38,368 nt of DNA from a virus (lineage: Duplodnaviria > Caudoviricetes). This document shows, piece after piece, positions 1 to 38,368 of this stretch. Under the pieces are notes generated by a model. That model saw only the letters and a program-made list of their open reading frames with translations, had not been told where the DNA came from and ran no database searches. A program made the translations under genes and the position numbers. The stretch lies in IMG/VR virus record IMGVR_UViG_3300032324_000298, positions 1 to 38,368 of that record, one strand, 5' to 3'. Within the stretch, counting starts at the first letter, position 1. The number at the start of each line of letters is the position of its first letter.

Positions 1-53
1 GCGGGGTGTTTTCATGGTTGGTCTAAAACCTCTCTCCACGTCTCAACGTCGCA
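1..53. repeat. Terminal direct repeat, left copy (circular-assembly overlap)
   Basis: Bases 1-53 are identical to 38316-38368. ORF 12..239 continues across the join into ORF 38145..38330 through an ATGA overlap. Confidence 0.95.
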
Positions 54-239
54 CGGATGGCCTGCGTCGCCCCGGTTTATTGCCGTTCTAATTTCTTCCT
101 TTACTTGAGCCCTACTATGTGGGGCAAGGTCGGCCCATCGTTTGATGAGATAGTCCGCCACAATACCCGGTGCTGTGCTCCTTCTTCCCAATGCGTAGCG
201 AAACGCAAAGACAAGAATGGTTTCTTCGGTTGGGTTCAT
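12..239 (-). CDS. Hypothetical phage protein (75 aa)
   Basis: ORF with ATGA overlaps to both neighbours; contains FAFRYALGR. Confidence 0.75.
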   Translation of the reverse strand: MNPTEETILVFAFRYALGRRSTAPGIVADYLIKRWADLAPHSRAQVKEEIRTAINRGDAGHPCDVETWREVLDQP

Positions 240-514
240 GGCGTGCCTTTCATTGCGGCAAGCTCAGCCTGAAGCTCGGCGTTCTTTAGCCTTAGCTGTT
301 CATACTTCCCAAGCTCTCCATGCCCATGTTTAATGGCCGCAAGTTCGCTTTCAAGGCGTCCAAGTTTTCCCAACAGGTCGGCTTCACGTTCTCCAGACAT
401 ACCAAGCAATCGGGCCTGCTCAAGACATTCAGCCTCGGCGCGTTCGGCGCGAGCTGTAAGTTCAGTAATTTTAATTCCAGCTACGTTACGAAAAATAGCA
501 AAATCGGTGCTCAT
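236..514 (-). CDS. Hypothetical coiled-coil protein
   Basis: Heptad-like E/L/A/K-rich sequence; ATGA-coupled to neighbours. Confidence 0.7.
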   Translation of the reverse strand: MSTDFAIFRNVAGIKITELTARAERAEAECLEQARLLGMSGEREADLLGKLGRLESELAAIKHGHGELGKYEQLRLKNAELQAELAAMKGTP

Positions 515-768
515 TTGTTAAAACTAGCTATCACTGTGTTACCTAGAAACATAACTGCTGCGTTTATGTGTTTGCATCTGGTTCGTTGAGGGTTGCCGTA
601 TTCCACTACCTTCTTTGTCCGGTCCCATTCTTTCTGGCAGCGAGTCATAAAGTCGGCGCAATTACAAGCTCCGTTTGGACAATTCTCGTCTAGGTCAATG
701 GTGTATTTTACGTCCCGGTCGGCGGATTCGCATTCTATCTGCGAGCGTCCAATCAGTTCACACTTCAT
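511..768 (-). CDS. SWIM zinc-finger protein
   Basis: CNCADF...RCKHI matches the CxC...CxH SWIM pattern; start taken at MKCELI (768). Confidence 0.75.
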   Translation of the reverse strand: MKCELIGRSQIECESADRDVKYTIDLDENCPNGACNCADFMTRCQKEWDRTKKVVEYGNPQRTRCKHINAAVMFLGNTVIASFNK

Positions 769-937
769 GGCCGGTGTCTGGAATGTAGTGTTCCAGCTCG
801 TGAATGCGGGCAATGTTGAGGAGGGCAACAGAGCCTTTCTCTAGCCTTACAAGTGCGTTGTAAAGATCGGTGGGGTTCTCCGAGTGCACGCAGTCCCCGA
901 GCATGTGGTTGATTAACTGGTCAATTTTCTGTTTCAT
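758..937 (-). CDS. Hypothetical protein (59 aa, MKQKIDQLINHMLGDC...), below the ORF-track cutoff
   Basis: Translated by hand; the ATG overlaps the HNH stop codon and the ORF fills the gap. Confidence 0.65.
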   Translation of the reverse strand: MKQKIDQLINHMLGDCVHSENPTDLYNALVRLEKGSVALLNIARIHELEHYIPDTGHEV

Positions 938-1251
938 GTTAGATAGCCTTGCTCCCTAGCCCAGCTAGGGTGGTTGTGGATTTGAGTATGACATTGGCGG
1001 CAGAGTTGCAGCCATGTCGTTGTTTGATTGGTCTTAGAGCCCCGGCCTTCCTTGTGGTGGATGTCCGTGGCTGGTTGGTTGCAGATAAAGCAGAAGGGCG
1101 ATTCCTTCAGAAATATGCGCCTTAATTTGGTGTATTCCTTGTTCCTTGCCGATTGCTTGGAGCTTACTCGTTTCAGCCCCTTGCTCTTCTTCTTCTTCGG
1201 CAGAAAGAAGTTTACGTTACTCGCGGGTCGTAGTTGTTCTGGCGTCTCCAT
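934..1251 (-). CDS. HNH endonuclease
   Basis: CFIC...DIHHKEGRG...LCRQCHTQIH zinc-binding HNH motif; start uncertain. Confidence 0.85.
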   Translation of the reverse strand: METPEQLRPASNVNFFLPKKKKSKGLKRVSSKQSARNKEYTKLRRIFLKESPFCFICNQPATDIHHKEGRGSKTNQTTTWLQLCRQCHTQIHNHPSWAREQGYLT

Positions 1252-2030
1252 AAACGTGTGAGACACAGGAAGTCTTTGTAAGACTCCATTAACGCTTCTC
1301 GGTCATACTTCACTACGTCAACCCGCCCCGGTTCAGTGGTGGAGATGTAAACATTCATGCAGATGGCGTCCGTGAAAAAACTGTCGCAGAAATGTGCCAT
1401 CCAATAGGCCGCGAGTTGCATGGGGTGGGTCTCGCTAGGAAAGATAGGCTCTTCTGGCTTAGTCCTCTTGGACTTCCAGTCGAGAATACCCTTACCAATG
1501 TGAGACTCAAACACTACGTCCGTAGTGCCAGCGTAGCCTTCCCTGTCATTGACCAACACCACCTCGGCCTTGACTACCTTGATGCCCAAGCTTTCTAGTT
1601 TAGAGAAGGCTGGTTCTACTAGCTCAGATAGCATACAGCTACGCTCCTCGGACAGGGCCACCTCATGGTCGAAGTATTCTTGGCCCTTGAGTTTTCCCTC
1701 AATGGCCGCGTGAATGGTGGTGCCAAGGTCTGCTGCGCCCATGCCATCCTGCTTGCTCTTCTCCAGCATATTCCTGACATACTCCCCCATCTCCTCACCG
1801 GGGTGTGGAGGCATAGCGAAGCAGGTTTCCGCCACCTTGCTCATCTTCCATCGTTCTAGGCCGGGGCTTGCCAACATCTTCGTGTAGGCTGTTACGGAGG
1901 GCAAGAGTTTCTGCTCCCGTGCGTCCTTTAGGTTGGTGGGACGGGTGGGGTTCTTAGCCCCCTTCTTTGTGGCCTGCGTGTGGCAGGCTTTGCCGTCGAG
2001 TGTGTACCAATGTCCAGATTCTGCGCTCAT
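1212..2030 (-). CDS. PD-(D/E)XK (RecB/Cas4-like) exonuclease
   Basis: LPSVT, GTTIH, GYAGTTD...ILDWKS and QLAAY motifs. Confidence 0.85.
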   Translation of the reverse strand: MSAESGHWYTLDGKACHTQATKKGAKNPTRPTNLKDAREQKLLPSVTAYTKMLASPGLERWKMSKVAETCFAMPPHPGEEMGEYVRNMLEKSKQDGMGAADLGTTIHAAIEGKLKGQEYFDHEVALSEERSCMLSELVEPAFSKLESLGIKVVKAEVVLVNDREGYAGTTDVVFESHIGKGILDWKSKRTKPEEPIFPSETHPMQLAAYWMAHFCDSFFTDAICMNVYISTTEPGRVDVVKYDREALMESYKDFLCLTRLWRRQNNYDPRVT

Positions 2031-2203
2031 GGTGTTTTGTTTTTATTTAGTTCTGCTGAGATTTCTTTGCTTAAAGCCGCAAGTTTTTGCAACTGTTCGT
2101 GGAGTAGTTCGACTCCCATTTCTTTTCCGTAAAGTCCTGCAAATTCACAGGCTCCTAAGAGTCTGCCTAAAGAGTGGGTTATTAGATAGTCGGTTTTGTT
2201 CAT
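2027..2203 (-). CDS. Hypothetical protein (58 aa, MNKTDYLITHSLGRLLG...)
   Basis: Translated by hand; the stop overlaps the exonuclease ATG (ATGA). Confidence 0.6.
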   Translation of the reverse strand: MNKTDYLITHSLGRLLGACEFAGLYGKEMGVELLHEQLQKLAALSKEISAELNKNKTP

Positions 2204-2283
2204 GTTTATTTAAATGACCGCGTATTTTCGCACGCCCACGGTCGGGCTCGGAGGGTCTGGTTTACGTCGATACCGGCGACAAA

Positions 2284-2853
2284 TTAGTAAGGCTCTTCTT
2301 CTGAGGTCTCAACCACATCCTCTGGGGCCAACTTCCCGCTCTGAAGTGTCTGCGCCAACCTAATGAGCATAGACGCCTGATAGTAAATGCAGGCTTCGTT
2401 TATTGTGCCGTTAGCAATGGCAATCTCCACGGCTTTGTTGAGGGCCATGCCTACGGTGATGCCTTCGATGCGAGGGCTCTGGGTATATGGTGTGGGCATT
2501 CCCGTGACCGATGGGTTGGGTGACGGGGTAGGTGACGGGTTGGGCGGTAACGCCTCGCCTACTGGACTTATGATTGACTTATCCCCTAGACTTACTTGAC
2601 TCTTGCCCCCAAAATCATCCCCGCGCTTGATGCCCATTCCGCCAAACTTCACCAGCTTGCCTTCAAGCGGGGAAAGATCGCGGGAGAATGAGGTGGCGGA
2701 GACTTCTACGCCGTCCCCCGACAGGTTGGCTTTATAGAAAGTCTTTCCGGTTTTCGTGCTCACGGCTTTGCAGCCGGAAACATTTGCTTGGAAGGTGCCG
2801 GAAAAGAATGTTCCCGGTGCCGTGTTAGCTAGTTCTTGTAGTGTCTTATTCAT
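2284..2853 (-). CDS. Probable single-stranded DNA-binding protein (OB-fold-like)
   Basis: Beta-rich N-terminus, Pro-rich linker and acidic-aromatic C-tail (EDVVETSEEEPY); lies between the helicase and the exonuclease. Confidence 0.5.
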   Translation of the reverse strand: MNKTLQELANTAPGTFFSGTFQANVSGCKAVSTKTGKTFYKANLSGDGVEVSATSFSRDLSPLEGKLVKFGGMGIKRGDDFGGKSQVSLGDKSIISPVGEALPPNPSPTPSPNPSVTGMPTPYTQSPRIEGITVGMALNKAVEIAIANGTINEACIYYQASMLIRLAQTLQSGKLAPEDVVETSEEEPY

Positions 2854-3145
2854 TGTTTTTTAGGTTCTTGATTTCTTCGCAGATTCGACGAAAAGAGTTC
2901 TTGGCTTGCTGAGTGTTGAGGCCGAGTTCGGCGCACATTGCTTCGTAGGGGCAACCTTGGAGGCCGCGCCTGTAGTCATACATTTCATCCCCGTCGATGA
3001 TGTGGCCCACTTCAGGGCAATCCACGATCATGAAGTCTCCATCAATAAAGCAGAAGTCCGTGGGGAGCACGGTCTCGCCGATTCCTAGCAGTCTTGTATT
3101 GTTTAGGTCGATTTGCATTTTGTTTATGTTTCGTGGAATATCCAC
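2846..3145 (-). CDS. Hypothetical protein
   Basis: GTG start after an AC-rich leader; overlaps neighbours. Confidence 0.6.
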   Translation of the reverse strand: MDIPRNINKMQIDLNNTRLLGIGETVLPTDFCFIDGDFMIVDCPEVGHIIDGDEMYDYRRGLQGCPYEAMCAELGLNTQQAKNSFRRICEEIKNLKNNE

Positions 3146-3300
3146 GTTGTGTTTTTATCTACCCGAAGCACCGAGAAAGGACGATTGATGGATTCTTGTC
3201 GAACTATTTCTGGCTTTTTTTCTTCAACTTTTGCAACTGGTTTCTCTGTCGCCTTTTCTATGCTTATTTCGTTGCCGAAAAGATCAATTTGTTTCTTCAT
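3124..3300 (-). CDS. Hypothetical protein (MKKQIDLFG...)
   Basis: Fills the gap after the helicase; start taken at internal ATG 3300. Confidence 0.55.
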   Translation of the reverse strand: MKKQIDLFGNEISIEKATEKPVAKVEEKKPEIVRQESINRPFSVLRVDKNTTWIFHET

Positions 3301-4543
3301 AAAACCATGTGTGGGGCGCAAAGTATTTGATGCGGCTGTATGCCAATGGACCATCGCGAAGTTTCAATTGTAAGCATTCGTAATCGTAGGTCGATTGCCC
3401 TAGTTCCTGCAAGTTTCCAGTGTGGGACTTGCTAGGCCGGTGGAGTGCAATGACTCTGTGCGCGTCTTCCTCGATGGAACCAGCATCGCGGAAGTCGCTA
3501 CGAGTTGGTGCACGGTCTTCTCTTTCGTTGCTACGATTCAACTGGGCGGCAACCATGAGCACACAGCCGAGGGTCTTGCGTAGTGGTATCATAGCCTTCG
3601 ACAACTGACCCATCCGTTCGTATGCTGAGCCATCTGTGCCGCGAATCAACCCAAGGTAGTCGATGATGACAAGCTGGGGTTTCCAAGAGGCCGCGAGCAG
3701 TCGGCAACGGCTCTCAATTTGGGCAACGCTCATATCCTTGTCGAACACCCTCAGATGTTGCTCACCCAACCTCCTTAAGGCTTTGAAGTATTCCTGCTGC
3801 CTCTCGCTCATCTCTTGGTTTATCTGCCGCAGGTTAATCTTGCTGCGCTGTCCCGCGATTTGTTTGACCACCGCCCCGGCTGAAGTTTCAAGGGTGAAGT
3901 AGGCTACCCGCAAGCCCCGGTTGAGGTTGTGCGAAGCGATTTGGCTCATAAACGACGACTTACCTATCGAAGTCCGCGCTCCGACAACCACATATTCATG
4001 CGCTTCCATAGGCGAAGCTAACTTATCGAAGCTAGGTAGGCCGGTGGTTACGAGGTCTCGGTTGTCCCTAGTGCCCGCAATTTCCTGCTCAGCCCAGAGT
4101 TTCACCTCCCCTATGAGCTGAATGAGCGACGGAGCCTCGCTTTCTGTGGGCTTTAGATGGTTTTGCAGCCCCTCCACCAGCGAAGACACCTCTTCAGGTT
4201 TGCCGCCCCGTATAACGCAAGCAATGGCATCCTGTAAGGCTGGCTTGAGGGTGGCTAGCTGGCCCTCCCATATCAGACTCTTGAGAGCTTTGCGTCCAGT
4301 GACTGAGCTTTGGCACGCTTTTTCCGCCGCAAACAGCTCATCCGCAGGGCAATTGTCCCCTAGGGCCAAGTAAACTGAGTTGCAGTCGGTGAGTTGCGCC
4401 TTGCTTCTCAAGGCTACTAACGTCTGCCAGAGGGTGCGGTGAGCGTTGCCGAACGCCGCGTTGCTTAGTCCCTGCGCTATGCCGTCGTCTATGAGTTCGG
4501 GGCAAGCTAGGCAAGCCCCTATGAAGATGGATTCTTTGTTCAT
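3284..4543 (-). CDS. dnaB: Replicative DnaB-like (SF4) helicase
   Basis: Walker A GARTSIGKS, FTLE, IIDYLGL, AQLNR, DFRDAGSIEEDA and KLRDGP; DnaB-like N-terminal domain. Confidence 0.93.
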   Translation of the reverse strand: MNKESIFIGACLACPELIDDGIAQGLSNAAFGNAHRTLWQTLVALRSKAQLTDCNSVYLALGDNCPADELFAAEKACQSSVTGRKALKSLIWEGQLATLKPALQDAIACVIRGGKPEEVSSLVEGLQNHLKPTESEAPSLIQLIGEVKLWAEQEIAGTRDNRDLVTTGLPSFDKLASPMEAHEYVVVGARTSIGKSSFMSQIASHNLNRGLRVAYFTLETSAGAVVKQIAGQRSKINLRQINQEMSERQQEYFKALRRLGEQHLRVFDKDMSVAQIESRCRLLAASWKPQLVIIDYLGLIRGTDGSAYERMGQLSKAMIPLRKTLGCVLMVAAQLNRSNEREDRAPTRSDFRDAGSIEEDAHRVIALHRPSKSHTGNLQELGQSTYDYECLQLKLRDGPLAYSRIKYFAPHTWFYEETN

Positions 4544-4833
4544 TTCTTTTTTATTTTGTAGCTGACAGTTTCTAACGTGGGTGAGTGGTTGTCCTTGTTC
4601 GCCTTCACCAACCGATCAACCGAGGGCAATGAAAGGCTGTGTATCTTACATAAATCTTTACGGCTTAAACCCTTTCGCCAGTCTTGCACAACGGCTAGGG
4701 CTTTTTCGGCATCAATTCTAGGCCGTGAGGCAAATTCCCGGCTTCGCCCCTGTGCAATGGGGTTGTTGGCATATCGTAGGTAGTATTTTGCCATCAAATG
4801 ACGAACCGATTCCATAGTTTCTGAGATGTTCAT
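4540..4833 (-). CDS. Putative HTH DNA-binding protein
   Basis: WRKGLSRKDLCKIHSLSLPSVDRLV HTH-like pattern; ATGA-coupled. Confidence 0.55.
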   Translation of the reverse strand: MNISETMESVRHLMAKYYLRYANNPIAQGRSREFASRPRIDAEKALAVVQDWRKGLSRKDLCKIHSLSLPSVDRLVKANKDNHSPTLETVSYKIKKK

Positions 4834-5066
4834 GGTTTTACGTTGTGCTTTCGGCAATGCACCTGAATTGCGGCCCTACTTACGCCTAGCTCTGCGCCTA
4901 TCTGCTTAATCGGCATTCCACTTTTGCGGCGTCTTAAAATGGCTTCAACGGTGGCCGCTGAGAGCTTGTTGGTCTTACGATCCTCCTCGATTGATCCCCC
5001 ACCTTCGCGCATTAAGCGCGGAGCATGGCGAAAGATTAGGTCTAGGCATATACTTGCTGTGCTCAT
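4830..5066 (-). CDS. Putative HTH DNA-binding protein
   Basis: SGMPIKQIGAELGVSRAAIQ matches the classic HTH pattern. Confidence 0.7.
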   Translation of the reverse strand: MSTASICLDLIFRHAPRLMREGGGSIEEDRKTNKLSAATVEAILRRRKSGMPIKQIGAELGVSRAAIQVHCRKHNVKP

Positions 5067-5260
5067 GTGATGTTCTTTGGTTTTTTAAGCTGTGCTATGG
5101 CTGAGTCTAGTGCGTCTCTGACGTTCTTTATTCCAGAGCGGCGATTGGGTCCAAGTTGCCAATACCATCCCGCGCCATCTCCACCCAGTTTAGCCGAATA
5201 TCCGATTTCCAGTAATGAGTTGGCATTCCAAAAATCAAGTCGTTCTTTATCTGTGTTCAT
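5063..5260 (-). CDS. Hypothetical protein
   Basis: TDKERLDF...RDALDSAI; ATGA-coupled. Confidence 0.65.
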   Translation of the reverse strand: MNTDKERLDFWNANSLLEIGYSAKLGGDGAGWYWQLGPNRRSGIKNVRDALDSAIAQLKKPKNIT

Positions 5261-5478
5261 TTTTTATGTTGGTAGAGATAGTGTCTTGCTAGGTGGAGCG
5301 GTGCCCCATGGTCTCGACAGAGTTCCGCTAAGGTCTTCTGAGCCTTGAAAAGGTCCGCAACTTTCATTGCGGCCCAACCCCTACGGGTAGGCAATCGAAT
5401 TCTGGTCTTAACGACTATCTCTTTAGGCATTAAGACGGTTTGATCGGTATTAATGCTTTCTTTGTTAGGTGTTTCCAT
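5257..5478 (-). CDS. Hypothetical protein
   Basis: ORF in operon with an AC-rich leader. Confidence 0.6.
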   Translation of the reverse strand: METPNKESINTDQTVLMPKEIVVKTRIRLPTRRGWAAMKVADLFKAQKTLAELCRDHGAPLHLARHYLYQHKK

Positions 5479-5481
5479 TTG

Positions 5482-5769
5482 TTATGTTATGTTTTTTGTT
5501 TCGTTTGACGCCGCCAATAAATTTGCGGCTAGGTAATAAGCTGCCAAATATCCGTCAGAGAAGATTCCATAGGATTTAGGCCAATGTTTAAGAGTCCCGT
5601 TTGCACTACCCCAAAAGAATCGGGGCTTCGGTATGCGCTTAGCTGCCAAATGATCCTCCAGAGGGAGTTCCATACCGCCCTCCCTCGAATCTTCAAAGTT
5701 GGGGAACGGATTTTCGCGCTGTCCTAGCAAAGCTGAGTGTGTCGCCGCTTCAGGCGTAAGGTGCAACAT
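5482..5769 (-). CDS. Possible hypothetical protein (may be non-coding)
   Basis: 95-aa ORF downstream of a terminator-like hairpin; no recognisable motif. Confidence 0.3.
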   Translation of the reverse strand: MLHLTPEAATHSALLGQRENPFPNFEDSREGGMELPLEDHLAAKRIPKPRFFWGSANGTLKHWPKSYGIFSDGYLAAYYLAANLLAASNETKNIT

Positions 5770-5813
5770 GGCTTATACGTCCCCTTAACGGTACGTCTTA
5801 CTTTCAGGGCAGT

Positions 5814-5851
5814 AAAAAGCCCCTTAGCAGTACAAGTACCAAGGGGCTTTT
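5814..5851 (-). terminator. Intrinsic terminator/attenuator hairpin
   Basis: Minus strand: AAAAGCCCCTT-15 nt loop-AAGGGGCTTTT followed by T. Confidence 0.7.
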
Positions 5852-5925
5852 CTGAAGATTCCCTCCGTCGGCAGGCGGGAAAAATGAAATGTCCGTAGGC
5901 TCTTGTACAGCTACCTAACGAAACG

Positions 5926-5949
5926 ATCATATCACACTTTAGTTGTCAA
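5926..5949 (-). promoter_or_regulatory. Candidate promoter: extended -10 (TGaTATGAT) with upstream TTGACA
   Basis: TATGAT at 5931-5926 and TTGACA at 5949-5944. The spacer is only 12 nt, so the extended -10 is the more credible element. Confidence 0.5.
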
Positions 5950-6172
5950 GTGGTTTTCCCGCCTCCTTTTCAAATTGTTCTGCTTCTTGAATGCAGCGTT
6001 CAATTTCCGTTTCTACCCATTCGTTAAGCGCGGCCTTATCGGTTATCGTCACGCCGGGGATCACCCCATAGGGCAGGCAATAGCGTAGGATGCCGCAGAG
6101 TTGGCCGTTATGGAACGGGTAGCAGATTTTGCGGGTGCCAATTACGGCGCGGAATTCGTTATTTGTGTCCAT
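5939..6172 (-). CDS. Hypothetical protein
   Basis: ORF with AATAACACAAAT leader. Confidence 0.6.
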   Translation of the reverse strand: MDTNNEFRAVIGTRKICYPFHNGQLCGILRYCLPYGVIPGVTITDKAALNEWVETEIERCIQEAEQFEKEAGKPLDN

Positions 6173-6193
6173 ATTTGTGTTATTTTGATTATT

Positions 6194-6298
6194 TCAGTCC
6201 CAGTGATCGTCGTCTTCGTCGCGCCAGATCATCCAGAAAAGGATGAACGGAGCAATAAGAATTAGGGCCAAACCTAGGCCCATGAGGTTAGCGGTCAT
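6194..6298 (-). CDS. Small single-pass membrane protein (34 aa)
   Basis: MTANLMGLGLALILIAPFILFWMIWRDEDDDHWD, translated by hand. Confidence 0.55.
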   Translation of the reverse strand: MTANLMGLGLALILIAPFILFWMIWRDEDDDHWD

Positions 6299-6309
6299 AA
6301 TGGTGTCAT

Positions 6310-6585
6310 TTATTGAGGTTTATCTGAGTTAGCAGTCAAAGGATTACCATTTACTGGTAAACGGAAAACGAAAGCCCCTTCGCCCCTCATAGCGTGGTCA
6401 AACAAGGCGTCAAGGCTTTCCCCAATAGGGATTCCGTAGGCTTTACGCCATGCTTGAAGGCTCGCGAGGGTGCGAGGCTGCACGAGGCCGACAATTCGCA
6501 CTTTGGGCGAGCGATAGGGTCTGGGCGTCATCGCAGGAGCCTCACCGCGAGGCATAGAATCAATGCGCCGATGCTTAAGAGGCAA
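6310..6585 (-). CDS. Hypothetical protein, possible ribbon-helix-helix DNA binder
   Basis: KVRIVGLVQPRTLASLQAWRKAYGIPIGESLDAL has a strand-helix-helix pattern; start uncertain. Confidence 0.45.
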   Translation of the reverse strand: MPLKHRRIDSMPRGEAPAMTPRPYRSPKVRIVGLVQPRTLASLQAWRKAYGIPIGESLDALFDHAMRGEGAFVFRLPVNGNPLTANSDKPQ

Positions 6586-6610
6586 AGCGCGGCGTTGAGA
6601 AGAAGGCGTG

Positions 6611-6805
6611 TCATGCGGTTTCCTCCAGAATCCTTTTGGCCTCTTTTTTAGCTCGGCTCACCTCTTTAGCGGGTAAATCCTGAGCAATGGATTGAGCGAT
6701 TTCAAGGCATTGTTGAGCCTTTTTTTCAGTTGGTGCGGTCACGCCCAAAACGAGCGCGAGAATTAAGGCTTCAAAAGCCGTTTTTGGTTCTTTATTTTTG
6801 TTCAT
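6611..6805 (-). CDS. Hypothetical protein
   Basis: ORF overlapping the lysozyme 3' end. Confidence 0.6.
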   Translation of the reverse strand: MNKNKEPKTAFEALILALVLGVTAPTEKKAQQCLEIAQSIAQDLPAKEVSRAKKEAKRILEETA

Positions 6806-7253
6806 TTTTTAGGTGTTCCTGAATCTTTTTCCAGTAGCGGTTTAAGTTGATTTGCTTTTGGCCCGTTGCTTTCATGGCGTTGGGTCCGCCGTTCCAAATT
6901 TTGGCCTTTACCTCGTCAGATTGGCCCTTGCCATAGTGTTCAGTGTAAAGCCGAAACATTTGGCGAGATTTTTCGGGGTCGAACCTATCATTTAGGGTGT
7001 AATTTGTCCCCGCGATTCGATTAACGTCCTTTACGGTTATCGCCCATATCTGAGCAATGCCCGCCGCTTTCCCCCCGTCACCTACGGCGAGGGCATTTCC
7101 CCCGCTTTCAACTTGGCAGATGGCTTCCCAAAGCCCCGCCCTTACGGGCAAGGCAGAGCAGGCAATGCAGAGCATAAGCAGAGTGCGTCTCATGCTCAAA
7201 AAATGCACGATACACACAGGCACCGTATCGTGCGAAATTAGGGTGCGCTTCAT
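6792..7253 (-). CDS. Lysozyme-like / lytic transglycosylase (SLT/destabilase-like) with signal-peptide-like N-terminus
   Basis: AICQVESGG (catalytic Glu), GIAQI and WNGGP motifs; leader RRTLLMLCIACSALPVRA. Alternative start at 7193. Confidence 0.85.
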   Translation of the reverse strand: MKRTLISHDTVPVCIVHFLSMRRTLLMLCIACSALPVRAGLWEAICQVESGGNALAVGDGGKAAGIAQIWAITVKDVNRIAGTNYTLNDRFDPEKSRQMFRLYTEHYGKGQSDEVKAKIWNGGPNAMKATGQKQINLNRYWKKIQEHLKNEQK

Positions 7254-7459
7254 GCGGGTTCCTCTCCTTTTCTATAGACAACGACAGATGATTTACCTGC
7301 GGCACGCGCATCCCATAGCCCATACCTGTCCAGTCGGGCGAGAGCGAGAGGTTGGTTCATCTTCACCGTCAGCTCGTATGCTTTCAGCCTCCCGGCCCTA
7401 GTTTTTGCTCGCCGCTTGGTCGGTTTTACGCTGACCCTAATTTGATGTGTTTGCATCAT
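7250..7459 (-). CDS. Hypothetical basic protein
   Basis: ATGA-coupled ORF. Confidence 0.6.
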   Translation of the reverse strand: MMQTHQIRVSVKPTKRRAKTRAGRLKAYELTVKMNQPLALARLDRYGLWDARAAGKSSVVVYRKGEEPA

Positions 7460-7647
7460 TCTTCCTCCCTAGGTTCACGGGCATCCCAAACGTAGCCTTC
7501 TGGGTGATATATTTCGCAAGTCATCCCGGTGGCGTTGGCTTGCGCTTGGCAGTCTTTTATGAGCTTTCGGGCCATCGGTTCAGATTGCTGCTGATCCGCG
7601 CCATCTAAGACCGCTGCTTGTTCCTCTGTGATGTGTATCGAGGTCAT
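7456..7647 (-). CDS. Hypothetical protein
   Basis: ATGA-coupled ORF. Confidence 0.6.
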   Translation of the reverse strand: MTSIHITEEQAAVLDGADQQQSEPMARKLIKDCQAQANATGMTCEIYHPEGYVWDAREPREEE

Positions 7648-7916
7648 GCGTCGCCCTCCGCTTTAGAAAGACGTTTCAGGCCGTAGGCTTTAGCATCATC
7701 CGCAAGCGCCGAAACGTCCGCCCCGTCCCGTTCGACGGTTCCGGCGTGACTATGCGTCACTTGTAAATCTACCAAATCCCCGTTTTTACGGTCAAACGTA
7801 AATGAAGCGCGGTCTCCGTGTCTGAAATCGGAACACGGCCAACTCCGCCCGAAATCGGAAATCTCATTTTCTGAAACAGTAACCCGAAAAAAAGCGCCTT
7901 GTGAATAAAGTTTCAT
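7644..7916 (-). CDS. Hypothetical protein
   Basis: ATGA-coupled ORF. Confidence 0.65.
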   Translation of the reverse strand: MKLYSQGAFFRVTVSENEISDFGRSWPCSDFRHGDRASFTFDRKNGDLVDLQVTHSHAGTVERDGADVSALADDAKAYGLKRLSKAEGDA

Positions 7917-8212
7917 TTCACGCCCTCCGCTTTGGCTACCGTAGCTTTCGCAAAGTCAATTGCGGCCCCTTCCCAATCGTGTAAAGCCGCAAGCAAAAGG
8001 AAATCCCGTGCTACCTGTAGCAATTCAGGCGCGGCGGCAATCAATTGCGCGTTGGCTATTGCCTCTGCTTTAGTTTTTGCGGCACTATCCGTTCGTGCGT
8101 TGCTATCTTCACGGGATAGAACTACGGCAACTGTAAGCGCCATGCTCCCCTGTGCTGTGATAAGAGGAAAATTTGATTTCCACGGTCCTTGTGTGTGTTT
8201 TTGTGTGTTCAT
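7913..8212 (-). CDS. Conserved phage early hypothetical protein
   Basis: HTQGPW...ANAQLIAAAPELL resembles the widespread HTPGPW/ANARLIAAAP phage motif. Confidence 0.8.
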   Translation of the reverse strand: MNTQKHTQGPWKSNFPLITAQGSMALTVAVVLSREDSNARTDSAAKTKAEAIANAQLIAAAPELLQVARDFLLLAALHDWEGAAIDFAKATVAKAEGVK

Positions 8213-8233
8213 TGTGTTTTTATGGGTTAAGAG

Positions 8234-8536
8234 TTACTTTTGGACGTTAAAAGCAGCCAAGACATTATCGACGTGCTTCCAAGAGACGCCGAGCATATAT
8301 CCCTCAGCGTTGCCAAGGTCAAACAGAGTCGCGGCCTCTGCTCCTTTAAAGTTGAGCCAAGTCTGCGCCTGATCCACCGCTGACCGCGCTGAATGGTCAA
8401 AAGATAGGAATACGCGCTTATTATCCCAACGGGGCAAAGTAAGGGAAATTCGCGCTCCCTTATAGTTAGTAGGGCCGTGCCATTTAACCATAACGGCAAT
8501 TTGATGCTCGGTTTCTAATTGTGTGTTCGTGTTCAT
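8234..8536 (-). CDS. Conserved phage early hypothetical protein
   Basis: KWHGPTNYKGARI motif; AC-rich leader. Confidence 0.75.
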   Translation of the reverse strand: MNTNTQLETEHQIAVMVKWHGPTNYKGARISLTLPRWDNKRVFLSFDHSARSAVDQAQTWLNFKGAEAATLFDLGNAEGYMLGVSWKHVDNVLAAFNVQK

Positions 8537-8557
8537 TTTTTTGTGTGTTTCCTATCA

Positions 8558-8628
8558 GTTGAGAGGGCAAACGTGCCCCCTTTCAACGCCTTAACCCCGC
8601 CCCTCACGAATGAGGAGGCAGGGCAAGG
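8558..8628 (-). ncRNA. Tandem-hairpin structured RNA element
   Basis: Two imperfect stems separated by one nucleotide; the first has a TTCG loop. Confidence 0.45.
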
Positions 8629-8646
8629 GGGTTGGTTTGTGGGATG

Positions 8647-8847
8647 TTAAGCTTTGAATTCAGCAAGGGCGGAACGATAAGCCGTGTCTGCCTCGCTTGC
8701 GGCAATCCTAATTGATTCGGCAATATCGTGAGCCGATTTGCCATCACGGGCCATCCTATTTGAGGATAACCAAAGTTGCCGCAGGATTTCCGAGTGCATG
8801 AATAGAAAGCAAGTTGCCTCGATCGTTGGTTTGATTTTGTCGCTCAT
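8647..8847 (-). CDS. Hypothetical protein, first gene of the leftward arm
   Basis: Start MSDKIKPT follows a (CA)n leader. Confidence 0.6.
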   Translation of the reverse strand: MSDKIKPTIEATCFLFMHSEILRQLWLSSNRMARDGKSAHDIAESIRIAASEADTAYRSALAEFKA

Positions 8848-8896
8848 TTGTGTGTGTGTGTGTGTTGCCTTCGCGGAGTGCGTTGGCGATGTGGAG

Positions 8897-8925
8897 AGAG
8901 TGCGCGAGCGTTTGAGTAATAGCAA
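8897..8925 (-). promoter_or_regulatory. Candidate early leftward sigma70-like promoter
   Basis: TTGCTA-17 nt-CACTCT with upstream A/T tracts, about 50 nt before the first ATG. Confidence 0.4.
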
Positions 8926-9112
8926 GTCTTTTTGTGAAAAAAGAATAGCGAGAGACGTAAGTGAAGCAATGGCAAAGGGTTAAAATTCATTTCAGGCACT
9001 CAACTCGCGGCCCCTAATACCTCACACCGTAAGAACAGAGCAAACAGAGAGCAGGGAGCCCGCATAAAGGAAGAGAGCCAACGGCTAGGTGCAGTGGATA
9101 GCCTGCTCGCCT

Positions 9113-9160
9113 GCCTGAATCTCCGCCCGAATCACTGGCCCGAATCTTGGCTCCGAATCC
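9113..9160. repeat. Four (C/T)GAATC direct repeats, 12-13 bp period
   Basis: GAATC starts at 9117, 9129, 9142 and 9155. Confidence 0.7.
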
Positions 9161-9214
9161 ATTCCCTCCCCTATACGCCAACCCCCTCACGCGGTCGCAA
9201 ACCGCTCACCAGGT

Positions 9215-9372
9215 CGCTGAGATTCAGTCTCAATAAGCTATTTGCCTGAGACATCCTATGTCTTACCCATTGTTTTGGTGTGATAGGTGAGACAAGCTAT
9301 GTCTTACCCTATGTCCTGCCGCCGGATACCTGAGACATCCCTTGTCCCATACGCTAAGACTCAGTCTCAATA
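9215..9372. repeat. Array of five TRAGAY...GTCYYA palindromes (candidate packaging/origin protein-binding sites)
   Basis: Type A (3-nt spacer) at 9215-9235 and 9352-9372; type B (7-nt spacer) at 9247, 9288 and 9331. Confidence 0.8.
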
Positions 9373-9375
9373 GGA

Positions 9376-9410
9376 GGGGGGGAGGGGGTTTGGGCTTGGG
9401 GGGGGTGGGG
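9376..9410 (+). other. G-tract cluster, potential G-quadruplex
   Basis: G7-A-G5-TTT-G3-CTT-G8-T-G4. Confidence 0.7.
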
Positions 9411-9525
9411 TTATTGTAATTGGTCAGAAAGCCCCCATAAAAAAATATTGTAAATGGTCCTTCCTAAAAGGAGAGACGGGAAAACATAGTTGAAGAAGAC
9501 ATGGAAACATAGTTGAACAAATGTC

Positions 9526-9555
9526 TTGACAGAAATTTTGGGGGCTGGTTACAAT
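9526..9555 (+). promoter_or_regulatory. Sigma70-type promoter of the rightward arm
   Basis: TTGACA-18 nt-TACAAT; preceded by two copies of AAACATAGTTGAA (9482, 9505). Confidence 0.7.
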
Positions 9556-9572
9556 CCATACGCAAGCGTAAG

Positions 9573-9941
9573 ATGAATATCAACAGTAGTCCTTCCAACC
9601 GAAGCTTGTTAGCTTTAAGGCGAGGTGTGCTTATCGCCAAAGCTACTAAGGCAGAGCTTTACGTTAAAGACTTGCTTGATAGTATTGGTGAAGACTATTG
9701 CTTTCAGAAAGGCTTCTGCACGTCTAACAAGCATTTCATTGTTGATTTCTACTTTAAGCGTCGCAAGAAGTTGTGTCTTGAGGTAGATGGCGGCTATCAC
9801 GATGATAGTGAGCAAATGGCGTATGACAGTCGTAGAGACTACTTCCTATCAGCTATCCGTGGATTTCGCGTTAAACGTATCACGAACGATGTTGCGCTTG
9901 CCTTGGATAAACAATCGTTATTAGCATTGATCTCGCAATGA
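9573..9941 (+). CDS. DUF559/Vsr-like endonuclease
   Basis: FQK...IVDFY...LEVDGGYH...DSRRD...GFRVKRITN; start placed at the ATG after the promoter. Confidence 0.85.
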   Translation: MNINSSPSNRSLLALRRGVLIAKATKAELYVKDLLDSIGEDYCFQKGFCTSNKHFIVDFYFKRRKKLCLEVDGGYHDDSEQMAYDSRRDYFLSAIRGFRVKRITNDVALALDKQSLLALISQ

Positions 9942-9996
9942 GCCTATGTCTAGATTGTTTCAAGTATAAGTCGATTATGATCTATTTGTCTAAAGT

Positions 9997-10491
9997 ATGA
10001 GCCTAGAGAACATCAGCCCCGTTCTATTGTCCTCCCTAGTGGACAGTGATAGTCGCACCCTAGAGGCGCGGGAGCCGACGAAGGCTATGCTGTGCTTGGA
10101 GCAACTAGCAGAGGGGAATACGTGGGAGGAGATAGCTGAGGCTACGGGATTCTCGTTCAATCAGATTAGTAAGGTGAAGGCGCGGCATGAGGTGGCCATT
10201 GAGGTGAGAAGGAAGCAGTTGGCGGCTGATGGGTTTGAGATGGCAGAGGGGCTAAGGTTGTTGGCTAAACAGAAGCTAGAGATGCTGGCTAACAACCCAG
10301 ATGCTTTGGCTAAGGTGAACATTCGGGATTTGGTTCTTTCCTATGGGATAGCCGTAGATAAGGGTATGCAGGCTCTAGGGGAGAACAAGGTTGTCGTGGA
10401 GCACAAGGCTGGGAAGCCTAGCTTGGAGGATGCTATGAAGGCTATAGCTGATGCTAGGGCCGCGCTTCAGAAGGAGGCTGTTGATATATGA
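9997..10491 (+). CDS. terS: Terminase small subunit (putative)
   Basis: HTH (TWEEIAEATGFS), helical body, ATGA overlap with terL. Confidence 0.7.
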   Translation: MSLENISPVLLSSLVDSDSRTLEAREPTKAMLCLEQLAEGNTWEEIAEATGFSFNQISKVKARHEVAIEVRRKQLAADGFEMAEGLRLLAKQKLEMLANNPDALAKVNIRDLVLSYGIAVDKGMQALGENKVVVEHKAGKPSLEDAMKAIADARAALQKEAVDI

Positions 10492-12089
10492 TTTGGAGGA
10501 AACACGCCATTCTCGCGCCACCAACCAATGAGGAGATGGCGCAAATGCAGCCGGAAGTTCTGGCTAGTCTCTACGACATCTACCATCAGGCCATTGAGAA
10601 TAGTGTGCGTGATCCTTACAGGTATGGGTTCAAGCTCCCCCACTGGAAGAAGGCGGAGGAGTTGTTAGAGTCTTTTAATGAGATACTTGTGAGCGGCGGC
10701 AATAGATCGTCTAAGACTACGTGGGCAGCAACAGCCGTGGTAAAGGCTGCAATGGACAATCCGGGTAGTGTGATTATGTGCTTCGCGCAGAATGCAGACG
10801 TGTCTATCCGCCAGCAACAATGCGCCATTTACGATGCTCTCCCTGAAGAGCTTAGAAAGAAAACCCTTAGTGCGGAGGAGAACATTAGCTACACGCGGAA
10901 GAACGGATTCTCTAAGAGTAGTCTAATTCTGCCGGGGACTAGGAGCCACATCATCTTCAAAACCTATGCTCAATTTCTTAACAACGATACTATTCTGGAA
11001 GGTGCGGAGCTGGGCAGTCGTGAACCGGTATGGCTCAATATTGGGGCTTGGTGTGATGAATATCTTATTGGCCCTGAGCTACTACGCACTCTGCGTTTTC
11101 GATTGGCTACCCGTAACGCCAAGGTCATTGTTACGTTCACTCCGATTGACGGTTACACGGAGGTGGTTAGAGACTACCTTGAGAAAGCAAGAACTGTTGA
11201 AACCAAAACGGCGGAACTCCTCAATGACAGACCGGTTCCGTTTATTCAGCACGCTGCAAATGGAAACAGCGCAATCATTTATTTCCATTCAAAGGACAAT
11301 CCGTTTGGCGGTTATGATCGTATTGCTCAGGATTTACAGGGCAGGGGCGAGGAAGAAATTCTAACGCGAGCCTACGGGGTTCCAACCAAGAGTGCATCGA
11401 CTCGCTTCCCTATGTTCTCGCGGGAGGTTAATGTCATACCACATGACAAGATACCGCGTGATAACGTAACACGCTACATGATCTTAGACCCGGCTGGGCG
11501 CAAGAACTGGTTCATGTGCTGGATAGCCGTAGATGAAAGCGAAACCTACTACGTCTATCGTGAGTGGCCGGATGTTAATGTTGGAGACTGGGCCAAGTGG
11601 CATGGAGGTAAATGGATAGGAGGAGACGGCAGTAAGGGGCTTGGCTACGGCATTAAAAACTACGTTGACCTAATCATCAGGTCGGAGTCAGACGACAAGG
11701 AAGAGATACTAGATAGGCTCATTGACCCGCGCCTTGGCGCAGCCAAGTATCAATCACAGAACGGGGCAAGTTCTATAATTGAAGACTTGGCGGACAACGG
11801 ACTGACGTTCAATCCTGCCCCCGGTTTGGACATTGAGGACGGCATCCAAGCCATCCAAAGCAAGATGGCCTACAATCGTAAGGCGAAGATGGATAGCCTC
11901 AACCGACCACGCTTCTATGTTTCAGAAAATTGCCAGAACATCATCACTGCCCTTCAGGAATACACGGGAGACGGCGGAACAGATGAAGCATGGAAAGACC
12001 CGATAGACGTAATCCGCTATGCGTGCATTGACGGCATACGCTGGATGGATAAGACAATACAACAACCAAAACGAAGGAGCGGATACTAA
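10488..12089 (+). CDS. terL: Terminase large subunit
   Basis: Walker A GGNRSSKT, Walker B AWCDE, TFTP coupling motif, nuclease motifs ILDPAG and DPIDVIRY. Confidence 0.93.
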   Translation: MIWRKHAILAPPTNEEMAQMQPEVLASLYDIYHQAIENSVRDPYRYGFKLPHWKKAEELLESFNEILVSGGNRSSKTTWAATAVVKAAMDNPGSVIMCFAQNADVSIRQQQCAIYDALPEELRKKTLSAEENISYTRKNGFSKSSLILPGTRSHIIFKTYAQFLNNDTILEGAELGSREPVWLNIGAWCDEYLIGPELLRTLRFRLATRNAKVIVTFTPIDGYTEVVRDYLEKARTVETKTAELLNDRPVPFIQHAANGNSAIIYFHSKDNPFGGYDRIAQDLQGRGEEEILTRAYGVPTKSASTRFPMFSREVNVIPHDKIPRDNVTRYMILDPAGRKNWFMCWIAVDESETYYVYREWPDVNVGDWAKWHGGKWIGGDGSKGLGYGIKNYVDLIIRSESDDKEEILDRLIDPRLGAAKYQSQNGASSIIEDLADNGLTFNPAPGLDIEDGIQAIQSKMAYNRKAKMDSLNRPRFYVSENCQNIITALQEYTGDGGTDEAWKDPIDVIRYACIDGIRWMDKTIQQPKRRSGY

Positions 12090-12475
12090 TGGCTAAAGTA
12101 AAAATCATCACGCTGGCCGACAGGCTGGGCAAGACAGTTAACGAGCTGCTTAAAATTAAAGCTGCAAAACTAAAGGAGGGGTTGCACTACTCAGGATACG
12201 GAAAGAACACCTACCTCACCGAAGAAGCCGTAGAGTTAATTGAGCTATCGCTTGAGGCTCCGCTTGCTGTTCCAAACAAAATTAGGGCAACGGTGTTGAT
12301 GGAAGCCCGCAATCCACGATGGGTTTACGCAAAGCTAGAAGGGCACGAAGGTAAGGTGCCTGTTGCAATCCCTCGCAAACTCCGTGGTAAGCTGTTGGGC
12401 AAACGAATAAATGTTGACGCAATTACAGACTCATCCGGTGGAACTACCTATCGCCATGAAATGCTTGGAGATTGA
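12089..12475 (+). CDS. Hypothetical basic nucleic-acid-binding protein
   Basis: N-terminal HTH-like segment and C-terminal beta-rich segment. Confidence 0.7.
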   Translation: MAKVKIITLADRLGKTVNELLKIKAAKLKEGLHYSGYGKNTYLTEEAVELIELSLEAPLAVPNKIRATVLMEARNPRWVYAKLEGHEGKVPVAIPRKLRGKLLGKRINVDAITDSSGGTTYRHEMLGD

Positions 12476-12668
12476 TATTACATTGGACCGTAAGTGGCAG
12501 GACGAACAGATTGATCGTCTGTTGGGTTTTGAAATTTTGCAACGAACACTTCACGCTGAATACCAACCAATTGAAGCTGCTGTCCTAGCGGACAAGGTAG
12601 CAATTGATAAGGGTGCAGCCTACCGCATCATTCGCGCTATTGGACAAAATCTAAATGGAAAACGATAA
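12456..12668 (+). CDS. Hypothetical protein with C-terminal HTH-like motif
   Basis: LADKVAIDKGAAYRII; start uncertain. Confidence 0.55.
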   Translation: MKCLEIDITLDRKWQDEQIDRLLGFEILQRTLHAEYQPIEAAVLADKVAIDKGAAYRIIRAIGQNLNGKR

Positions 12669-14766
12669 TCAAGAAGCACTTATTTACGTTCAGGATAAGC
12701 CAAATGTTATGGCTATCCGTAATGCGTATGAACGCACTACCACTGACCTCAATTTTTATTTCGACCAGTGTGCTGATGCCTATGACAACCGGCGCAACTT
12801 GTGGTCGGGTAAGTCCGAAGACTTACGCAAGGGCGGAAGTGATGCCTTCCCTTGGAAGGGTGCATCCGATCAGGAGGCTCATGTCATTAACGAGCGCATC
12901 AATCGTTATGTGGCGATGTTCATGTCTTCACTTAACCGCGCTAACATTCGCGCCTATCCGGTTGAGTCTGGCGACATTGGCCGCGCCCGCGTTACAAGTG
13001 CGTTCCTAAAGTGGATGGTGGCTAATTACATTCCTCAGTTCAAACGGCAGATGGAACTTGGGGCCAACTACCTTCTTGAGCGTGGCATTATGATTACCTA
13101 TGTGGGCTGGCAAAAGGAAGACCGCATCTTCAAACAGAAGCTCACACTAGATCAGCTCCAACAGGTTAGTCCCGATTTGGTTAAGGCCATCTTGGAGAAA
13201 AAATCTGACGACCAACTGGTTGAGCTTTTGAAAGGTCAATTCAATGGAATGACCGACAAGAAAGCCAAACGTGCCCTAAACGATTTGCGTAAGACTGGCA
13301 ACGCAGAGTTCCCCATCATTCGGCGCAGCGTAGATTGCCCAATGGTTCAGGCCATTGCTCCAGATGGAGATGTTTTATTTCCGTCTTACACCACCGACCC
13401 ACAGAAAGTTCCCTATTGCTTCTGGCGCGTGTTGATGAGTGCCCAGCAGCTTAAAAATAAAATTGCAACAGAGGGTTGGGATGAGAGTTGGGTTGATTAT
13501 GTCATTGAAAATTGCGGCGAAGAAGGCGATCCAATCAACAACAATAACAACAACACCAATTTCACTTACAAATCCACGACGTATGACGCCAGTGAGTTGT
13601 TTGAAGTGATTTATTGCTACCAACGCTTAGTCGATGAGGACAACGCAGAGGGTATTTATTGCACCGTTTTCCATAGAAACGTAATTGGTAAACAAAATGT
13701 AGAGGATTATGCAAAGCATGAGCTTCTGAACGGCTACGAAGACTACCCGTTTGTTGTAACAAAGATTAGCGAGGACAACAAACGCCTCTACGATCTCCAA
13801 AGTTTTGCTGATTTGCTCAAGGGCATCCAGTGGCAAACAAAAGTTGAGCGCGATAGCCGCACGGACCGCAACTCGCTTGCTACTCTTCCGTGGATTGAGC
13901 ATCCAATGGGCTTCCCGCCTAGCGATATTCGTCCCGGTGGCCTCCTTCCCTATCGTCGCCAAGGTGAGATTCGTTACGGCCCAACGCCACAATACAATCC
14001 CGGCTCGGTGGAGATGGAAAACACCCTGCTTACGCAAGCCGACAAGCTAATTGGTTTGGATGTTGGCAATCCATTGTCCACAATTCAGCAACAGTATTTC
14101 GTGGATAAGTTCCTGACTCACGTTAAGGACGTTCTCCGCCTGTCATATAAGTGCTATCAACGGTTTGGACCAGATCAAGTGTTCTTCCGCGTAACAGGCG
14201 TTTCCGACCCACAGAAGTTTAGCAAGGGCGACCCTAACGAGAACTTTGACATCATCATCAACTACGACGTTTTGCATAACGACCCAGACAACGTGGAGAC
14301 ACAGCTTGGTCAGTTTGTCCAATTGATGCAGCTTGATAGAAATGGCCGAATTGACGTTGATGCCTTGCTTGAAATTAGCGGCTCAGCCATCAATCCTGTC
14401 ATTGCGGACGCTATCCTGCGTCCACGCGAGCAAGCTCAAGAGCAAGTGGTCAAACAGGTCACAGATGACTTGTCTAAGATTTACGCTGGCATTGAGGTGG
14501 GCGCACGTCCTAATGGTGCTCAAATTGCTATGCAGGTTCTTCAGCAATACAGCCAGCAGCCTGACGTTATGCAGCGTTTACAGCAGGATAAGGCATTTGC
14601 GGCACGCTTCCAAAAGTATGCCCAGCAATACCAGTTCCAAATGCAGCAAACTCAGAACGCTGAGATTGGTCGCATTGGCACAGCTCCCGCCGAAATGGGT
14701 GGAATGCAAACACAAGGTATGCAGCAAGCTCCAGCAGGTATGGCCCCCGGCCCACAACAATACTAA
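12655..14766 (+). CDS. Portal protein
   Basis: 703 aa, follows terL, Q-rich C-terminal tail typical of P22/SU10-like portals. Confidence 0.85.
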   Translation: MENDNQEALIYVQDKPNVMAIRNAYERTTTDLNFYFDQCADAYDNRRNLWSGKSEDLRKGGSDAFPWKGASDQEAHVINERINRYVAMFMSSLNRANIRAYPVESGDIGRARVTSAFLKWMVANYIPQFKRQMELGANYLLERGIMITYVGWQKEDRIFKQKLTLDQLQQVSPDLVKAILEKKSDDQLVELLKGQFNGMTDKKAKRALNDLRKTGNAEFPIIRRSVDCPMVQAIAPDGDVLFPSYTTDPQKVPYCFWRVLMSAQQLKNKIATEGWDESWVDYVIENCGEEGDPINNNNNNTNFTYKSTTYDASELFEVIYCYQRLVDEDNAEGIYCTVFHRNVIGKQNVEDYAKHELLNGYEDYPFVVTKISEDNKRLYDLQSFADLLKGIQWQTKVERDSRTDRNSLATLPWIEHPMGFPPSDIRPGGLLPYRRQGEIRYGPTPQYNPGSVEMENTLLTQADKLIGLDVGNPLSTIQQQYFVDKFLTHVKDVLRLSYKCYQRFGPDQVFFRVTGVSDPQKFSKGDPNENFDIIINYDVLHNDPDNVETQLGQFVQLMQLDRNGRIDVDALLEISGSAINPVIADAILRPREQAQEQVVKQVTDDLSKIYAGIEVGARPNGAQIAMQVLQQYSQQPDVMQRLQQDKAFAARFQKYAQQYQFQMQQTQNAEIGRIGTAPAEMGGMQTQGMQQAPAGMAPGPQQY

Positions 14767-14769
14767 TTC

Positions 14770-14982
14770 ATGGACATTAAAAAACTAGAACATCTTTCGC
14801 ACAACGAAACCTTTGTTGATTTTCTTGAAGAAATTCACAGCACACGCGAAGCCCTCATTCAACAGCTTCATGACGTAAGTGCTGATAGGATTCAGCAGAT
14901 TAGCGGACGTATTCTCCAATGCGACGAAATCCTCGTAGCTGGTGGCTTCAACACCATCCAGCTGCGACGGATGGGGAGATAG
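14770..14982 (+). CDS. Small hypothetical head-module protein
   Basis: 70-aa helical ORF in the usual portal-scaffold slot. Confidence 0.7.
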   Translation: MDIKKLEHLSHNETFVDFLEEIHSTREALIQQLHDVSADRIQQISGRILQCDEILVAGGFNTIQLRRMGR

Positions 14983-15057
14983 TGGAGCCCCCGATAGGGA
15001 TTGAACCTACGACAGCCAGTTTACAAAACTGGTGCTCTACCACTGAGCTACAAGGGC
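14983..15057 (-). tRNA. trnT: tRNA-Thr(UGU)
   Basis: GCCCTTGTAGCTCAGTGGTAGAGCACCAGTTTTGTAAACTGGCTGTCGTAGGTTCAATCCCTATCGGGGGCTCCA folds as a cloverleaf with anticodon TGT and encoded CCA. Confidence 0.95.
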
Positions 15058-15104
15058 GTTTAATGTTTCTCTATGCCTAGCCGTAAAATAGCAAACAAAA
15101 ACCT

Positions 15105-15113
15105 TGCTATGAT
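15105..15113 (+). promoter_or_regulatory. Extended -10 promoter candidate for scaffold/capsid genes
   Basis: TGcTATGAT 46 nt before the scaffold ATG. Confidence 0.5.
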
Positions 15114-15159
15114 GCTAGCACGCAATCGCTGTGGCGTAAAGTCAGCGGAAAACAATAAT

Positions 15160-16263
15160 ATGTCTAATGTCGCACCGTCCGCCGCTGGGGACGATAAACC
15201 AACAGTGAGTAATGATAAGTCTAACATCACGATGAACGAATATGCTGTTCGTCGTTTGGGTGAGCTTAAAGCCAAGCCTCCGGCTCCTGTAACACAGAAG
15301 CAAGAGATTGTCGAAGAGCCCACTATTAAGGCCGCGCCAGCGGAAGAGGGAGATACTGAATCGCCAGACCCACAGGAAGGTGGCGAAGCTCAGGATTCAA
15401 CCAACACCAAAGGCAAAGATGTTCTTTCACAACTTGACCTAACGGAATTGTCAGATGATGACATTGCCGAGCTTGCTCAAAAGGGTAAATCTGGTCTGCT
15501 TAAACGCATTGCGGAACTTACGGCCAAACGAAAAATGGCTGAGGAACGCATGGCGCAAATGGAGTCCTATCTCCAACAGCAGAGCAATAAAACCGCCCTT
15601 GAGCCAAAGGTTGAGAACAACCCCTACGAACACATCAAAACTGCGGACGAACTCAGTAAACAATCTGAGCAAGTTAACGAAGTTATTGAGTGGGCTGAGG
15701 ATGTTCTTGATAAAGCTGAGACTCTTGGATACGAGGATATTGCCGCCAGTGTAGATGGCAAAGACCTTACCAAAGCTGAAGTAAAAGATCATTTGCGTCG
15801 TGCCAGAAAAGCACGGGACAAATATCTTCCTGCCCAGCAAAAAGAGTTGAATGCCAAGGAACAGCGCAAGTCGCTACGTTTCGCCTTTCAGAACCAAGCT
15901 ACAAGAGAGTTGGATTGGCTGTCTTCGCAAGAAGACAACGATGTTCGTCGCCAATACCAAGCAATGATGTCCGACCCACGCCTCAAAAACATTGAGGATG
16001 TGATGCCGGAAATTGCTCCGCAACTCCCATACCTGTTGGCGCACGCCGCTAACTCGTTGTATGGCCGAAAACTCATCAGTCTTGATAAACCCGGTCACAA
16101 GGTCAATCCGCCCGGTAGTCCCGATCTATATGCCGCACCTAATGAGCGGCCAGTAGTGAAGGGTGAAAAGGCGGTGAAAGATGCCCGAACGCGCCTTATG
16201 GACTCAGGAAGCATAGGCGACTATATTGCCTTCCGCACCCTTCAAAAAACTAAACGCAAGTAA
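15160..16263 (+). CDS. Capsid scaffolding protein
   Basis: Acidic disordered N-terminus, coiled coil (KRIAELTAKRK), immediately upstream of the major capsid gene. Confidence 0.8.
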   Translation: MSNVAPSAAGDDKPTVSNDKSNITMNEYAVRRLGELKAKPPAPVTQKQEIVEEPTIKAAPAEEGDTESPDPQEGGEAQDSTNTKGKDVLSQLDLTELSDDDIAELAQKGKSGLLKRIAELTAKRKMAEERMAQMESYLQQQSNKTALEPKVENNPYEHIKTADELSKQSEQVNEVIEWAEDVLDKAETLGYEDIAASVDGKDLTKAEVKDHLRRARKARDKYLPAQQKELNAKEQRKSLRFAFQNQATRELDWLSSQEDNDVRRQYQAMMSDPRLKNIEDVMPEIAPQLPYLLAHAANSLYGRKLISLDKPGHKVNPPGSPDLYAAPNERPVVKGEKAVKDARTRLMDSGSIGDYIAFRTLQKTKRK

Positions 16264-16275
16264 ACTTTTAATAAT

Positions 16276-17262
16276 ATGGCCTTTTCTAATACCTACGATA
16301 CAACTAATACCGGTTCCGCTGTTTCTAACCGCGAAGACCTCACAGACGTTCTGACGATCCTCGCTCCCGAGGAGACACCAGTTCTTTCGTCCGCCTCTAA
16401 ATCCAAAGCTACCGCTACCTACGTTGAGTGGACTGTCGATAGCCTTGCTGCCCCCACCACAACGGGCGTTGCAGAAGGTGCGGACGTTACCTCATTCACG
16501 GACAAATTCTCTAACCGCGCTCGCCTCGGTAACTATATCCAAAAGTTCCGCCGCGACTACATGGTTAGCGACTTGCAGAACGCTGTTGACAGCGTTGGTC
16601 CAGCAAAGATTGCCCAAGCTGAGGCAAAATCGGTGCGCGAAATCAAGCGCGACATCGAGGCTACTCTCTGCTCTAACAACGACCGTTCGATTGAGGACGG
16701 CGCGGGCACGCCATACGGCCTTCGTGGTCTTGGCGACTGGATTGATAGCGCAGGTCCAGCAGACGTTCCAGCGGCCTATCGCACCCCAGCGGGTTCGATT
16801 CAGGGCTCCGGCACGACCTTCACGGAAACCGTTTTCAATAACCTCATCACCAGCATCTTCCGCGTTACTGGCATGAGCAACGGTTTGACGCTTGTTGCTG
16901 ACACATCGCTTCGTCGCGTTATCAGCGACTTCGCTCGCACTTCGGGTAGCTCGGACTACTCGGTTCGCAAAGTTAGCTATGATGGCGGCGAAGCCTCGAT
17001 CAAGCTGTCGGTTGAACTCTACGAGTCCGACCACGGCATCGTGTCCATCGTCAACATGAATCCTGATTGCGCTCCAGATACGACCAACAAGGATACCGGC
17101 TACTTGGTTAACCCCGAGTATTACGGCATTGCTGAACTCATCCCAACTGGCTCGACCCGTCTCCCCAACCTTGGTGGTGGCGAACGCGGCTACGTTGACT
17201 GCGCCTTGACTCTCATCGTGAAACACCCCGGTGCTCACGGCAAGATCACTGCCCTCACATAA
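16276..17262 (+). CDS. Major capsid protein (SU10/DUF5309-like)
   Basis: NREDLTDVLTILAPEETP, EWTVDSL, NYIQKF, EIKRDIEA, YESDHG and AHGKI. Confidence 0.9.
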   Translation: MAFSNTYDTTNTGSAVSNREDLTDVLTILAPEETPVLSSASKSKATATYVEWTVDSLAAPTTTGVAEGADVTSFTDKFSNRARLGNYIQKFRRDYMVSDLQNAVDSVGPAKIAQAEAKSVREIKRDIEATLCSNNDRSIEDGAGTPYGLRGLGDWIDSAGPADVPAAYRTPAGSIQGSGTTFTETVFNNLITSIFRVTGMSNGLTLVADTSLRRVISDFARTSGSSDYSVRKVSYDGGEASIKLSVELYESDHGIVSIVNMNPDCAPDTTNKDTGYLVNPEYYGIAELIPTGSTRLPNLGGGERGYVDCALTLIVKHPGAHGKITALT

Positions 17263-17283
17263 TCCAACGAAAGGAATACCAAT

Positions 17284-17748
17284 ATGCCTAAACTCACAGT
17301 AAATGAAAGCGCGTTCGGGATGACCGACGAGCTTGTTATCGACTTCACAGCCTTCTCGGTTGCCAATGCTGGCACTTTGGCTGACAACGCAACCAAGACA
17401 TTCACGTATGCCATTCCAGCCGGAACTATGGTTACGGATGTCTCGGCCTACCTCAGCATTGCGTTCGATGACAGCGGCGGCGGCGATGAGCTGAACGTCA
17501 TTGTTGGCGACGGCTCGGACGATGATGGCTTTCTGACAACTGCGGCTCTGCACGTTGACCAAAGTGAAATCACCTACGTTGCTGATACGGGTGCATACAT
17601 CGACAATGAGAACGGCAAGGTTTACACCACAGCCGACACCATTGATCTGAAGTTCACCCCCAACGTCTCGACTGGTACGGATTACTCGCTCAACGAACTC
17701 ACCGCTGGTCAGGTGAAGTTTAAGTTCCGCTTGGTCAGTCTCGCCTAA
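17284..17748 (+). CDS. Probable capsid decoration/minor structural protein
   Basis: Acidic beta-rich protein (IPAGTMV) between the capsid gene and the terminator. Confidence 0.6.
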   Translation: MPKLTVNESAFGMTDELVIDFTAFSVANAGTLADNATKTFTYAIPAGTMVTDVSAYLSIAFDDSGGGDELNVIVGDGSDDDGFLTTAALHVDQSEITYVADTGAYIDNENGKVYTTADTIDLKFTPNVSTGTDYSLNELTAGQVKFKFRLVSLA

Positions 17749-17772
17749 GCCAACTTTTTAGTTGTGTTAAAC

Positions 17773-17809
17773 TTGGCCACCTCTTAACTGGGGTGGCCAA
17801 TTTCGTTTT
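17773..17809 (+). terminator. Rho-independent terminator
   Basis: TTGGCCACCTC-TTAACT-GGGGTGGCCAA followed by TTTCGTTTT. Confidence 0.8.
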
Positions 17810-17811
17810 GC

Positions 17812-18120
17812 ATGAATATCATCAATACACCAAAAACCTATTCCAAAGAAGAAATTGATAACGAGCTTATTAACATCGTGAAAGAAAGTCTTGTGGAAGA
17901 AAAGGCAACGGAGTTTGAACGCACTAACGTAGCTCGCGCACAAGCCTCTGTGATGAAAAACCACAAGAGCATTCCCGGCCTAGGGAAGTGCATAGGTGTT
18001 ATGCCGGGACGTGAGTATTTTCGGCTTGTGAAGAAATACGGATACGAGACGGTTCACAGCAAAGATTTCATGCGATTCTTCAACAAGAAGATGCCTGAAC
18101 TTTCTCCCAATAGAGTTTAA
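17812..18120 (+). CDS. Hypothetical head-tail module protein
   Basis: ORF coupled to the next gene (TAATG). Confidence 0.7.
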   Translation: MNIINTPKTYSKEEIDNELINIVKESLVEEKATEFERTNVARAQASVMKNHKSIPGLGKCIGVMPGREYFRLVKKYGYETVHSKDFMRFFNKKMPELSPNRV

Positions 18121-18983
18121 TGAAAAACAAGTCATATTCCGAGTTGCTAGCACTTGTCCAAGCTCTTTCGGGCGTGGATTCGTTTACTGTGCTTGAACAA
18201 TCGAAAGTGTTGGCAATGGCCAATCGTCGCTTGTATGAGGCGTATGACTTTAGCCCAACATGGCCGCGTTACATCGTGGGCGCACAGGTGAGGCCAGCTA
18301 CAAATAATTTAATTTCTCGTGAATACGATCATGTTGCTGGAGTTAGAACATCATCGTCTGCTTCGCGTAACGGGACAACGGTTACAATCGTTTGCACGGC
18401 TTCTATCAGTTTTGTTGCTGGTATGACTGTTGTTGTGTCAGGGCTCACTGGAACGGTTAGCCCCAATGGAACCCAGACAGTTGTAAGCATTGAAACAACC
18501 AACCTGAGTAACGACACATTTACTTACAGCCTTGCATCTGGAACAGGGGTTGAGACGTATAGCGGCACCGCTACCGTGTCACCTGCAGCCATTGACGACA
18601 TCTCGGACTACAACCGTATCTGGAACGCCAATCCTTTTGGCACAAACCCATCCTACGAATACGACTTCTTTGTTGATAGCAATGGCGCGACAGTAATTAA
18701 CAACGCGACAGGCAACCTTGGGTTTTGGGTTGGCTACAAGAAGGAATGGCCCGGTCCATACACCACCGCTGCAGTTGATATTCCACTAGAGTTCTTCCAC
18801 TATGCAGCCCACGCTACCTATGCCGACTTCCTTCGTATGGACGGTCAGGTTGACAAGGCTATTGCCGAAGAACAAATTGCCATGAGCTACCTTATGCTAG
18901 AGTTGAGCAAGGCCCAGAATCAGCGCAATAACAACTTCTTGTTTCGCCGCATTTCTACCTACGTTTCAACACAATCACGCTAA
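18120..18983 (+). CDS. Putative head-tail adaptor with inserted beta-rich domain
   Basis: Helical N- and C-termini (WPRY...IPLEFFHY) flank a Thr/Ser-rich insert; position in operon. Confidence 0.6.
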   Translation: MKNKSYSELLALVQALSGVDSFTVLEQSKVLAMANRRLYEAYDFSPTWPRYIVGAQVRPATNNLISREYDHVAGVRTSSSASRNGTTVTIVCTASISFVAGMTVVVSGLTGTVSPNGTQTVVSIETTNLSNDTFTYSLASGTGVETYSGTATVSPAAIDDISDYNRIWNANPFGTNPSYEYDFFVDSNGATVINNATGNLGFWVGYKKEWPGPYTTAAVDIPLEFFHYAAHATYADFLRMDGQVDKAIAEEQIAMSYLMLELSKAQNQRNNNFLFRRISTYVSTQSR

Positions 18984-19297
18984 TGAATAATTCCCTTGTT
19001 GTTAATCTCTATCCGTCTCCAACCGGGGAAGCGGACGAACGACTTGCCGTAAGCACAGCGGCAGTTGCTCTTACGAATGTCTGGTCTTCGTCCAAGACGA
19101 AATACATCCTAATTGATATTCAGGGTGATGATGTTATGGTGACTTTTGACGGTAGCACACCTACCGCTACGAATGGTCATTTGTTTAAGAAACTGACACC
19201 TCCGTTTTTCTGGAATAAGAGCACGGCTCTTGCGGCTAAGTTTATTCGCGCTGCTTCTACGGATGCTTCAGTTCACGCAACCCCATTTACTGTCTAA
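18983..19297 (+). CDS. Small structural protein, paralog A
   Basis: DVMVTFDGSTPTATNGH. Confidence 0.7.
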   Translation: MNNSLVVNLYPSPTGEADERLAVSTAAVALTNVWSSSKTKYILIDIQGDDVMVTFDGSTPTATNGHLFKKLTPPFFWNKSTALAAKFIRAASTDASVHATPFTV

Positions 19298-19299
19298 CC

Positions 19300-19620
19300 A
19301 TGTCAAACTCACGCATAGTTAACGGTCCAATGCAGGTGCTTCCGGTTAGCGGAACATCTATGCGAACGCTTTCGGCTGGTGGAACAGCTACCAACTTTAT
19401 TGTTGCAGCCCTTAATGTTAATACGAGCCATGTCTATTGGACGCTAGAAGGCGCAGATGTGCGTCTTACGATTGATGGCTCTACTCCAACGGTTTCTGCT
19501 GGCCACATTTTCAAGGATGGTAATAGCGGCATCTGGAGCGCGGGCTGGGCAAAAAACGCCAAAGTCATTGCGGTTAGCGGAACGGGTGTGTTTACGATTA
19601 GCGAACTCAACTACATTTAA
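19300..19620 (+). CDS. Small structural protein, paralog B
   Basis: DVRLTIDGSTPTVSAGH. Confidence 0.7.
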   Translation: MSNSRIVNGPMQVLPVSGTSMRTLSAGGTATNFIVAALNVNTSHVYWTLEGADVRLTIDGSTPTVSAGHIFKDGNSGIWSAGWAKNAKVIAVSGTGVFTISELNYI

Positions 19621-19622
19621 CC

Positions 19623-21980
19623 ATGTCCGGCATTTTTGACCAAATTATCAACTATTCCCCCCCGCTAATTGTTAGCGGAACGGTCAATTATGACGGGACG
19701 TGGGATGCTTCTACAAACACTCCAACCTTAAACAACCCGCCTGCGGCTTCTACTAAAGGCGACTATTACGTTGTTAGCACGGCTGGCACGCAGTTTAGCA
19801 TTACGTTTGCAGTGGGCGACTGGATTATCAGCAACGGCACGGCTTGGGAAAAGGTGGATTTGACGGACGCTGTTTCTAGCGTGTTCGGGCGCACAGGCGC
19901 GGTGGTTGGTGTAAGCACCGACTATTCCGCTGTTGGCCTTACAAACACGGCCATTGGGGCTTCTAGCCCATCTACGGGTGCTTTCACCACGGTTAGTGCT
20001 TCCACCCCAATTGCAGTGGCTTCTGGCGGCACGGGTGTCACGACCTCGACGGGCACGACCAACGTAGTGCTCAGCAACAGCCCAACCCTCGTCACGCCAA
20101 TCCTCGGCACGCCTCAGAGCGGGACGCTGACGAGCTGCACGGGTCTGCCCATTAGCACGGGCGTGTCTGGTCTCGGGACAGGCATCGCAACTTTCTTAGC
20201 CACGCCATCATCGGCAAATCTTGCATCAGCGGTGACCGATGAAACCGGCAGTGGATCGCTAGTTTTTGCAACCAGCCCTACGCTAGTCACGCCCAACATC
20301 GGCGTAGCTACAGGGACATCGCTGGCGGCGGCTTTGAACGGCAGTCTGGGAGCCACGACGCCGAGCACGGTGGCGGCGACGACCGGTTTCTTTTCCAGCA
20401 CTCTGTTTGGGGGCGGAGTCACGACCTTGCGCGGTGCGTCTGTGCCAATTGCAAACAACTCCGGATTTCTTATCGTGGGGTCGAGCGATGCAGCCGCCGC
20501 AGACCTCGGAGGTTCACTTGGGTTTACCGCCAACACGACAAGCCTCTCGAATTACCCGATGGGCAACATTTCGGCGCGGCTCATTGCGACCGGCGCGGGA
20601 GTTTATCGAAGCTACATGGCTTTTGCCACGACTGACACGGTTGGAAGTATCGCCGAAAGGATGCGGCTAACTGACACCGGCCTAAACTCCACGGCCATCG
20701 GAGCCACGACGCCGAGCACGGGCGCGTTTACGACGTTGAGCGCGACGGGAGCGTTTAGTTTCAACGCAAACGGCACGTCCACCGTGGGTCCAACTACCGG
20801 CAGCACAATTTTGCGACTGCGCGGAGGAAACACAGCAACAGCTGATGGCTGTTCATTTTTTGTCGATAATGGCGGGACTGTCGTTGCGGCTTACGGCAAC
20901 AAAGCGAACATTTTGGGCGGCGCATACAACGCGACCGCCATGCTCTACAATCTCAATAATCTTGAGGTAACGGCAGGCGGAACTAGCACGGTTGCCACCT
21001 TCTCCTCCACCGGCCTCGCCGTGACGGGGGCGTTGAGCAGCACGGGAATCCTGAGCGGTCCCGGCTTTCGGGCTTCAAAAGTAACGGCGTCAAGCGGGTT
21101 AGTAAAAATCCAAGACGAGGGCGCGAATGTTTACAACGTGATCGGGTCGCGGAACAATGCGGACTCGGCGGCACTTCCTCTTGTGTTTCAGGGATCAAAC
21201 TTTGATTTTGCTGGAGCAGTCGCCGTGACCGGGGCGTTGTCGAGCACCACAGGAGCCAACTTTGCGACAAGCAGCGGTTTCGTAGGCTTTGGCCGAACTA
21301 ACCCGATTTGCGTAATCGACGGAAAGGTTGCAGCTAGTGCATCAAACGTGTTGGCCTTCCAAGTTTCAAACGACACGAATACTAATTTAGAGGTTCTTCT
21401 AAAAAATAACGTAACCACCATCAACGCGGGTGGAACCGGCACGCTTGTTTTTGCAACGGAATCAAGTGTTACCGAACGCGCTCGGATTACTTCCGCCGGA
21501 CTTGCAGTGACCGGCCAAATTGGAAACTTTTTTACCGGCGCAAATGGCCAGTATGCTCAAAGTCAAGACAACACGAGCGGCGCAAACTTTCATGTGTTTT
21601 ACAACAGCGCCTCAGTGGCGTGCGGCTCCATCTCTCGCGTCACGACGACCAACGCAGTTGTTTTCAACACCACTTCCGACGGTCGCCTTAAAGAAAACTT
21701 CCGCGACTTTACGGATTCTGGCCGCCTAATCGACAGCCTCAAACCTCGCGTGTTCGACTGGAAGAACAGCGACGAGAACGGCAAAAACGTCGTTGGGTTT
21801 GTTGCTCAAGAACAACACGCCGCCGACCCAATTTTTGCCCACATCGGAGCGGTGAGCGTAGGCGACGACGACCCAGACACCATCACGAAACAGTGGCAGC
21901 GCAGCGACTCGGCACTCATTCCAATTTTGGTTGCCGAACTCAAGTCCCTCCGCGCCCGCGTTGCGGCTTTAGAATCTTAA
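19623..21980 (+). CDS. Tail fibre with C-terminal peptidase S74 intramolecular chaperone
   Basis: G/T/S-rich repeats; TSDGRLKEN...LKPRVFDWK...GFVAQE...LIPILVAELKSLRARVAALE. Confidence 0.9.
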   Translation: MSGIFDQIINYSPPLIVSGTVNYDGTWDASTNTPTLNNPPAASTKGDYYVVSTAGTQFSITFAVGDWIISNGTAWEKVDLTDAVSSVFGRTGAVVGVSTDYSAVGLTNTAIGASSPSTGAFTTVSASTPIAVASGGTGVTTSTGTTNVVLSNSPTLVTPILGTPQSGTLTSCTGLPISTGVSGLGTGIATFLATPSSANLASAVTDETGSGSLVFATSPTLVTPNIGVATGTSLAAALNGSLGATTPSTVAATTGFFSSTLFGGGVTTLRGASVPIANNSGFLIVGSSDAAAADLGGSLGFTANTTSLSNYPMGNISARLIATGAGVYRSYMAFATTDTVGSIAERMRLTDTGLNSTAIGATTPSTGAFTTLSATGAFSFNANGTSTVGPTTGSTILRLRGGNTATADGCSFFVDNGGTVVAAYGNKANILGGAYNATAMLYNLNNLEVTAGGTSTVATFSSTGLAVTGALSSTGILSGPGFRASKVTASSGLVKIQDEGANVYNVIGSRNNADSAALPLVFQGSNFDFAGAVAVTGALSSTTGANFATSSGFVGFGRTNPICVIDGKVAASASNVLAFQVSNDTNTNLEVLLKNNVTTINAGGTGTLVFATESSVTERARITSAGLAVTGQIGNFFTGANGQYAQSQDNTSGANFHVFYNSASVACGSISRVTTTNAVVFNTTSDGRLKENFRDFTDSGRLIDSLKPRVFDWKNSDENGKNVVGFVAQEQHAADPIFAHIGAVSVGDDDPDTITKQWQRSDSALIPILVAELKSLRARVAALES

Positions 21981-21984
21981 ACAC

Positions 21985-22125
21985 ATGACCACCGAACAAG
22001 CACTCCAGAACCTCTACGCAGCCGCCCGCCAAGCACCATTAAAGGCCGACGACCACGATTTGCTACGCAAGTGCGCGGAGCAGATTGCCGAGGCGTTAAA
22101 GCCCAAGGAACCGAAAGCCGAATGA
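21985..22125 (+). CDS. Small hypothetical protein (46 aa, MTTEQALQNLY...)
   Basis: Translated by hand; AC-rich leader and ATGA overlap with the next gene. Confidence 0.65.
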   Translation: MTTEQALQNLYAAARQAPLKADDHDLLRKCAEQIAEALKPKEPKAE

Positions 22126-22652
22126 GCGGGACGGCGGACACGAATTGGCGCAGCTACGTTGGCCCACAGGACAACGGGCTGACGGTGAACGCGGCTGAGT
22201 GGCAAGCACCGCTTGACCCCGAAAACTACGACGATCTCGTAAAAGGCTCCAACGTCTCGAACCTCTGCGTGTCGGGTCTCACTATTCCAGCCTCGCGGGA
22301 GGACTCGATAGACTTCGTGCGCGGCAACGATTATGTCGTCCAGCATTGCATCGTTCAGGGGTCGATCACGGCTAAAGGCTCAATTGACGGGCTATCGCTC
22401 TACGGGTGCTCCATCAGCGGCACGATTGAGCTTGGGCAATATGACAACTATTGGACCAAAGGCCGCGCTCCCACGCGCAACGTGTCAATAATTAGCTGCA
22501 CCTCGCCGGATGGCTCGCCTATTAGGGTGAAGCTCTGGGATGCGGAGATGCCGTTTATTGAAAGCACTAACGTAAAGGTGACGAAGATTCCAAAGTGGGT
22601 CTGGTTGCCATACTTCTTGTTCCGTCGTCTTACCAACCCTAAAGCCGCCTAA
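22122..22652 (+). CDS. Hypothetical protein, possibly a right-handed beta-helix with C-terminal membrane-interacting tail
   Basis: Recurring strand-like units (NLCVSG, EDSIDF, YVVQHC, LSLYGC, NVSIISC); tail PKWVWLPYFLFRR. Confidence 0.55.
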   Translation: MSGTADTNWRSYVGPQDNGLTVNAAEWQAPLDPENYDDLVKGSNVSNLCVSGLTIPASREDSIDFVRGNDYVVQHCIVQGSITAKGSIDGLSLYGCSISGTIELGQYDNYWTKGRAPTRNVSIISCTSPDGSPIRVKLWDAEMPFIESTNVKVTKIPKWVWLPYFLFRRLTNPKAA

Positions 22653-22654
22653 CG

Positions 22655-23053
22655 ATGCTCGATCTTCTCACCAACGCACTAGGCGGCGGCGCACTTGGTG
22701 TTCTCCTTCGCATTGGCAATGGGTTCTTTGACAACTACAAAGCTGGTCAAGAGCACAAACGCGAGCTAGAGAAGGCCAAAGCTATGGCGTCTATTGCGGC
22801 TGATAAGGCTCAATGGGAAGCGTTTACTGCCAGCCAGAATGCGGCAATTGCACCTGTAAACACCGCACCTTGGGCGGCGAATGTTCTCACCCTCTTTCGT
22901 CCAGCCATCACTCTCCTTCTCCTCATTCTTGTCACCATTATCTTCTTCAATGTTCCAGATTTTGAACAAGCCGACATGGTGGACGAAGTGCAATTTGCGG
23001 CCTTCAATTGTGTAGGCTGGTGGTTTGGTGACAGAATGACCCGTAAGCGATGA
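22655..23053 (+). CDS. Holin-like membrane protein (GTA 3TM-holin-like)
   Basis: Hydrophobic segments; RPAIT...WWFGDR motif. Confidence 0.7.
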   Translation: MLDLLTNALGGGALGVLLRIGNGFFDNYKAGQEHKRELEKAKAMASIAADKAQWEAFTASQNAAIAPVNTAPWAANVLTLFRPAITLLLLILVTIIFFNVPDFEQADMVDEVQFAAFNCVGWWFGDRMTRKR

Positions 23054-23214
23054 ACTCCTACGAGAAAGACATCATTGTGGCCTCTACGCCAGCAGCAGCC
23101 TCATTGGGCCTAAGCCAAATTAACCATCTTATTGGTATTATTGGCGGTCTGGTGGGATTGGCCTACCTCATTTGGAAATGGCACAAAGAATACAAAAAGA
23201 ATGAACCCTCGTAA
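23050..23214 (+). CDS. Small membrane protein (54 aa)
   Basis: MNSYEKD...LIGIIGGLVGLAYLIWKWHKEYKK; ATGA overlap. Confidence 0.65.
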   Translation: MNSYEKDIIVASTPAAASLGLSQINHLIGIIGGLVGLAYLIWKWHKEYKKNEPS

Positions 23215-23443
23215 GCTACCCTGTAACAGCCCTAGACGCGACATTAGCGGCGGAAAGAAGTCCGTAGTTCGCGCCTGTGCTAATGGGAAGTCCAAAGTGA
23301 TACGCTTTGGGGACGCCAATATGTCCATTAAGAAGAGCGTTCCAGCCCGTAAAGCCTCCTATTGCGCTCGTTCTGGTGGCATCAAGGGCACATCTAACAA
23401 ACTATCGGCCAATTATTGGAGCCGAAAAGCATGGTCGTGCTAA
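23201..23443 (+). CDS. Small basic protein
   Basis: KVIRFGD...RKASYCAR...ANYWSRKAW, a pattern I recall from other phage and giant-virus small proteins. Confidence 0.7.
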   Translation: MNPRKLPCNSPRRDISGGKKSVVRACANGKSKVIRFGDANMSIKKSVPARKASYCARSGGIKGTSNKLSANYWSRKAWSC

Positions 23444-23452
23444 TATCTTTTT

Positions 23453-23575
23453 ATGAAAAACGAAAACTACAAGTCACGCAAGCAGATGATTAAGCACGAA
23501 AAGAAAGAGAACAAGAAGAAGGACTACGAGGGTTTTGGCAAAGCAGCCTACGGCAAACGTAAGTCCTGTTCGTGA
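23453..23575 (+). CDS. Lys-rich peptide (40 aa)
   Basis: MKNENYKSRKQMIKHEKKENKKKDYEGFGKAAYGKRKSCS, translated by hand. Confidence 0.55.
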   Translation: MKNENYKSRKQMIKHEKKENKKKDYEGFGKAAYGKRKSCS

Positions 23576-23751
23576 AGTCCACAGTAAATAGTGCAGGGGT
23601 TTACACCAAGCCAACCCTGCGGAAACGCATCTTTGAATCTGTTAAGGCTGGAAGCAAGGGTGGTAGGCCGGGTCAGTGGTCGGCCCGTAAAGCTCAGCTA
23701 ATGGCTGTCCGCTACAAGAAACAGGGCGGCGGCTACAAGACGGCCAAATGA
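23572..23751 (+). CDS. Basic protein, N-terminal half of a DUF5872-like family (59 aa)
   Basis: YTKPTLRKRIF...KGGRPGQWSARKAQ...GGGY; GTG start overlaps the previous TGA. Confidence 0.75.
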   Translation: MKSTVNSAGVYTKPTLRKRIFESVKAGSKGGRPGQWSARKAQLMAVRYKKQGGGYKTAK

Positions 23752-23981
23752 AACCCCAACAACGTAGCCTAGTTAATTGGACTAGCCAGAAATGGCGCAC
23801 GTCTTCAGGCAAGCCCAGTCTGAAAACTGGAGAACGCTACCTACCGTCAGCAGCTTTTAAGGGGTTGAGCCGAGCTGAAATTGCGGCCACCAATGCGGCC
23901 AAACGTAAAGGAATGAAAGCTGGTAAGCAGTTTGTAAAACAGCCTAAGTCCATTGCGCGTAAGACCGCCGCCTACCGCTAA
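23748..23981 (+). CDS. Basic protein, C-terminal half of a DUF5872-like family
   Basis: QRSLVNWTSQKWRT...ERYLP...GKQFVKQP. Confidence 0.75.
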   Translation: MKPQQRSLVNWTSQKWRTSSGKPSLKTGERYLPSAAFKGLSRAEIAATNAAKRKGMKAGKQFVKQPKSIARKTAAYR

Positions 23982-24032
23982 TCACATTCTCGCCAAAAGA
24001 AAACAACCCGAGCGGTAGGGTATGATAAAGCA

Positions 24033-26213
24033 ATGGCTCGTTATAACACTTTTGGCGAAAAAGACAGTCAGTTTAATGATGAGGTGGACATTGGATTCTC
24101 ACGGATCAATGCCCGGTTGCGCCCCGATCAATTAAAGTCTGGCGAGCTGGCTGTGTCCATCAATGGACGCATGGACATTGACGGTGCTTGGCAACCCCGA
24201 AAAGGGTCTAATGCTTTTGGTCCCCAACTTGGTAATAGCGGCGAAGCGTTGATTGTTCCGTTTTACGTTTGGACCAATCGCACTATTAGTAGCGCAACTC
24301 GCAGCACAACGACGGTTACAATTACCACCTCCGTTGCTCATGGATTCACCACAAGCACACAAGTGGGTATTTCTGGGCTTACGGGAACAGTTAACCCCAA
24401 CGGCAATCGCACGATTACTGTAACAGGCTCAACGACATTTACATTCACCATTACGGGTGCTACGGGTAGCGAAACCTATTCGATTGGTGGAAGCAACTTT
24501 GCCGGGGCTCCTCTTCTGAGCAGCAACATTAACAATGCCTACGGCTCTTGTTTGTTCTCCGACCCATCGGATGACAATGACGAATACTTTATTTTGGCCC
24601 TCAATTCTAAAGCGATTGCGGTTAATTGCTCAACAGCGGTTCCAACCGACATTGCCTATCCGTCTGGTATCACCATAACAGATGACGTTGAGATGATTCA
24701 GGCGTTCAACAAGGTGTTCATCTTCAGAGATGGACTTACAGCCCTATCTTGGAATGGTGTTATTACGGGTAGCCCAGCCTTTGTTAAGGTGGCAAACGGC
24801 ACCTATGCCAACACAACGTATTACAATGCCAATAACAACACAAGCATTGCAGATGGTGTTGTGACTGTAAGTGAGACGGCTCACGGTCTTTCCGTTGGTA
24901 AACGGATTTTTGTGGTGGATGCTAGCGCAACTTCCCTAGTAGAAAATGGGGCTGGTTACACCATTGCGTCTGTTCCTAACGCCAATACGTTCACTTTCTT
25001 TGCCCAAGTTATAGATCACGCAAGTCACAAAGTTATTTATTCGGTGGCTCAATCACAAGGACTTGGATTTGTTCATATGCCCGCGCCCCCGTGGGGAGTC
25101 TATCACCAACGGCGTATCATTGCCCCCTACTACTACACATCTACGGGAACATCTGGCAGTGAAGTGATTACTAGCCGCAACGTAAGGGATGAGTTGATAT
25201 TCTCTGACATTTTTGATTCAGACACCTATGACCAAATCCAAAATCAGTTCAAGGTTACGGCTGGCATTGCTGACTATTTGCAGTATGTCCACCCGTTCAC
25301 CGACGACAATGCTGTGGTTCTCAATCGCAATAGCATTCATCTTCTTAGCGGACTTTCGGGTAGCCTGACGGACATTACGCTCAAAGAAATTACACGCGAA
25401 GCTGGGCTTGTTGCCCGTCGTTCCGTTGTAACAATTGCCAATCAAATCTTCTTCCTTTCAGACAACGGCGTTTACGCAACAGCCTTCGGCGACCTCTATA
25501 ATCTTCGCGGAGCAGGACTACCCTTGTCTGACCCAATTGACCCCATCATTCGCCAAATCAACAAGGAGTATGCCGATAAGTCGGTAGCCATCTACCACAA
25601 CAATCGCTACTACATTGCCGTTCCGTTAAACGCATCTATCTACAACAACGCCATATTGGTTTACAACTTACTCAATCAAGGTTGGGAAAGCATTGATTTG
25701 ATTGAACAAGAAGGCTGGGATGTGGCTAATTTCATTACCTCTAGTGCTGGTGGCGTTAATAGACTCTTTGCCATTAACCGATTTGGCGGCATCAATGAGG
25801 TGGAATCCCGCGTTGATGACGTAGATAACATCTACACGTTCCCCGGCCTCCCATCCAAATTCTTCCACGTTGAATCAGAAGCGTTAACCCGTGAGTTTAC
25901 ATTCCAAAGCCCAGAACGTAAGAAGTTTAACAGCTTTGAAATTCATACTGAATCCAGTGAAACCAACAACTCTGATGCACTAATTGAAGGTGTGTCTGAG
26001 AATTTGGATAGTGAATTTGAGCTTGGCACCGTATCTGGCATTCTTGGTGAAGTTCTATCCGTTGGTGAAGACGCATCCCTGCGTGGTAGAATTGGCAACA
26101 TTCGGGCTTACGGAATGCAACTTAGATATACTCCGACTGCTGGACGACCCAAGTTGCGCTTAGTAAAGCTCACAGCATCACCCACCTTCAGAGCGTTAAC
26201 ACAAGCCTCATAA
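24033..26213 (+). CDS. Tail nozzle/stabilisation protein (P22 gp10/T7 gp12-like position)
   Basis: 726 aa, beta-propeller-like segments (IFFLSDNGVY, YHNNRYYIAV, ILVYN), upstream of the ejection genes. Confidence 0.7.
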   Translation: MARYNTFGEKDSQFNDEVDIGFSRINARLRPDQLKSGELAVSINGRMDIDGAWQPRKGSNAFGPQLGNSGEALIVPFYVWTNRTISSATRSTTTVTITTSVAHGFTTSTQVGISGLTGTVNPNGNRTITVTGSTTFTFTITGATGSETYSIGGSNFAGAPLLSSNINNAYGSCLFSDPSDDNDEYFILALNSKAIAVNCSTAVPTDIAYPSGITITDDVEMIQAFNKVFIFRDGLTALSWNGVITGSPAFVKVANGTYANTTYYNANNNTSIADGVVTVSETAHGLSVGKRIFVVDASATSLVENGAGYTIASVPNANTFTFFAQVIDHASHKVIYSVAQSQGLGFVHMPAPPWGVYHQRRIIAPYYYTSTGTSGSEVITSRNVRDELIFSDIFDSDTYDQIQNQFKVTAGIADYLQYVHPFTDDNAVVLNRNSIHLLSGLSGSLTDITLKEITREAGLVARRSVVTIANQIFFLSDNGVYATAFGDLYNLRGAGLPLSDPIDPIIRQINKEYADKSVAIYHNNRYYIAVPLNASIYNNAILVYNLLNQGWESIDLIEQEGWDVANFITSSAGGVNRLFAINRFGGINEVESRVDDVDNIYTFPGLPSKFFHVESEALTREFTFQSPERKKFNSFEIHTESSETNNSDALIEGVSENLDSEFELGTVSGILGEVLSVGEDASLRGRIGNIRAYGMQLRYTPTAGRPKLRLVKLTASPTFRALTQAS

Positions 26214-26214
26214 C

Positions 26215-27555
26215 ATGGCAATTCTATCCAAAGGAGCAACGATTGTTGCCGACACGCAAGTTAGTGCAACCAACCTAAATAACTTGGTTGATGCAGCTAC
26301 TTTTGTATCGGGCGCGGTTGACGGCACTACTACTCAACTTTCAGGTGGAGCCATCATTGTTAAAGACGGTGGCATTACCCCAGCCAAAATAAGCACGGGT
26401 GGCCCCAGCTGGACAAGCGGTGGAACGGTGTCTGCCACAGCGTTTTCTGGTCCCCTTACGGGAGCTGTAACGGGTAATGTTACAGGCAACTCTTCAACGG
26501 CTACGGCTCTTGCGACTGGGCGAACGATTGCTATTACGGGCGACCTTTCCTATACCTCGCCAAGTTTTGATGGCACGGGTAACGTAACGGCGGCAGGCAC
26601 ACTTGCAACCGTAGCAACGGCTGGCACAACGGGTAGCTCAACTGCAATTCCTGTTGTTACAATTAACGCTAAGGGACTTACAACTTCTATCACCACTGCG
26701 GCTGTTGTTGCTCCAGCTGGAACACTAAGCGGATCAACTTTGGCTTCAGGCGTAACAGCCTCAAGTTTAACGAGTGTTGGCACGCTTTCAGGGCTTACGG
26801 TTTCTGCTCCAATTTCTGGCAGTATAACGGGCAACTCGGCGACGACAACGGCATTGCAGACGGCTCGCACCATTAACGGGGTGAGCTTTAATGGAACGGC
26901 AGACATTACCGTTACAGCAGCAGCAGGCACATTAAGTGGCGCAACGCTGGCTTCGGGTGTAACCGCTTCAAGTCTTACGAGTGTGGGCACACTTGGTAGT
27001 CTCACTGTCACCAATCCAATTACCGGCTCCGTAACAGGAAGCAGCGGAAGCACCACCGGCAATGCTGCTACGGCTACAAAAATTGCAAGTATTACCAATT
27101 CTGACATTGTTCAACTGACGGCAAGCCAGACGTTAACAAACAAGACATTAACCTCGCCAACCATCACTGGAACGGGAGCTATTGCCGGAAACTTTACAGG
27201 TCCAATTACAGGTAATATCATTGCCAGCATTGCCAACATTACGCTGCTTGATTTGGTTCCTGAATTTGGCTACGCCACAAGTGGAACCATCACCCTCAAT
27301 CTTGCGGCTGCAAGTAACGCCAAAATTGAACTGAGCGGTAATAGCACGTTTGCGCTTTCCGGCATTGATAGCGGCCAAGTAAACATTGTTGCCCTAAAGA
27401 ACAATACAGGTGGAAGCATTAACACTACTTGGCCAGCTTGGACCTCTGCTGGTGGTAGTTTCCCTGCCTCCCTAACATCTGGGCAAGCAATGGTTGTTTC
27501 CCTCTATTCCTACGGTTCCACCACAGGTAGCGTTTACGCAGTTTCTTCCCTCTAA
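26215..27555 (+). CDS. Second tail fibre/needle-like protein
   Basis: G/T/S-rich; ATALATGRTI / TALQTARTING fibre repeats; duplicated AGTLSGxTLASGVTASSLTSVGTL. Confidence 0.75.
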   Translation: MAILSKGATIVADTQVSATNLNNLVDAATFVSGAVDGTTTQLSGGAIIVKDGGITPAKISTGGPSWTSGGTVSATAFSGPLTGAVTGNVTGNSSTATALATGRTIAITGDLSYTSPSFDGTGNVTAAGTLATVATAGTTGSSTAIPVVTINAKGLTTSITTAAVVAPAGTLSGSTLASGVTASSLTSVGTLSGLTVSAPISGSITGNSATTTALQTARTINGVSFNGTADITVTAAAGTLSGATLASGVTASSLTSVGTLGSLTVTNPITGSVTGSSGSTTGNAATATKIASITNSDIVQLTASQTLTNKTLTSPTITGTGAIAGNFTGPITGNIIASIANITLLDLVPEFGYATSGTITLNLAAASNAKIELSGNSTFALSGIDSGQVNIVALKNNTGGSINTTWPAWTSAGGSFPASLTSGQAMVVSLYSYGSTTGSVYAVSSL

Positions 27556-27559
27556 TTTT

Positions 27560-30500
27560 ATGCCTTACGACCCAGAGACAGGAGAGTATATCCCCGATAT
27601 GGGGCCAAGTTCGTCCAATGTTCCAAAATCCAATTCTTTTGGTTTTGACCCCGGCCAATCTACTCGTGACTATCTTGCAGGCGTAGCTAATCCAGAGACG
27701 CTTTCAGCCCTCCTTGGAGCCGAAGCTGCGGCACGTCCTCAGTTGGGTGCTCAGGGACTTAGAGACCTTAGCCAATTTCAGTCAGGCACACCACAATTTA
27801 ATGTTCAGGCGTTTCTTGCTGCTCGCCCCGACATCCTCAATAATTTCAACAATGCTAAGGATGACTATTCCAGAATGTATGGAGGTCTTGAGCAATATGC
27901 TAAGGCTGCTGCTGACGCCGAAGGGCTTACACCTCAGTTTACAACTACCCAAGGTGGTAGCCTCGATCTTCTAAAACAAGCTGCTGGCGTTACGAGTGGC
28001 GTAGAGACGGCGGCAAATACCGCCCTACGAACAGCGGGAGCGGCAGATGTTGCTGCTTTAGCTCCTCAACTTGCTGCCACCTACAATCAACTAAACCCAG
28101 AGATTCAAGCGAGCTTACAACGCGCTGAAGGTTTGAGTCGAGTTCCTGATGCCTACGCCCCAATGCGGACGGCGGCTTTTAACGCTCAACAATTTGGTGA
28201 TCTTCAGTTCAATCCAGCCCAAGCCTCCCTGTTGGGTAGTGCTCCGCAAGTAGATTTAGGTGGATACAATGCCGCACAAGTTGGTGCTCAGAGTTACAAT
28301 CCCACACAGGCTTCTGCACAAGGTTATAACGCGGCCCTAGCGCAGTCTCAGGGTTACAATGCCCAACAAGCCTCGGCTCAAGGATACAACGCTGCTCTAG
28401 CCCAATCCCAAGGCTACAATGCCGCATTAGCTCAATCCCAAGGCTACAACGCTGCTTTAGCTCAATCCCAAGGCTATAACGCCCAACAAGCACAGTCTCA
28501 GGGTTACAATGCTGCTCTAGCCCAATCACAGGGCTATAACGCTCAACAAGCACAGTCGCAAGGCTACAATGCCGCTCTAGCTCAATCGCAAGGTTATGAC
28601 GCTGCACAGGCCCAATCACGAGGCTATGACGCTGCTCTAGCTCAATCACGCGGCTACGATGCCGCACAGGCTCAATCGCAAGGCTATCAATCTCAAGGTT
28701 ATACCCCACAAGGCTATCAAGCCGCTCAGGCTGGTGCTGGTATGCAGACGGAGGCCGAGCGTTTGGCCCGTGGTCAACTTGGTCAATCACTCTATGCTCA
28801 GGCTTTGCAAGCTGGACCTAGCCAAGCCGCTCAGCTCCTTGGTAGCCGTGCGGCAGAATTTGCCGCTAGCACAGGTCAGCTTTCCCCTGAAGAACTGAGA
28901 AACATTCAGCAAGGCGCCCGCGAAGCCTATGCTGCTCGTGGTATTGAGATGAGTAATCCAGCCATTGCTGCTGAGGCTGCTGCACGATCCGGAGCAATGC
29001 GTCAACGTCAGGCTGAAGACTTGGCCCAAGCTGCTGCTCTCAATCAGGCTTATACCCAAGACCTTTCCGCCAATCGTCAATTCGGCACAGGACTCTATGG
29101 GCAGGAAATTGGATTGCAGCAAGCCAACCAACAGGCCGCGCTTCAGGCTGCTCTTGCCAACCAACAGACGGGTCAAAACTTGTCTTTGGCCAACCTTCAA
29201 GCTACTAACCAAGCTGGTCAATTTACCGCTGGTTTGGGTGCTGAGGCTGCTCAGTTTGGGGCTAATGCAGCCAATCAAGCTGGTCAGTTCAGTGCTACTG
29301 CTGCAAATCAGGCTGCGTTACAGAATGCTCAGTTAGCTTCTCAGGCTGGTCAGTTTGGAGCTAGTGCATTTAATCAAGCCGCAATTCAAAACGCTCAGAA
29401 TCTCTCTCAAGCTAACCAATTTGGAGCCGGTGCCTTTAATCAGGCTGCAATAGAAAACGCTCAACTAGCTTCTCAAGCTGGTCAATTTAGAGCGTCTGCA
29501 GCTAATCAGGCCGCATTGCAGAATGCCCAAAACATCTCTCAAGCTAACCAATTTGGAGCTAGTGCGTTTAATCAGGCTGCAATTCAAAACGCTTTGCTTG
29601 GCTCTCAAGCTGGCCAGTTTGGTGCATCTTCAGCCAATCAAGCTGCATTGCAGAATGCTCAGAACATTTCTCTGGCCAACCAGTTTGGAGCTAGTGCGTT
29701 TAATCAGGCTCAGTTGCAAAACGCCTTGCTCGGCTCTCAGGCCAACCAGTTTGGTGCATCATCCGCAAATCAAGCTGCTTTACAAAACGCTCAAAACATT
29801 TCTCTGGCCAACCAATTCGAGGCATTATCCGCCAACCAAGCTGCAATCCAGAACGCTCAGAACATCTCCCAAGCCAACCAATTCGGGGCATTATCCGCCA
29901 ACCAAACAGCTATACAAAATGCTCAGAACATCTCCCAAGCTAATCAGTTTGGAGCTGGCGCACTAAACCAAGCTGCTTTGCAAAATGCGCTACTTGGCTC
30001 GCAGGCTGGGCAATTTGGCGCATCTGCCTTCAATCAGGCTCAATTACAGAACGCTCAGAACATCACTGGAGCCAATCAATTTGGTGCTGGGGCTCAAAAT
30101 CAAGTATCCCTTGCCAATCAAGCGGCGTTTAATCAGGCTGGTCAATTCGGGGCTGGAGCCCAGAACCAAGCCAATCTTGCCAACCAAGCTGCGCTCAATC
30201 AAGCAGGTATGTTCCGAGCTGAGGCTGGCAATCAAAGCCAGCTTACAAATGCTCAGCTGCAAGCTCAGTATGCTATGGCCAATCAGGGCGCGGCCAATCA
30301 GTTCTCCCTAGCCAATCAAGCTGCGGGCATGGATGTTAATGCTCAGAACCGTTTGTTTGCCGCCAATCAGCAACAGCAGAACATCTCCAACCTTGGTCTA
30401 ATTGGACAGGCTGACTCGGCCACCGCTGAAGCTAACAGGGCTTATGCCCTCAACTTGGCTCAAGGCTATCGTGGCGCGGCGTATGACCCAACGGCTATGC

Positions 30501-31186
30501 TACTAGGTCAACAGAGCAATGCCGGTCAAACCGCTGCTCAACAGCAAGGGTATGCTCTGGACTTGGCTAAGACGTTTAACACCCCAACAACCTACAATCC
30601 AGACACGGGTATTAACTTGGCGTTGGCCAATCAGGCTAACATCACCAACCGGGACATTGCCCAGCAGTCCGCTGCTGCTCAATTGGCGGCTGCTAAGGCT
30701 GGTGCTTCTGCTACAAAAACTGCTGGTGTTGCGGGCGGTGCTGGCAACATTATTGGCGGTGTGCTTGCCGGTAAAATCTTTTTGGCTTGTATCCCAGAAG
30801 GCGAACTCATTGACACACCAGAAGGCCAAGTGGCCATCGAAGACATCCGTTCCGGTGATAGCGTCATTGGCTTCTCTGGTGAACCAGTTAAGGTGCTCAT
30901 TAAACATGAGTATGCCGAGAACCCAGAAGCCGAACGCTTCCATCGTTTCTATCTCGATAATGGCAAGGACTTCTCTGTATGCGATATGCACCGCATTGAA
31001 GGCGAACGCTCGATGGACTACAATGTGGGGAATAGCTTTAAGGGCGGCGAAGTCATTGAAGCCATCGCTGTCTATGGCGGCGTCAGCCGTTCCTATGACT
31101 TGTTGACGGAAGACATAGGCTATCGTATGTCTGGCGTAGCTGTTAACAGCATGATTGAAGAACTTGCCGCCTTCTCATCCACCTAA
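27560..31186 (+). CDS. Repeat-rich internal virion/DNA-ejection protein with C-terminal Hint domain
   Basis: 10-aa and 22-aa tandem repeats, a Gly-rich hydrophobic segment, then CIPEGELIDTPEG...CDMH...YDL...GVAVN|S. Confidence 0.8.
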   Translation: MPYDPETGEYIPDMGPSSSNVPKSNSFGFDPGQSTRDYLAGVANPETLSALLGAEAAARPQLGAQGLRDLSQFQSGTPQFNVQAFLAARPDILNNFNNAKDDYSRMYGGLEQYAKAAADAEGLTPQFTTTQGGSLDLLKQAAGVTSGVETAANTALRTAGAADVAALAPQLAATYNQLNPEIQASLQRAEGLSRVPDAYAPMRTAAFNAQQFGDLQFNPAQASLLGSAPQVDLGGYNAAQVGAQSYNPTQASAQGYNAALAQSQGYNAQQASAQGYNAALAQSQGYNAALAQSQGYNAALAQSQGYNAQQAQSQGYNAALAQSQGYNAQQAQSQGYNAALAQSQGYDAAQAQSRGYDAALAQSRGYDAAQAQSQGYQSQGYTPQGYQAAQAGAGMQTEAERLARGQLGQSLYAQALQAGPSQAAQLLGSRAAEFAASTGQLSPEELRNIQQGAREAYAARGIEMSNPAIAAEAAARSGAMRQRQAEDLAQAAALNQAYTQDLSANRQFGTGLYGQEIGLQQANQQAALQAALANQQTGQNLSLANLQATNQAGQFTAGLGAEAAQFGANAANQAGQFSATAANQAALQNAQLASQAGQFGASAFNQAAIQNAQNLSQANQFGAGAFNQAAIENAQLASQAGQFRASAANQAALQNAQNISQANQFGASAFNQAAIQNALLGSQAGQFGASSANQAALQNAQNISLANQFGASAFNQAQLQNALLGSQANQFGASSANQAALQNAQNISLANQFEALSANQAAIQNAQNISQANQFGALSANQTAIQNAQNISQANQFGAGALNQAALQNALLGSQAGQFGASAFNQAQLQNAQNITGANQFGAGAQNQVSLANQAAFNQAGQFGAGAQNQANLANQAALNQAGMFRAEAGNQSQLTNAQLQAQYAMANQGAANQFSLANQAAGMDVNAQNRLFAANQQQQNISNLGLIGQADSATAEANRAYALNLAQGYRGAAYDPTAMLLGQQSNAGQTAAQQQGYALDLAKTFNTPTTYNPDTGINLALANQANITNRDIAQQSAAAQLAAAKAGASATKTAGVAGGAGNIIGGVLAGKIFLACIPEGELIDTPEGQVAIEDIRSGDSVIGFSGEPVKVLIKHEYAENPEAERFHRFYLDNGKDFSVCDMHRIEGERSMDYNVGNSFKGGEVIEAIAVYGGVSRSYDLLTEDIGYRMSGVAVNSMIEELAAFSST
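28262..28681 (+). repeat. 14 x 30-bp coding tandem repeat (GY[ND]AxxAQS[QR])
   Basis: Counted in the translation; synonymous divergence between copies. Confidence 0.9.
29285..30274 (+). repeat. About 15 x 66-bp coding tandem repeat (QFGAxAxNQAAxQNAQxxSQA[NG])
   Basis: QF (MF in the last unit) recurs every 22 codons. Confidence 0.9.
30788..31147 (+). other. Hint (intein-like) domain, 120 aa
   Basis: Cys1, block B CDMH, block F SYDL, terminal Asn followed by Ser. Confidence 0.8.
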
Positions 31187-31201
31187 ACTTTCTTAAACAC
31201 A

Positions 31202-32512
31202 ATGATTGGAAGCTCCGTAAATCCCGCCCTAGGTCGCATTGACTACTCCCCCATCACACGGGGGGCTGAATCTGCTGCACAAAGCATACAAGCTGGTGGT
31301 CAAGCCTATGGGAATATGTTCGCCAATCTTGGCCAACAAATCGGTAGTGGCATCCAGCAATATCAACAGAATAAGCAAAAGCGCGATTTCCTTGAGGCAC
31401 AGGTAAGAAGCAACATCGGTGAAGCAATTCAGTCGCTGAATAAATTTAAGGCCAATTCTTCGGCTTACGGCGGCCAAGCTCCCATTCGCCCTGAAGCATT
31501 TGAGAATATTTCTCTTGGGGAACTTCCTAGGATGCCTATTGGTAAACTAGAAGCACTTGTTACCCAGACAGAAAAACTGCTGCAAAAACCACGGGCAATC
31601 GAGAGCTTCATCCAACAGCAAGCCCTGACGGATGCCGCAAATCAGCAGCGTAATGCAAGAATTGCCGCTGCAATGACGCCGCCACAGGCTAATGCTCCAT
31701 TCTATCTGGGACGGCCAATGCAGCCAGACACGCCAGAAGCACTAACTAAACGAGTGGTTGAAGCCGGTGGTTCAATACAAGAGGCTCTTGCCGCTGCAAG
31801 GGCTCCTTCTGAGATTCGTGAGACTGAAGCAAAAACAATGGCTTTGGGCTCTAAACAACCGGCATTGCCATCCTATCAGCAGCAACGCCTAAACACTGAG
31901 GTTGCGGCCTTCAAAGCAAGGACGGGTTCTAACCCAACGCCAGATCAAATGGTTGCTATTTACAACCGAATTGACGAAGGAACTCAGCCCAACCCATACG
32001 CTGCAAAGGTGGCTGAAACCCTATTCAATCAATACACCTCTGCTCAAGGTGCTCTTCAAAGACTTGAAAGCATTAACGATCAAATCGCAATGCTTGATAA
32101 AGGAAATGTTAATGTTGGTTTCATGGGGGAAATCAAAACTGGAATTGATAAACTTACAGCAGCTTTTGGGAATAAAGATGCTGCTGAAAGAGTTACAAAC
32201 ACTGAAATTCTTGAAAGCGTCCTTGGTCTTGATTTAATGTCTGCGATTACAGCAGCCGGTTTGACAACGAGAAGTTTCGATACACCGGCTGAAATGAAAA
32301 ACCTTCGCGCTGCTTTTGTTGGTGGAACAACACTAAGCCCAGAAGCGATTAAGACTATTGCTAAATTTCGTCGCGGAGTTCTTCAAACAGTTGTCAACGA
32401 TTACAACCAGAAGGTTGATAAGGGAGTCTATAATCGTTTAAGTGAGGCTTTTGGCCAGCCAGTTAATAAAATTAAACTACCCACCGTAATTAACTCCATA
32501 ACACCGCGCTAA
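31202..32512 (+). CDS. Putative DNA-ejection/internal virion protein
   Basis: Gly/Gln-rich helical N-terminus; position after the tail genes. Confidence 0.65.
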   Translation: MIGSSVNPALGRIDYSPITRGAESAAQSIQAGGQAYGNMFANLGQQIGSGIQQYQQNKQKRDFLEAQVRSNIGEAIQSLNKFKANSSAYGGQAPIRPEAFENISLGELPRMPIGKLEALVTQTEKLLQKPRAIESFIQQQALTDAANQQRNARIAAAMTPPQANAPFYLGRPMQPDTPEALTKRVVEAGGSIQEALAAARAPSEIRETEAKTMALGSKQPALPSYQQQRLNTEVAAFKARTGSNPTPDQMVAIYNRIDEGTQPNPYAAKVAETLFNQYTSAQGALQRLESINDQIAMLDKGNVNVGFMGEIKTGIDKLTAAFGNKDAAERVTNTEILESVLGLDLMSAITAAGLTTRSFDTPAEMKNLRAAFVGGTTLSPEAIKTIAKFRRGVLQTVVNDYNQKVDKGVYNRLSEAFGQPVNKIKLPTVINSITPR

Positions 32513-35418
32513 TGCCAACCTACACCAAGAAAATTGACGGAAGAGAATATACGGTTGATGCTGAAAGCGAGCCATCCGAGGCTGAGATCAGAGCATTTAT
32601 CGCTAGGCAATCAGCTCCCGCATCTGCTGTTGATTCAGCTCCCACTTCCGCGCCTGCTCCCGTAGCTGCTCAATCACAGGCAAATCAATATGCTCCCATG
32701 ATGGCGGCAGCGGCTCGCGCTGGTGGCATGGGTGGATTGGGTATGTCTGCTCCAATTCAGCCCGAGTATGGCCCCAACATTGTTCGTTATGGTGTTCCGG
32801 TTGCGGCGGGGCTTGCTACTGGTGGCGCGGGTTTCATCCCCACCGTTGGAACCGGGCTAGTATCTTCTTTCTTATCTGAAGCGGGTGCTCAAGGAATGGA
32901 AAAAATGCAGGGAACTCGCTCGGAATACTCACCACGAGAAATGGGGACGGCGGGTGCTATGGGTATGGCTGCACCAACTAGGCTTGCACCAAGGATGTTG
33001 CCCGCTGTTTCCAACTTCTTAGCAAGCTCCGCTGTTAATGTTGGCTCATCCGAGTTGGGTAGATTTATTCAGGAAGGAGAGGTAAAGAAGCCTTCTTCTG
33101 TTGAAGAATCAATAGTTCGCTTTGGTCTTCCTGTTGGATTAGCATCGTTTTCAAGTTTTACAGGAGGCAAGAACGCTAAGGCGCAAACAGCCAAAATGGG
33201 TCGTGATGATTTGATTTTAAGTCGTGGCGGTGGAAGTGTTATGCTTTCCGAGATTCTTCCCGACTATACCGGCCTTGAAGCCAAAGTAATCCGCGATGGT
33301 AATGAGTTTGCTATTAAGGCTCTGAATAACCTAGACGTGGAAATTGGGCCTATGTTGGCCAAGACGTATGAGGGAGCTAAGGATAGTGCCGAAATTGCCG
33401 GAAAGCTATCACCTCACGTTGGACAGCTAACCAGTTTGCAAGCCTTGGCTCGGACCTCTAGGGATGAGGCTATAAGGCTTGAAAGACAAGCCGCTGAAGC
33501 CATTGCTTCACAACGGGCAGATGCTTTGAAGTTAAGGGCGGATGCCAAGGATGCCGCAATGACCGCCGCTAAGGACAAGTATGTTTACGATCAGGGATTG
33601 GAACGCATTTTTGGCGGCGTATCGCAGAGGATTGGCACAGTGGTCAATGGGGCCAGCATGGACAATTTGCGTTCAATTGCTAGGGCTTCCAAAGACTCTA
33701 TTGAGGCAGGTTTGGACAGGGCCTATGCCAATCTCAATATTGGGTTGAATGACCCGGTTGTTTCCGTTGGGGATATTGTTAAGAGCGCAACCAAGGCTTC
33801 AGCCAAGGGACTTGGGCTTGAGGGCGATATTGCCAAAACTGAATTTGTAAACGCTCTTGGAGCAAGTCTCAAAACATTAGACCCAACGGGAAGCGGAGTC
33901 ATCTCGCTGGAGGGCTATCGCAAGTTTAGGGATTCGTTTGTCCGAGAACTAACAGAAGTAACAAAAGACCCCAATTATGCCAATAGGGTGGCTTCTAGCA
34001 GCTATGGCATCATAAAGGAAGCTGCGGATTCCTATATCGCTAAGAACATTCCAGCTAAGTCAGAGATTTGGAAACTCACCAATGCTCAGGCGGCGGCTGT
34101 GTATGGCGCAAAGAAAAGCAATGTAATTGAACTTCTCGCGGAGGGAGACATGAATGGTGTTCTTTCTTTGATGAAGAAAGAGGGGACGGTTGCTCCAATT
34201 CTGAATGAGGTTAATGCCTACGCGGATGCAATTACTGGATTGGGAGGGAGTAAGTCTCTGAATGCAGCCAATCGCTTCAAGAAAGACTTCTTGGGCGCAA
34301 TACGCGATACACTGGTCGAGGATAGTCTTAATTTCGGCAAGGGGCAGGATAGTGCGGCCAAAATCGTTGATTTTCCAAAGCTAATCACCACGTTGGATGA
34401 ACTGAGACAGCGTAAGTTTCCGGTTGAATTGCTAGATTTGGGTAGTGCCAAAGACATTAGACAACTTGCCCGCGTAGCTTCTGCTGGTGGAGAAGGAGGA
34501 ATGACCTCCGATCAATTCAGCAAATACATCCAAAATAGAAAGAATTTTGGAGAAGGGGCTGCTGCTGCTCGCACCGCTTATGATAGAGCCTATAAAGACT
34601 TCCTGATCTCCAATGATGTGAAGAATCGGGCTAATGCGGCTGCTCGTATGAGCAAAGAAGCCAAGGCTGCTAATTTCAAAGCTGGAGAAATTGAGGAAGC
34701 TCAAATTCTGGCCAAACAAGACCCCGTTGTTGCTCTTCTTGGCAACATGAACATGGGTTTGAGCAAGGACGCATCTCAGAATGGACGATGGGTTGCTAGC
34801 TTGTTCTCAATGAGCCCATCTGTTGTTGGCCAATTTGTTGATGCTTTACAAACAAGTGGGCGAACCAATGTTCTTGAAGACCTTAAAAAGTCAGCAATGG
34901 CTACGGTTATGCGGGATACGTTCTCAAAGACGGATGATGTCGCAATGAAACGTATTAACAGCAAGAACGCCCTCAACTTCTTCCAAGGTGAAAATGGTGC
35001 GGCACGGCGCGATATATTAAAAACACTAATGGGCAAGGAAGAGTATGCTAACTTTGAGAAAAACTTCTCTAAGCCCCTTGAGCGTATTGTTAACACAAGA
35101 GAGCTTCTTGGTGATAAATATTCTGATTTTGGTGATTTGGTAAGACCAGCAGTATCAGCCAAGGGGCTTCTTGAATCACGGGCCACTGGTGCTACTCTTT
35201 TCAAGACCGCATTCGACAATGTTAAAAAACTTGTTGATGAGCAGCGTTACAACACGATTTACGCTCTCTACGTCAACCCATCCACGGCTAATGCCTATGC
35301 TGCGGCGGCGTATGATGCTGATAAGTTCATTAAAAGTTCTGCTGCAAACTCTTTTGCCCTTAAACTGGCAATGGAAGAGGACAATCGAAACCTCAATCGG
35401 CAGGCTCCATCACGCTAA
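32512..35418 (+). CDS. Putative large DNA-ejection/internal virion protein
   Basis: 968 aa, Ala-rich helical with a Gly-rich hydrophobic stretch (GVPVAAGLATGGAGFIPTVGTG); last gene of the arm. Confidence 0.65.
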   Translation: MPTYTKKIDGREYTVDAESEPSEAEIRAFIARQSAPASAVDSAPTSAPAPVAAQSQANQYAPMMAAAARAGGMGGLGMSAPIQPEYGPNIVRYGVPVAAGLATGGAGFIPTVGTGLVSSFLSEAGAQGMEKMQGTRSEYSPREMGTAGAMGMAAPTRLAPRMLPAVSNFLASSAVNVGSSELGRFIQEGEVKKPSSVEESIVRFGLPVGLASFSSFTGGKNAKAQTAKMGRDDLILSRGGGSVMLSEILPDYTGLEAKVIRDGNEFAIKALNNLDVEIGPMLAKTYEGAKDSAEIAGKLSPHVGQLTSLQALARTSRDEAIRLERQAAEAIASQRADALKLRADAKDAAMTAAKDKYVYDQGLERIFGGVSQRIGTVVNGASMDNLRSIARASKDSIEAGLDRAYANLNIGLNDPVVSVGDIVKSATKASAKGLGLEGDIAKTEFVNALGASLKTLDPTGSGVISLEGYRKFRDSFVRELTEVTKDPNYANRVASSSYGIIKEAADSYIAKNIPAKSEIWKLTNAQAAAVYGAKKSNVIELLAEGDMNGVLSLMKKEGTVAPILNEVNAYADAITGLGGSKSLNAANRFKKDFLGAIRDTLVEDSLNFGKGQDSAAKIVDFPKLITTLDELRQRKFPVELLDLGSAKDIRQLARVASAGGEGGMTSDQFSKYIQNRKNFGEGAAAARTAYDRAYKDFLISNDVKNRANAAARMSKEAKAANFKAGEIEEAQILAKQDPVVALLGNMNMGLSKDASQNGRWVASLFSMSPSVVGQFVDALQTSGRTNVLEDLKKSAMATVMRDTFSKTDDVAMKRINSKNALNFFQGENGAARRDILKTLMGKEEYANFEKNFSKPLERIVNTRELLGDKYSDFGDLVRPAVSAKGLLESRATGATLFKTAFDNVKKLVDEQRYNTIYALYVNPSTANAYAAAAYDADKFIKSSAANSFALKLAMEEDNRNLNRQAPSR

Positions 35419-35635
35419 TCCCGTTCCCGCTCAGGTAGAATTGGAGGCCGCAATTGGCTCCGCCCACCACCTCACAATGGGCGGTTAGTTCTTTGTCCAC
35501 ACTTAGCATCCTGAACTTGTAGTGTTTAGGTAGCTCCATGAGCCTCTTGTCGTCCAATTGAACTAATACGCTTACCTTTTCTGGTAGGTTCTTAAACCAA
35601 TAGAGAGGGTCGTTAGGGGACAGGCCGTTGTTCAT
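35393..35635 (-). CDS. Hypothetical protein
   Basis: Last gene of the leftward arm; overlaps the convergent gene by 26 bp. Confidence 0.55.
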   Translation of the reverse strand: MNNGLSPNDPLYWFKNLPEKVSVLVQLDDKRLMELPKHYKFRMLSVDKELTAHCEVVGGANCGLQFYLSGNGISVMEPAD

Positions 35636-35709
35636 AGATTTTGTAAGGGAGGCTCAAACTCCCATCTTCAGTTTGGCCCCCACCTCGTCAGGTGGGCAGC
35701 ACTGAAATG

Positions 35710-36336
35710 TTATTCTTTAACACCATTACAAAAAGTATTGAGGTCGGCGTTGCGGCCAAGTTCAGCGTGCCATGTTTCGTCTGGCATTACAGCATACTCC
35801 ATAAGAGTGGCTGGGTTGGGATGGACGAATGAGTCATCATTCCATAGGATGCGGTTGTTAGGTTGGGCGGCAATTTGGCCTGAGCCGTCTTCCAATAGGA
35901 GCAGATGATAGCATTTATGCTCTGGGGGATATTGGGAGTAGCCGTTGTCCGTGTGGTCTAGGGTGAACCAATAGGAGGCCGGTACCATGAGCCCGTCCCT
36001 TGTGCGGTAGGAGCAGCCCATCTCCCGTAGGTATTCGTAGGCTGTTACCGAGAAATCCCATCCATGGCAGTCCCAGCTCTGGAGTTGTGGGAGTTGATGC
36101 CTAGGGCCGTTCTCCTCTGGTTCTGTATGCCGCAGTTTGTGTAGGGGTATTCTGGCCCACTGGCTACCCACTTCTGTCATTATGGAGAAGTGGAGGGCGC
36201 GGGATGGGAGGGAGGTAACTCCAAATATGACGCAGCGGTCAAAGCAGGCGGATTCCTCAATAGAACCTCGCAGGATGTTCTGGTCAACCAGTCCATAGAG
36301 GTGTTGAGGAACGGAGGCGTTGAGTGTGTGGTGCAT
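35710..36336 (-). CDS. Conserved phage hypothetical protein
   Basis: WDC, YWFTLD, EHKC and AQPNNRILW motifs. Confidence 0.75.
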   Translation of the reverse strand: MHHTLNASVPQHLYGLVDQNILRGSIEESACFDRCVIFGVTSLPSRALHFSIMTEVGSQWARIPLHKLRHTEPEENGPRHQLPQLQSWDCHGWDFSVTAYEYLREMGCSYRTRDGLMVPASYWFTLDHTDNGYSQYPPEHKCYHLLLLEDGSGQIAAQPNNRILWNDDSFVHPNPATLMEYAVMPDETWHAELGRNADLNTFCNGVKE

Positions 36337-36563
36337 TATGTTTTGGCGTGACGGTAATAAGTGCCTCTTTTCCCGTCAGCAATGACTCCCGCTTTCTTCT
36401 CAAGCGCACCTAGGGCAAGCCAAGACTCAATTCGTGATCGGGCTGTGCTTCTAGGGCATTTGTAGTTGTCCATGAAGTCTTGCATGGAAAACCATCCGTC
36501 CTTACGGGAAACGGTTTCTTCTGCCATTAGCTTGTCCATCTCACTCCAAGGGTTGGTTTTCAT
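36336..36563 (-). CDS. Putative winged-helix protein
   Basis: WFSMQDFMDNYKCPRSTARSRIESWLALGALEK followed by a wing-like hairpin. Confidence 0.6.
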   Translation of the reverse strand: MKTNPWSEMDKLMAEETVSRKDGWFSMQDFMDNYKCPRSTARSRIESWLALGALEKKAGVIADGKRGTYYRHAKT

Positions 36564-37294
36564 TAGTAGGTTTTTATGTTTGTGGGAGCGCGAAATTTGC
36601 CGTTGATGCCGCGCACTTGAAAGATGGAATAGCTCCCGTCGTCTTCTACCCAGCCATACACCCAGCCATGACTCCAGCGGAGTTTGCCGGTCTTACGGTT
36701 GGCGTAGCCGGGGTTGAGGTCGCACAAACAGCCTATGCAGCGGGCTTCCTGTGGCTTTAGACCGGGGGTTTGATAGGACTCTATGCTGTGGCAGTGGCCG
36801 AAAACTACGTTCCCGTAAATGCGGGAGTGAGAGGCGCAGGCTGACATTCCCGTGTGAAAGCCATGCACTACGTTCAAATGGCCGATAGAAACCACCCCTA
36901 GGCGGCTATCGTAGGGGATTAGAGAGGCTTTGTTCCTCTTTGCCACTGCTTGTATGTCCTTCACCATTCTTTGCCCCAAATCGGCTTTAACGGCATCTGT
37001 GGACTCGGCTAAGTCCCATGCCCTTACGTCGTGGTTGCCTAGCATTAGGGTGTTGTCCTTTCCTCCCTTGAAGAAAGAGTCGGCAAATTTTGCCCCCACA
37101 TCAAAGTCGTCCCTCATGCTGACAGCCCTGTCTTCCTCTGAGGCTCCCTGACGGATGGCTCCAAAGTCCCATAGGTCGCCAGCTATGATGCGTATCTCAG
37201 GGTTGAAGTCTTTGGTGAAGGCTAGGGCGGCGGCGCAGGCTTGAGAGTCTGCATGGTTGCCGTGAATGTCAGAGACTATGACGAATTTCTTCAT
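36563..37294 (-). CDS. Calcineurin-like metallophosphoesterase
   Basis: SDIHG, GDLWD, GNHD, HG and GHCH motifs. Confidence 0.9.
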   Translation of the reverse strand: MKKFVIVSDIHGNHADSQACAAALAFTKDFNPEIRIIAGDLWDFGAIRQGASEEDRAVSMRDDFDVGAKFADSFFKGGKDNTLMLGNHDVRAWDLAESTDAVKADLGQRMVKDIQAVAKRNKASLIPYDSRLGVVSIGHLNVVHGFHTGMSACASHSRIYGNVVFGHCHSIESYQTPGLKPQEARCIGCLCDLNPGYANRKTGKLRWSHGWVYGWVEDDGSYSIFQVRGINGKFRAPTNIKTY

Positions 37295-37295
37295 G

Positions 37296-37655
37296 TCAGC
37301 GGAGTTTAGCAGCTTTGCGGACAACCCGTTCCTCTGATGTCTTAATCTGGTGACAGGCTACACAAAGGGCTTGGTAGCCCTCCTTCTCTACAAACAGGCG
37401 TTCAATGAAGCTATCCCAGCTCACCCAGCCTTTGAGCGGGTCAACTACGGGATGGATGTGGTCAATCTTTATGTCCTTATTCCCTACGCTTTTTGAGCAT
37501 AGGGAACAGGTGTAGGTGTTTCTGGCAGTGCGAGCTTCCTTCTTGGAGGTAAACTTCGGTGCCCAACGAGACGAAGCCCTACGCAACGCCGAGGTAATGA
37601 AGCTCTTCTTGCGAGCCGCAGTCCATTGACCATTGCAGTAGGGCTTGTCGTTCAT
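37296..37655 (-). CDS. HNH endonuclease
   Basis: YTCSLC...IDHIHPV...QALCVACHQIKT. Confidence 0.88.
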   Translation of the reverse strand: MNDKPYCNGQWTAARKKSFITSALRRASSRWAPKFTSKKEARTARNTYTCSLCSKSVGNKDIKIDHIHPVVDPLKGWVSWDSFIERLFVEKEGYQALCVACHQIKTSEERVVRKAAKLR

Positions 37656-38140
37656 TGTTTATCGGTTGCTTTGCCGGTTAGCACTTTAATGATTTCTTCC
37701 GCTGTTTTCTGAAACGAAGGGTAATTCAAAACACTAAAACTCTTACCGTGTTTAGCGATGAACCATTCCCAATCCTTCTTCTCCTCGTCTGACAAAACAA
37801 GTTTTACAGGCTTGGCTTCACAGGCTTCTGCAATGATGGTAATAAGATCATCCTCCATTGAGATTGCGGCGGCGTGAATAGCCACCTTATCCGGCACTAT
37901 TTCCTGACGAATAGATGTGCATCCATCCTCGATTTTAATTAGCCAAAAACCATCCCCAAGCCCATCAAGGGCGTAGGGGTCATTCACTCGGACAAAACGC
38001 TTCCCGTCCTTACGGTAGAGTTTTTGATTTTCTCTGCGGGCTGCGAGCGCAAGCGGGTGGTCGGTTTGCCACCGATAACGAATCTCGGCTTGTAAGCGTT
38101 CGCATTCTTCTTTGAAGTAATCCCGATCTTTTGTTTTCAT
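37652..38140 (-). CDS. Hypothetical protein
   Basis: ORF with ATGA overlap into the HNH gene; start MKTKDRD. Confidence 0.65.
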   Translation of the reverse strand: MKTKDRDYFKEECERLQAEIRYRWQTDHPLALAARRENQKLYRKDGKRFVRVNDPYALDGLGDGFWLIKIEDGCTSIRQEIVPDKVAIHAAAISMEDDLITIIAEACEAKPVKLVLSDEEKKDWEWFIAKHGKSFSVLNYPSFQKTAEEIIKVLTGKATDKQ

Positions 38141-38144
38141 AATG

Positions 38145-38330
38145 TTATATTGTTTCCAGTGCAAAAATTAAAGCTAAGGCTTTGCTGTTAGCGTCGGTGA
38201 ATCCACCTATTCCGTTGTTCCATTCCCAACACCAAAGCTCCCCAAACTGCCACATCTTAATTCTATACCCCATAGTGGAAAGAAGGGAGGCTTTGGCACT
38301 CAGTATGGCGTGGGTGCGGGGTGTTTTCAT
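38145..38330 (-). CDS. Hypothetical protein (61 aa)
   Basis: The ATG overlaps the stop of ORF 12..239 across the circular join. Confidence 0.55.
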   Translation of the reverse strand: MKTPRTHAILSAKASLLSTMGYRIKMWQFGELWCWEWNNGIGGFTDANSKALALIFALETI

Positions 38331-38368
38331 GGTTGGTCTAAAACCTCTCTCCACGTCTCAACGTCGCA
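38316..38368. repeat. Terminal direct repeat, right copy
   Basis: Identical to 1-53. Confidence 0.95.

What the first reader, a model, noticed from the sequence alone, without database searches (positions are those of the whole stretch)
30700..31186. Hint autoprocessing domain capping a virion ejection protein directly after a membrane-like segment
Seen: the protein ends AGVAGGAGNIIGGVLAGKIFLA|C, then a 120-aa domain with Cys1, CDMH (in place of TxxH), YDL and VN|S, leaving a 12-aa tail SMIEELAAFSST. There is no homing endonuclease. Known: Hint domains (inteins, BILs, Hedgehog) form a thioester at Cys1 and then cleave, splice or transfer the N-fragment to a nucleophile. Inference: this is a domesticated maturation module rather than a selfish intein. 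It could expose the hydrophobic C-terminus, splice on the 12-mer, or ligate the protein to a lipid or partner during packaging or ejection.
Basis: partly seen in the sequence, partly recalled or inferred. Interest (0 to 1): 0.85.

Follow-up and report, generated by a model that had tools for sequence, protein, structure and literature searches.

The report
Self-cutting cap replaces an ATP enzyme
A lake phage's likely DNA-injection protein ends in an intein-like cap that is predicted to cut itself off, and close relatives swap this cap for a neighbouring enzyme predicted to use ATP, which suggests that both chemically finish the protein's greasy tip, here likely by closing it into a small ring.

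Summary
The Hint domain is real: AlphaFold pLDDT 87, Z 17 to Hedgehog and inteins, with Cys1, His68 and Asp104 invariant. Ser121 occupies the terminal-Asn slot, +1 is Met, and the '12-aa tail' is a conserved helix of the module, so splicing is unlikely. Uncapped homologs stop at the Cys1 position and carry no tail.

Two patterns point to acyl transfer rather than plain cleavage. First, Lys at -5 from Cys1 is kept in 90/90 close and 98/114 distant capped proteins, and in 0/30 uncapped ones. Second, among 42 related contigs, all 20 uncapped alleles are followed by a PP-loop ('PAPS reductase-like') gene, while none of 20 Hint-capped or 2 alleles with a second Cys-led cap has it. The window's complete genome lacks that gene.

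Best reading (0.45): the Hint thioester is an ATP-free substitute for acyl-adenylation and is resolved by Lys-5 into a lactam or cross-link. Nothing is shown biochemically, and P22 gp7 has neither cap nor enzyme. This scan noted the Lys-5 idea and the PP-loop idea separately on other DNA; their swap within one lineage did not come up in my four look-ups.

The parts
27560..31186 (+). First of three likely ejection proteins (1208 aa from ATG; the ORF opens at TTG 27494); A/Q/G/N-rich with repeats
   Evidence: gene order after capsid and tail genes; relatives hit PHROG 'DNA ejection protein' (2 of 105) and 'virion structural protein' (5 and 1 of 105)
28472..28690 (+). Decapeptide repeat stretch (PF25296, below cut-off); listed homologs vary from 673 to 1179 aa
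30728..30787 (+). Gly-rich hydrophobic segment, the predicted mature C-terminus; variable among close alleles (19 different last 8-mers in 90 proteins)
30773..30775 (+). Lys at -5 from Cys1, candidate nucleophile or docking residue
   Evidence: 90/90 close, 98/114 distant, 79/79 bacterial, 0/30 uncapped; background 2.4%
30788..31150 (+). Hint domain Cys1-Ser121: Cys1 30788, His68 30989, Asp104 31097, Asn120 31145 (penultimate slot), Ser121 31148 (terminal-Asn slot)
31151..31183 (+). Conserved C-terminal helix of the module (Met122 invariant, Glu125); not an extein
   Evidence: helix at model 153-161; pN/pS 0.089
31187..31201 (+). 15-base gap to the next gene; in uncapped relatives an 800-1300-base insert that begins with the PP-loop gene lies here
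31202..32512 (+). Second likely ejection protein (436 aa); its start was used as a neutral anchor
   Evidence: function inferred from position only
32512..35418 (+). Third likely ejection protein (968 aa)
   Evidence: no family hit; function inferred from position only

Best explanation
The protein ends in a non-splicing Hint domain that is predicted to turn the Ala-Cys1 peptide bond into a thioester and cut itself off, and the thioester is likely attacked by the lysine five residues upstream, which would close the hydrophobic tip of this likely ejection protein into a small lactam ring or cross-link neighbouring subunits. Shown: the fold, the catalytic residues, the missing splicing residues, the Lys-5 conservation, and the exclusive exchange of the cap with a PP-loop enzyme gene. 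Inferred from Hint chemistry: the N-S acyl shift and the cleavage. Inferred from the gene swap: that the purpose is to activate and cap the C-terminal carboxyl group, which uncapped relatives would do with ATP through an acyl-adenylate. Speculative: Lys-5 as the nucleophile, and removal of charge from the tip so that it inserts into the host outer membrane.
For: Fold and catalytic core: Z 17.2, rmsd 1.9 over 120 residues to Hedgehog 1at0; C1, H68 and D104 in 105/105. Uncapped alleles (30 of the 120 listed homologs) end at or within a few residues of the Cys1 position. Lys-5 is kept while its neighbours vary, and only when this Hint follows: 90/90, 98/114 and 79/79, against 0/30 uncapped and no enrichment before the second cap. 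Exclusion: 20 Hint without PP-loop, 20 uncapped with PP-loop, 2 second-cap without, of 42 contigs. The PP-loop family is absent from 20 of 20 Hint-bearing whole records (7 at least 90% complete) and present in 2 of 2 uncapped controls; no PF01507 gene lies in the window's complete genome. From the enzyme side, 0 of 80 PP-loop loci (21-31 lineages) hold this Hint, and 70 of 71 parsed have an uncapped hydrophobic-ended gene directly upstream. The enzyme keeps an invariant SxGKDS motif, shows an ECG-type motif in 1 of 117 members, and folds closest to the adenylyltransferases CysD and FAD synthase (Z 15.4, 15.3). Precedent: Tetrahymena BIL2 makes a Lys-epsilon/C-terminus isopeptide without ATP (PMC8616854, passages).
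Against: No biochemistry. P22 gp7, of similar build by composition, ends uncapped and is followed directly by gene 20 with no enzyme gene, so the modification is not universal. 16 of 114 distant members lack Lys-5, and the 11 of these in alignment A1 with no Lys at -4 to -6 keep C1, H68 and D104. The second cap has no Lys-5, so the products cannot all be the same ring. The cassette moves by recombination as a block, so the 42 contigs are not independent; the 7-9 state changes on flank trees may reshuffle a few haplotypes. Type B BILs are described as cleaving without splicing (PMC4031507, passages). One PP-loop locus (L185) lacks the usual upstream gene.
Confidence: 0.45

Rival explanations
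1. Plain self-cleavage. The cap shields or chaperones the hydrophobic tip until packaging and is released by hydrolysis. Lys-5 is a docking residue for an acidic pocket or pairs with the new carboxylate.
For: Uncapped alleles end at the cut site. P22 gp7 has neither device. B-type BILs cleave only. In the 11 members without Lys near -5, Glu4 is K/G in 11/11 and Glu44 is lost in 8/11, as for a salt bridge (not significant after tree correction).
Against: It does not explain why every uncapped allele of this lineage carries a PP-loop gene with an intact ATP motif and no capped allele does.
Confidence: 0.3
2. Hedgehog-like transfer to an outside nucleophile (ammonia, a polyamine, a lipid head group, a peptidoglycan amine or another virion protein). 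Lys-5 and the conserved C-terminal helix recognise it. The PP-loop enzyme and the second cap would make the same product.
For: The top structural match is Hedgehog 1at0, tied with inteins; block F Asp is invariant; a conserved helix follows the Hint. It gives one product for all three devices, two of which lack Lys-5. A SET-domain gene follows the PP-loop gene in some loci.
Against: The tail helix is about 11 residues, far shorter than a sterol-recognition region (recalled, about 60 aa). No candidate nucleophile was identified.
Confidence: 0.2
3. Protein splicing joins the 12-residue tail to the ejection protein (one of the first reader's options), or the domain is an ordinary selfish mini-intein.
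For: The letters N-S occur near the end.
Against: Ser121 lies in the terminal-Asn slot and +1 is Met. Position 120 is not Asn in 31 of 105. None of 30 uncapped homologs has the tail. The tail is as conserved as the Hint.
Confidence: 0.04

Closest known systems
Type B bacterial intein-like domains / Pfam Hint_2 (PF13403)
   Same: Hint fold, Cys1, no His-Asn end, expected N-terminal cleavage (PMC7765530 and PMC4031507, passages)
   Different: Scores 25 bits against a cut-off of 28.4, over residues 1-38 only; own motifs HEYxE, CDxH, V[ND][ST]M[IV]xE; conserved Lys-5; sits on phage virion-type proteins and Verrucomicrobia lipoproteins
Hedgehog Hog-Hint (PDB 1at0)
   Same: Z 17.2, rmsd 1.9; non-Asn residue in the terminal slot; conserved helix after the Hint; N-fragment predicted to leave as an activated acyl group
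   Different: No full sterol-recognition region; 13% identity; phage and bacterial
Tetrahymena BIL2 (BUBL locus; PDB 6TMM, 6Y75)
   Same: A Hint that forms a Lys-epsilon/C-terminal isopeptide and replaces an ATP-dependent cascade (PMC8616854, passages); Z 15.0
   Different: BIL2 keeps a terminal Asn (N143 in the PDB titles) and joins ubiquitin-like domains; here the proposed Lys lies in cis at -5
Peptidase S74 intramolecular chaperone caps (PF13884)
   Same: Self-cleaving C-terminal cap on virion proteins; one ends this phage's tail fibre at 19623-21980
   Different: Unrelated fold; not seen on this ejection protein in the loci examined
Phage 'PAPS reductase' of Bcep22-like phages (JC1 gp65)
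   Same: A PF01507 gene directly after a virion protein (gp64, found in virions by MS) (PMC9144972, passages)
   Different: The paper reads it as a sulfur-metabolism moron; direct homology to the enzyme here was not found (one search hit only Bacillus phage genes at 23-26%)
P22 gp7 / T7 gp14 first ejection proteins
   Same: First gene of a three-gene cluster; T7 gp14 inserts in the outer membrane (PMC8954989, passages); gp7 is Q/N/A-rich with a Gly-rich hydrophobic end
   Different: No sequence homology shown; about 230 aa against 1076; gp7 has no cap and no enzyme gene

Membership tests
Hint superfamily | Hint fold | tested here: met
   Z 17.2, rmsd 1.9, 120 aligned; ranks 1-29 are all Hint structures at Z 10.9 or more; Foldseek E 5e-6
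Hint superfamily | Cys/Ser1, block B His, block F Asp | tested here: met
   C1, H68, D104 in 105 of 105
Hint superfamily | Autoprocessing activity | not testable with these tools
   needs expression
Intein (class 1) | Terminal Asn/Gln and +1 Cys/Ser/Thr | tested here: not met
   terminal slot S91/T14, +1 Met in 105/105
Intein (class 1) | Intein-less alleles with joined exteins | tested here: not met
   0 of 30 uncapped homologs carry the tail
Type A BIL | C-terminal His-Asn | tested here: not met
   [ND]-[ST]-M
Type B BIL / PF13403 | Intein motifs except block G | tested here: met
   definition from PMC7765530
Type B BIL / PF13403 | Family profile score | tested here: not met
   25 bits against 28.4; seven further members scanned are also below the cut-off
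Hedgehog Hog domain | Sterol-recognition region after the Hint | tested here: not met
   only 11 residues follow Ser121
Hedgehog Hog domain | Transfer of the N-fragment to a nucleophile | not testable with these tools
   inferred only
gp14/gp7-type ejection protein | First of three internal-protein genes after the tail genes | tested here: met
   same position in the 15 of 17 distant loci that reach the next genes, read from ORF lists
gp14/gp7-type ejection protein | Sequence homology to a studied ejection protein | tested here: inconclusive
   no PHROG hit for this protein; 2 of 105 family members hit phrog_4287 'DNA ejection protein'
gp14/gp7-type ejection protein | Present in virions and ejected | not testable with these tools
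   uncultured phage
PAPS reductase CysH (partner gene in relatives) | C-terminal ECGLH catalytic motif (recalled) | tested here: not met
   ECG-type match in 1 of 117; TIGR00434 24.7 bits against 165
PP-loop ATP pyrophosphatase (partner gene in relatives) | SxGxDS motif and fold | tested here: met
   S29, G31, K32, D33, S34 invariant in 117; Z 15.4 to CysD 1zun

The most novel reading that the evidence does not exclude
Phage ejection proteins undergo an unrecognised C-terminal modification that can be installed by at least three interchangeable devices: a Hint cap that closes a Lys-5 lactam without ATP, an unrelated 64-residue Cys-led cap, and a PP-loop adenylating enzyme now annotated as the auxiliary metabolic gene 'PAPS reductase'. 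The same Hint would make self-cyclising lipopeptides in Verrucomicrobia and could serve as a one-domain side-chain-to-tail cyclase.
Probability: 0.4. Interest if true: 0.9.

Novelty: new variant of a known kind. Interest (0 to 1): 0.76.

Why it matters
How ejection proteins enter the host envelope is an open question. This near-isogenic swap gives a direct test of whether their hydrophobic tip must be chemically capped. It also suggests that 'PAPS reductase' genes at this position mature virion proteins and do not feed sulfur metabolism. If Lys-5 is the nucleophile, the domain is a natural self-contained peptide cyclase. A cultured phage with the second cap (HMO-2011 gp25) and a cultured phage with a PAPS-reductase-like gene behind a virion protein (JC1 gp64/gp65) make parts of this testable now.

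Tried and rejected
Splicing and the selfish-intein reading were rejected. A complex prediction of the PP-loop enzyme with ATP, Mg and the uncapped 40-residue tail gave no answer (0.29 against a mark of 0.32). Covariation of Lys-5 with Glu4 and Glu44 looked strong raw (p 4e-6 and 2e-5), but only 3 supported independent pairs exist (sign test p 0.5), so it is a lead only. No cultured phage with this Hint family was found. NCBIfam gave nothing for the Hint or the second cap, so a likeness of that cap to CFI-box-CTERM is only recalled; the Atlas gave unnamed clusters under 0.9. A sequence search of the PDB gave only E 0.27 to 2lwy. Weak hits of the full A1 profile in PP-loop loci came from extein columns and vanished with a Hint-only profile. 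Two RNA runs did not cover the Hint, which is uninformative. Eight paper searches listed no paper on Hint-capped ejection proteins or on this swap; subscription papers are missing from the library and no supplements were read. PMC10386132 (passages) held nothing on caps.

Full report
Setting. The window is a complete 38,368-base phage genome with direct terminal repeats. Holders of the stretch are mostly freshwater and lake metagenomes. It encodes a terminase, an SU10-type capsid protein, tail genes and then three large unannotated proteins of 1208, 436 and 968 aa, the layout of a podovirus ejection cluster (PMC8954989, passages). The finding is the end of the first protein. That it is an ejection protein is inferred: it has no PHROG hit itself, but of 105 family members 2 hit 'DNA ejection protein' and 5 and 1 hit two 'virion structural protein' families.

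The domain. Pfam sees only residues 1-38 (Hint_2, 25 bits, cut-off 28.4). AlphaFold on a 105-row alignment gives pLDDT 87, and block means of 93-98 over the Hint. The model matches Hedgehog 1at0 (Z 17.2, rmsd 1.9, 120 residues) and mini-inteins (Z 17.1-16.3), and ranks 1-29 are all Hint structures (Foldseek agrees). Cys1, His68, Asp104, Thr107 and Met122 are invariant in 105 of 105 rows. Among 17 distinct close alleles pN/pS is 0.075 for the Hint and 0.089 for the tail. An independent contig spans the junction.

The C-terminal junction is misread by one residue. The aligned ranges end with model residue 151 (Ser121) on residue 440 of Mtu RecA, 198 of Mxe GyrA, 454 of 1dq3 and 537 of 2cw8. These are the inteins' terminal Asn by my recall, and only range ends are given. 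Position 120 varies (N74, D21, A4, Q4, E2), 121 is S91/T14, and 122 is always Met. Class 1 splicing needs a terminal Asn and a +1 Cys/Ser/Thr (PMC4031507, passages), so it is unlikely here. The tail is a conserved helix of the module.

Natural alleles. Of 155 homologs found with the last 309 residues, 120 were listed: 90 carry the Hint and 30 stop at the hydrophobic segment with no tail. A third form carries an unrelated Cys-led cap of about 64 aa (CxVAREVYG). It is common in viral contigs (121 loci returned, about 850 estimated) and present in cultured HMO-2011 gp25.

Lys-5. The last eight residues before Cys1 come in 19 variants among the 90 close proteins, yet all 90 have Lys at -5; none of the 30 uncapped proteins has Lys five from its end. 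Of the 150 representatives listed, 125 had a placeable start and 122 a Cys there; I dropped 7 as other Hint types. Lys-5 is present in 98 of the 114 remaining with five upstream residues, against 2.4% background. The family also forms stand-alone lipoproteins, mostly in Verrucomicrobia (80 loci kept of 108): 79 of 79 parsed have Lys-5, and 48 have 22 residues from the last upstream Cys to Cys1. Lys-5 is not enriched before the second cap.

The swap. In uncapped loci the stop codon overlaps or abuts the start of a gene of about 270 aa with PF01507 above cut-off. I used loci found with cap-neutral anchors, removed duplicates by contig, left out three that were truncated or lacked the extein, and counted the window. 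Of 42 contigs, 20 have the Hint and no PP-loop gene, 20 have no cap and the gene, and 2 have the second cap and no gene. Whole-record search finds the enzyme in 0 of 20 Hint-bearing records (7 at least 90% complete) and 2 of 2 uncapped controls. The window's genome has none. From the enzyme's side, the best 80 of 190 loci (21-31 lineages) hold no Hint of this family. In 70 of 71 parsed loci the upstream gene ends in an uncapped Gly/Ala-rich hydrophobic stretch, ending Phe or Leu in 66 of 70; of 9 more, 6 look the same and 3 were unresolved. None of 121 second-cap loci holds the enzyme or the Hint within at most 2 kb, and flanks were fetched for 80 only. The cap state changes 9 and 8 times on trees of the two flanks, which shows exchange by recombination. 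It also means the close contigs are not independent tests; the distant lineages carry more weight.

The enzyme. It keeps SxGKDS, GxKxxDxD and Cys123/225/228 in all 117 members and Cys239 in 116, and shows an ECG-type motif in 1. It folds closest to CysD and FAD synthase (Z 15.4, 15.3), then APS/PAPS reductases (13.9-11.5), then GMP synthase and LarE (about 10). From established knowledge (recalled), many PP-loop enzymes adenylate a carboxyl group before amidation or thiolation, for example Dph6, lasso cyclases and LarE. The literature reads a similarly placed JC1 gene as sulfur metabolism (PMC9144972, passages).

Mechanism. A thioester and an acyl-adenylate activate the same carboxyl group. 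The simplest account of the swap is that the tip needs capping and the Hint does so without ATP, as Tetrahymena BIL2 replaces an ATP-dependent cascade and forms a Lys isopeptide (PMC8616854, passages). I give 0.65 to acyl transfer of some kind: 0.45 by Lys-5 (an i to i+4 lactam or an inter-subunit link) and 0.2 to an outside nucleophile. Plain hydrolysis gets 0.3. Against: P22 gp7 is uncapped with no enzyme gene; 11 aligned members lack Lys near -5 but keep the catalytic residues; the second cap has no Lys-5; and no activity has been measured.

Novelty. The domain works like a type B BIL or Hedgehog Hint but fails the membership tests for inteins, type A BILs, Hog domains and the Hint_2 cut-off; it is a distinct Hint subfamily (161 clusters at 50% identity). 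Eight paper searches listed no description of it; no supplements were read. Earlier notes of this scan raised Hint-capped ejection proteins, Lys-5 and PP-loop enzymes tracking protein ends on other genomes. I had seen the Lys-5 and PP-loop patterns before reading those notes. Look-ups for the combined swap found no note holding all the words. Verdict: a real feature, a new variant of a known kind, interest 0.76.

Noticed in passing
L033:6499-6705; L210-L330; L412:4102-6222: A second, unnamed Cys-led cap of about 64 aa (CWVAREVYG...W..FR.W) at the same junction; about 850 viral stretches; on HMO-2011 gp25; three tandem genes carry it in L222
   Followed up: partly
L331-L410: Stand-alone lipoproteins, mostly in Verrucomicrobia: signal peptide, lipobox-like Cys, 14-40 residues (mostly 22, 18 or 26), Lys-5, the same Hint
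   Followed up: partly
L184:4315-4683: A SET-domain gene follows the PP-loop gene here, and similar genes follow it in several other loci
   Followed up: partly
P0115: An uncapped close homolog ends in Gly-Gly rather than a hydrophobic residue; its gene context was not seen
   Followed up: no
L077, L078, L081-L083, L086: A 138-160 aa gene that reads like a GNAT precedes the Hint-capped gene in these distant loci (by eye, not scanned); the window has none there
   Followed up: no
window 19623-21980: The tail fibre ends in a Peptidase S74 cap, a second self-cleaving cap in this genome
   Followed up: no
window 28400-30250: Decapeptide and 16-residue Q/A/N/G repeats; listed homologs range from 673 to 1179 aa, which may tune the reach across the envelope
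   Followed up: no
L185: The one parsed PP-loop locus without an uncapped hydrophobic gene directly upstream
   Followed up: no
P0147, P0168, P0191, P0209, P0214-P0216, P0218, P0220, P0221, P0225: Members without Lys near -5 all lose Glu4 and mostly Glu44; too few independent events to test
   Followed up: partly
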